Below, one piece after another: positions 1-64,000 of a stretch of 64,000 nt of DNA. Each line of letters begins with the position of its first letter. The first letter of the stretch is position 1. Under the pieces are notes generated by a model, which was given only the letters and a program-made list of their open reading frames with translations, had not been told where the DNA came from and ran no database searches. The position numbers were made by a program, and so were the translations under genes. Origin of the DNA: Rhizodiscina lignyota (taxonomy: Eukaryota); NCBI GenBank assembly GCA_010015805.1, contig ML978134.1, forward strand, positions 186,001-250,000, written 5' to 3'.

Positions 1-1
1 C

Positions 2-928
2 CCATTCCTTTTCAATGCTCGAAGCTGCAACAAATGGGCCCTCGATCGAGTCATACTAGCTGGGGATGCTGCCCACGTCTTTCCTCCCTTTGGGGGCCAA
101 GGCATAGCCTCTGGTTTTCGCGATGCCATTTCTCTCGCCTGGAGGCTTGTCCTTGCTACCCAACAAGCGTCATCAAACGGCCAACCTCCAGACTTTCGTA
201 GACTCTTCCTCGGGTGGTATTCGGAAAGAAAGCAGCAACTGGATGACTCCCTCGCTGCTACGGTCGAGAATGGTAACTACGTTACCGCAACTGACCCCCT
301 CCAGATTTTCATTCGAGACTGGAGTCTCTGGTTTATGCAATTGATTCCGAGCTGGAGGCACTGGCTTGAGCTCGGCGGCCGTCGAGATGGAATGACAAAA
401 TATCGCTGGGAGGCCGACAAGGACATGGTCTTTTTACCAGAGCTTTCCGGTGGCGTCAATTGTCCTCAGGTGTACTGCCGTCAGATAAGCAAAGATGCGC
501 GGGTGCAATTCACGGACGATGTCATCTTTGCTCACGACAAGGCAGCTTTATTCCAGGTCCTTGTACTCCTACCCGATATACATCAACTCGACGAAGTTAC
601 TGAGGCTCTGAAAGGAATCGAAGATGTATCCAGTTGCATACTAAGGGCAAATGAAGCGACTATCATTATTCAGTCGACGACGACCTTGCCATATCACGAA
701 GCTGATGTAGCAGTATATCGTCTTGCTTCCGGAGAAGAGTTTGCAAATGACGAGTTCTTGTGCGGAGGCCGACCCAAACCAGAAGGTTACGACCCGCATC
801 GGATTTCGAAGGAGGTCAGCGGTAGACGATATGTCATCCTCCGTCCAGATCGCTTTGTGTTCGCCGCATGTAATACGAAAGATGAGCTCCACGCCGCGGC
901 CAAACAGCTCGCTCTACTCGCTATATAG
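2..928 (+). CDS. FAD-dependent aromatic hydroxylase/monooxygenase (MhpA-like), 5' truncated by window edge
   Basis: Frame 2 from base 2 reads ...RVILAGDAAHVFPPFGGQGIASGFRDAISLAWRL (GDAAH/GGQG FAD motif) and is in frame with ORF 335..928, which ends with the ILRPDRFV C-terminal motif. Confidence 0.9.
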   Translation, partial: PFLFNARSCNKWALDRVILAGDAAHVFPPFGGQGIASGFRDAISLAWRLVLATQQASSNGQPPDFRRLFLGWYSERKQQLDDSLAATVENGNYVTATDPLQIFIRDWSLWFMQLIPSWRHWLELGGRRDGMTKYRWEADKDMVFLPELSGGVNCPQVYCRQISKDARVQFTDDVIFAHDKAALFQVLVLLPDIHQLDEVTEALKGIEDVSSCILRANEATIIIQSTTTLPYHEADVAVYRLASGEEFANDEFLCGGRPKPEGYDPHRISKEVSGRRYVILRPDRFVFAACNTKDELHAAAKQLALLAI

Positions 929-1531
929 TATCAAAACCGGATCTCAGAAGTGAACAATCGATTGTCCCCCACGAAATGAGGCATTGATTGAATAAGCAGC
1001 CGGATCTTCGGCGGTCCAATTTCGGTCTCGGGTGTTGGAGTACTAAAGAGGTGAGCTTACCTGGGCCCCCATCATAAATTTCAACTAGTTACAAGAAGAT
1101 TGTATGATATAATAGAGAATTTCCTGATATGTAATAGCCAAACCATTTGATTCGATGCTCTCAATGCCCTTCAAAGATGCGATCCTGAATGGTTATTGCT
1201 GACATTCATATCATGACTGTTATGAGCTTACTTGGCAGGTCTTCCTTCTTTGGATGTAGATAGGTATGGAAAGATCTAACTATTCAAGCGTTTGCGGCCG
1301 CCTACGAGCTCAAAACTCGTGCGGAAACAAGCCACTCCCGCCGCTACAGTTCTTTTATCCGCACATGCATGTATATTCCTAACACTTCCCCACATCCAGA
1401 ATGCCGGAAGAAACATTCTGCCATAATTAGTTATATTACTTACAGGTAGTCAAAATGTCGATTTCGAGGCTGCAATACAAATTGCCAGCCATAAAAACAA
1501 GTCGCAGTCCACACCGCTGCTAGACAAGACC

Positions 1532-3222
1532 ATGGCGACATTCTCTTTCAAACACCCAGAGCTGGGCGAGATACGTACCCATGATTACGACGGGGTCCTT
1601 GAGCTACTTGGGCTTAAGTATGCATCTCTCGAGGATCGATTTGCACCGGCCGAACTGGTTGAGGCGACCTCTGGAGAATCTCTCGATGCGACCAAATACG
1701 GGCCCCAAGTGCTGTCACCTCTACAAGGCATAGATATAGAGCGCGGTCTCATTCAGCAAGCCTTGCCAAATCCTGAGTTTCCAGGTGTGTCCGACAGTAA
1801 TGGCTTAAATTTAAACATTACATCGCCCACTGGAGGCTCCAAGCTTCCAGTCGTGGTCTTCATCCATGGTGGTGCTTTCGGAATCGGTGCAAACTGGTAC
1901 CCTCATTATGATTTCAAACGTCTAGTTCGAATGTCAATCGAGCAGGGCATGCCTATAATTGGCATCACTATCAAGTCCGTTAATGATGACTTCTATTGAG
2001 GCGCAGGTCCTGACTGATGAGGACAGTTACCGACTCGGCGCACCAGGGTTCCTTTTCTCAGAGGAGATGCGAGAGGCGGGCTACCTCCCGAACAATGGTT
2101 TGCGAGACCAAAGAGTTGCGCTCCAGTGGATCAAGAGGTTCATCGCGGGCTTTGGCGGCGACCCCGATAATCTCACCGTGATGGGACATAGTGCCGGTGG
2201 AATCTCAACATCGTACATGCTTGGTTCAGACGAGCCTCTGTGCAAGCAACTGATCATCTTTGGGGGCAGCCCTCCGCTGCTGAAACCGTTTCCATTGGAA
2301 ATCGCAGAGCATTTGTACCAGCAAGTCACAAACGCACTTGGGCTCGGGTCCCTGTCTGCCCCAGACCGGGTGAAAGCCCTCAAGCAGACTGACGGTGCTA
2401 AGCTTCTCGAAGTAACCCCAATGTCGGTCCCCCTGGTTCCTGTAGTCGACGATGACATTGTCAAAAGCGTGCCTAATTTCGAAGCTGTTGCCACCAAGGG
2501 GTCTGCTGGAGCGTGTGGAGCAGAGAGGCAATGGTGTCAGGCCCTGATTGTCGGAGACAGTGCTGATGATGTGAGAATTTCCGCTGTTTCCCATCTTGAG
2601 GCTGGAGCTGACAAATCCCACTTAGGCTAGCGCATTTGTTATGATTCATCTAATGGGACGCAAAGCTGGGATCGGGTCTGCTTTCGTGGCACATGTCCGC
2701 AATAGCCTATCGTCCCAATCTTCAACCGCGGAGGCGCTGCTGAGGAGCTACGGCCTCGATGGCGATGTATCCGATGACGACGCGGCGATACGGAAACTCA
2801 TTAAACTAGGATCAGACCTCAATTTCTTCGCTCCAGCCGTCCATTTTGCCGCAGCATTCAAAGGCAAGAGCTACGTATTCCATTTCAACGAGCTGAATCC
2901 GTGGGATGGTCCGATGAAAGGTCTGGCCACACACATCTTGGACGTTGCGTTTCTGTTCCAGAATTTCAATGAGCGCTTGTCCGAAGAACAGAGGTCTACT
3001 GCGGTACAGCTCGGAAAAGATATCATATCCTTTGTGAATGGCGAGGCACCATGGCCTCCGTACAACACGGAGAATGGAGCTGGGGTGTATGCACACGGGA
3101 AGCGAGAATATGTAACTGCTGCGGGAAGCACTGGACGAGAGGATACCGTCTTTCAGCTCGCTGAAAAGGCTGGGCTTGACCAGCTCTTGGACGTTTGGCA
3201 AGCGTTCTTGTTCGGTGTATGA
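1532..3222 (+). CDS. Carboxylesterase type B (alpha/beta hydrolase)
   Basis: FIHGGAF oxyanion motif, NYRLG rebuilt across intron 1975-2026, GHSAG nucleophile; second intron 2571-2625. Confidence 0.9.
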
Positions 3223-3335
3223 GAGAATCAAGAGCCCTGAGGTAGGCTACCGTAGCGTGGGCCTATCCTTGGGCCTCCATCGATAGCTGCCAGAAATACA
3301 GAGTTGCACCTCCGCTGTGGGCCTGATTCAGATCT

Positions 3336-4453
3336 CTACAATCTCGCTTCGACTCGCTCACCCTTTGCAATTCCTCCATCAACCCAGTCCTTTAATACCG
3401 GACGAGGCTGGCCTTCATATCCAACCTTCTTCATCCATTCTCCAACGCTCTTTACCCTCCCTGGGTGAATGCGATCCAGCATCTCATAATCTCTCCGTAC
3501 AAGCCCTTTGTTTCCTCCGCTTTCCTTGAACAAATTCCAGAAACCACTGAAGTTCTGACCCCAGGTTAGCAAGGTCGGATCCTTTCGATCCGTACCGATC
3601 TTGCGTGTCACAGCCTTCTTGCCCGCCGGGTAATACTTGTCCATGTATTCCTCTAGCGACACATCAAGATATTCCGCCGGCTTTCCGGTGACCTTCGTGA
3701 ATGTGGAGGCCAATTCTGCCCAATGGACATGTTGCGTCGCGACCTTGAGGTCCAGGCCATTCGTAGATGGATTGTCGAATAGATAAAGCCCATACTCGCC
3801 CAGATCCTCGAGATGGATGAGGGGCACGGCACCGCTACCAAGTGGTGCAACGAAGACGTACGGTTCGCCGGGTGCTTTTGGAGGACGTGGAAGCATAAAC
3901 TCGAAGAGTAACTCCATATATGGTCCGCTGGTAAGGACAGAGCTAGCCATGGGGCTCCTTGGTTGCGCGAGAACCCAATCTGGCGACGTAAGCAATTCCA
4001 CGGGCACGCTTTGAATGACAGGGCATAAAACACACCAGCAACCTTCCCTTTCCCATCGTAATGTCCGCACTTAAACCTCTCATGCCAACCGCCAAGCTTT
4101 GTCGAATAATCCAAACTACCCCAAACCCAGTGCTTCACCCCAGCTCGTACAGCAATCTCATACATCCTGATTCCCCAATATATCTCACCCTTTTCTCCCG
4201 TTACGTATCCATTCGTGTTTACGAACGCCCCGTGGACCCCGGAGAAGGCCTTGCGCAAGTCCGCTTCGTTGAAGCAGTCGCCGATGAAAAGGGAGACGTT
4301 CGGCCAGGAAGAAATGAGCTTTGCATCGGCTGAAGAATCAGAGCGTGTCATGGCTCTTACAGCATAGCGCCGAGAGCGAGAAAGGGAGCGGACAACTGCC
4401 ATGCCCTGCGCTCCTGTCGCGCCAATGACGAGAATGCTTTTGAGCGGAGACAT
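3336..4453 (-). CDS. NmrA-like NAD(P)-binding protein
   Basis: MSPLKSILVIGATGAQG Rossmann start, HYDGKGKVA|DWV joined across intron 3980-4035. Confidence 0.88.
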
Positions 4454-5547
4454 TCTGATAATGGAAGTGGCTGCAAGTGAGATAGAGAAAAGGGTATGGA
4501 AGCACAGATAATGATTACTTCGCGCCTGTGGCAAGAAATAACTTTGTGGAGTATTAACAAATCCAAGTGTTCTTATACCATTTCCACGTGTTCCACAGGC
4601 TGAGTAGTACTTAGCCTCACAAATGGCGACAAGCACACTACCATCGGCTTTTGAGGACATCTTGGATCACCTCGGGAATCTTGAAGATTACTTAACGGAT
4701 CGGCTGGAGTAACTGATCGGCCTCTCTTGACCATTACCTAGGTGTCACTCCAAGTTACTGGGAAGCCGGACGCGCTTGATCTTACTCCTGTGCAAATGAA
4801 TGGTTAACTTCGGTGATCACTCGGTGGTCGACGATAAAGACTCGACCAGATGCGCTCTGACTGCCTTCTTTGAACAAGCTTTTCCAACTTTGTTCGGTGG
4901 CTTTTCACTTCCTTAGCTCATCTCGTTAATCTCGCTAATTGCGCGTCGCTAATCTCGCTTCCCTACAATCCGGGGCTAACTCCTCCTTTTCGACGACTTG
5001 TCTTGTCTCCTCCTCCATACTCTTGTCAAACACGAGACTGAATTTCTAGGTAAAGGATGCAGTGTTATAGTATGCATCACACTAGCTGCGTTGAACAATT
5101 TAGACTCGTTTGGCAAGATACACAATCCCATTTCGCATGAGTTTCGTTTTCAATATTTTCAGGGGCTGCCTCCGACTCTAACGTAAAACGGCCGCGGCAC
5201 TGGGAAAATTCCATGTTCTTCTCACCGTTCGAAATAGGCTGTTGGACTCACGAGGAGCACACAGTCCTAAAGGAGATGATTATCATGCACTGATTTCCTT
5301 GAATGAATCTTGCTTGTCCGCAAATGTTTGCTGGGGCGGTTTATCTCAATCACTTCCGACTGACACCCGTCATATCTGCCGTCTACCGCACCATTTCACA
5401 ATATCCTCGGAATTTTTATACACTTCTTATGCTTTCTTTATTTCCAGTGTCATGGTGGCCGAGGTTTAGATTTGCGATTAATGATCATGCTTCTTCAAAT
5501 CTCGTCTCTTGCAACCGTGATTCTTTCGCATGTCAGTGCAATTCAGC

Positions 5548-7287
5548 ATGCCCGTGACATCTCCATTTCCTGATGTCGAAATTCCCGACGTTGACCTCTG
5601 GTCATTTCTCTTTGATCGCGAGGAACCTAGCAAAGTTGACAAACGTAAGTGTTCGCTGTTGAAACATGTGGGTATAATGCTAACACTGCGACAGCCATCT
5701 TTGTGGATGTCATCGATTCGAAGCGCTTCTTGACGTTTCAAGCCCTAAAACGTGCGAGCTCTTCTTTCGGTGCAGCCCTTTGTACTCAATGGAACTGGCA
5801 ACGTGGGGATACGCTGGGAATTTTCGGTCTGAATGACATCGACTATGTTACCGCAACCTTGGGTGCGCTATGGGCAGGAGCCACGGTGTCACCCATGAGT
5901 TTCACGTTCACTGCCAAGGAGCTTGCTTTCCAGTTAAAGAACTCTGGATCTAAAGCAATCATAGTACATCCTCATGGATTGAGCATTGTTGAGGAAGCTG
6001 CGCGTCAAGTCGGCCTACCGAGTTCGAGGATTCTGTTGTTTGGTGAAGCAGGCAGAAATCACGCCAAATACAAGAATTTCTCGCAACTCGGATGCTCTTC
6101 GCTTCCATCAAGATGGAGAATCGAACCCACGAAGGATGTGGCCCTTCTTATATACTCCTCTGGAACAACGGGCTTTCCAAAGGGCGCTAAACTCAGTCAC
6201 ACCAACGTAGTTGCAAACATTTGCCAACTCTCAGCAGCAGAAAAAGCACCCCCATCTCCGGGATACAGTCCTAAGCTCCTTGCATTCTTACCGTTTGCTC
6301 ACATCTATGGTGACATTCCTGCGCTCTGTTCGGTTTTTCGGCAACTGACAATCTACAGCTACGACTATGCTTATGTTTCTGCCATTAGTTTCAGGAACTC
6401 CGGTCTATGTCATGCCAAAGTTTGATCTAGAGGTATGCCTCAGGTCAATCCAAGAGCATAAAATCACTTACGTGTACATCGCGCCTCCTGTCGCTCTTAT
6501 TTTCGCAAAGCATCCGCTCGTTGACAAGTTTAACTTGACAAGTCTCAGAGGCTTCCTTTCAGCTGCTGCACCACTGGCTCCACAACTTGTCAAAGATATT
6601 CACAAGCGCTTGAATGTAACTACTAAGCAAGCTTACGGACTGAGCGAAACTGCTCCCACGGTCACAATCCAACAATGGCCGAATGCATTGGCTTGCAGAG
6701 GCAGCATTGGCATGCTTCTACCGAACCACACAGTCAAACTAGTCTCAGAAACTGGGGTGGAGGTACCACCAGGACAAACAGGCGAATTGTGGATCAAAGG
6801 TAAAAATGTGTTCATGGGATATCATAACAACGAGCAGGCGACTAAGGATGCATTCTCCGAGGACGGATTCTTCAAAACCGGAGACATCGCATATCAAGAC
6901 TTAGAAGGAAATTTCTGGATCACTGACCGGCTTAAGGAGCTCATCAAATATCGTGGCTATCAAGTAGCACCAGCGGAACTTGAAGCGACACTCCTTCAGA
7001 ATCCAAAAGTCGCCGACGTTGCTGTTTTGGGGATATACGATGAAAGAATTGTCTCCGAGGTACCTCGAGCGTTCGTCCAGCTTGCTCCTGGACTGGAACC
7101 GACGCAGGAGTTGGGCGAGGAGATTGCAAAGTGGATGGACTCACGAGTCTCATACACCAAGAAGCTGCGCGGTGGTGTACAATTCATACACGAGGTGCCG
7201 AAGAGTGCAGCGGGAAAGATTTTGAGGAGGGTGCTAAAGAACAAATACGGAGCTCAAACTGCTGAACCGAGAAGTGCAAAGCTGTAG
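5548..7287 (+). CDS. 4-coumarate-CoA ligase-like acyl-CoA synthetase, likely peroxisomal
   Basis: YSSGTTGFPKG, QAYGLSET, FKTGDI, DRLKELIKYRG and GKILRR motifs; introns 5645-5694 and 6310-6358; C-terminal AKL (PTS1). Confidence 0.92.
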
Positions 7288-7794
7288 TAGCTGCTACGAA
7301 GATGTTAGTGTCCCGGGAAGTGGCGAGTTTGGGTGGGGTGGTACCCAATTTTAAGTGGAGTTGTGGGGTAAGCCCCTAAAATTGCTTGATTTTCGGGTGC
7401 CTTAATTGCTCCTGTGGTAACAAGTTCTTCACATGTGTATCTGTGGCGGTTTTTGAAGAATCCAATGTTGCATATACCGCCGAAATTTGATACATGATCG
7501 GGCTATATTTCGGTTCCTTCAATATTTAGAGGTCTCTTCTGACTGATGTCAAATGCCGTGGATTTGATGTCACAACGTCGTGGATTTAACATGGATGTGT
7601 CGAAGCTGCGGGGAATTTATGCTCCCCCCCTCATCCATCGCCGATCGGGACAGCTGTCAGTCTTATACTTCCAGTCGGACAACACCTATTCTCACTTCTG
7701 ATATACACTTGATGACAGAACGCCTCAGTGAATCCACCTAGAAGCTCATTTTATTTCCATCTCCGCTAAGAGTCACGAAGAATATCCTTTCGTA

Positions 7795-8574
7795 ATGCCA
7801 CCAAAACCTCATATCGTTCTGATCCATGGCGCATATCACGACAGTTCGACCTGGAGTCTTCTTGAACCATTGCTAAATAATGCTGGCTACGAGACTTCGG
7901 CACTCGATCTGCCCTCTGTGGGTGCCGAACCGCCTCTGACAACCATCGCTCCAGACGTCGAGTACGTCCGTTCCGTCATCACCCCGATGGTCGAGGCTGG
8001 TAAATCCGTTGTGGTGGTGCTGCACTCTTATAGCGGCATCATTGGCACCACCTCGCTCTCCGGCCTCACTGCAGAGCATCGCTCAGCCCAGAAGCTTCCT
8101 GGTGGAGTAACAGCTCTTGTGTATCTCTGCGCCTGGATGCTGGATGTGGGCCAGTCGACCGTGGAGATGGGAGGTGGCCGCGGCGGCAAGCTGGGCCCAG
8201 CAGCCGTTCGAAACGATGGCAAGCATTTGTGGCATTTGAAACCTATTGAGGCCTTCTATCACGACATCCCGAGAGAGGAAGCGGAGGCCAGGGCATCGAA
8301 ACTGAGGCACCATTCTGCCCAGACACTGCAGGCTAAAGTAGAGCATGCAGCATGGAAGGAGGTGCCAGTGACGTATCTTGTCTGCAGAAACGACGTAACG
8401 ATTCCAGCGGAGCATCAATGGGCATGTATTAAGCAGGCTAAGGGAAAGGGAGCACAGGTCACAGTGGCGGAATGTGATAGTGGGCACAGTCCGATGCTAA
8501 GCATGCCCGCACTTGTGTGTAAAGTAGTCAAAGGTGCAGCTGGAGAAGAATTTGCCCCAGTTGCTCGACTGTAA
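7795..8574 (+). CDS. Alpha/beta hydrolase (Abhydrolase_6, methylesterase-like)
   Basis: LIHGAYH, LHSYSG nucleophile elbow, DSGHSPMLS; intronless; ends ARL (possible PTS1 variant). Confidence 0.88.
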   Translation: MPPKPHIVLIHGAYHDSSTWSLLEPLLNNAGYETSALDLPSVGAEPPLTTIAPDVEYVRSVITPMVEAGKSVVVVLHSYSGIIGTTSLSGLTAEHRSAQKLPGGVTALVYLCAWMLDVGQSTVEMGGGRGGKLGPAAVRNDGKHLWHLKPIEAFYHDIPREEAEARASKLRHHSAQTLQAKVEHAAWKEVPVTYLVCRNDVTIPAEHQWACIKQAKGKGAQVTVAECDSGHSPMLSMPALVCKVVKGAAGEEFAPVARL

Positions 8575-8980
8575 AGCCTAAAATGTACTGACAGGGATAG
8601 TTAATGTACGAGCAGAATGAATTTCGTTCAAAAAGCTAGGAGAAAGTCTCATTTGAATGTTCGAACTGTCTAAGTATGCAGACACTCGGTGACTCGATAG
8701 CAATCGGAGGCGTCTTCGTCCTCGCCCAATAGAACCCAAGCTCGAGGGTGACGAAATATTCGGCCGGCAGGCAAGCTGTAACGCCTAAGGAAAATCAGCT
8801 CTTACACTTCAAGGTAAGTAAGGCTATCTCTCAAAGCTCAGTTATAGATTCTTTAGAGTGGTACTAAACAATGGCAACCCAGTAAAAACCTAATACACTC
8901 TATTGATTACAGAGACTATCACTATTGTGGTTCCGCGTCTTGAAAACTGCAGGCAGCTTATTGGCCGGGTTCGAGCCAAG

Positions 8981-10159
8981 TCACCCTATAGGATGTTTCC
9001 ATTGCTGCCAGGCAATCCATGCCTGAAAGCCGCTCAACGCGAGACCAATGAACCCGAGTAGTATTGCAAAAATCACGCCTAGCAACGTGGCGAGCATGAC
9101 ATACCGTTCACCACTCTTCCGTTGCAACCAGGCCTCAACAGCTCCTCGAGGTGGAGGGTTCTCCAACTCCGCATATAGGTCCAGTAATCTCTCTCTGAAA
9201 TACAAAAATCGCGGCTCGTAAGCGTATGGAACTCCTGTGCGGTCGAAGCTGAGAGTGTCCGGGTCAAAGTTTGCCGTAGATACAAGATAGTACAGGAATG
9301 ACTGTGACTTCTTGTCTGCCAGTGGGAAAAGGACAGTTTGTATCGAGTCCAGAACTTCTAGGCAGAGTTGACGAGGCAGCGCTCCGAGTTGAAAACATGC
9401 CTCCGCGTCTGCAGAAGGTGGCAAGTCCTTCGTCAACAGGAGGTGCTCTTTGAGAAAGGCAGTGTGGTGAAAAATACTAACGATTCGGTGTTTCCGATCA
9501 AACTTTAGATGGTCGTACAGACTGTCTGTCGCTCTGAATGATACGTGTGCGTAGCGCCTGAGCTTTCTTGCTGATATGGAATTCTTCAGATCATCTGGCA
9601 AGACTGATCTCCGACCACGATTGTTATGTTGAGCAGTTTGAGGGAAAATATCGTCAAAGAACTGCTTGACAGTATGGTCCGGTTTCCACCAGACATTAGA
9701 GAAACCTTGTTCCAGGTAGCGGAAATCAGGCTGTTCCAAATCACAACTGATCATTGTCCAGGTTTTGACAGCCATCGCAAATGCTTTATCTCGTTCCCAG
9801 TCGGAGATGTCTTGCTGTTTTTCTGCCAGTAATACAAGATCCAACTTGGACTTTAGCTGTTGCCTGGTCAACTTTGGACTGTCTCTCACGCACTTTGCGG
9901 CACGCTTTAGGTCTGCGTGCGATTTTAAAGCCGGTGCTGAGTGCCCATGAATTCCAGGCTCATACATTTTGGTGAATCTCTTGTAATGATTGAAGTAATA
10001 TTCCAGCTCTGCTTGTCTTCGAGATGGGCAGTCCTCCGTCCCACAGAGTTGTTCATTCTTGCAGTCCGAACAATATGTCCAATCCCACAAGGCTACACAA
10101 AGGGCCTTCAGATCTGATGCAGAGGCTTCGGGCATATGAGATCTAATCGCAAACATCAT
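8981..10159 (-). CDS. Hypothetical fungal protein with N-terminal Cys cluster and C-terminal transmembrane segment
   Basis: Long intronless ORF; first ATG at 10159 (track start at 10339 is TTG); CSDC..LC...DC near N-terminus; hydrophobic VMLATLLGVIFAILLGFIGLALSGFQAWIAW at the C-terminus. Confidence 0.75.
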   Translation of the reverse strand: MMFAIRSHMPEASASDLKALCVALWDWTYCSDCKNEQLCGTEDCPSRRQAELEYYFNHYKRFTKMYEPGIHGHSAPALKSHADLKRAAKCVRDSPKLTRQQLKSKLDLVLLAEKQQDISDWERDKAFAMAVKTWTMISCDLEQPDFRYLEQGFSNVWWKPDHTVKQFFDDIFPQTAQHNNRGRRSVLPDDLKNSISARKLRRYAHVSFRATDSLYDHLKFDRKHRIVSIFHHTAFLKEHLLLTKDLPPSADAEACFQLGALPRQLCLEVLDSIQTVLFPLADKKSQSFLYYLVSTANFDPDTLSFDRTGVPYAYEPRFLYFRERLLDLYAELENPPPRGAVEAWLQRKSGERYVMLATLLGVIFAILLGFIGLALSGFQAWIAWQQWKHPIG

Positions 10160-10591
10160 TAACAATAAATTGATCGCGCTATTTGAGAACTTGAAATGGG
10201 AATTGAAGGGAATTTCGATAAGAAAGCCCTGCAAGTACCGCGTTCTCCCAAAGGGCCTCGTAGAGTACTCCCTAAGCCCAGCCTCACAGATGGCTTGGGG
10301 GCTGAGCTCTGTGGCTTTCTCGGTTCGGGCGACGGTCAAATCATCTCGCGGGGCTCATTGACAGTCAATAAACCCCTGATCCAGTGTAATTCGGTCGAGC
10401 TACGAATCTGTCTGACTCGCAGCTGCTGAGCGCTGTGTGCTGCGCCCATTTGCTTTGTACGACGCGCCAGCCGTCAAATATCGTATCGACTTCTCCTTCA
10501 TCAAGCCCGTCAATCTTCGCGTCGTCTTCGATATGAGATTGCTCAATTCTTGACAAATTGGCCCTATACTTTGGCTGAAACTCCAGTCTGA

Positions 10592-12846
10592 ATGCTCGAA
10601 GCAGACGACAACAGCGATGCGAGAAACAAGTGTTCCTCGTCGCCGCCATCGCTTAAAGTGGCAAGCGGCCATGCTTCAGCCACTGCAGGCGTACCCATTC
10701 CAGACTCGGGATACTCTTCAATGACCAGCTCACTTGAAAGCCCGACAGAAGGAACAGTTGAAGTCGCTCGGTTTAGTTTTTGGAAGCGAAAAGTTACTAT
10801 CCAATCGCTAAAAAGCCCAGCCTCGCAGATTGTGAGGCAGCGCTATTCCAATATCGTCCAGTTCCTCGCAAAACCTCTTTTGCATATTATCACAACCACA
10901 GACCCTACCAGTGGCAGCTATGATTTCGGCATAAAGCTGATGCTCGTTGGCAAAGGCGACTCTGCGAAGCCGGGAATCGTGATATTTTGCAGTCAACGAA
11001 GTCTTAAAAGAATTGAGAAATTTGTTCAACAAGCACACATCAAAGCAGCATGTGATAAAGCTGGACCCAGCTCAAGGGAATCGGGTCTTGATATTGTGGT
11101 AGTCACCACTACGATGAGGAAACTCGGTTACACTGAGCTACGAAGTTCAGCCTCTAATTCTCAGGGTGACATCATTTCCGACCTAACTCTTCCTACGCTA
11201 AATCTCCGTGTGCCGACTGTTCCTACGCTGGATCTTCGTGCGCCGACTATTCCTTCATCGATTCGTGAGTCAGCTACTAGACTGGGTCCTCAGACGCTAC
11301 GTCAAAATGGCTTGGGATCATCTCTCCCATCTTTCTCGGAAGAAATCAACATACCGAGACGTACATTATCATATCCTTCCCGCGACATCAGCAATCGACT
11401 TCACGGAGCAGACACACGGGGTACTCCCGTAATGTCGAGGATCGAATTTAGTGGTATTCCTGTTATGTTTGGATATCCCAGTTTCGGAAAGAGGGCGACG
11501 GTCGGTGGTATTGTGACCATCACAAAAAAGGGAAAGGATATTCCATGTGCCATAACAGTTGGCCATTTCATCCACGACAGCGATCCAACACGTCTAACAA
11601 CACAGTCTGAAAGTTCAAAGAGGAGCCGAACTTCAGGAATCGACCTAGGGATTGGCGAAACTAGCAATTTGTACACTTGCCAGGAAGACGGAAAACCAGA
11701 ACTAATCGGCCACCTACTTTCCTGGTCAGGGGTCAAGAGCCCTTTAACAGGAACGAACTCAACGTCCGATTGGGCCTTATTCGAAATACACGATGGAGCA
11801 TTGGAATCCAGTACATGCCTACCTCGGAGCCCAGGTTTAGTTGATAGTTGTGGATTCAAAGCGCCAGAGGCCGTACCAGAAGATTTAATGACCTTTCGCC
11901 AAGTGGTTGTCTTTGGTGGCACCAGCGGTATTCAGCGTGGCAAGATTTCCGACATGTACTCATACATACGTGTTGGAGTCACGCCGTCACTGGTTAAAGC
12001 CTTCACTTTCTTCGCTGAAAGTTCGCCAGGTAAGAGTGTAATGTGTATAGTTATACACATTTCTGTAATCGCGGATAACGCTAACGCAGAATAGGGCTTG
12101 TACAGGGCGACTGCGGATCGTGGGTCGTTGATGTCAACAGTCGTGAAGTGCTTGGACATGTCGTCGCCGCGGATGGCTTTGGTGATGTCTTTGTCCTTCC
12201 CATGATGGATGTTTTCGAGGATATAGCGCACATCATACAGACGGATCGCATCAGGATCGATTCCGAGACGGAAATTGCTACGATCGATGACGATATGAGC
12301 CTGCTCAGCCTGCGGCAATCCACGGGGCTTCTAAACTTACATGAGGATCTACCATTGCCAGGGCCGAATGAAATAGTTTCAGACATCGACATTACGGAAT
12401 TACGCGATATAGAACTACGCGATACAGAGCTAAGCCAATATGCAGGCTCTATTACGTCTAGCTCGGATTTCATAAAAGGGGAGGAAATTTCCAAGTCGAT
12501 GCTCCCACTAGGGCGTAAAACCAAAAGGAAGGTTATTGATGTTCCTGTCCCTGTCGAGTATCGTAACCGCTTCCAGGATTTCCGGGACTTGGTCACGAAG
12601 GACTTGACCACACATATTACACGAAACCCCAAAACAGATCGTTTTGGGCTAGTCTCAATAAGATTGATGATGCTCCAGGACGGAGATAAGGCTGCCGTTC
12701 CTTATGCCGTGGTATTTTGCGAGAAAGAAGAGAGAAAAGACGTAAGAAAATGCTTGAGGCGACGACATATCATGGAGCTCCTTCAACCACATGACAAGGT
12801 GGACCTTGGCGTTTTTGTCAGTGTATTTTCTCCGCAATTGCTATAA
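10592..12846 (+). CDS. Trypsin/chymotrypsin-fold peptidase-like protein with a duplicated flanking domain
   Basis: ATVGGIV, ITVGHF (His), SDWALFEI (Asp); intron 12030-12094 (GTAAGA..CTAAC..TAG) joins the two ORFs in frame giving PGLVQGDCGSWVVD..VLGHVVA. Confidence 0.75.
11192..11254 (+). repeat. 30-bp in-frame tandem duplication (PTLNLRVPTV/PTLDLRAPTI)
   Basis: cctacgctaaatctccgtgtgccgactgtt followed by cctacgctggatcttcgtgcgccgactatt. Confidence 0.85.
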
Positions 12847-13528
12847 GCGCAGTTTCCTCGGAGTTTTTGCTGTATCTGAGCGGCCAACTGGTTTCAATGA
12901 AATATCCAATATATAAACACTGAATGATACACAGCTGTCTACGTTATCTCTAACTGATGTATCATTTTATGTCAACAAGACCCGCACGCCCAGAGATCCA
13001 CTCCTCCCTTCCTCGGCCGTGGCGTTACTTGCTCTCGCTCTATCCGCAACGCAAACCGTCGATCACCGTCATTTTTTCTTTTTCAAACTAAAGGCCTTGC
13101 AGGAGCCGTATCGTCGAACGAGCTACATGGTGCTAATCATGATCATCGGCAGGATTGCATGGTTAGCCCGCTCCTTGGAAGTAATGATAGCACATAAAAT
13201 AACAGGAGTTCGTGTAATTGGACTGCCCAGCTGTACACTGACGTAGGCTGCGACAGTTCACTGTTCTGCTCAAGCAATGTAAGTCTCAAAACTACACGAG
13301 ATGGGATTGGGCGATATTGCACATCACAGCGGAAGCGCGCATTAGCGTCGCTTAAACTGACAGCTTATTGGCGCTGAGCTATGCCGTGATCGCGGTTCAC
13401 TATCGCAACAACTCGCAAATACGATGCACCGACAATACATAGGTGACCTGGGCACCAAAAAGGCGCAGAATAAAAACCCTTGCTTTAGCAATACCTTGAC
13501 GCGCGAAACATTTCAGATATAGCGCAAA

Positions 13529-15422
13529 ATGGCTGACAGGGACTTCGTACCCATTGACGTGAAAGACGAACACCCGCAGAGTTTGGAGCAATTGCCCAGC
13601 GGCGTGGAAGATGCTGGGGCAATTCCAAAAGGAACAATTGACCCTGTCTACGAAGCTAAAGCTAGAGTGCTCAATCATGCTGTTAGTAAACCCTAGCCTA
13701 GAAGAATTGAGCAGAATGCTGACAATGCTAAAACCAGATCCAAGACATTGGCATGGGCTGGTATCAATGGCAGCTCTTCATCGTTGTCGGATTTGGCTGG
13801 GCCAATGATAATCTTTGGCCCATCGTGTAAGGGCACTCCTTGCAATTCTTCGCATCAAGCAATATACTTACATATTCACAGCACCTCATTGATATGTTAG
13901 AAGCTCCAACAAAAATAATACGCATCTCGAGTAACTGATATGATATAGTTACTCCCATTACCAACGAATTCAATCCAACTCGACCACCGCTTTTGACTCT
14001 CGCACAGAATATCGGTCTTCTCGCTGGAGCCATCTTTTGGGGGTTTGGCTGTGATATCTGGGGTCGCAGGCCCGCCTTTAACGCTACTTTAGGCGTTACT
14101 GCCGTTTGGGGAATGATTGCAGCAGGAAGCCCCAATTTTGCTGCGATTGGCATATTCGCTGCTTTCTGGAGCTTCGGAGTTGGCGGGAATCTGCCTGTCG
14201 ACTCAGCAGTCTTCCTCGAGTTTCTACCAGGTAATGCTTATTGCTCCGTGCACGATTAGCTTTCTGCTCAAGTATACACCCACACCAGGCTCTCACCAAT
14301 ATCTCTTGACGGTTTTGTCCATCGACTGGGCAATCGCACAGGTTGTTGCAACACTGATTGCTTGGCCACTCCTTGGAAACCTGACTTGCGCGGAAGACGA
14401 GGTCTGCACTCGATCGAAGAACATGGGTTGGAGGTACTTCGTCATCACAATGGGAGGCATCTCGCTCATCGAATTTTTCATCCGATTTGTACTCTTTACC
14501 ATCTTCGAGTCTCCCAAGTTCCACATGGGTAAAGGGAATGATGAGGAGGCCGTTAGGATCGTCCACGAGGTTGCGCGTCGAAACGGGAAGGAGTCTCAGC
14601 GTACGTGTCATGTGACACTAAGGGAAGACCGAGTATCGTACTGACGCATCTTAGTGACAATCGAAGATTTGAAAGCTTGCGAGCCCCTCGGTGGAGGAAC
14701 ACACGTCCATACGGATGCTGCCGGCGCTGTCAAGCGGAATCTGGAGAAGCTGAGCTCGAAGCATGTGCGCGCTTTGTTCGCCACGAAAAAGCTTGCGTAT
14801 TCGACATCTCTCATCATGGTAGTCTGGGGATTCATTGGATTAGGCTACCCTTTGTATAACGCGTTTATCCCATACATACAGGCGACGAAAGGGAAGCAGT
14901 TCGGGGACGGTTCCACATACCTGACATACAGAAATTCCCTCATTATTGCCGCCCTGGGAGTTCCAGGAGCCCTTCTCGGTGGAGTACTAGTCGAAATCCC
15001 AAGATTCGGTCGGCGCGGTGCGCTTGCTGTTTCCACAATCCTGACTGGAGTTTTCCTCTATTGCTCCACTACCGCAACAACTTCCTCGGCTCTTTTAGGC
15101 TGGCAGTGCGCCTTTAACTTCTGCTCCAACATCATGTACGCCGTGCTGTATGCGTACACACCGGAGATCTTCCCTACGAAAGACAGAGGGACAGGGAATG
15201 CATTGACTGCAACGGCGAACAGGATCTTTGGGATTATGGCGGTACGTGGTCCACCATTGACTCGCAGCATTACACTGCTTACACAGAAGCCAGCCGATCA
15301 TAGCCATGTTTGCGAATCTGCAGACTTCGGCGCCTGTGTACACTAGCGGCGCACTGTTCATTGCGGCAGGATTCTGTGTCGCTGTCCTTCCGTTTGAATC
15401 GCAAGGCAAAGCAAGCCTGTGA
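13529..15422 (+). CDS. MFS transporter (SV2/sugar transporter-like)
   Basis: IQDIGMGWYQWQLF, DIWGRR, GGNLPVDSAVFLEFLP, ESPKF, YTPEIFPTKDRGTG; several introns including a 14-nt microexon at 13882-13895. Confidence 0.9.
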
Positions 15423-16214
15423 AGCTGCAAGATGACTGTGGCAGATCGTACGTCTTAAGTGACAGCAGAGATGCTATTTGTAGACTCCGTGATATTCTGA
15501 GCTACTGGTACGGAGTAGCTTGAAATCGAACCGAGTCCTCAGAGGGCTGCTGTAATGGCGCGGAGCGGGAGCAAGATAATAACAGTGTCACGTTTTCTCC
15601 TATCTAAGCCTCTATGGATAGCTTAGAGTTCTGAATACCTTTTCAGCACATACCAATCCGAAATTGCAATTCAAAAAGCCCTCATCTAATATTTGAATAC
15701 TTCGTAGCTGCACATGGGTCCGGCAATGCGCGAGACGACTTGACGGCGGTGGCACAGACTGGTGCCAGTCACAGTAGGTTCGGATGAACGACCCCATAGG
15801 AATTGTAATGGCCCTAAGGCATCGTAATGAAGGTGTGATGTGTATGGAGCATTTGCGTCGTGTTCACGCCTCAGGAGATCGAAGGACATAGGGCTAAGCG
15901 CTAAATGGACAGCCTCCTGCACTACACCGGATCGGGCGTAGGATACCCCACATCTGAACCTCAGCTCCGGTCGCCCACGGCGGAAAGGCATCTCTTTTTC
16001 ACGACTGCTCCCTACTCGAAGACTCCGGACTTCCGTGGACGGTTTGCTGGAGCTCCCTCTCAATCGTCGGGACCATGAGGGAATATCCGCATGCGACAGT
16101 CTTTCAATGAAGCGGTGGACGCCATGACCTGAGGTTCGACTTATTGGGCCGCTACGCGAGTCACGAGATCTGCCTTTTGTCGTCGCACACCGAAAGAAGT
16201 CCCGGGAAGGCTAG

Positions 16215-17721
16215 ATGGATCAAAGACAGCGGGTGTCGAAGGCATGCGATGCGTGCAAGGTCCGAAAAGTCAAGTGCAATGGCCAGCAGCCTTGCACTCA
16301 GTGCAGTCACCTCGTATGTCATCCCAGGCGAGCCGAATCAGTTGCAATGATTGGAGATGCTGAATCCACCTTAGGCACTTCGATGTATCTACGCTCCGAA
16401 AGCCATTGCTCCAAGAAAGCAAGGCCGACGAGGTGGTGTGATATCAAAGTACAAAGAGACCACCAGCGGAAGCTGGTCATCCTCTGATGCATCACCAGTA
16501 TCACCAGCCAATCACGACCGATATGACTGCGCATTTTTTGTCGACTTGATACCAGATTTTATGACCGCGGTTTATCCCGTGCAACCTGTCATGACAGAAC
16601 AGGAAATTCACGACAGTATCCAAGCTATGGATAATGACCAGGAAGCGAAATCATTTGCGCTTGCTTTCGGCGGATGCACGTTGAACCTGACTCGGACCGG
16701 CGTGAGACGAACACCAGAAGTTAACCAAACAATTGCATTCCTCGCGAGCGAATCGATCAAAGCGCGTGGGCCTGTCATGCCGAACTTTCAATCTTCAGTG
16801 CGACAAGCATTGACATCACTCTTCCTCCACAACTGCTTCATGACTATGAGAGACAAAGACACAGCATTCTTCTATATGCGCGATGCTATATCGTTGATTC
16901 AACTCTTGCGAATCGATCAGATGAACTCGGAAGACCCTCCGCTTAGTCCGCCAGAGCGCTCACGACGGCAACGACTCTACTGGGAGGGATTCATTCATGA
17001 ACGATTTCTTGCGATCTTGGATTATCGCTCAGTGGTCTTGCCTCCTCTTCAGGATCTTCCGGAAGACGACCCCACCATTCCGCTCAGCATACAGGAGGGC
17101 TTCAATCAGATCATCAAACTGTTTCAGCTCCTTGATACGGAGTTTCTACAGAATTGGCTTGGGAATCAGAGCAATCTTACACCGGCCTGGATCGAGCGCA
17201 AGGATAGAGAGCTCGTTGGCGACTCTGAAGGCGTCCCTGAGGGGTACGCCTTGCTGACACCGATGCAACGGGCGGACCTGATTGTAACGAAGCACTGGCT
17301 CCGCACCCTTGTATGGCGGCTTGCAATGTCCAACACCTTGCTCTCATCTCAGTCATCAAAGGAATGCCTCTCGCTGCTGTTTCCGGTCCGCTTGTCCAAT
17401 CAGCTCCGCAGCGAAGTCCCCAGGATTTCGAGAGAAGACATCGAGATCCACGGCAGCGGCATTGTGCAGAAACTCTTTGAAATTACGGATACTATTGCTG
17501 ACGTTGTCATCGCAATTCCGGCTGCAACTGTAGAGGAGACCACTCGCCGCGTGGACGATTTTGATTTCCTATTACGATTCGTCTTTACCTTCTCCAATCT
17601 CGATCATACGAGAAGACGAATTTTGGAAGAGAAACATGAGAAAATACAGCAGATGCTGGACCGGGTGAAGAGCCCAGCGCCGAGCATTGCATCTCCAGCA
17701 GGCTCTGATAATCCTTGGTGA
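16215..17721 (+). CDS. Zn2Cys6 transcription factor, resembles MalR/AmyR/SUC1-type activators
   Basis: CDACKVRKVKCNGQQPCTQCSHL|ALRC across intron 16314-16374; middle region RRQRLYWEGFIHERFLA; subfamily assignment is by recollection only. Confidence 0.88.
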
Positions 17722-18044
17722 GAATGCACTCTTTCATTCAGCAATAGATCATCCTGCTAACATGGCTTCCCCGATTTAGGTATCAAATCACGAAGAGTAT
17801 GGTGCCACCCGGGGTATCTCCCCCGGAAGTTCTATAAGCGCTTGTGTTTCGTTCCGGTTCTGGTAAATCTCCAGGTCGATTGGAAGATTCTCATGTCAAT
17901 ATACGCCTTTAGGATTTATCACCGTACCAGCTGACTGGACTATGACCATTGGTCGACGGGGTAAAATTTTACGATATACGTTTTCTTTGACACGGCAATT
18001 ACGTTTGTGAAAATCCCCGTAGTCATTAAGCCGCGAGATTTGCG

Positions 18045-18539
18045 TTACACCTTCGGCGGCATCATCAAGTCGACAAACTCCTCATCGATCTGCACCAAAG
18101 CTGCCATTCCACCTTCTTCCGCCACCTTTGTCTCCACAACAAATGTTGCCATCAGCTCCATTTCCTCGGTCTCACTCGCGTTCGCACTGATCCGATGATG
18201 GCATCCCGGTGCCTCATACCAAGACTCGCCCGCTGTCAGCACCATCGTCGGCTCGTCGTTCATCTTGTTGTATGCAGTTCCACGAAGGATGACGCCGGAC
18301 ACTGATGCTCCGCCGTGACGATGAGGTGGAGTTGCTCCGCGTGGTGGGAAGGTGACTTTGAGTGTGAGAATGGAGAAGCCTGGAACATTGACGAGGGGGT
18401 ACGAATAGAGCAACTGAATGCTTGCGTGAGGCGCCTTTTCCAATACGCTAAATGACTCAGTTAACTAAATTGAAGTCATCTTGTTCATGCAGATCACTAG
18501 CCTTCTGTCATATGGTGGATCCGGGATCGAGTGGCCCAT
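18045..18539 (-). CDS. Cupin domain protein
   Basis: TPPHRHGGA and WYEAPGCHH cupin motifs; probable first exon MGHSIPDPPYDR from 18539, intron boundaries uncertain. Confidence 0.8.
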
Positions 18540-18788
18540 GTTCGCGACTTTGAATGAAACTCAGTCGGTGGTTCTTGAAGAAGCTCTGAGCGCTATGCTC
18601 TTTAAATAAGACTACAGGGACCACAAGACAGGAATATCTTATATTTACCCCTCAAGGATCTTGCGATGCGTAATGCAAAATGGATTTTTGGAGTAGAGTG
18701 GAGTCGGGACCAAGTATCCCTAAGTCACGTGCTTGGTTGCCGAATAGGCTATTGCAGATCGATGTCCGGACTCAGCCCACGGCACTCG

Positions 18789-20718
18789 CTATTGCTGAAC
18801 GTAAACATCTAGAGAAAATCCGTTCCTGATTTCAAAGTCGGGACCGAGACTGAAATCCATTTCCGAGCCTGAGCTGAGAAAGTCCGTGGAACTCAAGCCC
18901 GAGAAGAAGTCTGTGTCAATATCCTCGTTCGCCGACTTCGGTTCGAGCTTCCCCAAGCAGTCTAGTGTGCCAGTTGCTTGGGTTGTCGGGGAGTTCCTCT
19001 GACTGTCCAAACCTAAGAGCTCTCGGGCAACGAGCTTCACCTCTCGTAGGACTTTCTTTCCCCGCGGCCATACTTCCGCAAATGCTTCCAGTGCTCCAAT
19101 TGCAACCCGGATCCTTTCTCGGGCGATTTTGAGTTGCTCACCTTTCAGTACATGGTTGCAAGCAGAGAGGTGTCCGATGGTGACTGTTGCAACCATACAG
19201 ATTGTAAACGGGGTATGCGCGGCCATGTTCGTAGGAAGCGTGAGAAGAGCTGTCATGCGTTCAATGGCTAAGAGAATCTTTTTGGTGTGTGTAAACGCAT
19301 CTCGATCTTCGCCTTGCTGAGGTGCGTTCGGAGGAGGCGGTGGAGCGCAGGATGAGATCGCTTCGATTGGGCTGTAAACGAGCGTCGAAAGGAAGCGATG
19401 CATGTCGACGACGTATACTTCGATCAGCGTGTTCGCCTTGTACATGAGTTCATCGAGCGATCCATCATCCCTAAACAGTTTTCGTTTTGACTTGCAAAGG
19501 AGCGATTGCCATGCCCCAATTGCAGCATCGGTGTTTGCGCTGATCTCCTTTACATGCTCCACAGAGTCTCTTGGAATGCCGGCGGCCACATGGTCTAGAC
19601 TTCTCACAAGTCCGATAACATAAGCAAATGAAGAGAAGAGTGTGTCTTCCTCGAGCGCGAATTCCCGATTATCGTAATCCTCCAGTGTCTTGGGCTTGGG
19701 TATGTTCTGGTTATGTCAGCCAGATGCAACATTGAAGTTTGTCATCTGTTTAGCTTACCCCTGAATTGTAGTCCAAGTCTTCACAAGGTAATTCTACAGT
19801 CGCCGGTGTGTACCTTTGGCTACTACCAAAAAATGTTTCATGATTGCTCCATGTGGTGTGTGCGTCTGTAAAGTACAGTTGCCACCACGTTCGTCTCATG
19901 CTCTCCGCAAGGACACTATCTCCGCCACAACGCTCAGCGGCAAATTCTTTGAGGTTCATACCGAGATTCAAAGCTTTAGCCGTTGCTCTGTTGAGGAGTT
20001 CCCGTGCCCTTCGTAGGTCGTTGTTCCAATATACAGCAGTGCTTAACAGTACCAGGGCTTGGACCTCGAATCTGTTGGCAGAAGCAGACAGCTTTGCTAA
20101 CTCGTCTTCAACTGCTCGTTCCAAAGACTCCGATGATATCCTTGGGACAAAACGCGAGCCGATATACTTCATCGCCAGTACTAGAACCTTCAAGTCTGGA
20201 GGAGCTTCTTTCAACCGGAGCTTCATAAACTCGGGAGGGAGAACACAAGGTTGAGCATCGTGAAACCATATATAATAGAGATCCATGAAAGCGTTCCAGT
20301 CGTGCCATCGATCATCGGGGTTGTAACTTAGGCAATGTCCGATCGAACTGGGTGTCCCAGGGAATGTGCCATCGGACTTATCCGATACAAGACATGGCAC
20401 AGCATTGGTTTCTGCAAGTTGGAAGGCGGTCAACAAACTTCCAGCAGGAGCTGAAGCGGAAAGTCGGCGATCCAGCGCGGGTAGTGGTGAGGTAGAAAAA
20501 CTCGAGAAAGGGGTCTGTTGTGCGGTTCTGTTTTGTATTTTTGGGCGGCCGCCTCTTCTGGATTTTTGGTACGTGCATTCGCTGCCACTATCACGACACC
20601 GGGAGCATATTGGAGAGACAGCGTCACATCTCAGATGGCGGCTTCGACACTGAATACAGGCCAGGCTCACTCTGAACGTGGCCTTCCCAGACGACGGATC
20701 GACGGATTCTGGCATCAT
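18789..20718 (-). CDS. Zn2Cys6 transcription factor with fungal-specific TF domain
   Basis: CIQCRSRHLRCDAVSPICSRCRDSGSEC; ESMRRTWWQLY; intron 19707-19758. Confidence 0.9.
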
Positions 20719-22039
20719 ATGATGCAGTTCTGGAGAAGGTTATTTTTGAATAGATCAAGAACAAAGACAATTTGCCAATGGCTCAAACCATTGCTTGGTT
20801 TGGAGGAGAGGATGACTTATCAAGATGCTTCCTGCCAAGCAGCGGAAGACTGGCGGAGCGTGAAAAGGAGCACGCCTGCCTGGAACTGCCGAATCGGTCA
20901 TGAGGACGTCGACTCATGGTACGGGCTTACTAAGCTTGACATCTGTTACTCGCGTCTCCGAGGAATAAAACTAGTTTCAGTTCTGAATACTTCCAATGTT
21001 CTCCGGGAAGCCCCATAAATTGTGCGAGCGTCAAGCCTCGCTGCCATATGCAGGTGCGGCCGCCTTGCGAGCTGATGATCCTTTGCGCCACTGGATTGAC
21101 TCAGAAGCAATTCAGACTCCAGAACATCCCCTGCCCCTGCCAAGCTTTCATATTCATTGGACTCCCAAAGTCTGCCTTTGGTGCCCTCGATTTGAGTGGT
21201 TATTGGGGTATAACTGTGCTAGAATGGGCGCGTTTCGGCATGTGCAGAATGTCTTTCGCTTGATTCGAACACAGACAGTGATACGATACACAACTTCCTC
21301 AACCTATATTAACTAACGGGAATATACATCCTTGCGGCTTGACCATATCTCAGCCACAACTCAACTATTCTGGTTACTCACTTGCCCAGTTACAGAACCC
21401 TTGTGCCGATCCTCTAAATGTTGTATTATCTAAGCTGTCTCGCGCGTCTCCTTTTAGCTGATTAATGCTGTTGAAAATAGACTGGGGTTCTCTTCTTTCC
21501 TAACGATCACATCCAGATCCCAGGTTTGCCAGATATGAGCAGCACATCTGCTCGTCTTTTCCAATGAAAGCTGTAACGAAAACGGCCATTGACCTTCAGA
21601 ATTTACGAAAAACCAGACAGTTTTATTCAAACCAAACGCATTTTCTACTTCTTCCCCTCATTTGGCTGCTGATAGCTACAACAAATCCTCAGACGAGGGT
21701 GGCACTCGACGATTGCCATCCATTTGAGTCGCATTAGCAACCATGGGTTCTTGCAAGTGATCTGGGAGGACAGTGCAATGTGCAGAACGAGCATATGAGG
21801 AAGACTCAGGCGTGCTACATGACACTTCCGCCCCAACTGATCAATGAGACTCTTTGGGAGAAACCCACAGACCGATACGATTGTCCTTGGTTGACTTAAT
21901 CGGAGTCGAACGCGAAAGGAATAACTGTCGTACTCCATTGAGGTATTGGAATTCACCATATCTCGTGTTCGCTCGCTATTCATATGAGTTCTTCGACCGA
22001 TTATCGCTGAATAAATACAAGGCATGTTCCACGATACCT

Positions 22040-23026
22040 TTATTCCGACAGCTTTTCTTTCAATATCTCCTCCGTCCAGATCCAAAACTTCTTTCCAAGC
22101 TCATCATCAAGCGCACCGGGGTTGACCTCATTCATGGCTCGCTTCGCTACCGCAACAAGATATTCTCCCTTAATGCCCAGCTCTTTAACCTTCGGACTGG
22201 TTGCCAGATAAAGTTGAGTCAATGCGCCAACAGACGCAGACTGACCGAGGATTCTTTCAGCGAAACGGATCAAGTAGCCTTGGATGCCAGCTTCGTATGA
22301 TGCAACGCTGCGGTTCAGGCCCGTATTCACCTGACCCGGGTGGCAGCAGTTAACGTACACGCCTGGACTAACGCGCGTCTGGAGAGTCCGAGTAAAGAGC
22401 ACTTGAGCGAACTTTGAGTGAGCATATCGCTTCATCCAAGTGTTGTTCTCCTCGAGCTTGGGATCGTTGATTTTCTCGAGATCGAAATGGGCTTTGCCGT
22501 GTGTCTGGGCATATGAGGTAACATTGACGATGCGTGCGCGCTGAGATACAATTGGGAGCAGAGTTGTTGTCCAGATGAAGTGACTCAGGTAGTTGATCGC
22601 GAAATGAGACTCTATTCCATCCTTTGTGAGTTTGAATTCATTATCCAGAACACCGGCGTTATTGACCAGAATGTCGACTTTCGTCTCGATAGTCAAAAAT
22701 TGCTGGGCAGATTTCTTCACTTCCTTCAGGTCGTCTAACGGTAATGCGATCGGCACAATATCCACACCAGTTACGCCTTCTTTTGCAAGATCGATTTCAA
22801 GCCTCTTTTGGGTGTCCTCAGCTTTCTCTGCAGATCTTGCCGTCACATACACCTTCGCCGCTTTGCGCGCAAGCTGAAGCGCCGTTTCATAGCCCAAGCC
22901 TACATTGGCCCCTAGCACAACCGCTGTCTTTCCATGAAGGTCAGGAATTTGGGAGGCATCCTGCCAATTAGGATTTGGATAGAGCCGAGCGAACGGAGGA
23001 GCAATCCAATTGAACCAATCGAACAT
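22040..23026 (-). CDS. Short-chain dehydrogenase/reductase (retinol dehydrogenase-like)
   Basis: GANVGLG, LVNNAGV and YAHSK catalytic motifs; intronless. Confidence 0.92.
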   Translation of the reverse strand: MFDWFNWIAPPFARLYPNPNWQDASQIPDLHGKTAVVLGANVGLGYETALQLARKAAKVYVTARSAEKAEDTQKRLEIDLAKEGVTGVDIVPIALPLDDLKEVKKSAQQFLTIETKVDILVNNAGVLDNEFKLTKDGIESHFAINYLSHFIWTTTLLPIVSQRARIVNVTSYAQTHGKAHFDLEKINDPKLEENNTWMKRYAHSKFAQVLFTRTLQTRVSPGVYVNCCHPGQVNTGLNRSVASYEAGIQGYLIRFAERILGQSASVGALTQLYLATSPKVKELGIKGEYLVAVAKRAMNEVNPGALDDELGKKFWIWTEEILKEKLSE

Positions 23027-23651
23027 TAGGGAAGAGTGTTGGCAGGTATCGCATTTGGCCTCAACCTGATGTCAGAGGGGCCGTACATAAAGAATCGCGT
23101 TTTTGAAACAGAGGAGCCTCGGACCAAAAAAGGCGTGCGAGTAAAGTGCACAGAGGGCGACAGATGCATGCGCATCCACATTGCACGGAACCAAGCTTCC
23201 GCACGCCACGAAATATTTCAAACGTTGGCCAATTCGGGTGAACGCAGGCTGTGAAAATACGTTATTGGTTAAGCTTGACAAAGATTCCTATTAATTAGAG
23301 GATGAATAATCAGATTTGCAAGAAATTGCGATGGGACTATTACAGATAAGGATACGACCAATCTCCAGATCAGGGATGGTCAAGGGAAGGGTTTCCGGTC
23401 CCCACAGCTCATTTCCGTGAGCTTTCGGGCGTTAACGACTTTCTATAATTATTGTACATTTCCCCACCGTCATTCTTGTGAAAACATGTATGATTTTATC
23501 ATGAAGTCCCGTCTCAATAACAATACAAAAGTATGTATAATTAGGCCTGCACGTCAAGTCCACCACCATAACGAGGGAAGCCTATCTCGAGAGGCGCCAC
23601 AATATTAGGACATCATCTACTCAAGCCGTCTTTTCGGAGAAAGCATTACAT

Positions 23652-25411
23652 TCATGCCATCAAATATACTCGTCCTTCGTAAGGAAGTAATGACTCAGCT
23701 TTTGGCTCCTCCGCTGTGTTCATCAGCAGCTTCGAATTCTCGGGACTGGCGCCTGCTTGCTTCTGTCCGGTGAAGTTCAATACAACGAAGGCCTTGCTGG
23801 CTCTGTACTCCTTTGTGAACGAAAAAAGATTCTCATTTGCAGCATCCAGAAGCTCGAAATCCCCGTATACGAACAAGTCTGAATACTCTTTCCGGAGACG
23901 TAATAACTTCTTCCAGAACGAAAGCACAGAGCCTTTGTCCTGTTGCTGTTGCTGGGCGTTGCAGACAGTGTAGTCGTCATTGACGCGCATCCACGGCTTG
24001 CATGATGAGAAGCCTGCGTACTTGTGGCTGTTCCATTGCATCGGGGTCCTTGCATGATCGCGAGCCAAGTGCTGCAGAGCTGCCTTTGCAGAGGCCAGGG
24101 ACTTTGGATCCCCGCCGCTGCGATCGTTGACCATTTTGTAGTAATTGGACGAGTCGACATCTTTGTATTCATCCATTGACCATTCGAGCGGAGCATTAAT
24201 CATTCCTAGCTCTTGCCCTTGATACACGAACAACGTGCCAGAAAGCGTTGCGAGCATCAACGCTAGCATCTTGCCGCTTGCAACACGATGCTCCGGAGCA
24301 TCCGACGCAAATCGGGATATCGAACGTGCCTGGTCATGATTTTCGAGGAAAGCTGTCGTCCAGGCATCGGTACCCTTGATCAAGGTCTGTGTGCCCGCGA
24401 TAGCCGCTTTCAAAGTCGGCAATTTCCAAGCAAACGGCGTGGTCTGGAATTTATGTGGTCCCATTCCAACATCTACAACGTCGAATTGGAACACCATGTT
24501 CAATTGCTTTTGCTTTGCACTAACATACTTTAGCACACCCTCGGCAGTATGGGTATTCGGGCATTCGCCGACAGTCATGGCGTCGTATTTGGCGAGAACG
24601 GCGTTCATCTCGGAAAGAAACTCTTGCATTCGTGGGCCATTGCAGTATTGATAGCCTGCGAATTGCCATTCCGCATCCGGATCTGTGACTGGGGCATCAG
24701 GCATGATGAGGCCCTTGCTGCAAAACAATTAGTCACTGGGCGGGTGTTTAGTGGCCAACGGATGCCTTACCTGTACATATTGACCGTATCTACTCGGAAA
24801 CCGTCGATACCTTTACGGAGCCAGAACTCCATAGCGCTATCATAAATAGCCTTGCGAACCTCTTCGTTCTCCCAGTTGAGATCTGGCTGTTCCGGACAAA
24901 ATAGGTGCAGGTAATATTCTTGCGTCGCTTCATCCCACTGCCATGCGCTACCCTCAAAGTTGCTGCGCCAGTTGTTTGGAGGCTTTCGCACACCGTTGAC
25001 ATACTTTGCAGGCCTCCAGATATACCAATCTCGCTTTGGACTCTCCTTGGACATACGAGACTCCTTGAACCATTTGTGCTGATCCGAGGTGTGGTTCACA
25101 ACAAGGTCCAGAATTATATGCATGTCTCGCTTATGGCATTCATGGATTAGAGACTCCATGTCAGACACAGTACCGTATGGCGGGTAGACAGCTTCATAAT
25201 CGGAGATGTCGTAGCCCATGTCCACTTGAGGAGAGTCGTACATGGGACAGATCCAAACGATGTCGACTCCGATAGACCTGATGTAGTCAAGCTCCGAGAT
25301 GATGCCAGGAATGTCTCCGATTCCATCGTCATTTGAGTCTTTGAAGCTAGCTGGATAGATCTGATACACAACCCCTTCTTTCCACCATTTTCGCTCTTCG
25401 GTGATCGTCAT
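23652..25411 (-). CDS. Alpha-glucosidase/maltase (GH13, oligo-1,6-glucosidase-like)
   Basis: [42 protein letters not shown]; intron 24718-24770. Confidence 0.95.
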
Positions 25412-26239
25412 CGCGGAGGTTGATGCCCGGAGGGGCTCTCTGAGAAGAGGATCGAAAGCGTCGGTGTATCAAGGAATCACGAAGAGTAATGGAAGCTGAA
25501 GAGAGATTGTGACTGAATATAGAGATGGGAGACTTAACTACATCGTGGCGAGCAGGAGCTACCTATATGCCTCACTCCTTCCCCAGGTGTGAGGGAGGCG
25601 AGTCAAGATCCCATCGCTTGCCCACTTCCATGAAGATCTACAAATGTGAAAAACATGGAAATTCATCTTCCTCTACACCCTGCGGAGAGCAACAAGCCGT
25701 ATGTCCACAATTCGAAAAGTGTCCGCAACATCGCCGTCTGGATACATTGGCATAATGTCGGTCCGACAGAAGAGTGATGGAAGGAAATAACCCCAGAGCA
25801 GGCAGGGCCACTCTGATTGAATTGAAGTCGGCCCGAGAATGCCCACCCCATCCCGTTCCACTTTCCGTCCCGTGTCGTTGACACATGGACCTCACGTGCA
25901 GCTCAACCGTCTAACCTCCAGCGATTTTGACAACTCGGTCCGGTATAATAATCTCATACGACTGGATTAGAGTCGGATCGACTTCATCTCGTCCCGCTGC
26001 CGTGCTCAATCTGGGGAAGCATGGCATGAAGCACAGACCGTCATTCCCAAAGATTCACTCCTCCACCATATTCTTCTCTACTTCGTGTTCATGGCCATTC
26101 TTCATGTATAAGTATAAGGTTTCAGCCTCGCCATGTAAGTGCTATCAGCATCAGGATCTGAAGCCTCATCCGCTCAGGACAAGATCTCGTCTCCGTTTCT
26201 GTATTTTTTAAAGTCAATTGAGGCCTCCCTCTCGCCACA
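25412..26239. promoter_or_regulatory. Divergent promoter with CGG-triplet and CreA-like sites
   Basis: CGG-N11-CCG 25683-25699; CCG-N8-CCG 25723-25736; palindrome TGTCGGTCCGACA 25756-25768; SYGGRG matches at 25581, 25682, 25791, 26011. Confidence 0.55.
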
Positions 26240-27987
26240 ATGGATCAACACCGGGAGCACAATGCCTTAGAGGTTCATTTGGACGAAGAGAAGTTTCGGC
26301 GGATGTCCGTCGCCGTGCCAAATGTCGAACACCTCACTGAAGATGCAGCTCGCGCCACTCAAGCGGAGCACTCCATGACACTATGGCAGTCGCTCAAGCT
26401 CTATCCGAAAGCCGTTGGCTGGTCGATGTTCCTCTCCCTTGCGATTATCATGGAAGGGTTTGATATTGTCCTCATCGCGAATTTAATGGCTGTTCCAGCT
26501 TTCAAGAAGCAATTCGGTCACCAGCTTTCGGACGGCTCTTACGAATTGACTGCAACATGGCAAAGCGCATTGACGAACGGAGCCTACGTTGGCGAAATTC
26601 TAGGCCTCATGATCAATGGCATCATTGCAGACAGGTTTGGGTATAAGAAGACTATGATCGGGGCACTCACGCTGGTGACAGGCCTTATATTCATCGTCTT
26701 TTTCACTCAGTCTGTGCAGCAACTCCTTGCCGGCCTCATTCTTTTGGGTATCCCTTGGGGGGTCTTCCAAACTCTCACAACGACCTACGCGGCTGAAGTC
26801 TGCCCTGTCCATCTCCGAGCATATCTGACCACTTATGTCAACCTGTGCTGGGTCATCGGTCAGTTCCTGGCTTCAGGTGTCCTGAAAGGAGTATCGTTGA
26901 GGGACGACGAGTGGGCGTACAGGTAAGATTACTCACCGTATTTTCCCTTCGTCATGCACTGACTCGTATCAGAATCCCATATGCTCTTCAGTGGATTTGG
27001 CCCATTCCCCTCATTATCGGAATTGCGCTCGCCCCTGAGTCGCCTTGGTGGCTCGTCAGAAAGGACCGCATTGAAGACGCGAAGAAGCAACTTTTGCGCC
27101 TTACATCTCGCAACAACCCCACATTCAATGCCGACGAGACTATTAGCATGATGGTACACACAAATGAACTCGAGAAGGCCACGACAGAGGGTACATCCTA
27201 CACAGACTGCTTTAAGAAGACCGATCTTCGCCGTACCGAAGTCTGTGCCATGTCATGGTTCATCCAGTCGTTCTGCGGAGCGACTTTCATGGGTTATTCG
27301 ACATACTTCTACGAGCAGGCAGGCCTTGACACCTCGAACGCGTTCACTCTTTCGATGGTCCAGTATGCCCTCGGTGCGCTTGGCACCTTTGCCGCATGGT
27401 TCTTGATGTCTCGCTTCGGCCGACGAACTCTTTACGTCGGCGGACAAGTGGTCATGACGTGTCTTCTCTTGGTTATCGGTTTCTGCGGACTTGCCTCAAA
27501 GAGCAACGCCGGTGCTCAATGGGCTATTGGATCCATGCTGCTCATATTCACATTTGTTTACGACTCGACAGTTGGCCCGGTGTGCTATTCTCTCGTTGCC
27601 GAATTAGCATCTACGCGCCTTCGACAAAAAACAGTCGTCCTGGCTCGCAACCTATATAATGTTGGCAGCATCATTACTAATGTCCTCACACCACGTATGC
27701 TCAATCCGTCAGCCTGGAACTGGGGTGCGAAATCCGGGTTTTTCTGGGCAGGATGCTGCTTCCTCTGCCTGGTCTGGACATATTTCCGCCTGCCAGAGCC
27801 GAAAGGCCGCACATATGGGGAACTGGATACTTTGTTTGAGCAGAAAGTGCCTGCTCGCGAGTTTGCTTCAACCAAGGTCGATCCTTTTCTCAGCGAGTCG
27901 GCCAGATCCGATTCCATAGCTGTGGAAAAGGCGGCGGCGAAGGAGACCATCGCTCATGTCGAGAAATTGGCATCGAACGCCTCGTAA
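26240..27987 (+). CDS. Maltose/alpha-glucoside permease (MFS sugar porter)
   Basis: EHSMTLWQSLKLYPKAVGWS, YAAEVCPVHLRAYLTTYVNLCW, PESPWWLVR, RLPEPKGRTYGELD; intron 26923-26972. Confidence 0.95.
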
Positions 27988-28631
27988 TATCGAGATGGAG
28001 CTTGTTTGGATCATATGCAGTATATGTGTGTTTGTGTGTGTCCGAATACTTGTAAATACGTGCGGTTGAGACCTGTATACAACTGGTTCTTTTTTCCCTC
28101 TTTACTTTTCAGTGGGCTCACTCAACTTGGAAATAACCGAAATTCTCCTGCGAATCTCAACAGCCCTAACAGACAAGAACCTCGAGCGTGATAACGTGTA
28201 TGATTAGCATCTTTATTATTCCTCAAAGGGATAGTAATTCGTGCTAAGCTCAACATGCACCTGCCACCGGCAGTCGGCGTCAGCACAGGCACGCAGGCAT
28301 CCCACTTTTCCTCCGGCTCGTGCAGCACCTCGTCTCTTCCGCAAGAGCCATTGGCTCCGGTGAGACTCTGCATCCACGCACGGCGACAAATCCCCTGCCT
28401 GATAGTAATTATATCTGGCTGTGCGCAGCCCTACAACACTAGGCATAGACTTTACGCCGGCCACATTCACCTCAGCTGTAGTCGAGGTAGCCGTTATGTA
28501 TACAGCCTCGAGGCCGCTCCATCCGGCCTTCATCTCAGCAGTTTCGACGGCATCACCGTTCATCGTACTGCGATAACCGACCGCCGACTAGTTCTCCACC
28601 GCCAGGCTCGCACGCATCTCACACTCTCAAG

Positions 28632-29555
28632 ATGACGACCAACTCACCGACAGAGAAACCATGGGCCGACACACCCCTCGCAATGATACCGACCCCTGTT
28701 TTCGTAACCAAGAAGGTCCGTGTCTGTCTGTTCCTAAGTGACGATGAGCTGTCGAGCTTAATGTTTCCGTGTTAGCACGACATGTTCACGAGTGGTGCGA
28801 GCCACATGTGCATGGTGCACAACTCTATCTTGCGGGGATACAATTCCATCTATCATCAGGCGCCACACGTTGCGGAAGCTGATAAGGCCGACTTCATCGG
28901 TTACTGCTTGACGTGGCATAAATTCTTAAAATCTCATGCCGACAATGAAGATACCAGCCTCTTCGTTGAGATGGAGAAGCTTTTGGAGGATGGGGCAATC
29001 TTCGAGGAGTCGCACAAGGAGCATGGTATGGTCGAGACTGTCAGATGGCTGCCTCGGGGCAAGAGCTAACAGATTTCTCCTGTGAGCTTAGATGCGTTCA
29101 TGCCCGGTATAGCCAAGTTTCAGGAATACCTCTCCAGTCTCGGGTCGCCCGGCGAGTTTTCCGGAGTCAAACTTCTGGAGATCATGACGGCCTTTCAGGA
29201 GCCCTTTGAAATCCATATGAGATCTGAGATCACGACCATCGCTAACCTAGCAGGCCACGAACGGGCGCCGGTGGTAGGGAGTGCAAAGGAGAAGAGTACT
29301 CAATCAACATTTGACGCGCGCGAAGGGAAGAAGCTGCTCATGTCCGGAGCGACAGACGTCATGCCATTCTTTTTGTTTAATTTCGACAGCTCGTACGAGG
29401 ATGGCTTGTGGGCGAACTGGCCTCCAATCCCTGCGCCGGTGAGATGGGGTCTAATAAACGTTGCCAAGTTCTGGCATCCAGGATGGTGGAAGTTCGCGAG
29501 TTGTGATGCTGCAAGACGGACGATTCCCTTGTATGCGGTTCCAGATTCGAAATAA
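28632..29555 (+). CDS. Hemerythrin (HHE cation-binding) domain protein
   Basis: KPWADTP, HMCMVHNSILRGYNSIY, HADNED, HKEH, HMRSEI, WWKFASCD; introns about 28716-28775 and 29026-29091. Confidence 0.82.
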
Positions 29556-30452
29556 GACGAAGCAATTTGCAGAGTCAAGAGAACGAGAGAAAAATCGTGT
29601 CGGTTCGGCGCGTTGTTTGTAATATGCAGATATAGAATAATGGAGGCTTGTGGCTAGGTGCGATGCTAAGTATTTCCGGATCCACCATCGCAGTCTTATA
29701 GAGTAAAAATCTAAGTCTTTTCTATCATGAATATTTGATGAAGATGCCAGTCTATTCTGAAATGCCGATATTCAATATGACAATACTGACTCGTGCACGG
29801 GGTATTTCCGCGAGTGCGGAGGCTGCCCCACATTGTGGGTGGTGGAGTGCAGGTTTCGGTCGAGCATATTCTTCTTTTGACGTCGTCGTCCATTTGATTT
29901 GACTTGTGCACCGTCTTCCAGCCCAGCCAGACAGTCGTGTCATATAATAGGCTCAGTGATTCTTTATCGCAGCTCGGTATCAGCTCGGACGTATCTCAAA
30001 TTCTGGCCTCGCGAAGCCAAGCTGCCAACGCCATCCTCCCACTCGACCTGCCACATTTATCCATGGCGCACTCATCAAGCCACAACCAGCCGTCTTGTTA
30101 TCAGCATCTGTCACATCATCGTCACGCTGAACCACCAAACCTCTCCTCGGACTCGATGCCGCTACCCCAGATGCGATGATCGCATCGGCTGGGCCCGCGT
30201 AGCGACGTTCCCCATGTATCTTCAAAGTAGCCTTGACGCTGATTCGTCAATTTGCCCCATTATGTCAAGCTTATCGTTCATCGCTGGGCTGTTATCGTGT
30301 GCGTTTTGGCGGCTTCCTTGCTTCATTCAGAAAATAAAAGTGGGCCACATCACGAACATCGTGATGTAAAAACTGTCAATTGTCCCGCTCGCAAGTGCTT
30401 TTGTTGCCTTTGGTCTCATCCTCGAATTCTCCGTCATCTTTACAAGCTGAAA

Positions 30453-32317
30453 ATGCGATTTCGTCTCGAGCGGCCGCACCTCAAGGTCCAGCAACCAAAA
30501 TCTGCATTTTCCTCCGGGAACGCGCGATGGACGAATAAAGACTTGGACCCAGTCCCAAAGGACGAAAGGAAATGGGGTGTTATCTCACTAGTCGCCTACT
30601 GGATCAGTGATGCGTTTAAGTGAGTTTTTTATAACAGATCCATAAAAGGACATCAAAGTTGACGGCTATACAGTGCTGCGACATGGCAATTCGCTAGGTG
30701 TGTACAATGTCTCCTAAGTCTCTAGTGATGGTTTCCAAGCTCACTGACTTCTAAAGCTCCATCATCGCAGTCGGATTGACCTGGCGCGAATCGCTCGGCA
30801 TCGTCGCCCTCGGTTTCTTCATCATCAGTTTCGTTATTGCACTCAATGGTGCCGTTGGAGTTATCCATCATACGTCATTTCCGTAATACCCCTATTTCTA
30901 AGGCTTGAAGATCAACATTAACGTTGGAAGGGTGAACTCACGCGCCCCATGGGGCTTCTGGGGCTCGTACATCGCTATCATATCTCGCGCGATCCTCGCC
31001 ATCTTCTGGTTCGCCATCCAGACTATGAACGGCGCGAATACAGTTCGAGTGATGCTTGGCGCTATCTGGCCGTCTTTTCTCCGTTTGAAGAACACCATTC
31101 CAGAGGACCAGGGCATTACCACCAACACGATGATTAGCTTCGTGATCTTCTGGATCCTCCAATTGCCGTTCCTGTACATGCATCCGAACAATCTCCGATG
31201 GCTGTTCATGGCAAAGAGTATCATCGTTCCAATTGCATGGGTCGCGATTTTGATATGGGCTTTCGTTGCAACCGAGGGCGGCGATTTATTTGACCAGAAA
31301 GCGACCATAACAGGTAGCGCATATGCGTGGGCGTTCCTCCTAAATTTGACGTCTGTTATTGGCAATTATGCGACTCTCTCTGTTAATCAGGTAAGTTCTT
31401 AAAGCTTTGGTATCTTTGATGGATTGTCGTAAGGACGCCGATCATAGACCTGACAATCTCACCAGGCCGACTTCTCCCGCTACTCGCGTGTCAGCGTCAA
31501 ATGGCAGCTCCTCTACGTCCCGATGCTACCGATCTTCTTCACTTTCATCTCCTTCATCGGTATCGCTGCGTCCTCCGCGGGCGCTGTGCGCTACGGTACT
31601 CTTCAATGGGATCCAATGGCCCTCATTGCAAACTGGTCCTCTCGCGCTTGCCGATTCTTCGCCGCATTCTCTTTCGCACTCGCCGCGCTAGGCGTTAACA
31701 TCAGCGCGAACTCCCTGTCCGCAGCAAATGACCTCAGTGCGTTGTTCCCGCAGTACGTGAACATCCGCCGCGGGCAGCTTCTCTGCGCCATCATCGCCTG
31801 GGCGCTGGTGCCGTGGAAGATCCTGGAGTCAGCAGGCAGCTTCCTGAACTTCATGAGCGCGTACGCGATATTCCTCGGCCCCATTGCGGCGATCATGGTG
31901 TGCGACTTCTGGGTCATCCACCGGATGAAGTACGATACGCTTGCGCTTTTCCAGCCGTGGGGAATATACCGCTACACTGCTGGCGTGAACTGGCGTGCGG
32001 TCGTTGCATTCCTTGTTGGCGTTGCCCCGAGTATGCCTGGTTTTATTAACAGCATCAATTCGAATATTAAAGTCGGCGTGGGCGTGCATCCCTACCAATT
32101 TGGCTGGCTTTTGGGGTTCGTCGGAACCTTTTTTGTGTATTGGTTGCTGGAGACCATCTTCCCGCCACATGAGACATTCATTGAACGCGCGGTCTTGCCG
32201 GACGAGATTTATGAAGCTAGTGGTTATAATAATGAGATTGAGGGCGTCCCAGTAGTGGAGTACGAAACCGGCGGAGACAAGAGCAAGTTCAAGACTTGGG
32301 CAGACCGGATACTATAA
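30453..32317 (+). CDS. NCS1 nucleobase/allantoin permease (Fur4/Dal4 family)
   Basis: WTNKDLDPVP..RKWG, WISDAFN, DFSRY, VNISANS, YVNIRRG, GVNWRA; four introns. Confidence 0.93.
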
Positions 32318-32421
32318 TTCCGGTTCGGGCAAAAATTTGAAGATGAAATAGACACAAGATTTCATTAGATCTTGGATTGTAGCTATTAAGAGCTATTATA
32401 CTTCAAGTAAAGAGGTCGTCA

Positions 32422-32500
32422 ATCCCTAGAAGGATTTCTATCCATAATCCCTAGTAGGACGCTTCTATCCATAGTCCCTAGTAGGACGTTTCTATCCATA
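32422..32500. repeat. ~27-bp minisatellite, 3 copies
   Basis: atccctagaaggatttctatccata / atccctagtaggacgcttctatccata / gtccctagtaggacgtttctatccata. Confidence 0.9.
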
Positions 32501-32736
32501 TGCCCGGAGTGCAGATCAAAAACGCTCAAAATGCTATTTTTGAAATTGCGCTGTAAACGAAGCACGTGAGGACTCGCGAGTATATACAACGTATGCAAAT
32601 ATTAACAGAAGCAGTGAATAAAGAGACGCCCGTCAATGCAAAGTGCAAACAGCGCGCGTATGGACTTGTAACTCTCAAGTAAGCATCATTATTTTGGCGC
32701 TCTCAAACAGAAAGGAGAAATAACAGGATAGCAATC

Positions 32737-35700
32737 TCAGGTAGTGGCTTTGGCAGCCCATGCTGCAGTATTGGCAGCCGAACCACTGAGAGCTGCAAAC
32801 AACTGGCAAAAGCCTGAGGCTGGGTTGAATTGCACCGCGATACACAGAGATGTAGTACGGCAGAGCGTGACGCAAGCCTGGAAGTTCGCTTGTGTCGATG
32901 ATTGAAGCGAGGTACCACTATATGCGTTGTTGCATTGCACGGCATAGTGGACACCCGAAATGGTCGCGGTCCTTGAATTCCACGCAGGGCAGGTCAAGGT
33001 CGACGGGAGAGCAGCACTAGACGAGATAATTCTCGTGCCACTGGGCGAGACAATTGCAGTGATGAAGCTGGATGATGACGGCGGTGATGATAACGTGTAA
33101 GACGGTCCGCATGGACCGAGGAGGCCGAGTAGATTGAAGCAGGCCGTTACGCCAACCGAGAGGCTCAGCGATGGGCTGAGAATCGTTGTCTGCTGCGTGG
33201 GAGACGCTGACAGAGTGTACCCAGAGGCTCCACACGGGCCAAGCAAGCCTAAAAGGTTAAGACACAAGTTCGCACCCACGGACAAACTGGCCGAAGGAGT
33301 GATCGTTTGGACTGCAGCTGTTGGGGACGAAGTAAGTGAGTATCCGGATTGCCCGCAGGATCCAAGGAGCCCGAGAGCGTTAAAGCATAGGTTTAAGCCG
33401 ACTGATAAACTTGCTGACGGTGTGATTGTCTGAGCTGCAGCCGCTGGCGACGAAGTAAGCGAATATCCAGATTGTCCGCAGGTCCCAAGAAGCCCGAGAG
33501 CATTGAAGCATAGATTTACTCCAAGTGACAGGCTCACTGAGGGAGTGAATGTCTGAATAGGGGCAACTGGAGACGTGGTAAGCGAGTATCCAGACTGTCC
33601 ACAGGATCCAAGGAGCCCAAGCGCATTAAAGCAAAGGTCCAATCCCACCGACAGACTCGCTGAAGGTGTGATCGTTTGAATCGCAGCTGTCGGAGAAGAT
33701 ACAAGCGAGTAGCCTGGCTGTCCGCAAGTCCCAAGAAGCCCCAAAGCATTGAAGCAGAGGTTTAATCCCACCGACAAACTCGCTGAAGGTATGATTGTTT
33801 GAACAGCAGCTGCCGGAGAAGATGTGAGTGAGTAATCTGACTGTCCGCAAGGCCCGAGAAGTCCTAAGGCGTTGAAACAGACATTTACACCAATGGAGAG
33901 ACTTGCAGAAGGGATAATGGTCTGTACTGCAACAGGAGAATATGTGAGCGAGTAATCTGATTGCCCACAGGGCCCGAGAAGTCCAAGAGCATTGAAGCAG
34001 AGGTTTAAACCGACGGAGATGCTAGCTGAAGGAGTTATTGTTTGTAATGCAGCTGGTGGAGATGTCGTGAAAGAGTAGCCTGGTTGTCCACAGGTCCCAA
34101 GAAGTCCTAAAGCATTGAAACAGAGATTCAGACCAGCGGAGAGACTTGCAGACGGAGTAATAGTTTGTATGGGAATGGGAGAAGATGGGAGACTGTATCC
34201 GGGGGCATTGCAATCACCAAGCAAGCCAAGGGCGTTGAAGCATAGATTGATGCCAGCAGATAAACTTGCAGACGGAGTTATTGTTGAGATTGCAACTGGT
34301 GGCTGTGAGAGCGAGTATCCGGGCGAGTTGCAATCTCCTAATAATCCGAGAACATTGAAGCACAAGTTCGCGCCAACGGACAAGCTTGCGGATGGTGTAA
34401 AAGTCTGGATCGCAGGTGGAGGTTGCGCAAGGGAATAGCCAGGATCATTGCAACTCCCGAGAAGTCCAAGGGCATTGAAGCACAAATCTACACCAATGGA
34501 CAAGCTTGCGGACGGTGTAAAAGTCTGGATCGCGGGTGGAGGCTGCGAAAGGGAATAGCCAGGGTCATTGCAATTCCCAAGAAGTCCAAGTGCGTTGAAG
34601 CACAGATTCACGCCAATAGACAAGCTAACTGATGGTCTGATTGTCTGGTTGGGAACCGGGGATTGAGTAATTGAGTACGCAGGGTTGGAGCAATCGCCCA
34701 GAAGCCCAAGTGCATTGAGGCAGAGGTTAACACCGACAGAAAGACTCTGCGAAGGATAGAGAGTTGACTGAACTTGAACGTTTGGTCCATTCTGGGCGAC
34801 TGGTCCATTCCGCCTTCCAGTTGGACTCCCCACGCTTGGAGTGGTTGTTGAAGGGACTCCCAAACTCGGAATGCGCAAACTGGCGGTTGGGGCCACCGGA
34901 CTCGGGATACTGGTAGATGGTGCTTGGGGGTTCGCAATTCCCAAGCTCACGGTTGCGATCTGCGTACTTACGATGCTGATCGAAGATATCCTCACACTTG
35001 GAAGAATAAGGCTTGGGATGCTTGTCGAAGAGATCGCCAGGCTCCGAACACTAGTGCCGCTTGCCGGAATTCCCACACTCGGGGCCGTTGTTGGAAGCGC
35101 CGGAGGCGTGGTTGGAGGCAACGCAAATGTTGGGGTCGGATTCTGAAAGGTGTTTGTCGGAAATGCTGGAACGGCGGCCGGACGTGTTGACAATGCTGAT
35201 AGCGTAGCTAGAATAGTGTAGTAGCTATTGTCACACTGTCCAGATGCACCCAAAGAGTTCAAACAGAGATTTGCTTGTGCTCCAGGATTCACGGAGCCTG
35301 TGGCCTGATGAAGCGCAACTCCAAGTCTCAGTGGAATCGTAAAAACCGACCCATCGCATTTTCTGAGTACTCCGTTGGTGTTGAAACACATTTGAACTCC
35401 AGTCGAGAATGATATTGATGCAGTTGGACTAACGAATGGTGGCGCCATTGGAATCAGGTACAGACTACTATCACAAGAACTGACATCCCCGAGAGCATCA
35501 AAGCAAAGGCCCACTCCAACCCCTAATGATGCTGTAAGGGGAGGTATTGGTGGTGGTGTAATAACTGGCGGCGGGATTGAAATCGACGGGTTGGGCACAC
35601 CAGGCGGAGGCGGAGGTAAGCCTGGAGGGGGTGGGCCTGGAGGAGGCGGGCCTGGAGGAGGCGGGCCTGGAGGAGGCAGGCCTGGTGGAGGCGGGCCCGG

Positions 35701-38700
35701 AGGCGGGCCTGGTGGCCGTGAAATCGATAGACTGGACACACCAGGCAGAGGTGGAGGTAAGCCCGGAGGGGGTGGGCCTGGTGGAGGTGGGCCTAGAGGA
35801 GGCAGGCCTGGTGGAGGCGGGCCTGGAGGAGGCAGGCCTGGTGGAGGCGGGCCTGGTGGAGGTAGGCCTGGTGGAGGCGGACCTGGTGGAGGCGGACCTG
35901 GAGGAGGCGGGCCTAGAGGAGGCGGGCCTGGAGGAGGCGGGCCTAGAGGAGGTAGGCCTGGAGGAGGCGGGCCTGGTGGAGGTGGTATTGTTGGGTTGGG
36001 CATACCAGGCGGAGGTAAGCCTGGTGGCCGTGGAATCGATGGGTTGGGTACACCAGGTGGAGGCAAGCCTTGTGGCAGTGGAATTGACAGGCTTGGCGCG
36101 GAAATTAAAGAGAGCCCTGATGGTAGAGTCAAGCTGACTCCTGGAGGCGGGTTTCCCGGAGGTGCGTTGCCTGGATTTGCGTTCACTGGAGGTGGGTTGA
36201 ATGGAGGTGGGTTGCCTGGAGGCGCGTTGATCGAGGGCAAGCCTGATGGGGCTGGAATACCGACGGGTGACCCACCTATCGTAGGAATCACTGGAGGCAG
36301 CAAGATGCTCACTGACAGCTGACTCATGGGTGGAACAACAGTCGGCAAGAGCGACGGTGGCCTAGCCGTACCAATTGGGGTGGGTGCTGATGGCGAAGAT
36401 GAGGCCGGAGTACCACTGACGCCTGTCGGCTGAGACCTTCCTGACCCAGAGGCTGGAGAAATACTTGGGGGAGAACTGCTTATGCTCAAGGTCGCTGCGG
36501 CGCTAAGTACAGTACTCTGAGAACCTCCAACACCAGAGCCAGAGGAAAGGGAGCTTGTAGGTGAAGCACCTGTTGAATTGGGAGCGACTTCTTTAAGTCG
36601 AGCCAGTAGGACCGCGCCAGTTACGTTTGGATCAACAACTCTAGATGTAGGTGTTGCTCCAATGGATGCAGAAACACCAATGTCAGTCGAGTTGTCGTCA
36701 TCTGGACCGTATAGCGTACAGTTACATATCGGGTTCACAGTGATGGTCACTCTCTTCCACAAATCATTATCGGCGGCAGCAAGATATTGTTCGAACAAGT
36801 TCTCGGATTCTGGCATCTCGGCTGCGAGCTCTCTCCTCTCCTTGGTAGCCGTAGTTGCATTCGGGAAGGTTTCAGAGTAGGTAGCCGCCAAACATCCCGG
36901 AGTCCTGCTGCAAGCCGCCAAACAAAGTGGGAAGCTAGAGCCGTTGCTGATAATACTTCCAAGAGAATTGGCTTGTGGATACGACAGATAGCACTGTACC
37001 TGATATATTTCCAAATCGTCGCTGGCCTCGACCGTGTAGTTTCGGCCGTTCGCGCTGGGACAAGTGGGCTGGGCAATTACGGGAGATAGAGTGTTTGACG
37101 GAGTCTGGGATGCAGACAGAGTGTTTGATGCCACAGGAGAAGCCAGAGGGTTGCCAGGTACAGAGCCTCCAGAGCTTGGCCCTGATCCAACAGTCGCTCC
37201 TGATGCACCAGCCTCCAGAACTCCGCCACTTGTCGATTGCGCCGAACTCGAAACACGCTGGTAAACTCCGCCCAATCGAATTACACCCCAGACGCCATTA
37301 GTGATAGTAGTGCCATAGTACGAAGTTCGGAGGTCACAGGCCCCAGGGCTGCCGGGCGAGTATCCTGCAAATATGCAGTTAGGGGTAGCTGCACAGAGCG
37401 CTACGCAATCTTCAAACGAGCTTTCTGGAAAGTTGCCAATCGAATCTCCAACTCGATCACCGTAACAGTTGATCATGAAAGTGACTCCATCAGCAGTCGT
37501 CGTGGTTCCATTGTTAGCTGGACAAGGCCCTCCAGCAGCTGGTGAGGATGAAGCAACGGTGCTACCGGTCACCATACTGGACGACCCTGTTGCTGAGACT
37601 CCCCCGGGGATGATAGAAGAGGTATACGATGTACTGGTAAGCTTGACAACCAGTAGCCTTTTTATTGCACCAATAGCACCGGCTCCAGATGGCAGCGGTA
37701 TTGTCATGGCAGATGTCGATACTGTGGTCGTTGGGGCAGGATTGTTTATCGTCGTCACCACTGCCTGGATCCCAGTTGTAGTATATGTCATTGGAATGGT
37801 CGAGACCTGCCCATTTGGCCCTGTTGATACGCTCGAACTTGTGGCTGTCAACGTAAATGTCCTCGACCGGGGCGATACAATCTGCGTCGTAGAAGTAACC
37901 GGAACTGTCCTTAGCTGGCCATTCGGCTCCGTCAGGACGCTTGAAGTAATGATCGTAGATGTATAAGTGTTCGACAAGGTCGAAACAGTTTGCAAAAAGG
38001 TCGATGTTGCAGATCGAATCTCGGTAGTGGTATACAAATATGTCGTCGTCATGCGTTGTCCGTTCGAAGCGGTTGCAACGCTCGACGCCGTTCCAACAGA
38101 GGTAAAAGTGCTTGAATATATGGAAATAACAGGGGTCCCAAGGAGTGCAGTGTCTGCTCCGGTGTTGGCAGCCCAGACAAGATAGCATGTGCCGCTCACG
38201 AACCACGAGGCTGAGCATCCGGTGGTCGTTTCACAGTTTCCCACGCAAGACGCCAAGTCCACAGCATCAGTCCTCGTATAGTTCGTTACTTGGATAGAAT
38301 TGGGATTGCAGAAGATCTGGTATGCTGTACCATCCGACGCCATGAACGTCTGGCCATCTCCACTTGGACATAGGCCCACCGCTGATGTTCCAGAAGGGAA
38401 GGGTGGAAAGGTTGGCGTGGGAAGTCCTGGTGGCTGCCCCTGTTGGCCAGGTACGCCAGAAGGCAGCAATATCGACCCCCCAACACCAGGCGGACCTTGA
38501 TTACCGCCAGCATTGTTGCCAGGAGGAGAATTCCCACCCCCTCCATTGCCACTTGGAGCTTTACCCCCAGCTCCATTTCCATTGCCCGGGTTGTTACTCC
38601 CTGAGCCAGGATTGCTACCACCGCCAGGGTTGCTTCCACCACCATGGTCGCTTCCACCGCCGGGATTGCTGCCACCGCCAGGATTGTTGCCACCGCCAGG

Positions 38701-39121
38701 ATTGCTTCCTGGGCCAGGATTATTGCCTTGCCCTGAGTTGCCACCAGATGAAGGTGCTCCATGGTGAGGCGGAGGAGAGTTGCTTGCACCTGGAGGACTT
38801 TTTCGCGTGGGACTATTCACCGCTTGGCCTTTAGTCCCTGGAGCGCCATTTGAATGCCCTCTCTGCGACTTCGAGGCGGCAGATCCTTTGATTATCTGTG
38901 AGCTTTGAGGCGGTGGTAATGCTGTCACGGTTAGGGTGAATGATGAAGACACCGTGATCGTGACATGTGGAGCGACGCAAATGTCTACATGAACGCGTTA
39001 GTGAGACGCAGGATACAGAGCGCGTTAATACTTCGGCCAGTGAAGACTCACCTCTAGAAACTTGAGCATTAGCGAGTATTGAGAGTAAAGAAACCGCAAA
39101 TGGGTATATGATTCCTCTCAT
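32737..39121 (-). CDS. Giant secreted (~2100 aa) PAN/apple-domain, polyproline and Cys-repeat protein (adhesin-like)
   Basis: Signal peptide MRGIIYPFAVSLLSILANA; intron 38985-39051 joins it to the 2071-aa ORF; four CP..N/DG....Y/F...C...C...C PAN-like modules; Gly/Asn, Thr-rich, Pro-rich and 40-aa repeat blocks. Confidence 0.85.
33085..34765 (-). repeat. 14 coding tandem repeats of 40-41 aa (~120-123 bp)
   Basis: Consensus TITPSASLSVGLNLCFNALGLLGxCGQxGYSLTSSPxAAxQ, counted in the translation. Confidence 0.95.
35590..36070 (-). repeat. 15-bp coding microsatellite encoding PPPG(P/L)
   Basis: Plus strand (ggaggcgggcctgg[a/t])n; translation PPPGPPPPGLPPPG... Confidence 0.95.
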
Positions 39122-40415
39122 CTCGAATAGAACCGTCGATTGAACGAGGCAATTCGTACATCTGATGCGCGCGACGCGAATATTGTGCTATACGCGAGTA
39201 GCGCGCGTGGTGGAGTTTTGGTTGCCATCTCAACAAGCGGATCAACGAAAAGAGACTAGAACGAATGGAATGCAAATGAGATGGCCCAAACAAACAAGAG
39301 CAAGTCATTCGGGTAGTTTGGGATGCCCAGGCATTTCTGGCGGCAAAAAGAAGCGGTTCTTTGGAGAGTTGCGCTTGACGCTTTGACCGCCAAGCCAACG
39401 GGCACAGGCCATCGTTACAATAAAATGTAGATAGAACAGCCGCGCAGAACAGACCGATCTCCAAAAGGTGGTAAAAGATGCACAGATTCGACCAAACCGT
39501 AAATTTGGTCTGTTGTAGTGCTTCATCCGTTGACATATATCCTGCGGTATCTGTTAAAAGGCATGAAAAGTAAGACGTCGTCCGATAGACATTCTAGAAA
39601 TATCAAGACAATCATATAAGATGTGCAGCTCTATAAGAGCCGAGGTTTTCCTTAGGCCATTCTCACTGCGCTCACGTTATGCATTCGAGCGCGTCAAGTA
39701 GAGCCCAGAGCCTCAATGGTGGCACAGAATGCATTCCTAAACGCAGTTATCCGCCAGTACATCCAAATCGGTCTAAGTCGCCCAAATCAGTCCATTTCGG
39801 GGTACAGTAATCATCTTCGCCCGTCTTGAAACTGCATTTTCCACTGCAAAAGGGAATCGAAAGGTCGGCCAGCTTTCATCGTCCAGAATACCAACTAGTT
39901 GGCACACAAATCAAGCTGGCCAGTATGAACTAGCTTCTTAAATTTGAAGAAGAAAGGTTGCCTTGAGTAGGCGAGCGCTTGATCTATCGCATAGACACTG
40001 GAATGAGAAACAGGGCGATGCAACTGTGACCGGTCTGCAGCAAGGAGTGAAAGGCCAAGTGACGTGCAGAGAAGTGCCAAGCATAGAAGACAGGATCAAC
40101 AGTATGGTATTGAGGGAGTGATTGAGCAGAAGAAAGACGTTCGTGCACTTTTCAAACCGCAAGTGAGAGAGCTGCAAGTGAGACGCGTAGAAGAAAGACG
40201 TCGACACGGCCAAATTCACGCGGTAAAGCGCCGATCACGTGAGCGCTTGTCGGCCGATCTCGCATTGCATCACAGCAGATTTCTAATGCTATGGGCTGAT
40301 CTCTTCTCTCGAGACTCTACTGCTGGTGATGTTTTCCATCATATTCAGAGACTTGGGGCCGATCTATCCAAGTCACCCTTTAGAGCCAGACTGAGATTTG
40401 GGTATTGATGTCGTA

Positions 40416-41372
40416 ATGTCGTTAAAAGACATCAAACACATCCTCCTAGTCCTCTCTGGCAAAGGTGGCGTCGGCAAATCAAGCATAACGACCCAGCTTG
40501 CCTTAACCCTCTCGCTACAAGGACATTCCGTTGGCGTCCTCGATATTGACCTCACAGGCCCATCCATACCGCGTTTCTTTGGCATCGAGGATGCTAAAGT
40601 AACTCAAGCGCCGGGTGGCCTTGTGCCCGTTCAAGTACACGCGCAATCAACCTCCGGATCCACAGAAGGAGATGGAAGCATGCGATACGGTGCGCTGAGC
40701 TGCATGTCACTCGGCTTCATTCTGTCTGGCCGAAACCAGGCTGTGATATGGCGCGGCCCGAAGAAGACAGCCATGGTCCGCCAGTTCCTCACCTCGACGC
40801 TTTGGCCCTCAGGGCTCAATTACCTCCTCATCGACACCCCGCCCGGTACCTCCGACGAGCACATCTCCCTCGTCGAGTCCCTCCTGACCGAAACTGCTTC
40901 GAACCCTTCCCAGCTCGCTGGTGCCGTTGTTGTAACCACGCCACAGGCCATCAGTGTTAGTGACGTCAAGAAGGAACTGAATTTCTGCCGGAAGGTCGGA
41001 GTCAAAGTGCTCGGAGTGGTAGAGAACATGGCAGGCTTTGTGTGTCCACATTGCATGGAGTGCACGAACGTGTTCAGTGCGGGCGGCGGTGCTGCGATGG
41101 CAATCGAGTTCGGAGTGCCTTTTCTAGGGAGCGTGCCATTAGACCCGGCGTTCGTGGGGCTGATTGAAGAAGGGATCAGACCGGTATACCCACAAGGAAC
41201 GGTTGTAGAGGGTCAGGCTATGGAGACTGAGGAGACAAGAGCAATTACAAACAGGGAGAGTGACAAAGCACCGCTGGTTGAAAAGTACACGAGCTGCTCC
41301 CTGTACCCGATATTTGCGAAGATATGCAAGCAGGTAACAGATGTTGTTGAGATCACACCAGCTTCGGCGTAG
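40416..41372 (+). CDS. CFD1: Cytosolic Fe-S cluster assembly factor Cfd1 (P-loop NTPase)
   Basis: [60 protein letters not shown]; lacks the Nbp35 N-terminal Fe-S extension. Confidence 0.92.
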
Positions 41373-41918
41373 CAACATTTCTGTAAACCGTGTTTTGGTG
41401 CATAGCGATGGCGTTGGATAGATAAATGTCATCATAATATTACGTGGGAATCCTTCAGTCGTTTTACAACTGTAAAGCTCTCCTTTAGACCTTGTACCGT
41501 GTCTCTCCGAAGCATGTGTCGCCGTCATATCTTCTCCTCCGTCAACTTATCTGCAAAGCTGGGGATAGATGCAAACGTAGTGTTCGGCACTATTCAAATG
41601 TGTGAACTGATGCCAGTATAACGGTATAAAATTTGTAATCAGTGCTTGAGGTACAGCAACGCAGCATTGTCTATGAGAATGTCACAAGTGGTTCTTAATT
41701 GATTGGCGGTAGACCCCAACTTTCCCTCTTTTGGGATGCGAAGTTTCCCGATATGGTATGGGTAGAGTCAAGGAGTGGTGTCAGACACGGAGTACGGGGT
41801 TTAGCGTTTTGTCCGCGAACTTCTCCTCTGGACTTCAATCAAAGCGGAGGTACTGTAACATGGATACACGAGACCACTCACAGCCTGTCGCCGACCATAC
41901 CGTACAATTCATTCAATA

Positions 41919-43478
41919 ATGCCGTTCCCCAGCACTGGATGTGAGCCTTGCAGGACTCGACGAGTCAAGGTGAGTGGCTCGCTGCAAAGAGATGAAGCTT
42001 AGACATAACTAAGTAGGCTGTCATCTTAGTGCGACGAAACCCAGCCTGTGTGCAAGAGATGCGCAAGGACCTGCACGGCCTGCTATGGAGCTCGACAAGC
42101 CTTTTCGATGGTCCATACCGAAAACCCGTATGCAAGCGGTCGAAAGAAACGTCCCAGGGGTCCTCGTTCGACCAAGGAAGTCGGCCTCGCAACTAAATTG
42201 GACTGTATCTTGACGCGCTCGCCTTTCGACCTGCAAACAGAAGCCGTGGCCTTTTATGTACACTATTATCTGCAGGGGAAGGGCGATGCACCTCCGCTTG
42301 TCCAGAGCGCAATGGATGATGTAGAACTTACATTATCCTCAAAAGCGCCGTGTCAGGTCTTGTATCTGGCCGTCTCAACCCTAGCTTTGGCAGTGTTCTC
42401 GCGGGTACGACAGCATCCGCAAGCAGCAAGTGAGGCCTCTATCAAATACCAACAGCTGCTGCAGGCATTACAGGTCAGGCTCCGTGCTCTGGATCAAAAC
42501 AATATCGACACCTGCCTCCTTGCGAATTTTTTTATGAGCATGTACGAGGACTCCTTACATCGACCTGATCCGACCACAAAGACCGCAACTTCTCGAACAT
42601 TGCGGAGCTTGCCCCATCAGGAAGGGGCGTTAGCAATTCTTAAGTTCTGGAGAGATCATCTGAGTACCAAACAGCCCGCGACCAAGGTCATCAAACATAC
42701 CAGGCGGTCAGCAATTAAAAGAGCGTTAGTCGGGAATTTTGCGCTGCCAGAATGGATAGTTGATGGCGCGTCTTTCGGCGAACAAGGCCTCGAGTTAGAA
42801 TACGATAGTATTCTTGCGCGAATCAGCAATGCTCGGCATGCTTTATCAAGAATTATCAAGCAAATGAACAATTTACAACCAGCGTCAACAGACCAGGCAT
42901 CAACCCTCAAAATACTTTACAGCGAGACCCAGGATATTGACAGGGCATTGCAAGACTGGAAAATTCGTTTCCCAAGTGCGTGGTCTGCACGTCGACACAC
43001 TCTACCGGGCTCTCAGAGCTCATCTACCGAATTCTTCTATTCTTCCAGCATTCACAGTCACGAAAGCCCTGCATGTGCTGCCGTTTGGCTTCGATATTAT
43101 TCCAGCAGAATGCTCGTTAACAGCACATGCTTGACCATTCTTGAGCTTCTTGAGCCGGATACGGGTGGCATTACTGAAGACCAGTTCTTGGAATATCTCT
43201 CTTGCATAAAGGAAATGAGCGATGGTCTCGCATCCACTATACCTTTTTCTCTTGAAAGGTTTGCAATCATCAACAATATCGTCGTCGTAGGCATGACCGA
43301 GAACACGAAGCCATCTTTGGGAACACTTGCGATAAACCCTCTGAGCATTGCCTCGAGTATCAGGCATGTAGACATGGAGCATAAATTGTGGTTCAAGTCT
43401 CAGTTGGCACGGATTGGAAGAGAAACGGGCTATGGACTATTCGAATCTGCAATGACCAATGAGTGGTTGGATTTCTGA
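41919..43478 (+). CDS. Zn2Cys6 transcription factor
   Basis: MPFPSTGCEPCRTRRVK|CDETQPVCKRCARTCTAC joined across intron 41970-42029. Confidence 0.88.
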
Positions 43479-44613
43479 GCAAGATCTAATGACTGTTGTG
43501 TGAGCGTTTGCGCATAACAGGAACTACCTTTACACCTTCAGCGCTAGATGCGGACCAAATGTTCTGTAATACCAATTGTGAGAAAGCTAGCACATTGGAA
43601 CGAAGAGCATCGAAATGTTTGAGTATGGACTGAGCTACCTTTGTGCCTTTGTCAATTAATGACAAGCGACTTCTCTACAATGCTGCTTAGCTCAACACTC
43701 CAGCAAGCACCCAGTAACGGGCGGCCGGCGCTGAGGGCCATTGGCTGCCATCGAAGAACAAATGCCCACACTGAACACCTGGGGGTCAAGCTGACTTTTG
43801 AGTTCCTCCTGGAAAAGGAGGAGGGAAGTAGCTGGACCGGGATTTAGCTGTGCAGCGGTAAAATCTACTCCGCGCAGTACTCATGCTTCAGAACCATTTG
43901 TACTCTATGACCAAAGTGGCATTTTTTTCCCGAATTGAAACTCAATGCATTGCCATGAATATGACGAACAGATCGCATTTTGCGATGATCGCCGTGGTCA
44001 AAGTGAGCAACGTGAGTATAGCTACAAGAAATGGACAGCGATTTATCTTTTAGGATAAGACGCGTTTAATCTATAATTCAACGGAACCACACTTCAGATC
44101 AGACGGATCAAACTGATCAGACCCTCAATCCTAGGGTTAGGATTCTTGCTCTCTTCATGCGCATATATGATCCTAACAGCCTACCGAGTACTTCCTCACA
44201 CAGGTGACAGCGCTGTACAACCTATATTAGCTATATTATATGCTAAATAAATAACGACGCTACCTAATATAGCCACTCTACGCTACTCTCTACTTGTTAT
44301 AGCCCTCATAAGGACCTATGGCGTATGTGGCTAGTAGTCTACGAGTGGCTGTCGTATTCTCCCGTCTCAGATGTTGCTGCCTAGCACACTCGCCTAGAGA
44401 CTGATCTCCCGAGTCCACTTCCCCCCACTATCACAATAGGCGAAAATATTTCCTGCCAGTACCTTATTTCTCTATAATCCTATAATTTGGATCTCTCATC
44501 TTTAGGCGCTGCAGCAGCTCGCTATTGTATGATATCTCTTTTAGGAGCGAAATAGACCCAGGCGACCTACCGTAAATTTTCAAGCATCGGCACGGACGTT
44601 ATTCTCTAGCCTG

Positions 44614-46754
44614 ATGGAAGTCTCAACCTGCAACGTTCTTACTGCTTTAAGCAACACTGAACTGGACATTGGCCGTGATCCGCCAAGAAGGGACCACACA
44701 ATATGTTTGTCCGATCTGGTCGAGGGAGAAAATCTAAACTGTCCAATTTGCTCCGCCATATACAATGCTGTAATCACTAGAGTCGCAACAGAGAACCCAA
44801 ACGCGGACATCAGTACCATCAGATTATCTAGTCGAGCGTGTCACCCGGTTGAAATCCAAGCCGAGCTGTGGTGTCCTGGCAGAATATACGATTATCTGCA
44901 CCTTGCTCTTTATAGGATAGCAGGTACGAATTCTATATACCCTTCCTCTGCTGGCTTCAAACCCCTTCGGTTTTAATTTGATTATTCTCAAGCCGAGTGC
45001 TGAAACATAGCTCAATCCTTAGAGCAGCCCACAGCAGACAGAATCAACGATAATATTCAAATCCGCCAAATCGGCAAATTTAGGCCACCCCAACCAAGCT
45101 CGGATTCGCCGTCGTGTTTCGAATTGATGACATCGTGGCTCAATGACTGCTTTGAACATCATGATATATGTGACGGGGGTCATATAGCGCTCATACCGAC
45201 ACGGGTTATTCGAATAACCAAAAACTCTCCAACGCCACTGCTTCAACTGATGACGGGTAATGGGTTGGTCGCAAACTATGTAGCTCTCAGTCATTGCTGG
45301 GGTCTCGAACCATCGTTAAGGATGACCAGCAAGAATCGTCGCCAGATGGAGCATGACCTGTCGTGGTCTCTCTTACCCAAAACCTTTCAGGACGCAATCC
45401 TTGTTACATTGCATTTATGGATGCAATACATCTGGATCGACTCACTGTGCATAATCCAAGATGATCCTCTTGACTGGGACCGTGAGTCCGCTCGCATGTG
45501 TAATTGCCACACTCACAAGTATCAGAGCGGAACAATTACTGACGGCAGTAGGCGAAGTATACGAGAATGCTACGCTTGTTATTGGGCAACAGTGGCTGCT
45601 GGTGACCGAGAAGGTTTCCTAACTCACCGACAGGGCAGGGTGGATTATTTTTCAACGGGGGGAGATTCTGGTACTCCGGACGCTTGCTTCAGTAGCTGGA
45701 TCGAGCATTATGAGCATCATTTCAATGATGGGCCACTTTCGACGCGGGCATGGGCGTATCAAGAGCAACTCTTAGCTCGTCGGTTTCTGTCTTACGACTC
45801 CTACGAACTCCTTTGGGAATGTGATTCAACTTGGCGGTGCGAATGCGGAGTCGGAGATGCACTCGGACAAAAATTCCACCCTATCATATTGGATCCCTCC
45901 TGGAAACCGGAAATGCCGAATTTACTTACCGAGCCTGGTATTCAACAGTCATAGACCGTTATTCCGGTCAGGATTTGACTATAAGCTCTGACAACATTCC
46001 AGCCATATCCGGTATTGCAAAGCGCTTCCAACGGAAGCTGCACGACCGATATGTTGCTGGACTCTGGTCAAATGACTTCATTGAAGGGATACTCTGGGAA
46101 CGCGTACTGGGTTTAATGAGTCAGCGCTCTGCCATAATGCCAACCAGCTACTGTGCTCCTTCTTGGAGCTGGGCATCAGTCTTGTCGCCTGTCGTTTACT
46201 CGGAGTTTAAGCTGGTGCGCACTTACACGCAGGTAGTCAACGTACAATGCACACCAGCTGGGACCGATCTTACTGGAAGAATTAGCGCGGGCGCTGCCAT
46301 ACTATATGGACCACTCATTGAGGCATGGGTTCGGGTTGGCCAAGGAAATGTTGAGCCAACAGAAGAGTTATTCCTCTACCTCGACCCGGACCGAGAGTCT
46401 CGCGCTACGTGTAGGTTCGTGACCGACTGCCCGCTAGCTATCGAAGAAGCCGTTGATTTGTTCGGTCAAATCCAATGGGAAGTACGAAGAATTAAAAACT
46501 ATGAATACGATAGCAATCTTGGATTCGACGAGAGCGCCAACACCGAACTCAAGGAGGCTCGGGTATACTGCTTGTATATTGGGATTCGACCTGCTGACCA
46601 CACATATGGCTACCGCGGGTCTTGTGCATTGGTTCTGAGTCGCAGCAAGGCAGACCCAGAGAGGTTCGTGCGACTCGGCATGTCTTCTGAGACCTCCGAA
46701 GCCCACGGCGAACTTTTCCGCAGTGCCAAAAACACGACCATAACAATCATCTAA
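44614..46754 (+). pseudogene. HET-domain (heterokaryon incompatibility) gene with two -1 frameshifts
   Basis: YVALSHCWG, LPKTFQDAI, YIWIDSLCIIQD, PLSTRAWAYQE, APSWSWAS; introns 44924-45022 and 45500-45551; frameshifts near 45585 and within 45860-45915. Confidence 0.75.
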
Positions 46755-46964
46755 ATGTCAATTCTTCCATCATACGGCTTGATTTGGTATTAATGCATCA
46801 GATCGATGGATAAGTAAGAATAAGGTTGTCCCTTACCAGCTATTATTGATGGGCGGCGCTCATGTCACGGTCCTATCTGCATCAACCAACGGGGCGATGA
46901 TGTTCTGGACATGGTACTCACGATATATCACGGACTCATAATTCATCTAAGTGCCTTGCGCGGC

Positions 46965-47190
46965 AGACTATTCGAGACCGAAAGTGGGTATCTCGGACTG
47001 GGACCGAGGCTTTGCTCCCTGGGATCAAGTTTGCGTACTGCATAATTGTAAGGATCTCTTTGTCCTGAGGCAGGTTGGCCCCCATTGGATCCACCTTGGA
47101 CCCTCCTTTGTGCTCGGCCTCATGGGCGGCGAGGCACTCTCTGATGTTGTGGACGGGAAACGCGAAATATGTGAGTTCGAAATTCATTGA
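46965..47190 (+). pseudogene. Relic of the C-terminus of a Het-6-like HET gene
   Basis: RLFETESGYLGLGPR, frameshift(s), then DQVCVLHNCKDLFVLR..HLGPSFVLGLMGGEA..FEIH*, the typical HET-6-type tail; no upstream part recognised. Confidence 0.65.
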
Positions 47191-47448
47191 CACTAATTTC
47201 AAGATTGTTGATTGATTTCATTTGTTTTATGTCCGAGGCGTCCTTGAGTTCCAACTTCCGTGTGATGAAAATGTCCCAAAAATAGTAATGAAGTTTTCAT
47301 CCAAGCCAATACTGGCGCTCATAGTCTCATCATATGATCATTCTGCCATGTAACACCATTGTAGCCCAATTTGTAAGCAAAAGGCCAGCCCATGACCGCA
47401 GTGAAGAGGAGTTTCGCCGTAGAAGTCGGATCTGGATGCTGGTTGGGC

Positions 47449-47791
47449 CTAGAGGCAGCAGCAATGGCTAAGTAGATGATAAGTTTATTCTGTTCCAATA
47501 CCTTGATATTCGCTCAGTGAGAGATGAAGTTAATACTTACAAAGGCTCATCGGTGCAATCCTCGGCTTTGGAGATTTTGCCCTCAAGAGCACACTGTGAT
47601 ATATCAGTCCAAGGCATCATAGCTCACCAAACACCAGAACATACTTGAACGAGACACAACTCCGCGCAGCCGAGGGTTTCACCTGCAACGATGTTTGGAG
47701 TGGCGGTAGCCTCGGCCTTGGTGGTATTGGTAGCCATGCCGGCACCGAAGAGTGCCATCGTGGCAAAGGCAGTGATGATGAAGGTCTTCAT
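47449..47791 (-). CDS. Small secreted cysteine-rich, defensin-like peptide (72 aa, 3 exons)
   Basis: Exons 47791-47645, 47593-47541, 47467-47449 with GTATGT..CAG and GTAAGT..TAG introns: MKTFIITAFATMALFGAGMATNTTKAEATATPNIVAGETLGCAELCLVQCALEGKISKAEDCTDEPFHCCCL*; TATA about 100 bp upstream. Confidence 0.8.
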
Positions 47792-48370
47792 GTTCGAAGA
47801 TTGTTGACGAGAGGAATATGAGTGAGTGCAAAGCTTGTTGGTTGACGATGAAGAAGAAGGAAGGGAAGGAAAGGCAGTTGGAACTCGAGGTCTTTATATC
47901 TCCCGAAGGCTTTGCCAACACTACCAATTACACGCCGAAAGGCACATGGCTACTGGTTAAAACGTGTCAGTTTGTGAATATGAAAGCGTTGTCACGTCGA
48001 GCATCACCTCAGTTCAACGCATGACTTGAGCCTCTCGGCTTATGGGTGAAGGTTAAGCTTCTGATTTGATCATGTGTAGCCCCTTAAGTTGCAGCATGCA
48101 CGGGAAAAATACCCTTCAGTATCCGCATCTGGTAGGAGAAGCACACATAGCAGCTATCAGGCTTCCTGGACCATACAACCACTCAGTGCCCAACTTATGT
48201 ATGAAAGTGTTGCCTCGATTCCATTATCTCGGGTGCTCGATGTACTACTTGCGATGCTGGAAAACATTGGCTTCAATCAAGATGGGAGTTTCTGCAAAGT
48301 GAGGGCTCGATTCAACGTGATACGGAGCGTCGTATTTCGAATTCGTAAAGTTGATTCTGCGGCGAATGTC

Positions 48371-49740
48371 ATTTTAATCAAAACAGAAGCTCCAAAACCC
48401 TAATGTCCATGCGAGACGAAGGGTGGATTTGACTGAGAGAGAAGGCACCTCTTGTCTTGGTCGGCATAGAAACAAATATGAGCTCTATCGTGATAGAAAC
48501 TCCGAGAAGTTCGACCTCATGTACGATGAAAGAATGGCTTGACAATGAGATAGCGATCACGTTCGGGAAATTTGTGTTGTAGCAAGCGCCAACTCCACTG
48601 AGAGAGAAGTGTCAGTAGTTTGGAGTTCATGCATGATGGATGCTTGATTCGATCTGGAGAGAAGACCTGTGTTCCCTAAATTGATGTTGATACCAGCATT
48701 AGTTCAATTGGCACGGGAACGCTGAAAAGCTTACCCTCATACACGATGAAGGAATGACTTGACAGGTAGAGAAGAATCGCATTCGTTAAGTCAGCAGTGC
48801 TGCAACGCCAGTTTGGCCGAAGAGAAGATTCGGAGGTCAGAGTTCGTCTGTCGCGGAGGAGTGATTCAATGCAGAGAGAAGCATCGACCTCGTTAACTGA
48901 TGATGCGCCTAGCGTCGATTGGATTGGGGGAGAAGTCCTAATAGTTTGAAGTTCCTGCATGACGGAGGAGGGATTCAACGTAGAGAGAAGAGTCAAGCTC
49001 GGTAAATAGACGACCCAGTCAGCGACGATTCAACTGAAAGAGGAGACTCATAAGCACAAGGTGGTTATATCTGAAATTTGCGATTTGACTACTAAAGAAG
49101 ACTCGTGCTTGCAAGGTTGAGGCTGCGGCGGGCTTCGATTTGATTGAGCCCGGAGGCACAATGACTCGGCGTTCCCACAAGATTAAAGGCTGATTCAGTT
49201 AAGACAAAGCACTCTTTTGCAAATTTGAGGTTGCTGTGAGTATCAATTCTGTCGTGATAGGCGACTCACGCGCGTGAGATTGATGTAACCGCGAGGAGTA
49301 GTCCGATTGGGATAGAATACTGATAAGTGCGGGCCTGAGGGCAAGGGTAGCATCGATTCTATTGTAGTAGGTGACTCGCGCGCGCGAAGCTGGTGGCGCG
49401 GCGAGCAGTAGTTCAATTTGGATAGGAGACTGCTAAGGTCGAGGTTGAGGACGAGGTGAGCGTCGGTTTGATTGAGCTAGAAGCGCAGCAGCAGTAAAAT
49501 TAACGAAGCACGCACGAGCTCTTCGACCAAGACAGAAGACTGGAAGTGTCGAAGAGGACGTTACCATGAGCCTCAATTCAACAAAGAGAGAAGTCTTGAC
49601 TCTATACTGTCAGTGTAGCGGGGAGCGCTGACGCGATTGAGGCGGAAGATTCGGGGAGGCGGAGCTTACGTTCTGAGGACCAGGATTCGACGAAAAGAGA
49701 ATAACCTCGTGTGAATTGACATCGTAAAAGACGAGGTCTG
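48371..49740. repeat. Degenerate 55-bp periodic array, ~25 units, with 110-bp higher-order structure
   Basis: Motif like GATTCRAnnnnnnAGAAG recurs every 53-55 bp (48371, 48426, 48481 ... 49575, 49630, 49684). Confidence 0.85.
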
Positions 49741-50073
49741 GTAGACGGAGAGACGGAGTTTGTGCCAACTCTTATATAGTTCATGGCATTTGGCGCATCA
49801 AAAACAACACACTCTACAGCGACAGAAGACCCAACGATATAAGATCGACGCATTAGGAGCGATATATCTAACATCACGGAAGATTCGAAAGGTGCACAGT
49901 TCACGTATCAATTCAATTCGTTTGATTGAATTTTGAGGCTCTTTGAGCCTCCGAATAGTATATACAGAAAGCAAAAGTCATTGTTCATCGCTGGTATCCT
50001 GTACCAGCGTATGCATGCCACCGTACGCCACCCAATGCATGTGAGACACTGGTCGTCACTGCCGTACGTATGT

Positions 50074-51658
50074 TTAGAAAACGCCTCCGAGACCGGCGTG
50101 GTGGACGCGATGATGGTGGACGTGACGCCTGCGCTTCGTATCAGCGCCGGCGGTGACCGTGGTCGTCACGATATCCTCCTCAATGTACACCTCGTGCACT
50201 GCGCCTCCGCTTGTCCAGATCGACGTAGACACCGCATTCGGATCGCCGTCCTGGGCATCGCCCATGTCAGGGCTTGGCGTTGGCACTGGGGAAGGAACGT
50301 CTGCGGAAGCGACCTCGACATCAGAGTCGGCAGTTGGAGTAGCATGGGCGTAGCTAGATGGCGCCTCAGCAGCAGTGATGCCTCCGCCAGAGTTGTCGGT
50401 GTAGACAGAAGTGCCAATGGTGTAGCCAAGACTGTAAGAGACGCTCTCGCTTGAGTGAGTGGGCTCTGGATGGGCCGATCCAGTGGGCTCGACGGTCTGG
50501 CCAGGAGAAATGTTGGTTGCCTGTGCTGGTCCGCTCTGGATGGGAACGTTGCCACAAAGACCGTCGCTCGGGCCTTCACAGTCGTCATTCTTGATCTGAC
50601 TAGGCATTGGGAAGGTGCACTGCTGAGCGTCGTCATCGGACTGCAAGCTGAAGAGTGGGCAGTCAGAGATCTCGCCAGACAGATTGGTACAAGTGTTAAC
50701 GGCCTTCTGGAGGAAGTCGACATCCCAACCGGTCATGAAATCACCGTGATAGCCGCAGCCTGTATACAACATCAGTTAATCCGTTTTGGGAAAGGAGGTC
50801 AAGTGGAATCACGTGGTAGCAGCAGTAAGAGGGAAGTGTGGGGCCCAAAGACTTACCAGTCGGATCTCCATTTGAGAGCACGAATTGTCCATCCTCGCCT
50901 TTGAAAGCATAGGTGTTCCAGATAGTCTCGAAGAAGAGCGATGGGGTGCGGGTCGTGAAGCCTTCGGGACAGTCTCCAGTCATGACGAGATCGGGGTAAG
51001 CCATGTGAGACTTGTGATCCTTTGAGTCGACATCATGGCCATTCCAGCAAGAAGGGAACATAAGCTCGAGGCGCACACCGTCGGTGCAATTGGCGTCAAG
51101 GTAGTCCTTGCTTGGCATGAAGTGACGATACAAGCTTGGCTCAGGCTGTACGGCGTAGTTGAGGCAGTTGAAGCCGAGAGCCTTCTGACCGAGCGAGAAT
51201 TGAGTCTTGTCCGAAGCAGTCCAGAGAGACTTGGGAGTATCAGGAATGGGACCGCTGAAGTTGCGAAGATTCTTGTTGCCAGCAAGAAGGCGGAAGTTCT
51301 TTGGGAAAGCCTGGATGTTGTCACCGTAGAGCAAGTAGTACGCAAGCATGCCTCCGATCTGGGGGACGATGACAGTGGTGCCGTTGGTGTACATGAAGTG
51401 AACCGATGGAGTCCAGTAGGCGCTCTTGTCCTCGTACACGCCACAAGAAGTGCAGTTCGAATCCATGAGGTCGTCGTAGCTAGTAGTGAAGCCGAAGTTG
51501 CCACCGCCGTGGATCGCGTGGCTGTGATCAGAGACCTCACCGGGATCCATGAGAGGATCGAGACGACCAAGGCCAGTGCGAAAGTGGCATGGCATGCGCC
51601 AGAAGGCGTCGGCGCTGCTGAAGAGCAGGACAACGGCCAGAAGGTTGATGAGCTCCAT
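50074..51658 (-). CDS. Secreted DUF1996 domain protein
   Basis: Signal peptide; RLDPLMDPG..SDHSHAIHGG, DKSAYWTP, FPSCWNG, SNGDPTG|CGYHGDFMTGW across intron 50760-50856; Ser/Thr-rich tail. Confidence 0.92.
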
Positions 51659-53593
51659 CCTCCTAAGTGAAGTAGTAAGACCGTAACAAGTAAGAATGCA
51701 AATTATAGATATTTGTACACAGAATGTAGCAGCTCGCGGAGCGCAGATATGTTCAGATGGCTTGAAATGATCGTTTCTCTATCGAGATGGGTCGAACCAG
51801 TCGCGATGTTGTGTGCGTAGAAAAAGAGTGGAGGTGAGAGAAGGTTGTTGTGTTGATGTTGAGTTGCGAACTTAAATTTGAGTCGCGCTTCGAGAGGTCA
51901 CGCGCTAGCGCTTCGGTTGGCCAGGCGGCAGGTGTTGCAATCCGTGGATAGCCGATAATGAGCTCGTTTCTGGTGTTTGGAAAGTTTGCGCGATGAGTGA
52001 TTTCCGATCTCGGACAGTGTTTCTCGTCCTCCGGGAACAAGTTTCGAAACGACACCCGCAAACGCTTGAGCGAAGGAGTTGGCTGAAAGAGGCGATGTCT
52101 TCGGACACGACCTCTGCAGGCTTGAAAGGAGTGAACGACGTGATGGCACGTCCAAAGGAGCGGCACGCGTGATGCGGGGAACGTGGTCGAAGTAAGGGAG
52201 CGTAGGGGAGCACTCGATAAAGGAACGACGAATGCTTCGGGCGAACGAAGGTGAAGGTGGTGAAGAAGGACGACGAGGCAAGGAGGGGGGCAGCCAAGAA
52301 ATGAGGTCTGCCTCGCCGCCGCGTGATTCCCCAGCTCGGCCCTCTCCTGCTCATCTGACGCTCCTTCCCACTTTCACTGTGGTGGTGCCAAGGCGCATCC
52401 TTAATTCCCCACTGACACGTGGGCTAGCCTGCAGCGGGCCTAGCGCATCCAGCTTTGCGGCAGGAACGGGAAGGGAGCGGCCAATGGCGCGGCACATGAA
52501 ACAAGCCGGCCCCACCTATCAAAAGCTTGATCGGCGCCGCTGCCACCTGTTTCGCTAGCTTCCGCGCCCCACCTTCCCTGCCAAAATAGCCGAAGAGCCT
52601 CAATCAAGGCCAGAATCCATGTTCAACAGGCATCTACGAAAAATTCGCCGGTGTGGCGTATTGGAAGAGTTGTGGAGCGCCACTGGAGGCAGCGATAGCA
52701 AAGACGACTTTCAGCACTTCCTTTGTCGTGCACATCCTCAATTGAAGTGTGCGCTCAACGCGCCGAAGATTGCTCGACCTTTGTCCTCCGTATCTGTCCT
52801 GTCCCACGTCTGGAGATTGTTCGCGCCCCAGGACGCCGCCGCGCGGCCTTAGCCGATCCTTCACTTAGGTTGTGCTTGTGCTTGCGCAACGTCCAAATTT
52901 ATCGCATCCCAATTTCACTCGGCCCCTTTGACGTAGGATTCGCGGAAGGATTGCAATCTCAGGGACTTCAACTCCAACCTTCCTTTTCCTTTCAGGACTG
53001 AGTGACTTCCAGAAGCGTTCAGCATCCCCTTCGGCTCGAAATTGCATTGCGACTGATCGACATAGGTACGCCATCCTAACGAGCTCACGGATCTGCCTGC
53101 AAACTTTCGACCGCAACAATAAGCCAAATGCCGAATAGACTTCTAAGCGACATGGATATTACTCGTGCTGGGAGGCACTGCGATAAGGATGGCGCAGGAC
53201 ACTCAAGAACAGTTTACGGAACTTTTGACTCTGATCGAGCTTCACTATTGGGAAGCTCAGCCAATTGACTATTTACTTCGATAGGGAGCTTGTCCAAATC
53301 GTTATTATTTAGCGATTTACCAATGTTAGCTTGATGTTGCAACTGCTCTCTTAATGTACAGACCAAATCGGCATGACTCGTCAGACATAGCCAAATAGCT
53401 CCTGCAGCTGTTGCGTAGTTGTTGAGTCGAGTTTGAACAAGTAATCGAGCCGGAGCGCAGCTGCAGCGTTTCAAAGCAAGCCGGTCTTACGTATAATAAC
53501 GAGCGAGAGCATATCACAAAGGCTTGATGATATATGCTTCGGACATCTTTAGTCGTGCTCTGTATTGGCCAAAGCGGTTTGGACTTCTCCCTC

Positions 53594-54933
53594 TCAGCTC
53601 TCCTTTACCGCCTCTCTGAGCAATGGCGCAACTCTCTTTCGGCTATGCTCCACTTTCCGCTGCCACCAAACCCTCCTCCACTCTTTGCTGTTCTCCTCGT
53701 CCATCCCGCCATCAACCTTCCACTCTTCCAGGCCGAGTCCGTCTGCTGAGGTCTTCTGAAACTTCTTCGCTGCATCCACGACATCCTTGTCCAAGGCCCA
53801 GATCATCAATTCTCGCCTGAAATTGCCATCATCGTCCGTGAAGGTCGTCATGAGCCCGAAAATGTCGAGGTCTCTCTCTTTGGCATACTTCCTCATCCTC
53901 TCCAATAGCGCCGTCTGTCCATCCTCATCCTTCGCTTCCGAGTCAGCTTTCTTCTTCATCCACGTAATGGGCTTGACCACACAACTGATCCCAATCTTCT
54001 CCTTCTTTTCGGTCCACTCTTTATAATCCTTCCTCAAAATGTCCGAAATACTCAAGCTTTCCAGATTTTTCTTCGCTTTGTCAATCTCGTCGTAGAATTT
54101 GTGTCTGTCGAACTGGTCTCCATCACCCGCAGCATGGATTTTCTCCAATAGATATTCAACAGCCTTCTGGTCATCGTCTGTTACTTTTCCCTCGTCCTCT
54201 AAATCTCTTGTATCGATCAGGATGCTCCCCATTGCCAGCTTTGCGAGTTGCGCATCCCACTCCCGCACTTCGTTCTGCGCTCCTCTCGATAACTTATCCC
54301 AATCATCTTGCAGGTATCGCACGACCAAGCTCGTACAACTCCCCGTCTTCTCGATCACCCTCGGCTCCCCGAATCTCTTCTCTGCGTCCTTCGGTACCTT
54401 GCCCTCGTCCACGTGGTGGTCAACGCACCCCACAACATTATCGCTGTATACCTCTCCCAACCTCCCAGACAGCGCGTTATGGTCCACTAGCACCCAATGT
54501 GTGGTTTTCGGCTTGAGTAATTTTTTGCCGGGCGGGATGTCGTCAAGGCAGGGGAGCTCGATGGGCTTGACGCCAGCATACTTGAGGAGGGCTGTGAATT
54601 CGGGGCGCACGGAGAGGTCGTGTCTAGGGATGGCGACGATAGGAACGTACATGGAGCCGAAAGAGTTCTTAGGAGGCGCGCAGCTACGGATGTAGGCATA
54701 CACCAGGGCGGAGGTCATGGAGTCGAGGTCTAATGAAACTATTAGCGTTCATGCACAGATACTAGTCGCGATGCCAGTGGATTAAGTGATGTACCTGCTG
54801 ATTCGTTGCCCGTGACGATCGTCACTGGTTCGTGTTCTTTGATCGCATAGTGTAGAGCTTCAGCATGTGCGGTGAGTAGGAAGTCGCGAATGGAGAGACG
54901 TTTTAAATGGGGAGTTAGTGAAGATGAAGACAT
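53594..54933 (-). CDS. PPX1: Exopolyphosphatase (DHH family)
   Basis: GNESA|DLDS across intron 54730-54794, LVDHN, VDHH, GSCTSLV, LRKDYKEW, SRKRVAPL. Confidence 0.92.
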
Positions 54934-55558
54934 GTTTCTTCTGCTCTGGGGAGAATAAAATGACTTGAGTCTGGCGAAAGCAAGACGCGAGAAGGCGAAG
55001 TGGAATACAAGAAACGACGAGGACAAACAGATAAGGCAGCCTTTGAGAGAGGAACAAACTCTTGTATGTGATAAATGCTAGACACATTCATGTGATCAAG
55101 CTGTCGTTACGAGGGACATATGCTTAAGTATCCAAAGCCGTCGAGGTCTCGATTTTCTTGGACGTGACATCAATACGCGGGGCACAGCACTTTCGCTGCC
55201 CCTTTTCTGCTCGACGTCGGGAGTGTCGGGGGACAGAAAAGTTGCGCTAAACGATAACACCCAAAATCTTGGGCTTTATTCCAGCGCCAGCTATTTCGTG
55301 TAATCTAGCTCCTAAACAGGAAAAGTTGGAAAATCTTCGAATCCTGAAATCATAATGACCTCGATGTTAACCTCGAAGTTAACCAAGTTGCATCGATGCA
55401 GAATGTCTTCGTTTCAACAGATCGATGTCATCAAAGTACAAGTCAACTTTTCGTCATCCTCAAGATTGTTTCCATCATTTCCTACCCCATATGATCTTCG
55501 AGGACTGTATGTCCATGTCTGCTCATGAATCCCAACTGGTTCTGTGCAATATGACAAC

Positions 55559-57028
55559 TCAGCCTTTCAACTTCGCTTGAGACACCCGCCACTCCTTGCA
55601 TGTCCGACATTGACATGTCTCCCAGTTATCGTGAACCCGTTTGAAATCGTCCTGTAGTTTCTCATGGTAAGAGGATGAGTGCCACGTGAAGCCCCCTTTC
55701 ATCTTGTGCTGAAACAATTGACCAATCCTGCCCTCTTCGTTTGCATCCGCCTGCCACTCCCTGAACTGCTCGTTGTCAAGTGCTTGAGAGCGAAAGAAGC
55801 ATAAGCCAAAGTCAGTCATGACAGTCTGCCATTCCATAGTGACCGGATCTTTGCGCAGAAAACAGTGTCGGAAATTGACGTCTCTGTTGCAGACTCCTCG
55901 ATCTCTGATAAGACCAATAACACGCACAGCGTCATCGCCAATAGCCTGCCAATCCGCTTGCGGAACCAAGGTATGGTCCTCCTCCAAATCCCCCATTGTG
56001 AGACCTTCGATATATTCCATAAGGATTCCTGGAATTTCGAGAAAGCTCTTTCCACCTCGCGGATTAGGATCGATGCCTTCGTTTAACGGAGTTGAGCGAA
56101 AGCCTTCGGCCTGCAACTCTCTAGGTTCTTCCTCGATGTGCTTGGCCTCCTCGACGGGCATTTCTTTCTCAACGTGCTTGTTCTCCTCGGCGAACTTCTC
56201 CTCCTTAACGAGCTTCTCTTCCTCGACGGGCTTCTCTTCCTCAACCGGCGTCTCCTCAATCGGCTTCTCCTCTTTATTCATTCCAGGACGGCGTCCTTCG
56301 GGACCGATGGTGTCCAGCAAAGGGTCAGCTCGTAACACTGACAGAGCATGCTCCTCCTGGACAAGGATAGGGCCGACTGTGTCCAGCAAAGTGCCAGTTT
56401 GTAATATTGGCAGCACGTGCAGTTGTGGGACAAGGACAGGCGCGATTATATCCGACAATGGGTGAGTTCGTAACACTGGCAGAGCATAGACCCGTGGGAC
56501 ACCCTTCCCTTGGATGTCGCAGAGCTGCTCGTACGCTTTCTTTTCGACGTTGTACGTTCTGCAAGAAAGATATTGCAGGAAAGCCTCGCGCTGTCCGCGG
56601 TTCCATTCTGCTTCTTTACCATCGTCATAACCTTCCCATTCCATTGGATGCTCCTCTCGAAATAGAGAAGCTAGAGTCGCCCACATCTTCGCTGCTTCGC
56701 CATTGAAGACCGAATCAGTGTACTCAGTTTCGATCTCGGAATCCCAAAGCTGAGCGTCATTTTCTTGTCGAAGTTGACATGCAAAACGTCGATCATAAAG
56801 CTTCAGGATGAAGCGTCCTTGGAGAGAAGGACAATCGAGGCTAACAAGCAACGTGCAGGATAGTGTGAAAGGCTCAAAAACCTTGATGATGGTGGCATTT
56901 GCCTGGCGTTCCGCATCTAACTGCAGCAGTAGGATGTTTCCTGCCACGTATGGGCACCTGCAATTAATCAGCATATCTTTGCTTCGTGTGATGAGCTGTA
57001 AAGCATACTGGGCCTCAGCAGACGCCAT
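55559..57028 (-). CDS. Fungal protein-kinase-like protein with repeat insertion
   Basis: FILKLYDRRF, EKKAYEQL..IQGKGVP, GILMEYIEG, GVCNRDV, VMTDFGL; intronless. Confidence 0.8.
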   Translation of the reverse strand: MASAEAQYALQLITRSKDMLINCRCPYVAGNILLLQLDAERQANATIIKVFEPFTLSCTLLVSLDCPSLQGRFILKLYDRRFACQLRQENDAQLWDSEIETEYTDSVFNGEAAKMWATLASLFREEHPMEWEGYDDGKEAEWNRGQREAFLQYLSCRTYNVEKKAYEQLCDIQGKGVPRVYALPVLRTHPLSDIIAPVLVPQLHVLPILQTGTLLDTVGPILVQEEHALSVLRADPLLDTIGPEGRRPGMNKEEKPIEETPVEEEKPVEEEKLVKEEKFAEENKHVEKEMPVEEAKHIEEEPRELQAEGFRSTPLNEGIDPNPRGGKSFLEIPGILMEYIEGLTMGDLEEDHTLVPQADWQAIGDDAVRVIGLIRDRGVCNRDVNFRHCFLRKDPVTMEWQTVMTDFGLCFFRSQALDNEQFREWQADANEEGRIGQLFQHKMKGGFTWHSSSYHEKLQDDFKRVHDNWETCQCRTCKEWRVSQAKLKG

Positions 57029-57653
57029 TTCGGCAAGGTGCTCGTGGTTGTTAGTAGATAGGTTGTTGCTTTGCGATGGATAAGGAATGGAAAGATTTTT
57101 AAAGGTGTGCCAGAGTGTTCAGATATGGCACCAACACTGCTTGGTGTTAAAAGCTGGGTCAGAGATTTCATTTCTGTTGGCATTATTGTGACGACAGAAG
57201 GTGAAGTTTCCATCTTCAAGCAAACATGAATTGGACAGCAGGGACGGGTGGAGCATTTGAGGCAAGCGCACCGGCGTGCGCAAATTCCGACAGTTAGAGT
57301 AGAGTAGCATAACCGAAGATATCCCGCGAAAGGGGCTTTTATATATTTCATAACGTTCATTCAGCAAACACCAGCTTCATCAGCAAGAGCAGCTCCGCGT
57401 GTTAAGCTTGCATTCGATTAATCACGAGATCTGCTCAACACGATTGCATGGACTTGGCCAATTTTCATTCAGTGTCTCTCATTGTTCCCTAAGATCTCCT
57501 GGGTGTCTATATCCAATCCCTGTATGCCAGTCTCAAAAGGATCTCCATCCGAGTGGACCCTATTTCCTATCAATCACCCCTCAACCAGTTTGCTCATCGC
57601 ATGTTCCCATGCCGATCTATTCAAGCCTTCAATCGACCAAAGTTGAAGCATCT

Positions 57654-57983
57654 TCAAGGAAGATCCGCCCTGAGTTGAGAGATCACGGTTTTAGAGTCAG
57701 GCGGGCCCGCTCCCGGGATGGTGAACTCAGGGATGCCTTCGCCGCCGAGGACTCGCACATGGTACTTTCCGTCGGTGCCGAGCATCGTCTCCAAACGGAA
57801 TCGGCGCTTAGTAGTTGCCTTGGAGTCGCCGTAGGCCTCGTTCCAGGTGCCCTGAGGGTCCCAGAGGCAGGTGAGGTTGTCGGGGTTGATGGCGTTCACG
57901 TATTCTTTGACTGTAGACTTGCCCTATATCACAGAGGTAAGTACTAATCCTTGGCTACATTGCAGGCGCTTTTGGCATACCAT
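57654..57983 (-). CDS. Small 90-aa orphan protein; first coding exon is only the ATG
   Basis: CAAAATG|GTATGC..TAG (intron 57924-57980) then GKSTVKEYVNAINPDNL...; TATAAAT at 58114-58120; many C-ending codons. Confidence 0.7.
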
Positions 57984-59813
57984 TTTGAAGGTATGTGGGT
58001 GTTAGAAACTGATAGGGTAGTTTTCCCTTGCTAGGTTTGACTCGACTTGTAGTTGTGGTTATAGTCGTAGACTGTGCTGACGAAGAAGTCTAATAGCATC
58101 TAGGAGGAGGGATATTTATACTCTTCCATGGTGTCATAATCAAGGCGCGTCTCTAGACTTCGGCGGCGCTAGAGGTGTAGTTCTTGTGAATTCGATCGTG
58201 GTACGTGACATTGCTTTCCCGAGAATAACACATTGACGGCCAATGATAGCTAGACGCCATCGCTATTCAAGAGTTTCGCGATTATGGTTTGCTAGTACGA
58301 TTCCGCCGACTTCACACCTGACCCCGTGCATCGCGTATTAGCCTCAACACTCGCCCAACTCCAAATTATTGTGCTCTTATCCAAGGTTATTCACTTAGGT
58401 ACCACACTTGCAGCAGGCAACGGTGACCTCTCGTGACGCCTGCTAGTCTGCATGATATTATTCACGGTGTTGCAATCGCAGCCGTACGCCCAGTCTTCGG
58501 TGTCGTTAGACACGTGCTGAATGTGATAGGCAATCTCACTTTCCGAAAGTCTAAGTAACACATTAACTGTTACTAATAGCTAGGCGCCATTGGGCTCAAG
58601 GGAGTTTACCAATTACGGTTTGTTCGTACGCTCCGGTCGGCGTTACACCTGTTCATGCGTGATGTTCCCACGATCGACAATTGAGAGACCGAGCGTCAGT
58701 CCACTTGGCCAAAGGTCCCCAGTCATTGCTGCATGCGCCCAGTCCCACTGTCGACAATCTCAGATCTCTAAATCAAGACCACCACGAAATACGGACAGGC
58801 AGTCTTCGTTTCCGAAATTCACTATATCTGCTACACGCACTTTCAGCGAGCGGTGGAACAGCGTCTCGAGGAGCAATCCTTAAAGATGCTAGCATATTAC
58901 CTGTGGGAGAAAGAGCAGCAGCTGGTATACATGCGGATGCCGGCTATCGTTAAGGCGAAGCTCAGGGAGCTCGCTCAAGCGGCGGAGAATGAAGGGCTTG
59001 TTTGATATGAGCTTCGCCTTATTCGATGGTCGGGTACCATTCAAGCTCCTGTTCCAGCTTCTCGCCCTCTCCCAGGGAATATGCCTAGCATCTTGAGGGA
59101 TTGTCCCTCGAGACATTGTCCCTCGAGGCAACTGTTCTCCCTTAGCTCGCTTAAAGTACGTATAGCGGATATGGTGAGGCTCGGAGGTTTAGATAGTACT
59201 AATTCCCAAATACAAGCACAAAAGCATGTATCAATGCAAAGAGATAACATATAAAGCATACGCAATGAGCCTTTCAGTGATACTCTTGTTTATACCGAAG
59301 AGAAATACTCGTTCCTGTTACACGTGCTCGACCTTATCGGCCTTAATTAATATTATCACTCTTAGTTCTCTTCTCTGCCTTCTGTACGGGTAAAGGCGCT
59401 GGTAGAGCTCTCGTCGTCCCGCGTATCTCCCGTATCTTCTCTTTCGATAGCATCGGCGAGCTGCTTGGTTCTCTGAAGCCAGAATTAGCGGAGGCATCAA
59501 CAGAAACTGCGACCGAGCCCAACTCACCTCACTCCCTCGTCCTCAGTCATATCACGGCTGAAAGATGGGGTTGAACAGGCTGAAATCCCTAACTGGACAT
59601 GCCTTAGTGCGTCCCATGATCAAAATATGGTGTATTGCAGTGAGTTCAAGAACCAAATATGGAAATTCCTGAATAATTGTACACAACGCGTACAAAGCCG
59701 CAGTCTTAGCTCATCAGATGCATTCATAAATAGATAAAGAACCACCTTCTGCCCAAAGCCAATGAAGGTGCCATTCCCATTCGAGCTCTACAAACTGTCT
59801 TTTCAGATCCACT

Positions 59814-60724
59814 CTATTTCAGGAAACTTCCATTCGTCTTGGCAAGGATGTCGTCGTAGTACGGCTGGAAAGCCAACCATCCCTTGTGTGGCGGGCCGAC
59901 CTGTTCATAGCTGTACGCTGCCTCCTCATCGCCGATGAAGACCTTCTTCCTTCCGCTACCAGCAGCCGCCGCATCAGCAAGGAGCTGAGCATGGCAAGTC
60001 TTATCCATGCTGATGAACCAGAATGCTGCCTCATCAACGCTCTCGCCGACCTGAAAGGTATTGTCAGTATATTCAACAGGCTCTCTGCAGATGTTTTACT
60101 TACGGTCAGCAGTCCGTGGTTCATCAGGATCGCAGCCTTGCCGTTGCCAAGAGCCTTTGCGATCCTCTTGCCCTCCTCCCTATCAAAGACGACGCCGCCA
60201 AAGTTGTCGTACACGGCGTGGCTCTTGTAGAAGCGGAGAGAATCTTGCGTGATCATCTCGAGCTCCTGGCCAAATGCACTCCAGGCCTTGCCGTAGACGC
60301 TGTGAGCGTGGCATGCAGCATGAACGTCTGGCCTCGCCTTGTGAATCTCTGAATGAATGGCGAAAGCAGCTCCATTGATGGGATATTCGCCAATCACGAC
60401 TTCGCCGTCCTCGTTAACCAGTTCCAGATCCGAGACTGAGATTTGCGAGAAATGCATGCTAAGGGGGTTCAACCAGAAATGGTCCTCCAAAATTGGGTCA
60501 CGAACGGAGATGTGACCAGCAACTCCCTCATCGAAGCCCCGTTCGGCGAAGATCCTGAAGGCGGCAGCAAGATGCTGCTTCCGGTAGAGGCGCTCTTCCT
60601 CGAGCGAGTCGAACTTGGGGTAGGTCTTAATCTTAAGCTGCTTCCCGGAAGTCGTCTTTCCCATAGCTCCCATCTTCCTGTTGTCGTCGGTCTCATTGAG
60701 GGTTACTGTTGCGATTGGCGCCAT
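59814..60724 (-). CDS. Class II aldolase/adducin domain protein
   Basis: EGVAGHISVRDP, AFAIHSEIHKARPDV..ACHAHS, NHGLLT|VG across intron 60051-60103. Confidence 0.93.
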
Positions 60725-61221
60725 GTTGAAGAAATTGAAAGTTGATGATTACAATTGAGACAAATTAATGTGGATTAATGTGGAGTTACGTGGATAGAAT
60801 GAGATGGTTAAAGGATATGTATATCAGTCCAATACTTTTATTGCCACATCAAAGGCTCCACCTTATAACCGCAAAATTGTAGAAGCCCCGCCTTGGTGAT
60901 CAAGATGCCGAGACCCGAGTCACCAATGAAGCATTTTCCAGCGTGCTTATCCGACGGAGCATCAACAACCGCGACGGAAAACCTACGTTGATATGTTGAG
61001 AGGCAAAACTGCGCGGATCTCGAATGGAAAAGATGATGAAGAGCTTCAAGTGAGGTTGAAATAGCATTGAGCACGTGCCTTCGCGTTGTGGCGCGTCACA
61101 GAAAGCGCTAGGCGTGCATAGGAGATTAGATCAGAATACTTGCATGCCAAGGCAAAATCTGTTTGCCCGAAAGGAATGGACGCTCAATCAACTACAGCTT
61201 CAGTCTACATGGAACTCTCCG

Positions 61222-62442
61222 ATGAGCGCCTACAACCCCCTTGACGCGACGCACCAGGCTTTCGTAGACTGGGCAACATCTTCCCAAGGCGTTATAATCA
61301 ATGGCATCCAGGCAGCGCGAATTCCGGGCCGAGGACATGGCATCATTTCCTCCCGAAGGATCAAGAAGGATGAACGATTGGTGTTTGTGCCATCGAAAGC
61401 TCTCATCACGATCAATTCTGAATTTGTCAAATCCCTGAAACTCCCAAATCAATGTACTGTCCATGGTCGATTAGCCGCCGCGCTCATGCTAGTTCATTCA
61501 GATGACAGTCGGTCTTACCTACCATGGGAGCAGACTTGGCCAACTATGGAGGAGCTGATGCAGTCGATACCCCTTCAATGGAGTCGCAATCATGTTGACT
61601 TGTTATCACAGTCTGCCAAAGGTGCGGAAACCGCATATTCGAGTATGCGGAGTTGCTGACTCTATCGGATAGCACTTCGCGAGAAGCAAACGTCTAAGCT
61701 TACAAAAGACCGAGATGCATTGAGGCACATTGTACCGCCCGAACTGCTTGACAGTGATCTTTACGTGTACTTCTGGCTTGTCGTGAACACAAGATGCTTC
61801 TTTTGGGATTATCCACCTCCAGGCCGAAAGCGCTTCAAGCGGCGGAAGACTCAAAACGTGGATGATTGCATGGCTCTGTGTCCCTTTGCGGATTACTTCA
61901 ATCATGCTGAAGACGGCTGCGATTTCGACTCCAATCCATCCGGCTGTTGGATCACAGCAGATAGAGATTACGATGCAGGAGACGAACTCTTCGTATCTTA
62001 CGGCAAGCACAGCAACGACTTTCTTCTCGTTGAGTATGGCTTCGTATTGCCACAGAACAAGTGGGACACCATCAAATTGGACGACTATATCCTACCCAAA
62101 TTGACAGCTTCCCAGAAAGATGTCCTGCAAGAATTTAGCTTATTTGGTGATTACACTCTTGACTCATCTCAGATCTGCTATCGCTCCCAAGCTACCCTCC
62201 TTGGTCTTGTCCTTCCAAAGGCGAAATGGCGCCGGTTTCTCAATGGCGAGTATGATAGCGAACACGAGCAGCCAGCAATGGACAAGAAGTGCCTCACGAT
62301 TCTCCTTCAATACCAAGACGATATTGGAAAGAATTTGCGCGCAATCGAACAACTACAGAAATGTCCGGAGAAAGATGCGCTAGCCGAGCGGTGGAAGCAA
62401 ATCGAGACCATGGTCCACAACACCGTTCAGCGGTTGCGATAA
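61222..62442 (+). CDS. SET-domain protein lysine methyltransferase (Rkm2/SETD4-like)
   Basis: GRGHGI, WLVVNTRCF, ALCPFADYFNH, SYGKHSNDFLLVEYGF; intron 61622-61672. Confidence 0.88.
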
Positions 62443-62733
62443 CCGGACCTCCCGATAACGATCAAGTTCGTTAGCTGACCACGCCATTAAGCCAATCAAC
62501 CAAAATGAGACGATTGCGACAAAGGCGCAGTATCGATGCTGAGCCGAGCCATTGTGAGCTTCGGGCACCTTACTCTACCCGTGCCACAGATACCCCGCGT
62601 GTGTAAGGATTGTCTCCAGCCGCTATTCCGAGGAATGGCCACAACAACATTGAAAAGGAGTTGATTGAAGAAACAAAATTGTTCTTACCGGACGTTCTTG
62701 CAGCTATAACCTTGAGACGTGAAACGGTGAAAA

Positions 62734-64000
62734 ATGGGCTCCATTCAGGATAGCGTGACAAATGGCCACTCGCAGCCTCCAGACAGCGAGGAAGGCGGCA
62801 CGTATGGCTTCGACGCACCAAACGGCATTCCACCTGCGAGCGCGAGAGCCAATCCTGCCTACGTGGAACAGATTACGATACCGCTGAACAATGTTCCAGC
62901 TTTCACGCCAAGGAGAAAGTTGCGTGTCGTTACTATCGGGGCTGGTTATAGCGGCCTTACCTTGGCTCATAGATTGCAACACATATACAACAAAGAGATG
63001 GACCAATTGATCGATCATGTCATATATGAAGCAAAAGACCAACCTGGTGTGAGTCAGGCACTCCCCCTCCACCCCGAGTCTTCACGGATCAGTTCCTGAC
63101 GATAATATCCAGGGTACTTGGGTAGCCAATACTTACCCTGGTGTACAATGTGATGTACCATCATGCATTTATGCTTTCCCGTTCGATCCGAATCCAAACT
63201 GGTCTCATTTCTATTCGGTGGGTTCTGAAATTCTCGAATACATACAAAAGACTGTCAAAAAATGGAATCTGGACAAGCATGTCGTATACAACACTCGCGT
63301 CACTGGTTGCTACTGGCAAGAAGACCGCTCTCAATGGAAACTCACGATTGAGCACGACGGTGAAACTCGCGAGGAATACAGCGACGTTGTCATATCTGCA
63401 CGAGGCTTTCTCAGCCATTGGCACTGGCCAAAGATCGATGGACTCGAGACATTCAAGGGCAAGCGTGTGCATTCCGCTGGCTGGGATCACGACTTTGATT
63501 ATTCGCACAAGCGGATTGCCGTTATTGGGAATGGCAGCTCGGGTATTCAAATCCTGCCACAAATGGCAAAGCTAGAAGGAACCGATGTGACGAGCTTTCA
63601 ACGAGGCCCCACGTGGGTGTTCAGCCGTATGACGCCAGCTCAACTTGTTGGCAGCGACGATCCGAGCTTCAATCCCGAGTACAGGCAACAGGACAAGGAA
63701 AAGTTTCAAGATCCGGAGGAGTTGAAGAAGTATCGTAAGGTAGTTCAAGGCGGTATTAATAGTGCATTTCATATGGTAAGTATTGAGCTCTCGTGGCCCT
63801 TGAACAAATCATTGACGAAGCCGCAGTTCGTGAAAGATTCTGAGCAAAACAAGTCCTCGACAGAATTTGCGATTAATCAAATGTCTGCCAAACTCAATCA
63901 CGACCCTGAGCTTTGTGAGAAGCTGATTCCCAAATGGGAACTTGGGTGTCGAAGAGTAACGCCAGGAGACGGCTATCTCGAATCATTCCTGCTTCCAAAC
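62734..64000 (+). CDS. Flavin-containing/Baeyer-Villiger monooxygenase, 3' truncated by window edge
   Basis: IGAGYSG, G|GTWVANTYPGVQCDVP, FKGKRVHSAGWD fingerprint, VIGNGSSG, GCRRVTPG; introns 63049-63112 and 63776-63827. Confidence 0.92.

Follow-up and report, generated by a model that had tools for sequence, protein, structure and literature searches.

What maintains a 55-bp rhythm in an intergenic region of Rhizodiscina lignyota, a wood-dwelling Dothideomycete, when the repeated sequences themselves have come to differ so widely? The question has several parts: whether the repetition is real, how it arose, and whether its core and its spacing are still under constraint or are simply the remains of an old duplication. 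The array is real and satellite-type, and it carries measurable signs of constraint. Its main part (48371..49738 of the 64-kb window, by which is meant the whole stretch of DNA that was analyzed) has 25 units of about 55 bp, equal to 12.5 copies of a 110-bp A/B dimer, with a core in unit columns 1-23 that is purine-rich on the plus strand; the array itself is assigned to neither strand. The core is present at all 25 starts listed by the first-pass annotation, and the mostly exact 55-bp spacing described there is confirmed (55 bp in 19 of the 24 spacings, 54 bp in 3/24, and 53 bp in 2/24). In-sample core scores lie between 9 and 27 bits in 24 of the 25 units; the unit at 48810, which has a deletion within its core, falls below the ungapped cut-off. 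The proposed check for 55- and 110-bp autocorrelation has been run and gives z scores of 14.3 at lag 110, 11.0 at lag 220, 10.5 at lag 55 and 8.4 at lag 165, whereas 200 shuffles never exceed a z of 4.0, whatever the lag. The region is non-coding, since each of its six reading frames holds 12-34 stops, as expected from the earlier statement that no ORF crosses it.

Tandem Repeats Finder, run at score 30, does not report the array and returns only two short internal repeats (period 6 and 8). Nothing else of the kind turns up in the 64-kb window: a scan of lags 30-130 finds no second non-coding region with 55/110 periodicity, and the core-like matches seen elsewhere are isolated, with no support for full repeat units around them (nhmmer E 2.4 and 4). 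No tRNA genes are found, and the ten strongest spectral peaks include none at a period of 10-11 bp. The public run X1, possibly the window's own source and hence not independent, spans 44000-52500 as a single contig with flat depth and zero differences, which speaks against an assembly artefact; it contains no other record with 80% or more identity over the array.

The true unit is the 110-bp dimer, although the 55-bp period originally described stands. Two alternating linker types had been suspected, and mean unit identity does alternate, at 0.44-0.51 for even lags vs 0.41-0.42 for odd lags. In leave-one-out scoring, 22/25 units prefer the A or B type predicted from their position; parity is imperfect in u13, u19 and u23 (3/25 units), and u24 and u17 are close. 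The similar pairs singled out at first sight are indeed among the alike (48481/48701 67%, 48591/48917 67%, 49245/49355 69%), and the bootstrap gives high values to several sister pairs (u3/u7 98, u4/u8 88, u10/u12 93, u17/u19 95, u18/u20 95) whose members are separated by two or four units, as block duplication would leave them. With no pair of units above 71% identity and a mean of 44%, homogenization must have ended long ago. The linkers had been called variable; they do come in two types, yet they are mutually homologous and share one common ancestor (leave-one-out z mean 3.0, with all 20 exact-length units positive). When each of these 20 units is left out in turn and aligned to the profile of the others, 19 align without gaps and the last unit takes a compensating pair of 2-bp gaps. 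Of the properties by which satellite-type arrays are recognized, head-to-tail homology over the full unit length and block duplication with higher-order structure are both present; ongoing homogenization or high copy number is not seen in this array, whose best pair stands at 71%. Its history runs from a 55-bp monomer to the A/B dimer, then through local amplification in two- and four-unit steps, after which homogenization stopped long ago.

The array also extends past the ends first given to it: the units inside those ends hold, but the full extent is about 48270-49864, or about 27 repeats when decayed edge units are included. On the left lies a B-type unit of 62 bp (48309..48370; two insertions, +7) with a gapped profile score of 17.0, where the best of 60 background segments reaches -0.8, and beyond it a weaker A-like unit of 39 bp (48270..48308; 16-bp deletion) scoring 4.6 against -5.7 for the best of 60 background segments. 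On the right, a 71-bp segment (49739..49809) replaces one B unit; its profile score of -14.5 is within background, and it contains an 8-bp tandem duplication (49743-49758) plus a TATA-like site. There follows an A-type unit of exactly 55 bp (49810..49864; score 16.6 vs a background maximum of 9.9; nhmmer E 0.041), and after that a borderline extra unit at 49865-49919. None of these edge units and segments is assigned a strand, and the edges bear indels of +7, -16 and +16.

Homologous linkers bear directly on the suggestion that the geometry is repeat-spacer-like. An array whose linkers match each other is not CRISPR-like, and its repeats are not near-identical either (average core identity only about 0.55); a CRISPR-like repeat-spacer locus was accordingly rejected as a candidate, independently acquired spacers being at odds with a linker z that is positive in every exact-length unit. 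An array of micro-exons and introns (e.g. 52-bp introns with 3-bp exons) could draw on the sum 55 = 52 + 3 and on the AG found at core columns 15-16 in 20/25 units, but the best GT column is filled in only 11/25 units on the plus strand and 10/25 on the minus strand, the best YAG column in 8/25 and 4/25, and the best GTRMG column in 2/25. Both of these readings are largely refuted, and together they keep the smallest share of probability of any considered here. The idea of a processed ncRNA fares no better where structure is concerned, folding and covariation having been checked as proposed: mean z for unit folding is -0.39 to +0.04 across 8 register/strand settings, whole-strand folding of 991 of about 1370 nt gives z of -1.0 and -0.47, 12 dimers yield zero consensus pairs on either strand, and Rfam offers no credible match (one at E 2, outside the array). 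Nor is there a signature of RIP in the array, where TpA/ApT is 0.67 vs 0.64 for the window, G+C is 0.48, and (CA+TG)/(AC+GT), at 1.16 vs 1.30, is only slightly lower; RIP therefore does not explain an accumulation of substitutions without indels. CpG depletion is likewise absent from the array. A scan for bacterial promoters and terminators, which is not applicable to a fungus, returned nothing above chance.

A conserved core among less conserved linkers, as claimed at the outset, is borne out on both the dimer and the monomer tree. Core identity exceeds linker identity by 0.127 on the dimer tree (simulated 0.006 +/- 0.029, 0/2000) and by 0.173 on the monomer tree (simulated 0.004 +/- 0.031, 0/2000), these simulations having a uniform rate and no context-dependent mutation. 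A best-window statistic, which corrects for the post-hoc choice of the core, gives 0/2000 on both trees. Partitioned tree lengths of 8.4 for core and 14.3 for linker put the core rate at about 0.6 times that of the linker, the A and B consensus agree in 21/23 core columns vs 13/32 linker columns (Fisher P 1.7e-4), and conservation in the core is above that in the linker for each of the four bases. The motif is roughly TTYRAY, four free bases, and then a purine run with AGAAG at its end. Within units 1-12, the A type has no core excess (0.51 vs 0.53) and the B type has one (0.62 vs 0.47); three of the seven deletions fall within the core, and the array has a mild CpG effect (C to T 0.24 vs 0.15-0.21). 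It would appear from these comparisons of sequence that moderate constraint on the core, and on the spacing considered below, is supported, not proven.

The claim that length is better kept than sequence holds for neutral rates of 0.03 or more indels per substitution and fails for rates of 0.015 or less. Units 1-24 contain seven indels, every one a single-base deletion and none larger, while the dimer tree has a length of 5.2-6.0 substitutions per site, or about 570-660 substitutions; parsimony on the monomer tree requires at least 401. Mutation-accumulation lines of Neurospora gained 134 insertions and 97 deletions alongside 1077 base changes, with 88/96 one-base indels lying in homopolymers (10.1101/2022.03.13.484164, PMC10234303). 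By our own derivation, the ratios stated there translate into about 48-76 non-repeat indels, i.e. 0.045-0.07 per substitution, mostly longer than 1 bp; the neutral indel rate in the spacing test is thus one borrowed from Neurospora and not from the host fungus. Tree simulations produce 19 or more exact units out of 24 in 0/4000 runs at 0.045 indels per substitution, with P <=0.002 at 0.03 and P 0.03-0.04 at 0.02 (a weak rejection of neutrality), and neutrality of spacing is not rejected at 0.015 or below (P 0.10-0.40). Finding zero multi-base indels in 24 interior units has P <0.001 at 0.045 if at least half of indels exceed 1 bp. The main spacing count leaves out the edge units; allowing three units to be off by more than 2 bp gives P 0.006 at 0.045 when half of indels are longer than one base, and P 0.43 if nine in ten are single-base. 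The count is also one in which whole-unit deletions leave no trace, and well-phased relics are likelier to be noticed. The indel deficit, then, is real if this fungus is Neurospora-like; with a small-indel rate three to four times lower it disappears.

The array is flanked by two minus-strand genes, with the 3' end of one on its right and the promoter of the other on its left. The first encodes a DUF1996 protein (50074..51661, ends approximate, minus strand, 3' end toward the array; PF09362, E 5.7e-70), which matches a Rhizodiscina lignyota protein at 100% identity over 86% of the query; its next matches are from other Dothideomycetes and unnamed proteins, at 76% or less. The second is a small orphan gene (47319..47791, minus strand; annotated protein P0121, 109 aa), annotated in Rhizodiscina lignyota, with a signal-peptide-like start (by eye) and several cysteines. 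Its start codon is 580 bp from the main array, which lies on its upstream side. No Pfam family is found for its exon-1 frame, a word search of 30-97 residue proteins finds no homologues, a full HMMER scan recovers only the protein itself plus one spurious repeat protein, and its Atlas matches are all below 0.8. Its annotation may be wrong: inspection by eye suggests a nearer splice acceptor, at about 47469, after the second intron, and using it would give a shorter product than the annotated 109 residues, with three adjacent cysteines at its end. A HET-domain gene (45004..46754, plus strand; PF06985, E 5.7e-21) is mentioned for context only; at 44545-46754 (plus strand) it runs across three frames, with introns or a frameshift near 45825-45954, and a 36-bp piece of it (45427-45462) matches another contig of run X1. 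The first-pass annotation had placed the array in an island of HET and defensin-like genes. The HET gene is there, but the defensin-like label rests solely on cysteines, and the island is weak, since no family or homologue is found for the small gene and the array has housekeeping genes (NUBPL, DHH/DHHA2) for neighbors within about 4-7 kb. A Pfam family is found in 4/10 neighboring frames scanned.

Other features of the window are recorded as observations in their own right. Two direct copies of a non-coding sequence of about 100 bp (58226-58320 and 58556-58651), 330 bp apart and sharing 72% identity, lie upstream of a long minus-strand ORF ending at 57118, with TATA-like sites at 57336-57345 and 58113 nearby, and could represent a duplicated regulatory element. 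That ORF (55559-57118, minus strand) spans 519 residues and matches no Pfam family; it has a Glu/Lys-rich repeat in its interior, and by eye its end looks kinase-like. A frame of 2086 residues (32737-38997, minus strand) has Gly/Pro-rich tracts and, near its end, about 15 cysteine-containing repeats of 40-41 residues; it resembles a secreted or cell-wall protein of adhesin type.

Once RNA structure and splicing are ruled out, constraint would most simply be carried by a protein that binds many weak sites set a fixed distance apart. The explanation we tentatively prefer, though at a little under even confidence, is that an old satellite-type array has been kept as evenly spaced protein-binding sites. 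Acting as DNA, it would offer one protein or complex a series of weak putative sites at even spacing; the contributions of many imperfect sites would add up, and neighboring sites would cooperate across a constant distance, much as at the 2-micron STB locus. The weakest step is the target, which might be the orphan secreted-protein gene, through its promoter 0.5 kb away (the array then serving as an enhancer or silencer) or, alternatively and no more securely, local chromatin (a boundary or anchoring site). The DNA helix has 10.5 bp per turn, by which measure 55 bp is 5.24 turns and not a whole number; same-face phasing is therefore unlikely and, as one form of the phased binding sites suggested earlier, unsupported.

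The first-pass annotation had allowed that this could be only an old minisatellite. As an account of origin that is correct; as an account of present status it is the main rival reading, and a possible one, though we think it the less likely. On it, dimer and tetramer duplication was followed by functionless decay, the regular spacing came from a low small-indel rate, traceless whole-unit deletions and a bias in what is noticed, and the core excess came from mutation that depends on sequence context, together with exchange of sequence between the A and B types. The duplication history is indeed typical, the edges are fraying, the left-half A units lack a core excess, deletions occur within the core, A/B parity lapses in three units, and low indel rates leave neutrality unrejected. 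Set against this are the lack of any multi-base indel in 24 interior units at the Neurospora-derived rate of 0.045, the core excess found also on the monomer tree, and the absence of RIP or CpG depletion; in addition, the nearby 72% duplicate pair, a single pair, has a 5-bp plus a 1-bp gap in about 110 columns.

Host function could also be dispensed with if the array were a relic of binding sites in a mobile element (subterminal repeats or a partition-type locus), constrained while the element was active and with its copies now dead. This would explain both conserved core and spacing, and yet we consider it improbable: run X1 yields no further copy matching the array at 80% identity or above, the 10 neighboring frames scanned include no transposase family, self-comparison of the window reveals no matching flanks, and the interior has little sign of decay following such a death. 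Slightly more doubtful again is transcription of a multi-unit ncRNA from the minus strand, starting at a TATA-like site (49778) and running toward the small gene, as an unstructured pyrimidine-rich scaffold or a regulatory upstream transcript. A TATAWAWR match (49771..49778, minus strand), directed inward 33 bp from the right end of the array, and the C/T-rich minus strand are what it has in its favor; the match is a lead only, as the window has 9 such matches vs 7.2 expected by chance, and the RNA analyses above gave no folding signal, consensus pairs or credible Rfam match. Readings of any other kind are given a very slight chance.

The preferred reading of spaced binding sites has a parallel in the STB locus of the Saccharomyces cerevisiae 2-micron plasmid. 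STB (PMC6344848) consists of five and a half units of 62-63 bp, 65-98% identical, that share a better-conserved core of about 25 bp, and its function rises with copy number; it is a plasmid locus, with a TGCA motif, bound by Rep1 and Rep2, whose own genes are on the plasmid. The likeness lies in a fungal non-coding tandem array of imperfect, similar-sized units with conserved core and divergent flanks, and the difference in that the present array is chromosomal, with about 27 units, about 44% mean identity, a different core and a partner protein that is only hypothetical. The STB-type hallmark, units that diverge around a conserved core yet keep their length, is found here with the caveats given above; linkage to REP genes or location on a plasmid is not, as ordinary fungal genes surround the array. 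The relation to STB is best taken as one of analogy, not of membership.

Primate alpha satellite is a higher-order (dimeric) satellite with a conserved protein-binding box, the CENP-B box. The present array resembles it in its A/B dimer, in block duplication of two and four units, and in having conserved and variable parts of the unit; it differs as a single 1.6-kb array among ordinary genes, with no recent homogenization (best pair 71%) and no near-identical copy in run X1. Fungal CYP51 genes have tandem promoter enhancers, including the 126-bp repeat of Penicillium digitatum and TR34 and TR46 of Aspergillus fumigatus. These too are tandem repeats upstream of a fungal gene that plausibly multiply binding sites, but they are recent, with few near-identical copies, whereas the present array is old and has many units, and any effect on expression is putative.

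A search pattern of paired cores at period 55 was found in 0/15 stretches from viral contigs, 0/34 from metagenome contigs, and 1/19 from prokaryote genomes, using a pattern insensitive enough to catch only 2/24 adjacent pairs of the array itself and collections that are not fungal genome sets. The one hit (L067 300-680, Ignavibacteriaceae) belongs to a bacterium; its tandem repeat is young, alternates between variants at a period of about 55 bp and, judged by eye, is apparently unrelated in sequence. It was rejected, as was a young repeat of period 57 (L019), also unrelated by eye. The pattern also caught a non-coding array of 28/56-bp periodicity in a metagenome contig (L027, around 3007-3081). 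Look-up of the array by sequence, which detects close matches only, gave no look-alike, and searches of the open full-text literature, subscription papers being outside their scope, listed no description of such arrays. Ascomycetes may have degenerate intergenic repeats of about 51-53 bases, and, if these exist, the novelty of the array drops.

What the array means depends on which reading is right. A neutral array would be a well-preserved record of tandem-repeat ageing in a compact genome and would imply that indels are unusually rare there. A real constraint, if it were shared with a second 55-bp array, would point to a DNA-binding protein not yet known. It is conceivable, if rather doubtful, that the array belongs to an undescribed, dispersed family of chromosomal elements of 55-bp period in Dothideomycetes, where selection would hold the spacing and a short core and leave the remainder to drift; its members would bind a hypothetical protein cooperatively and serve in gene control, at chromatin boundaries or in chromosome segregation. 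Because repeat finders miss arrays so diverged, spacing-constrained regulatory DNA of this kind could hide in fungal intergenic regions.
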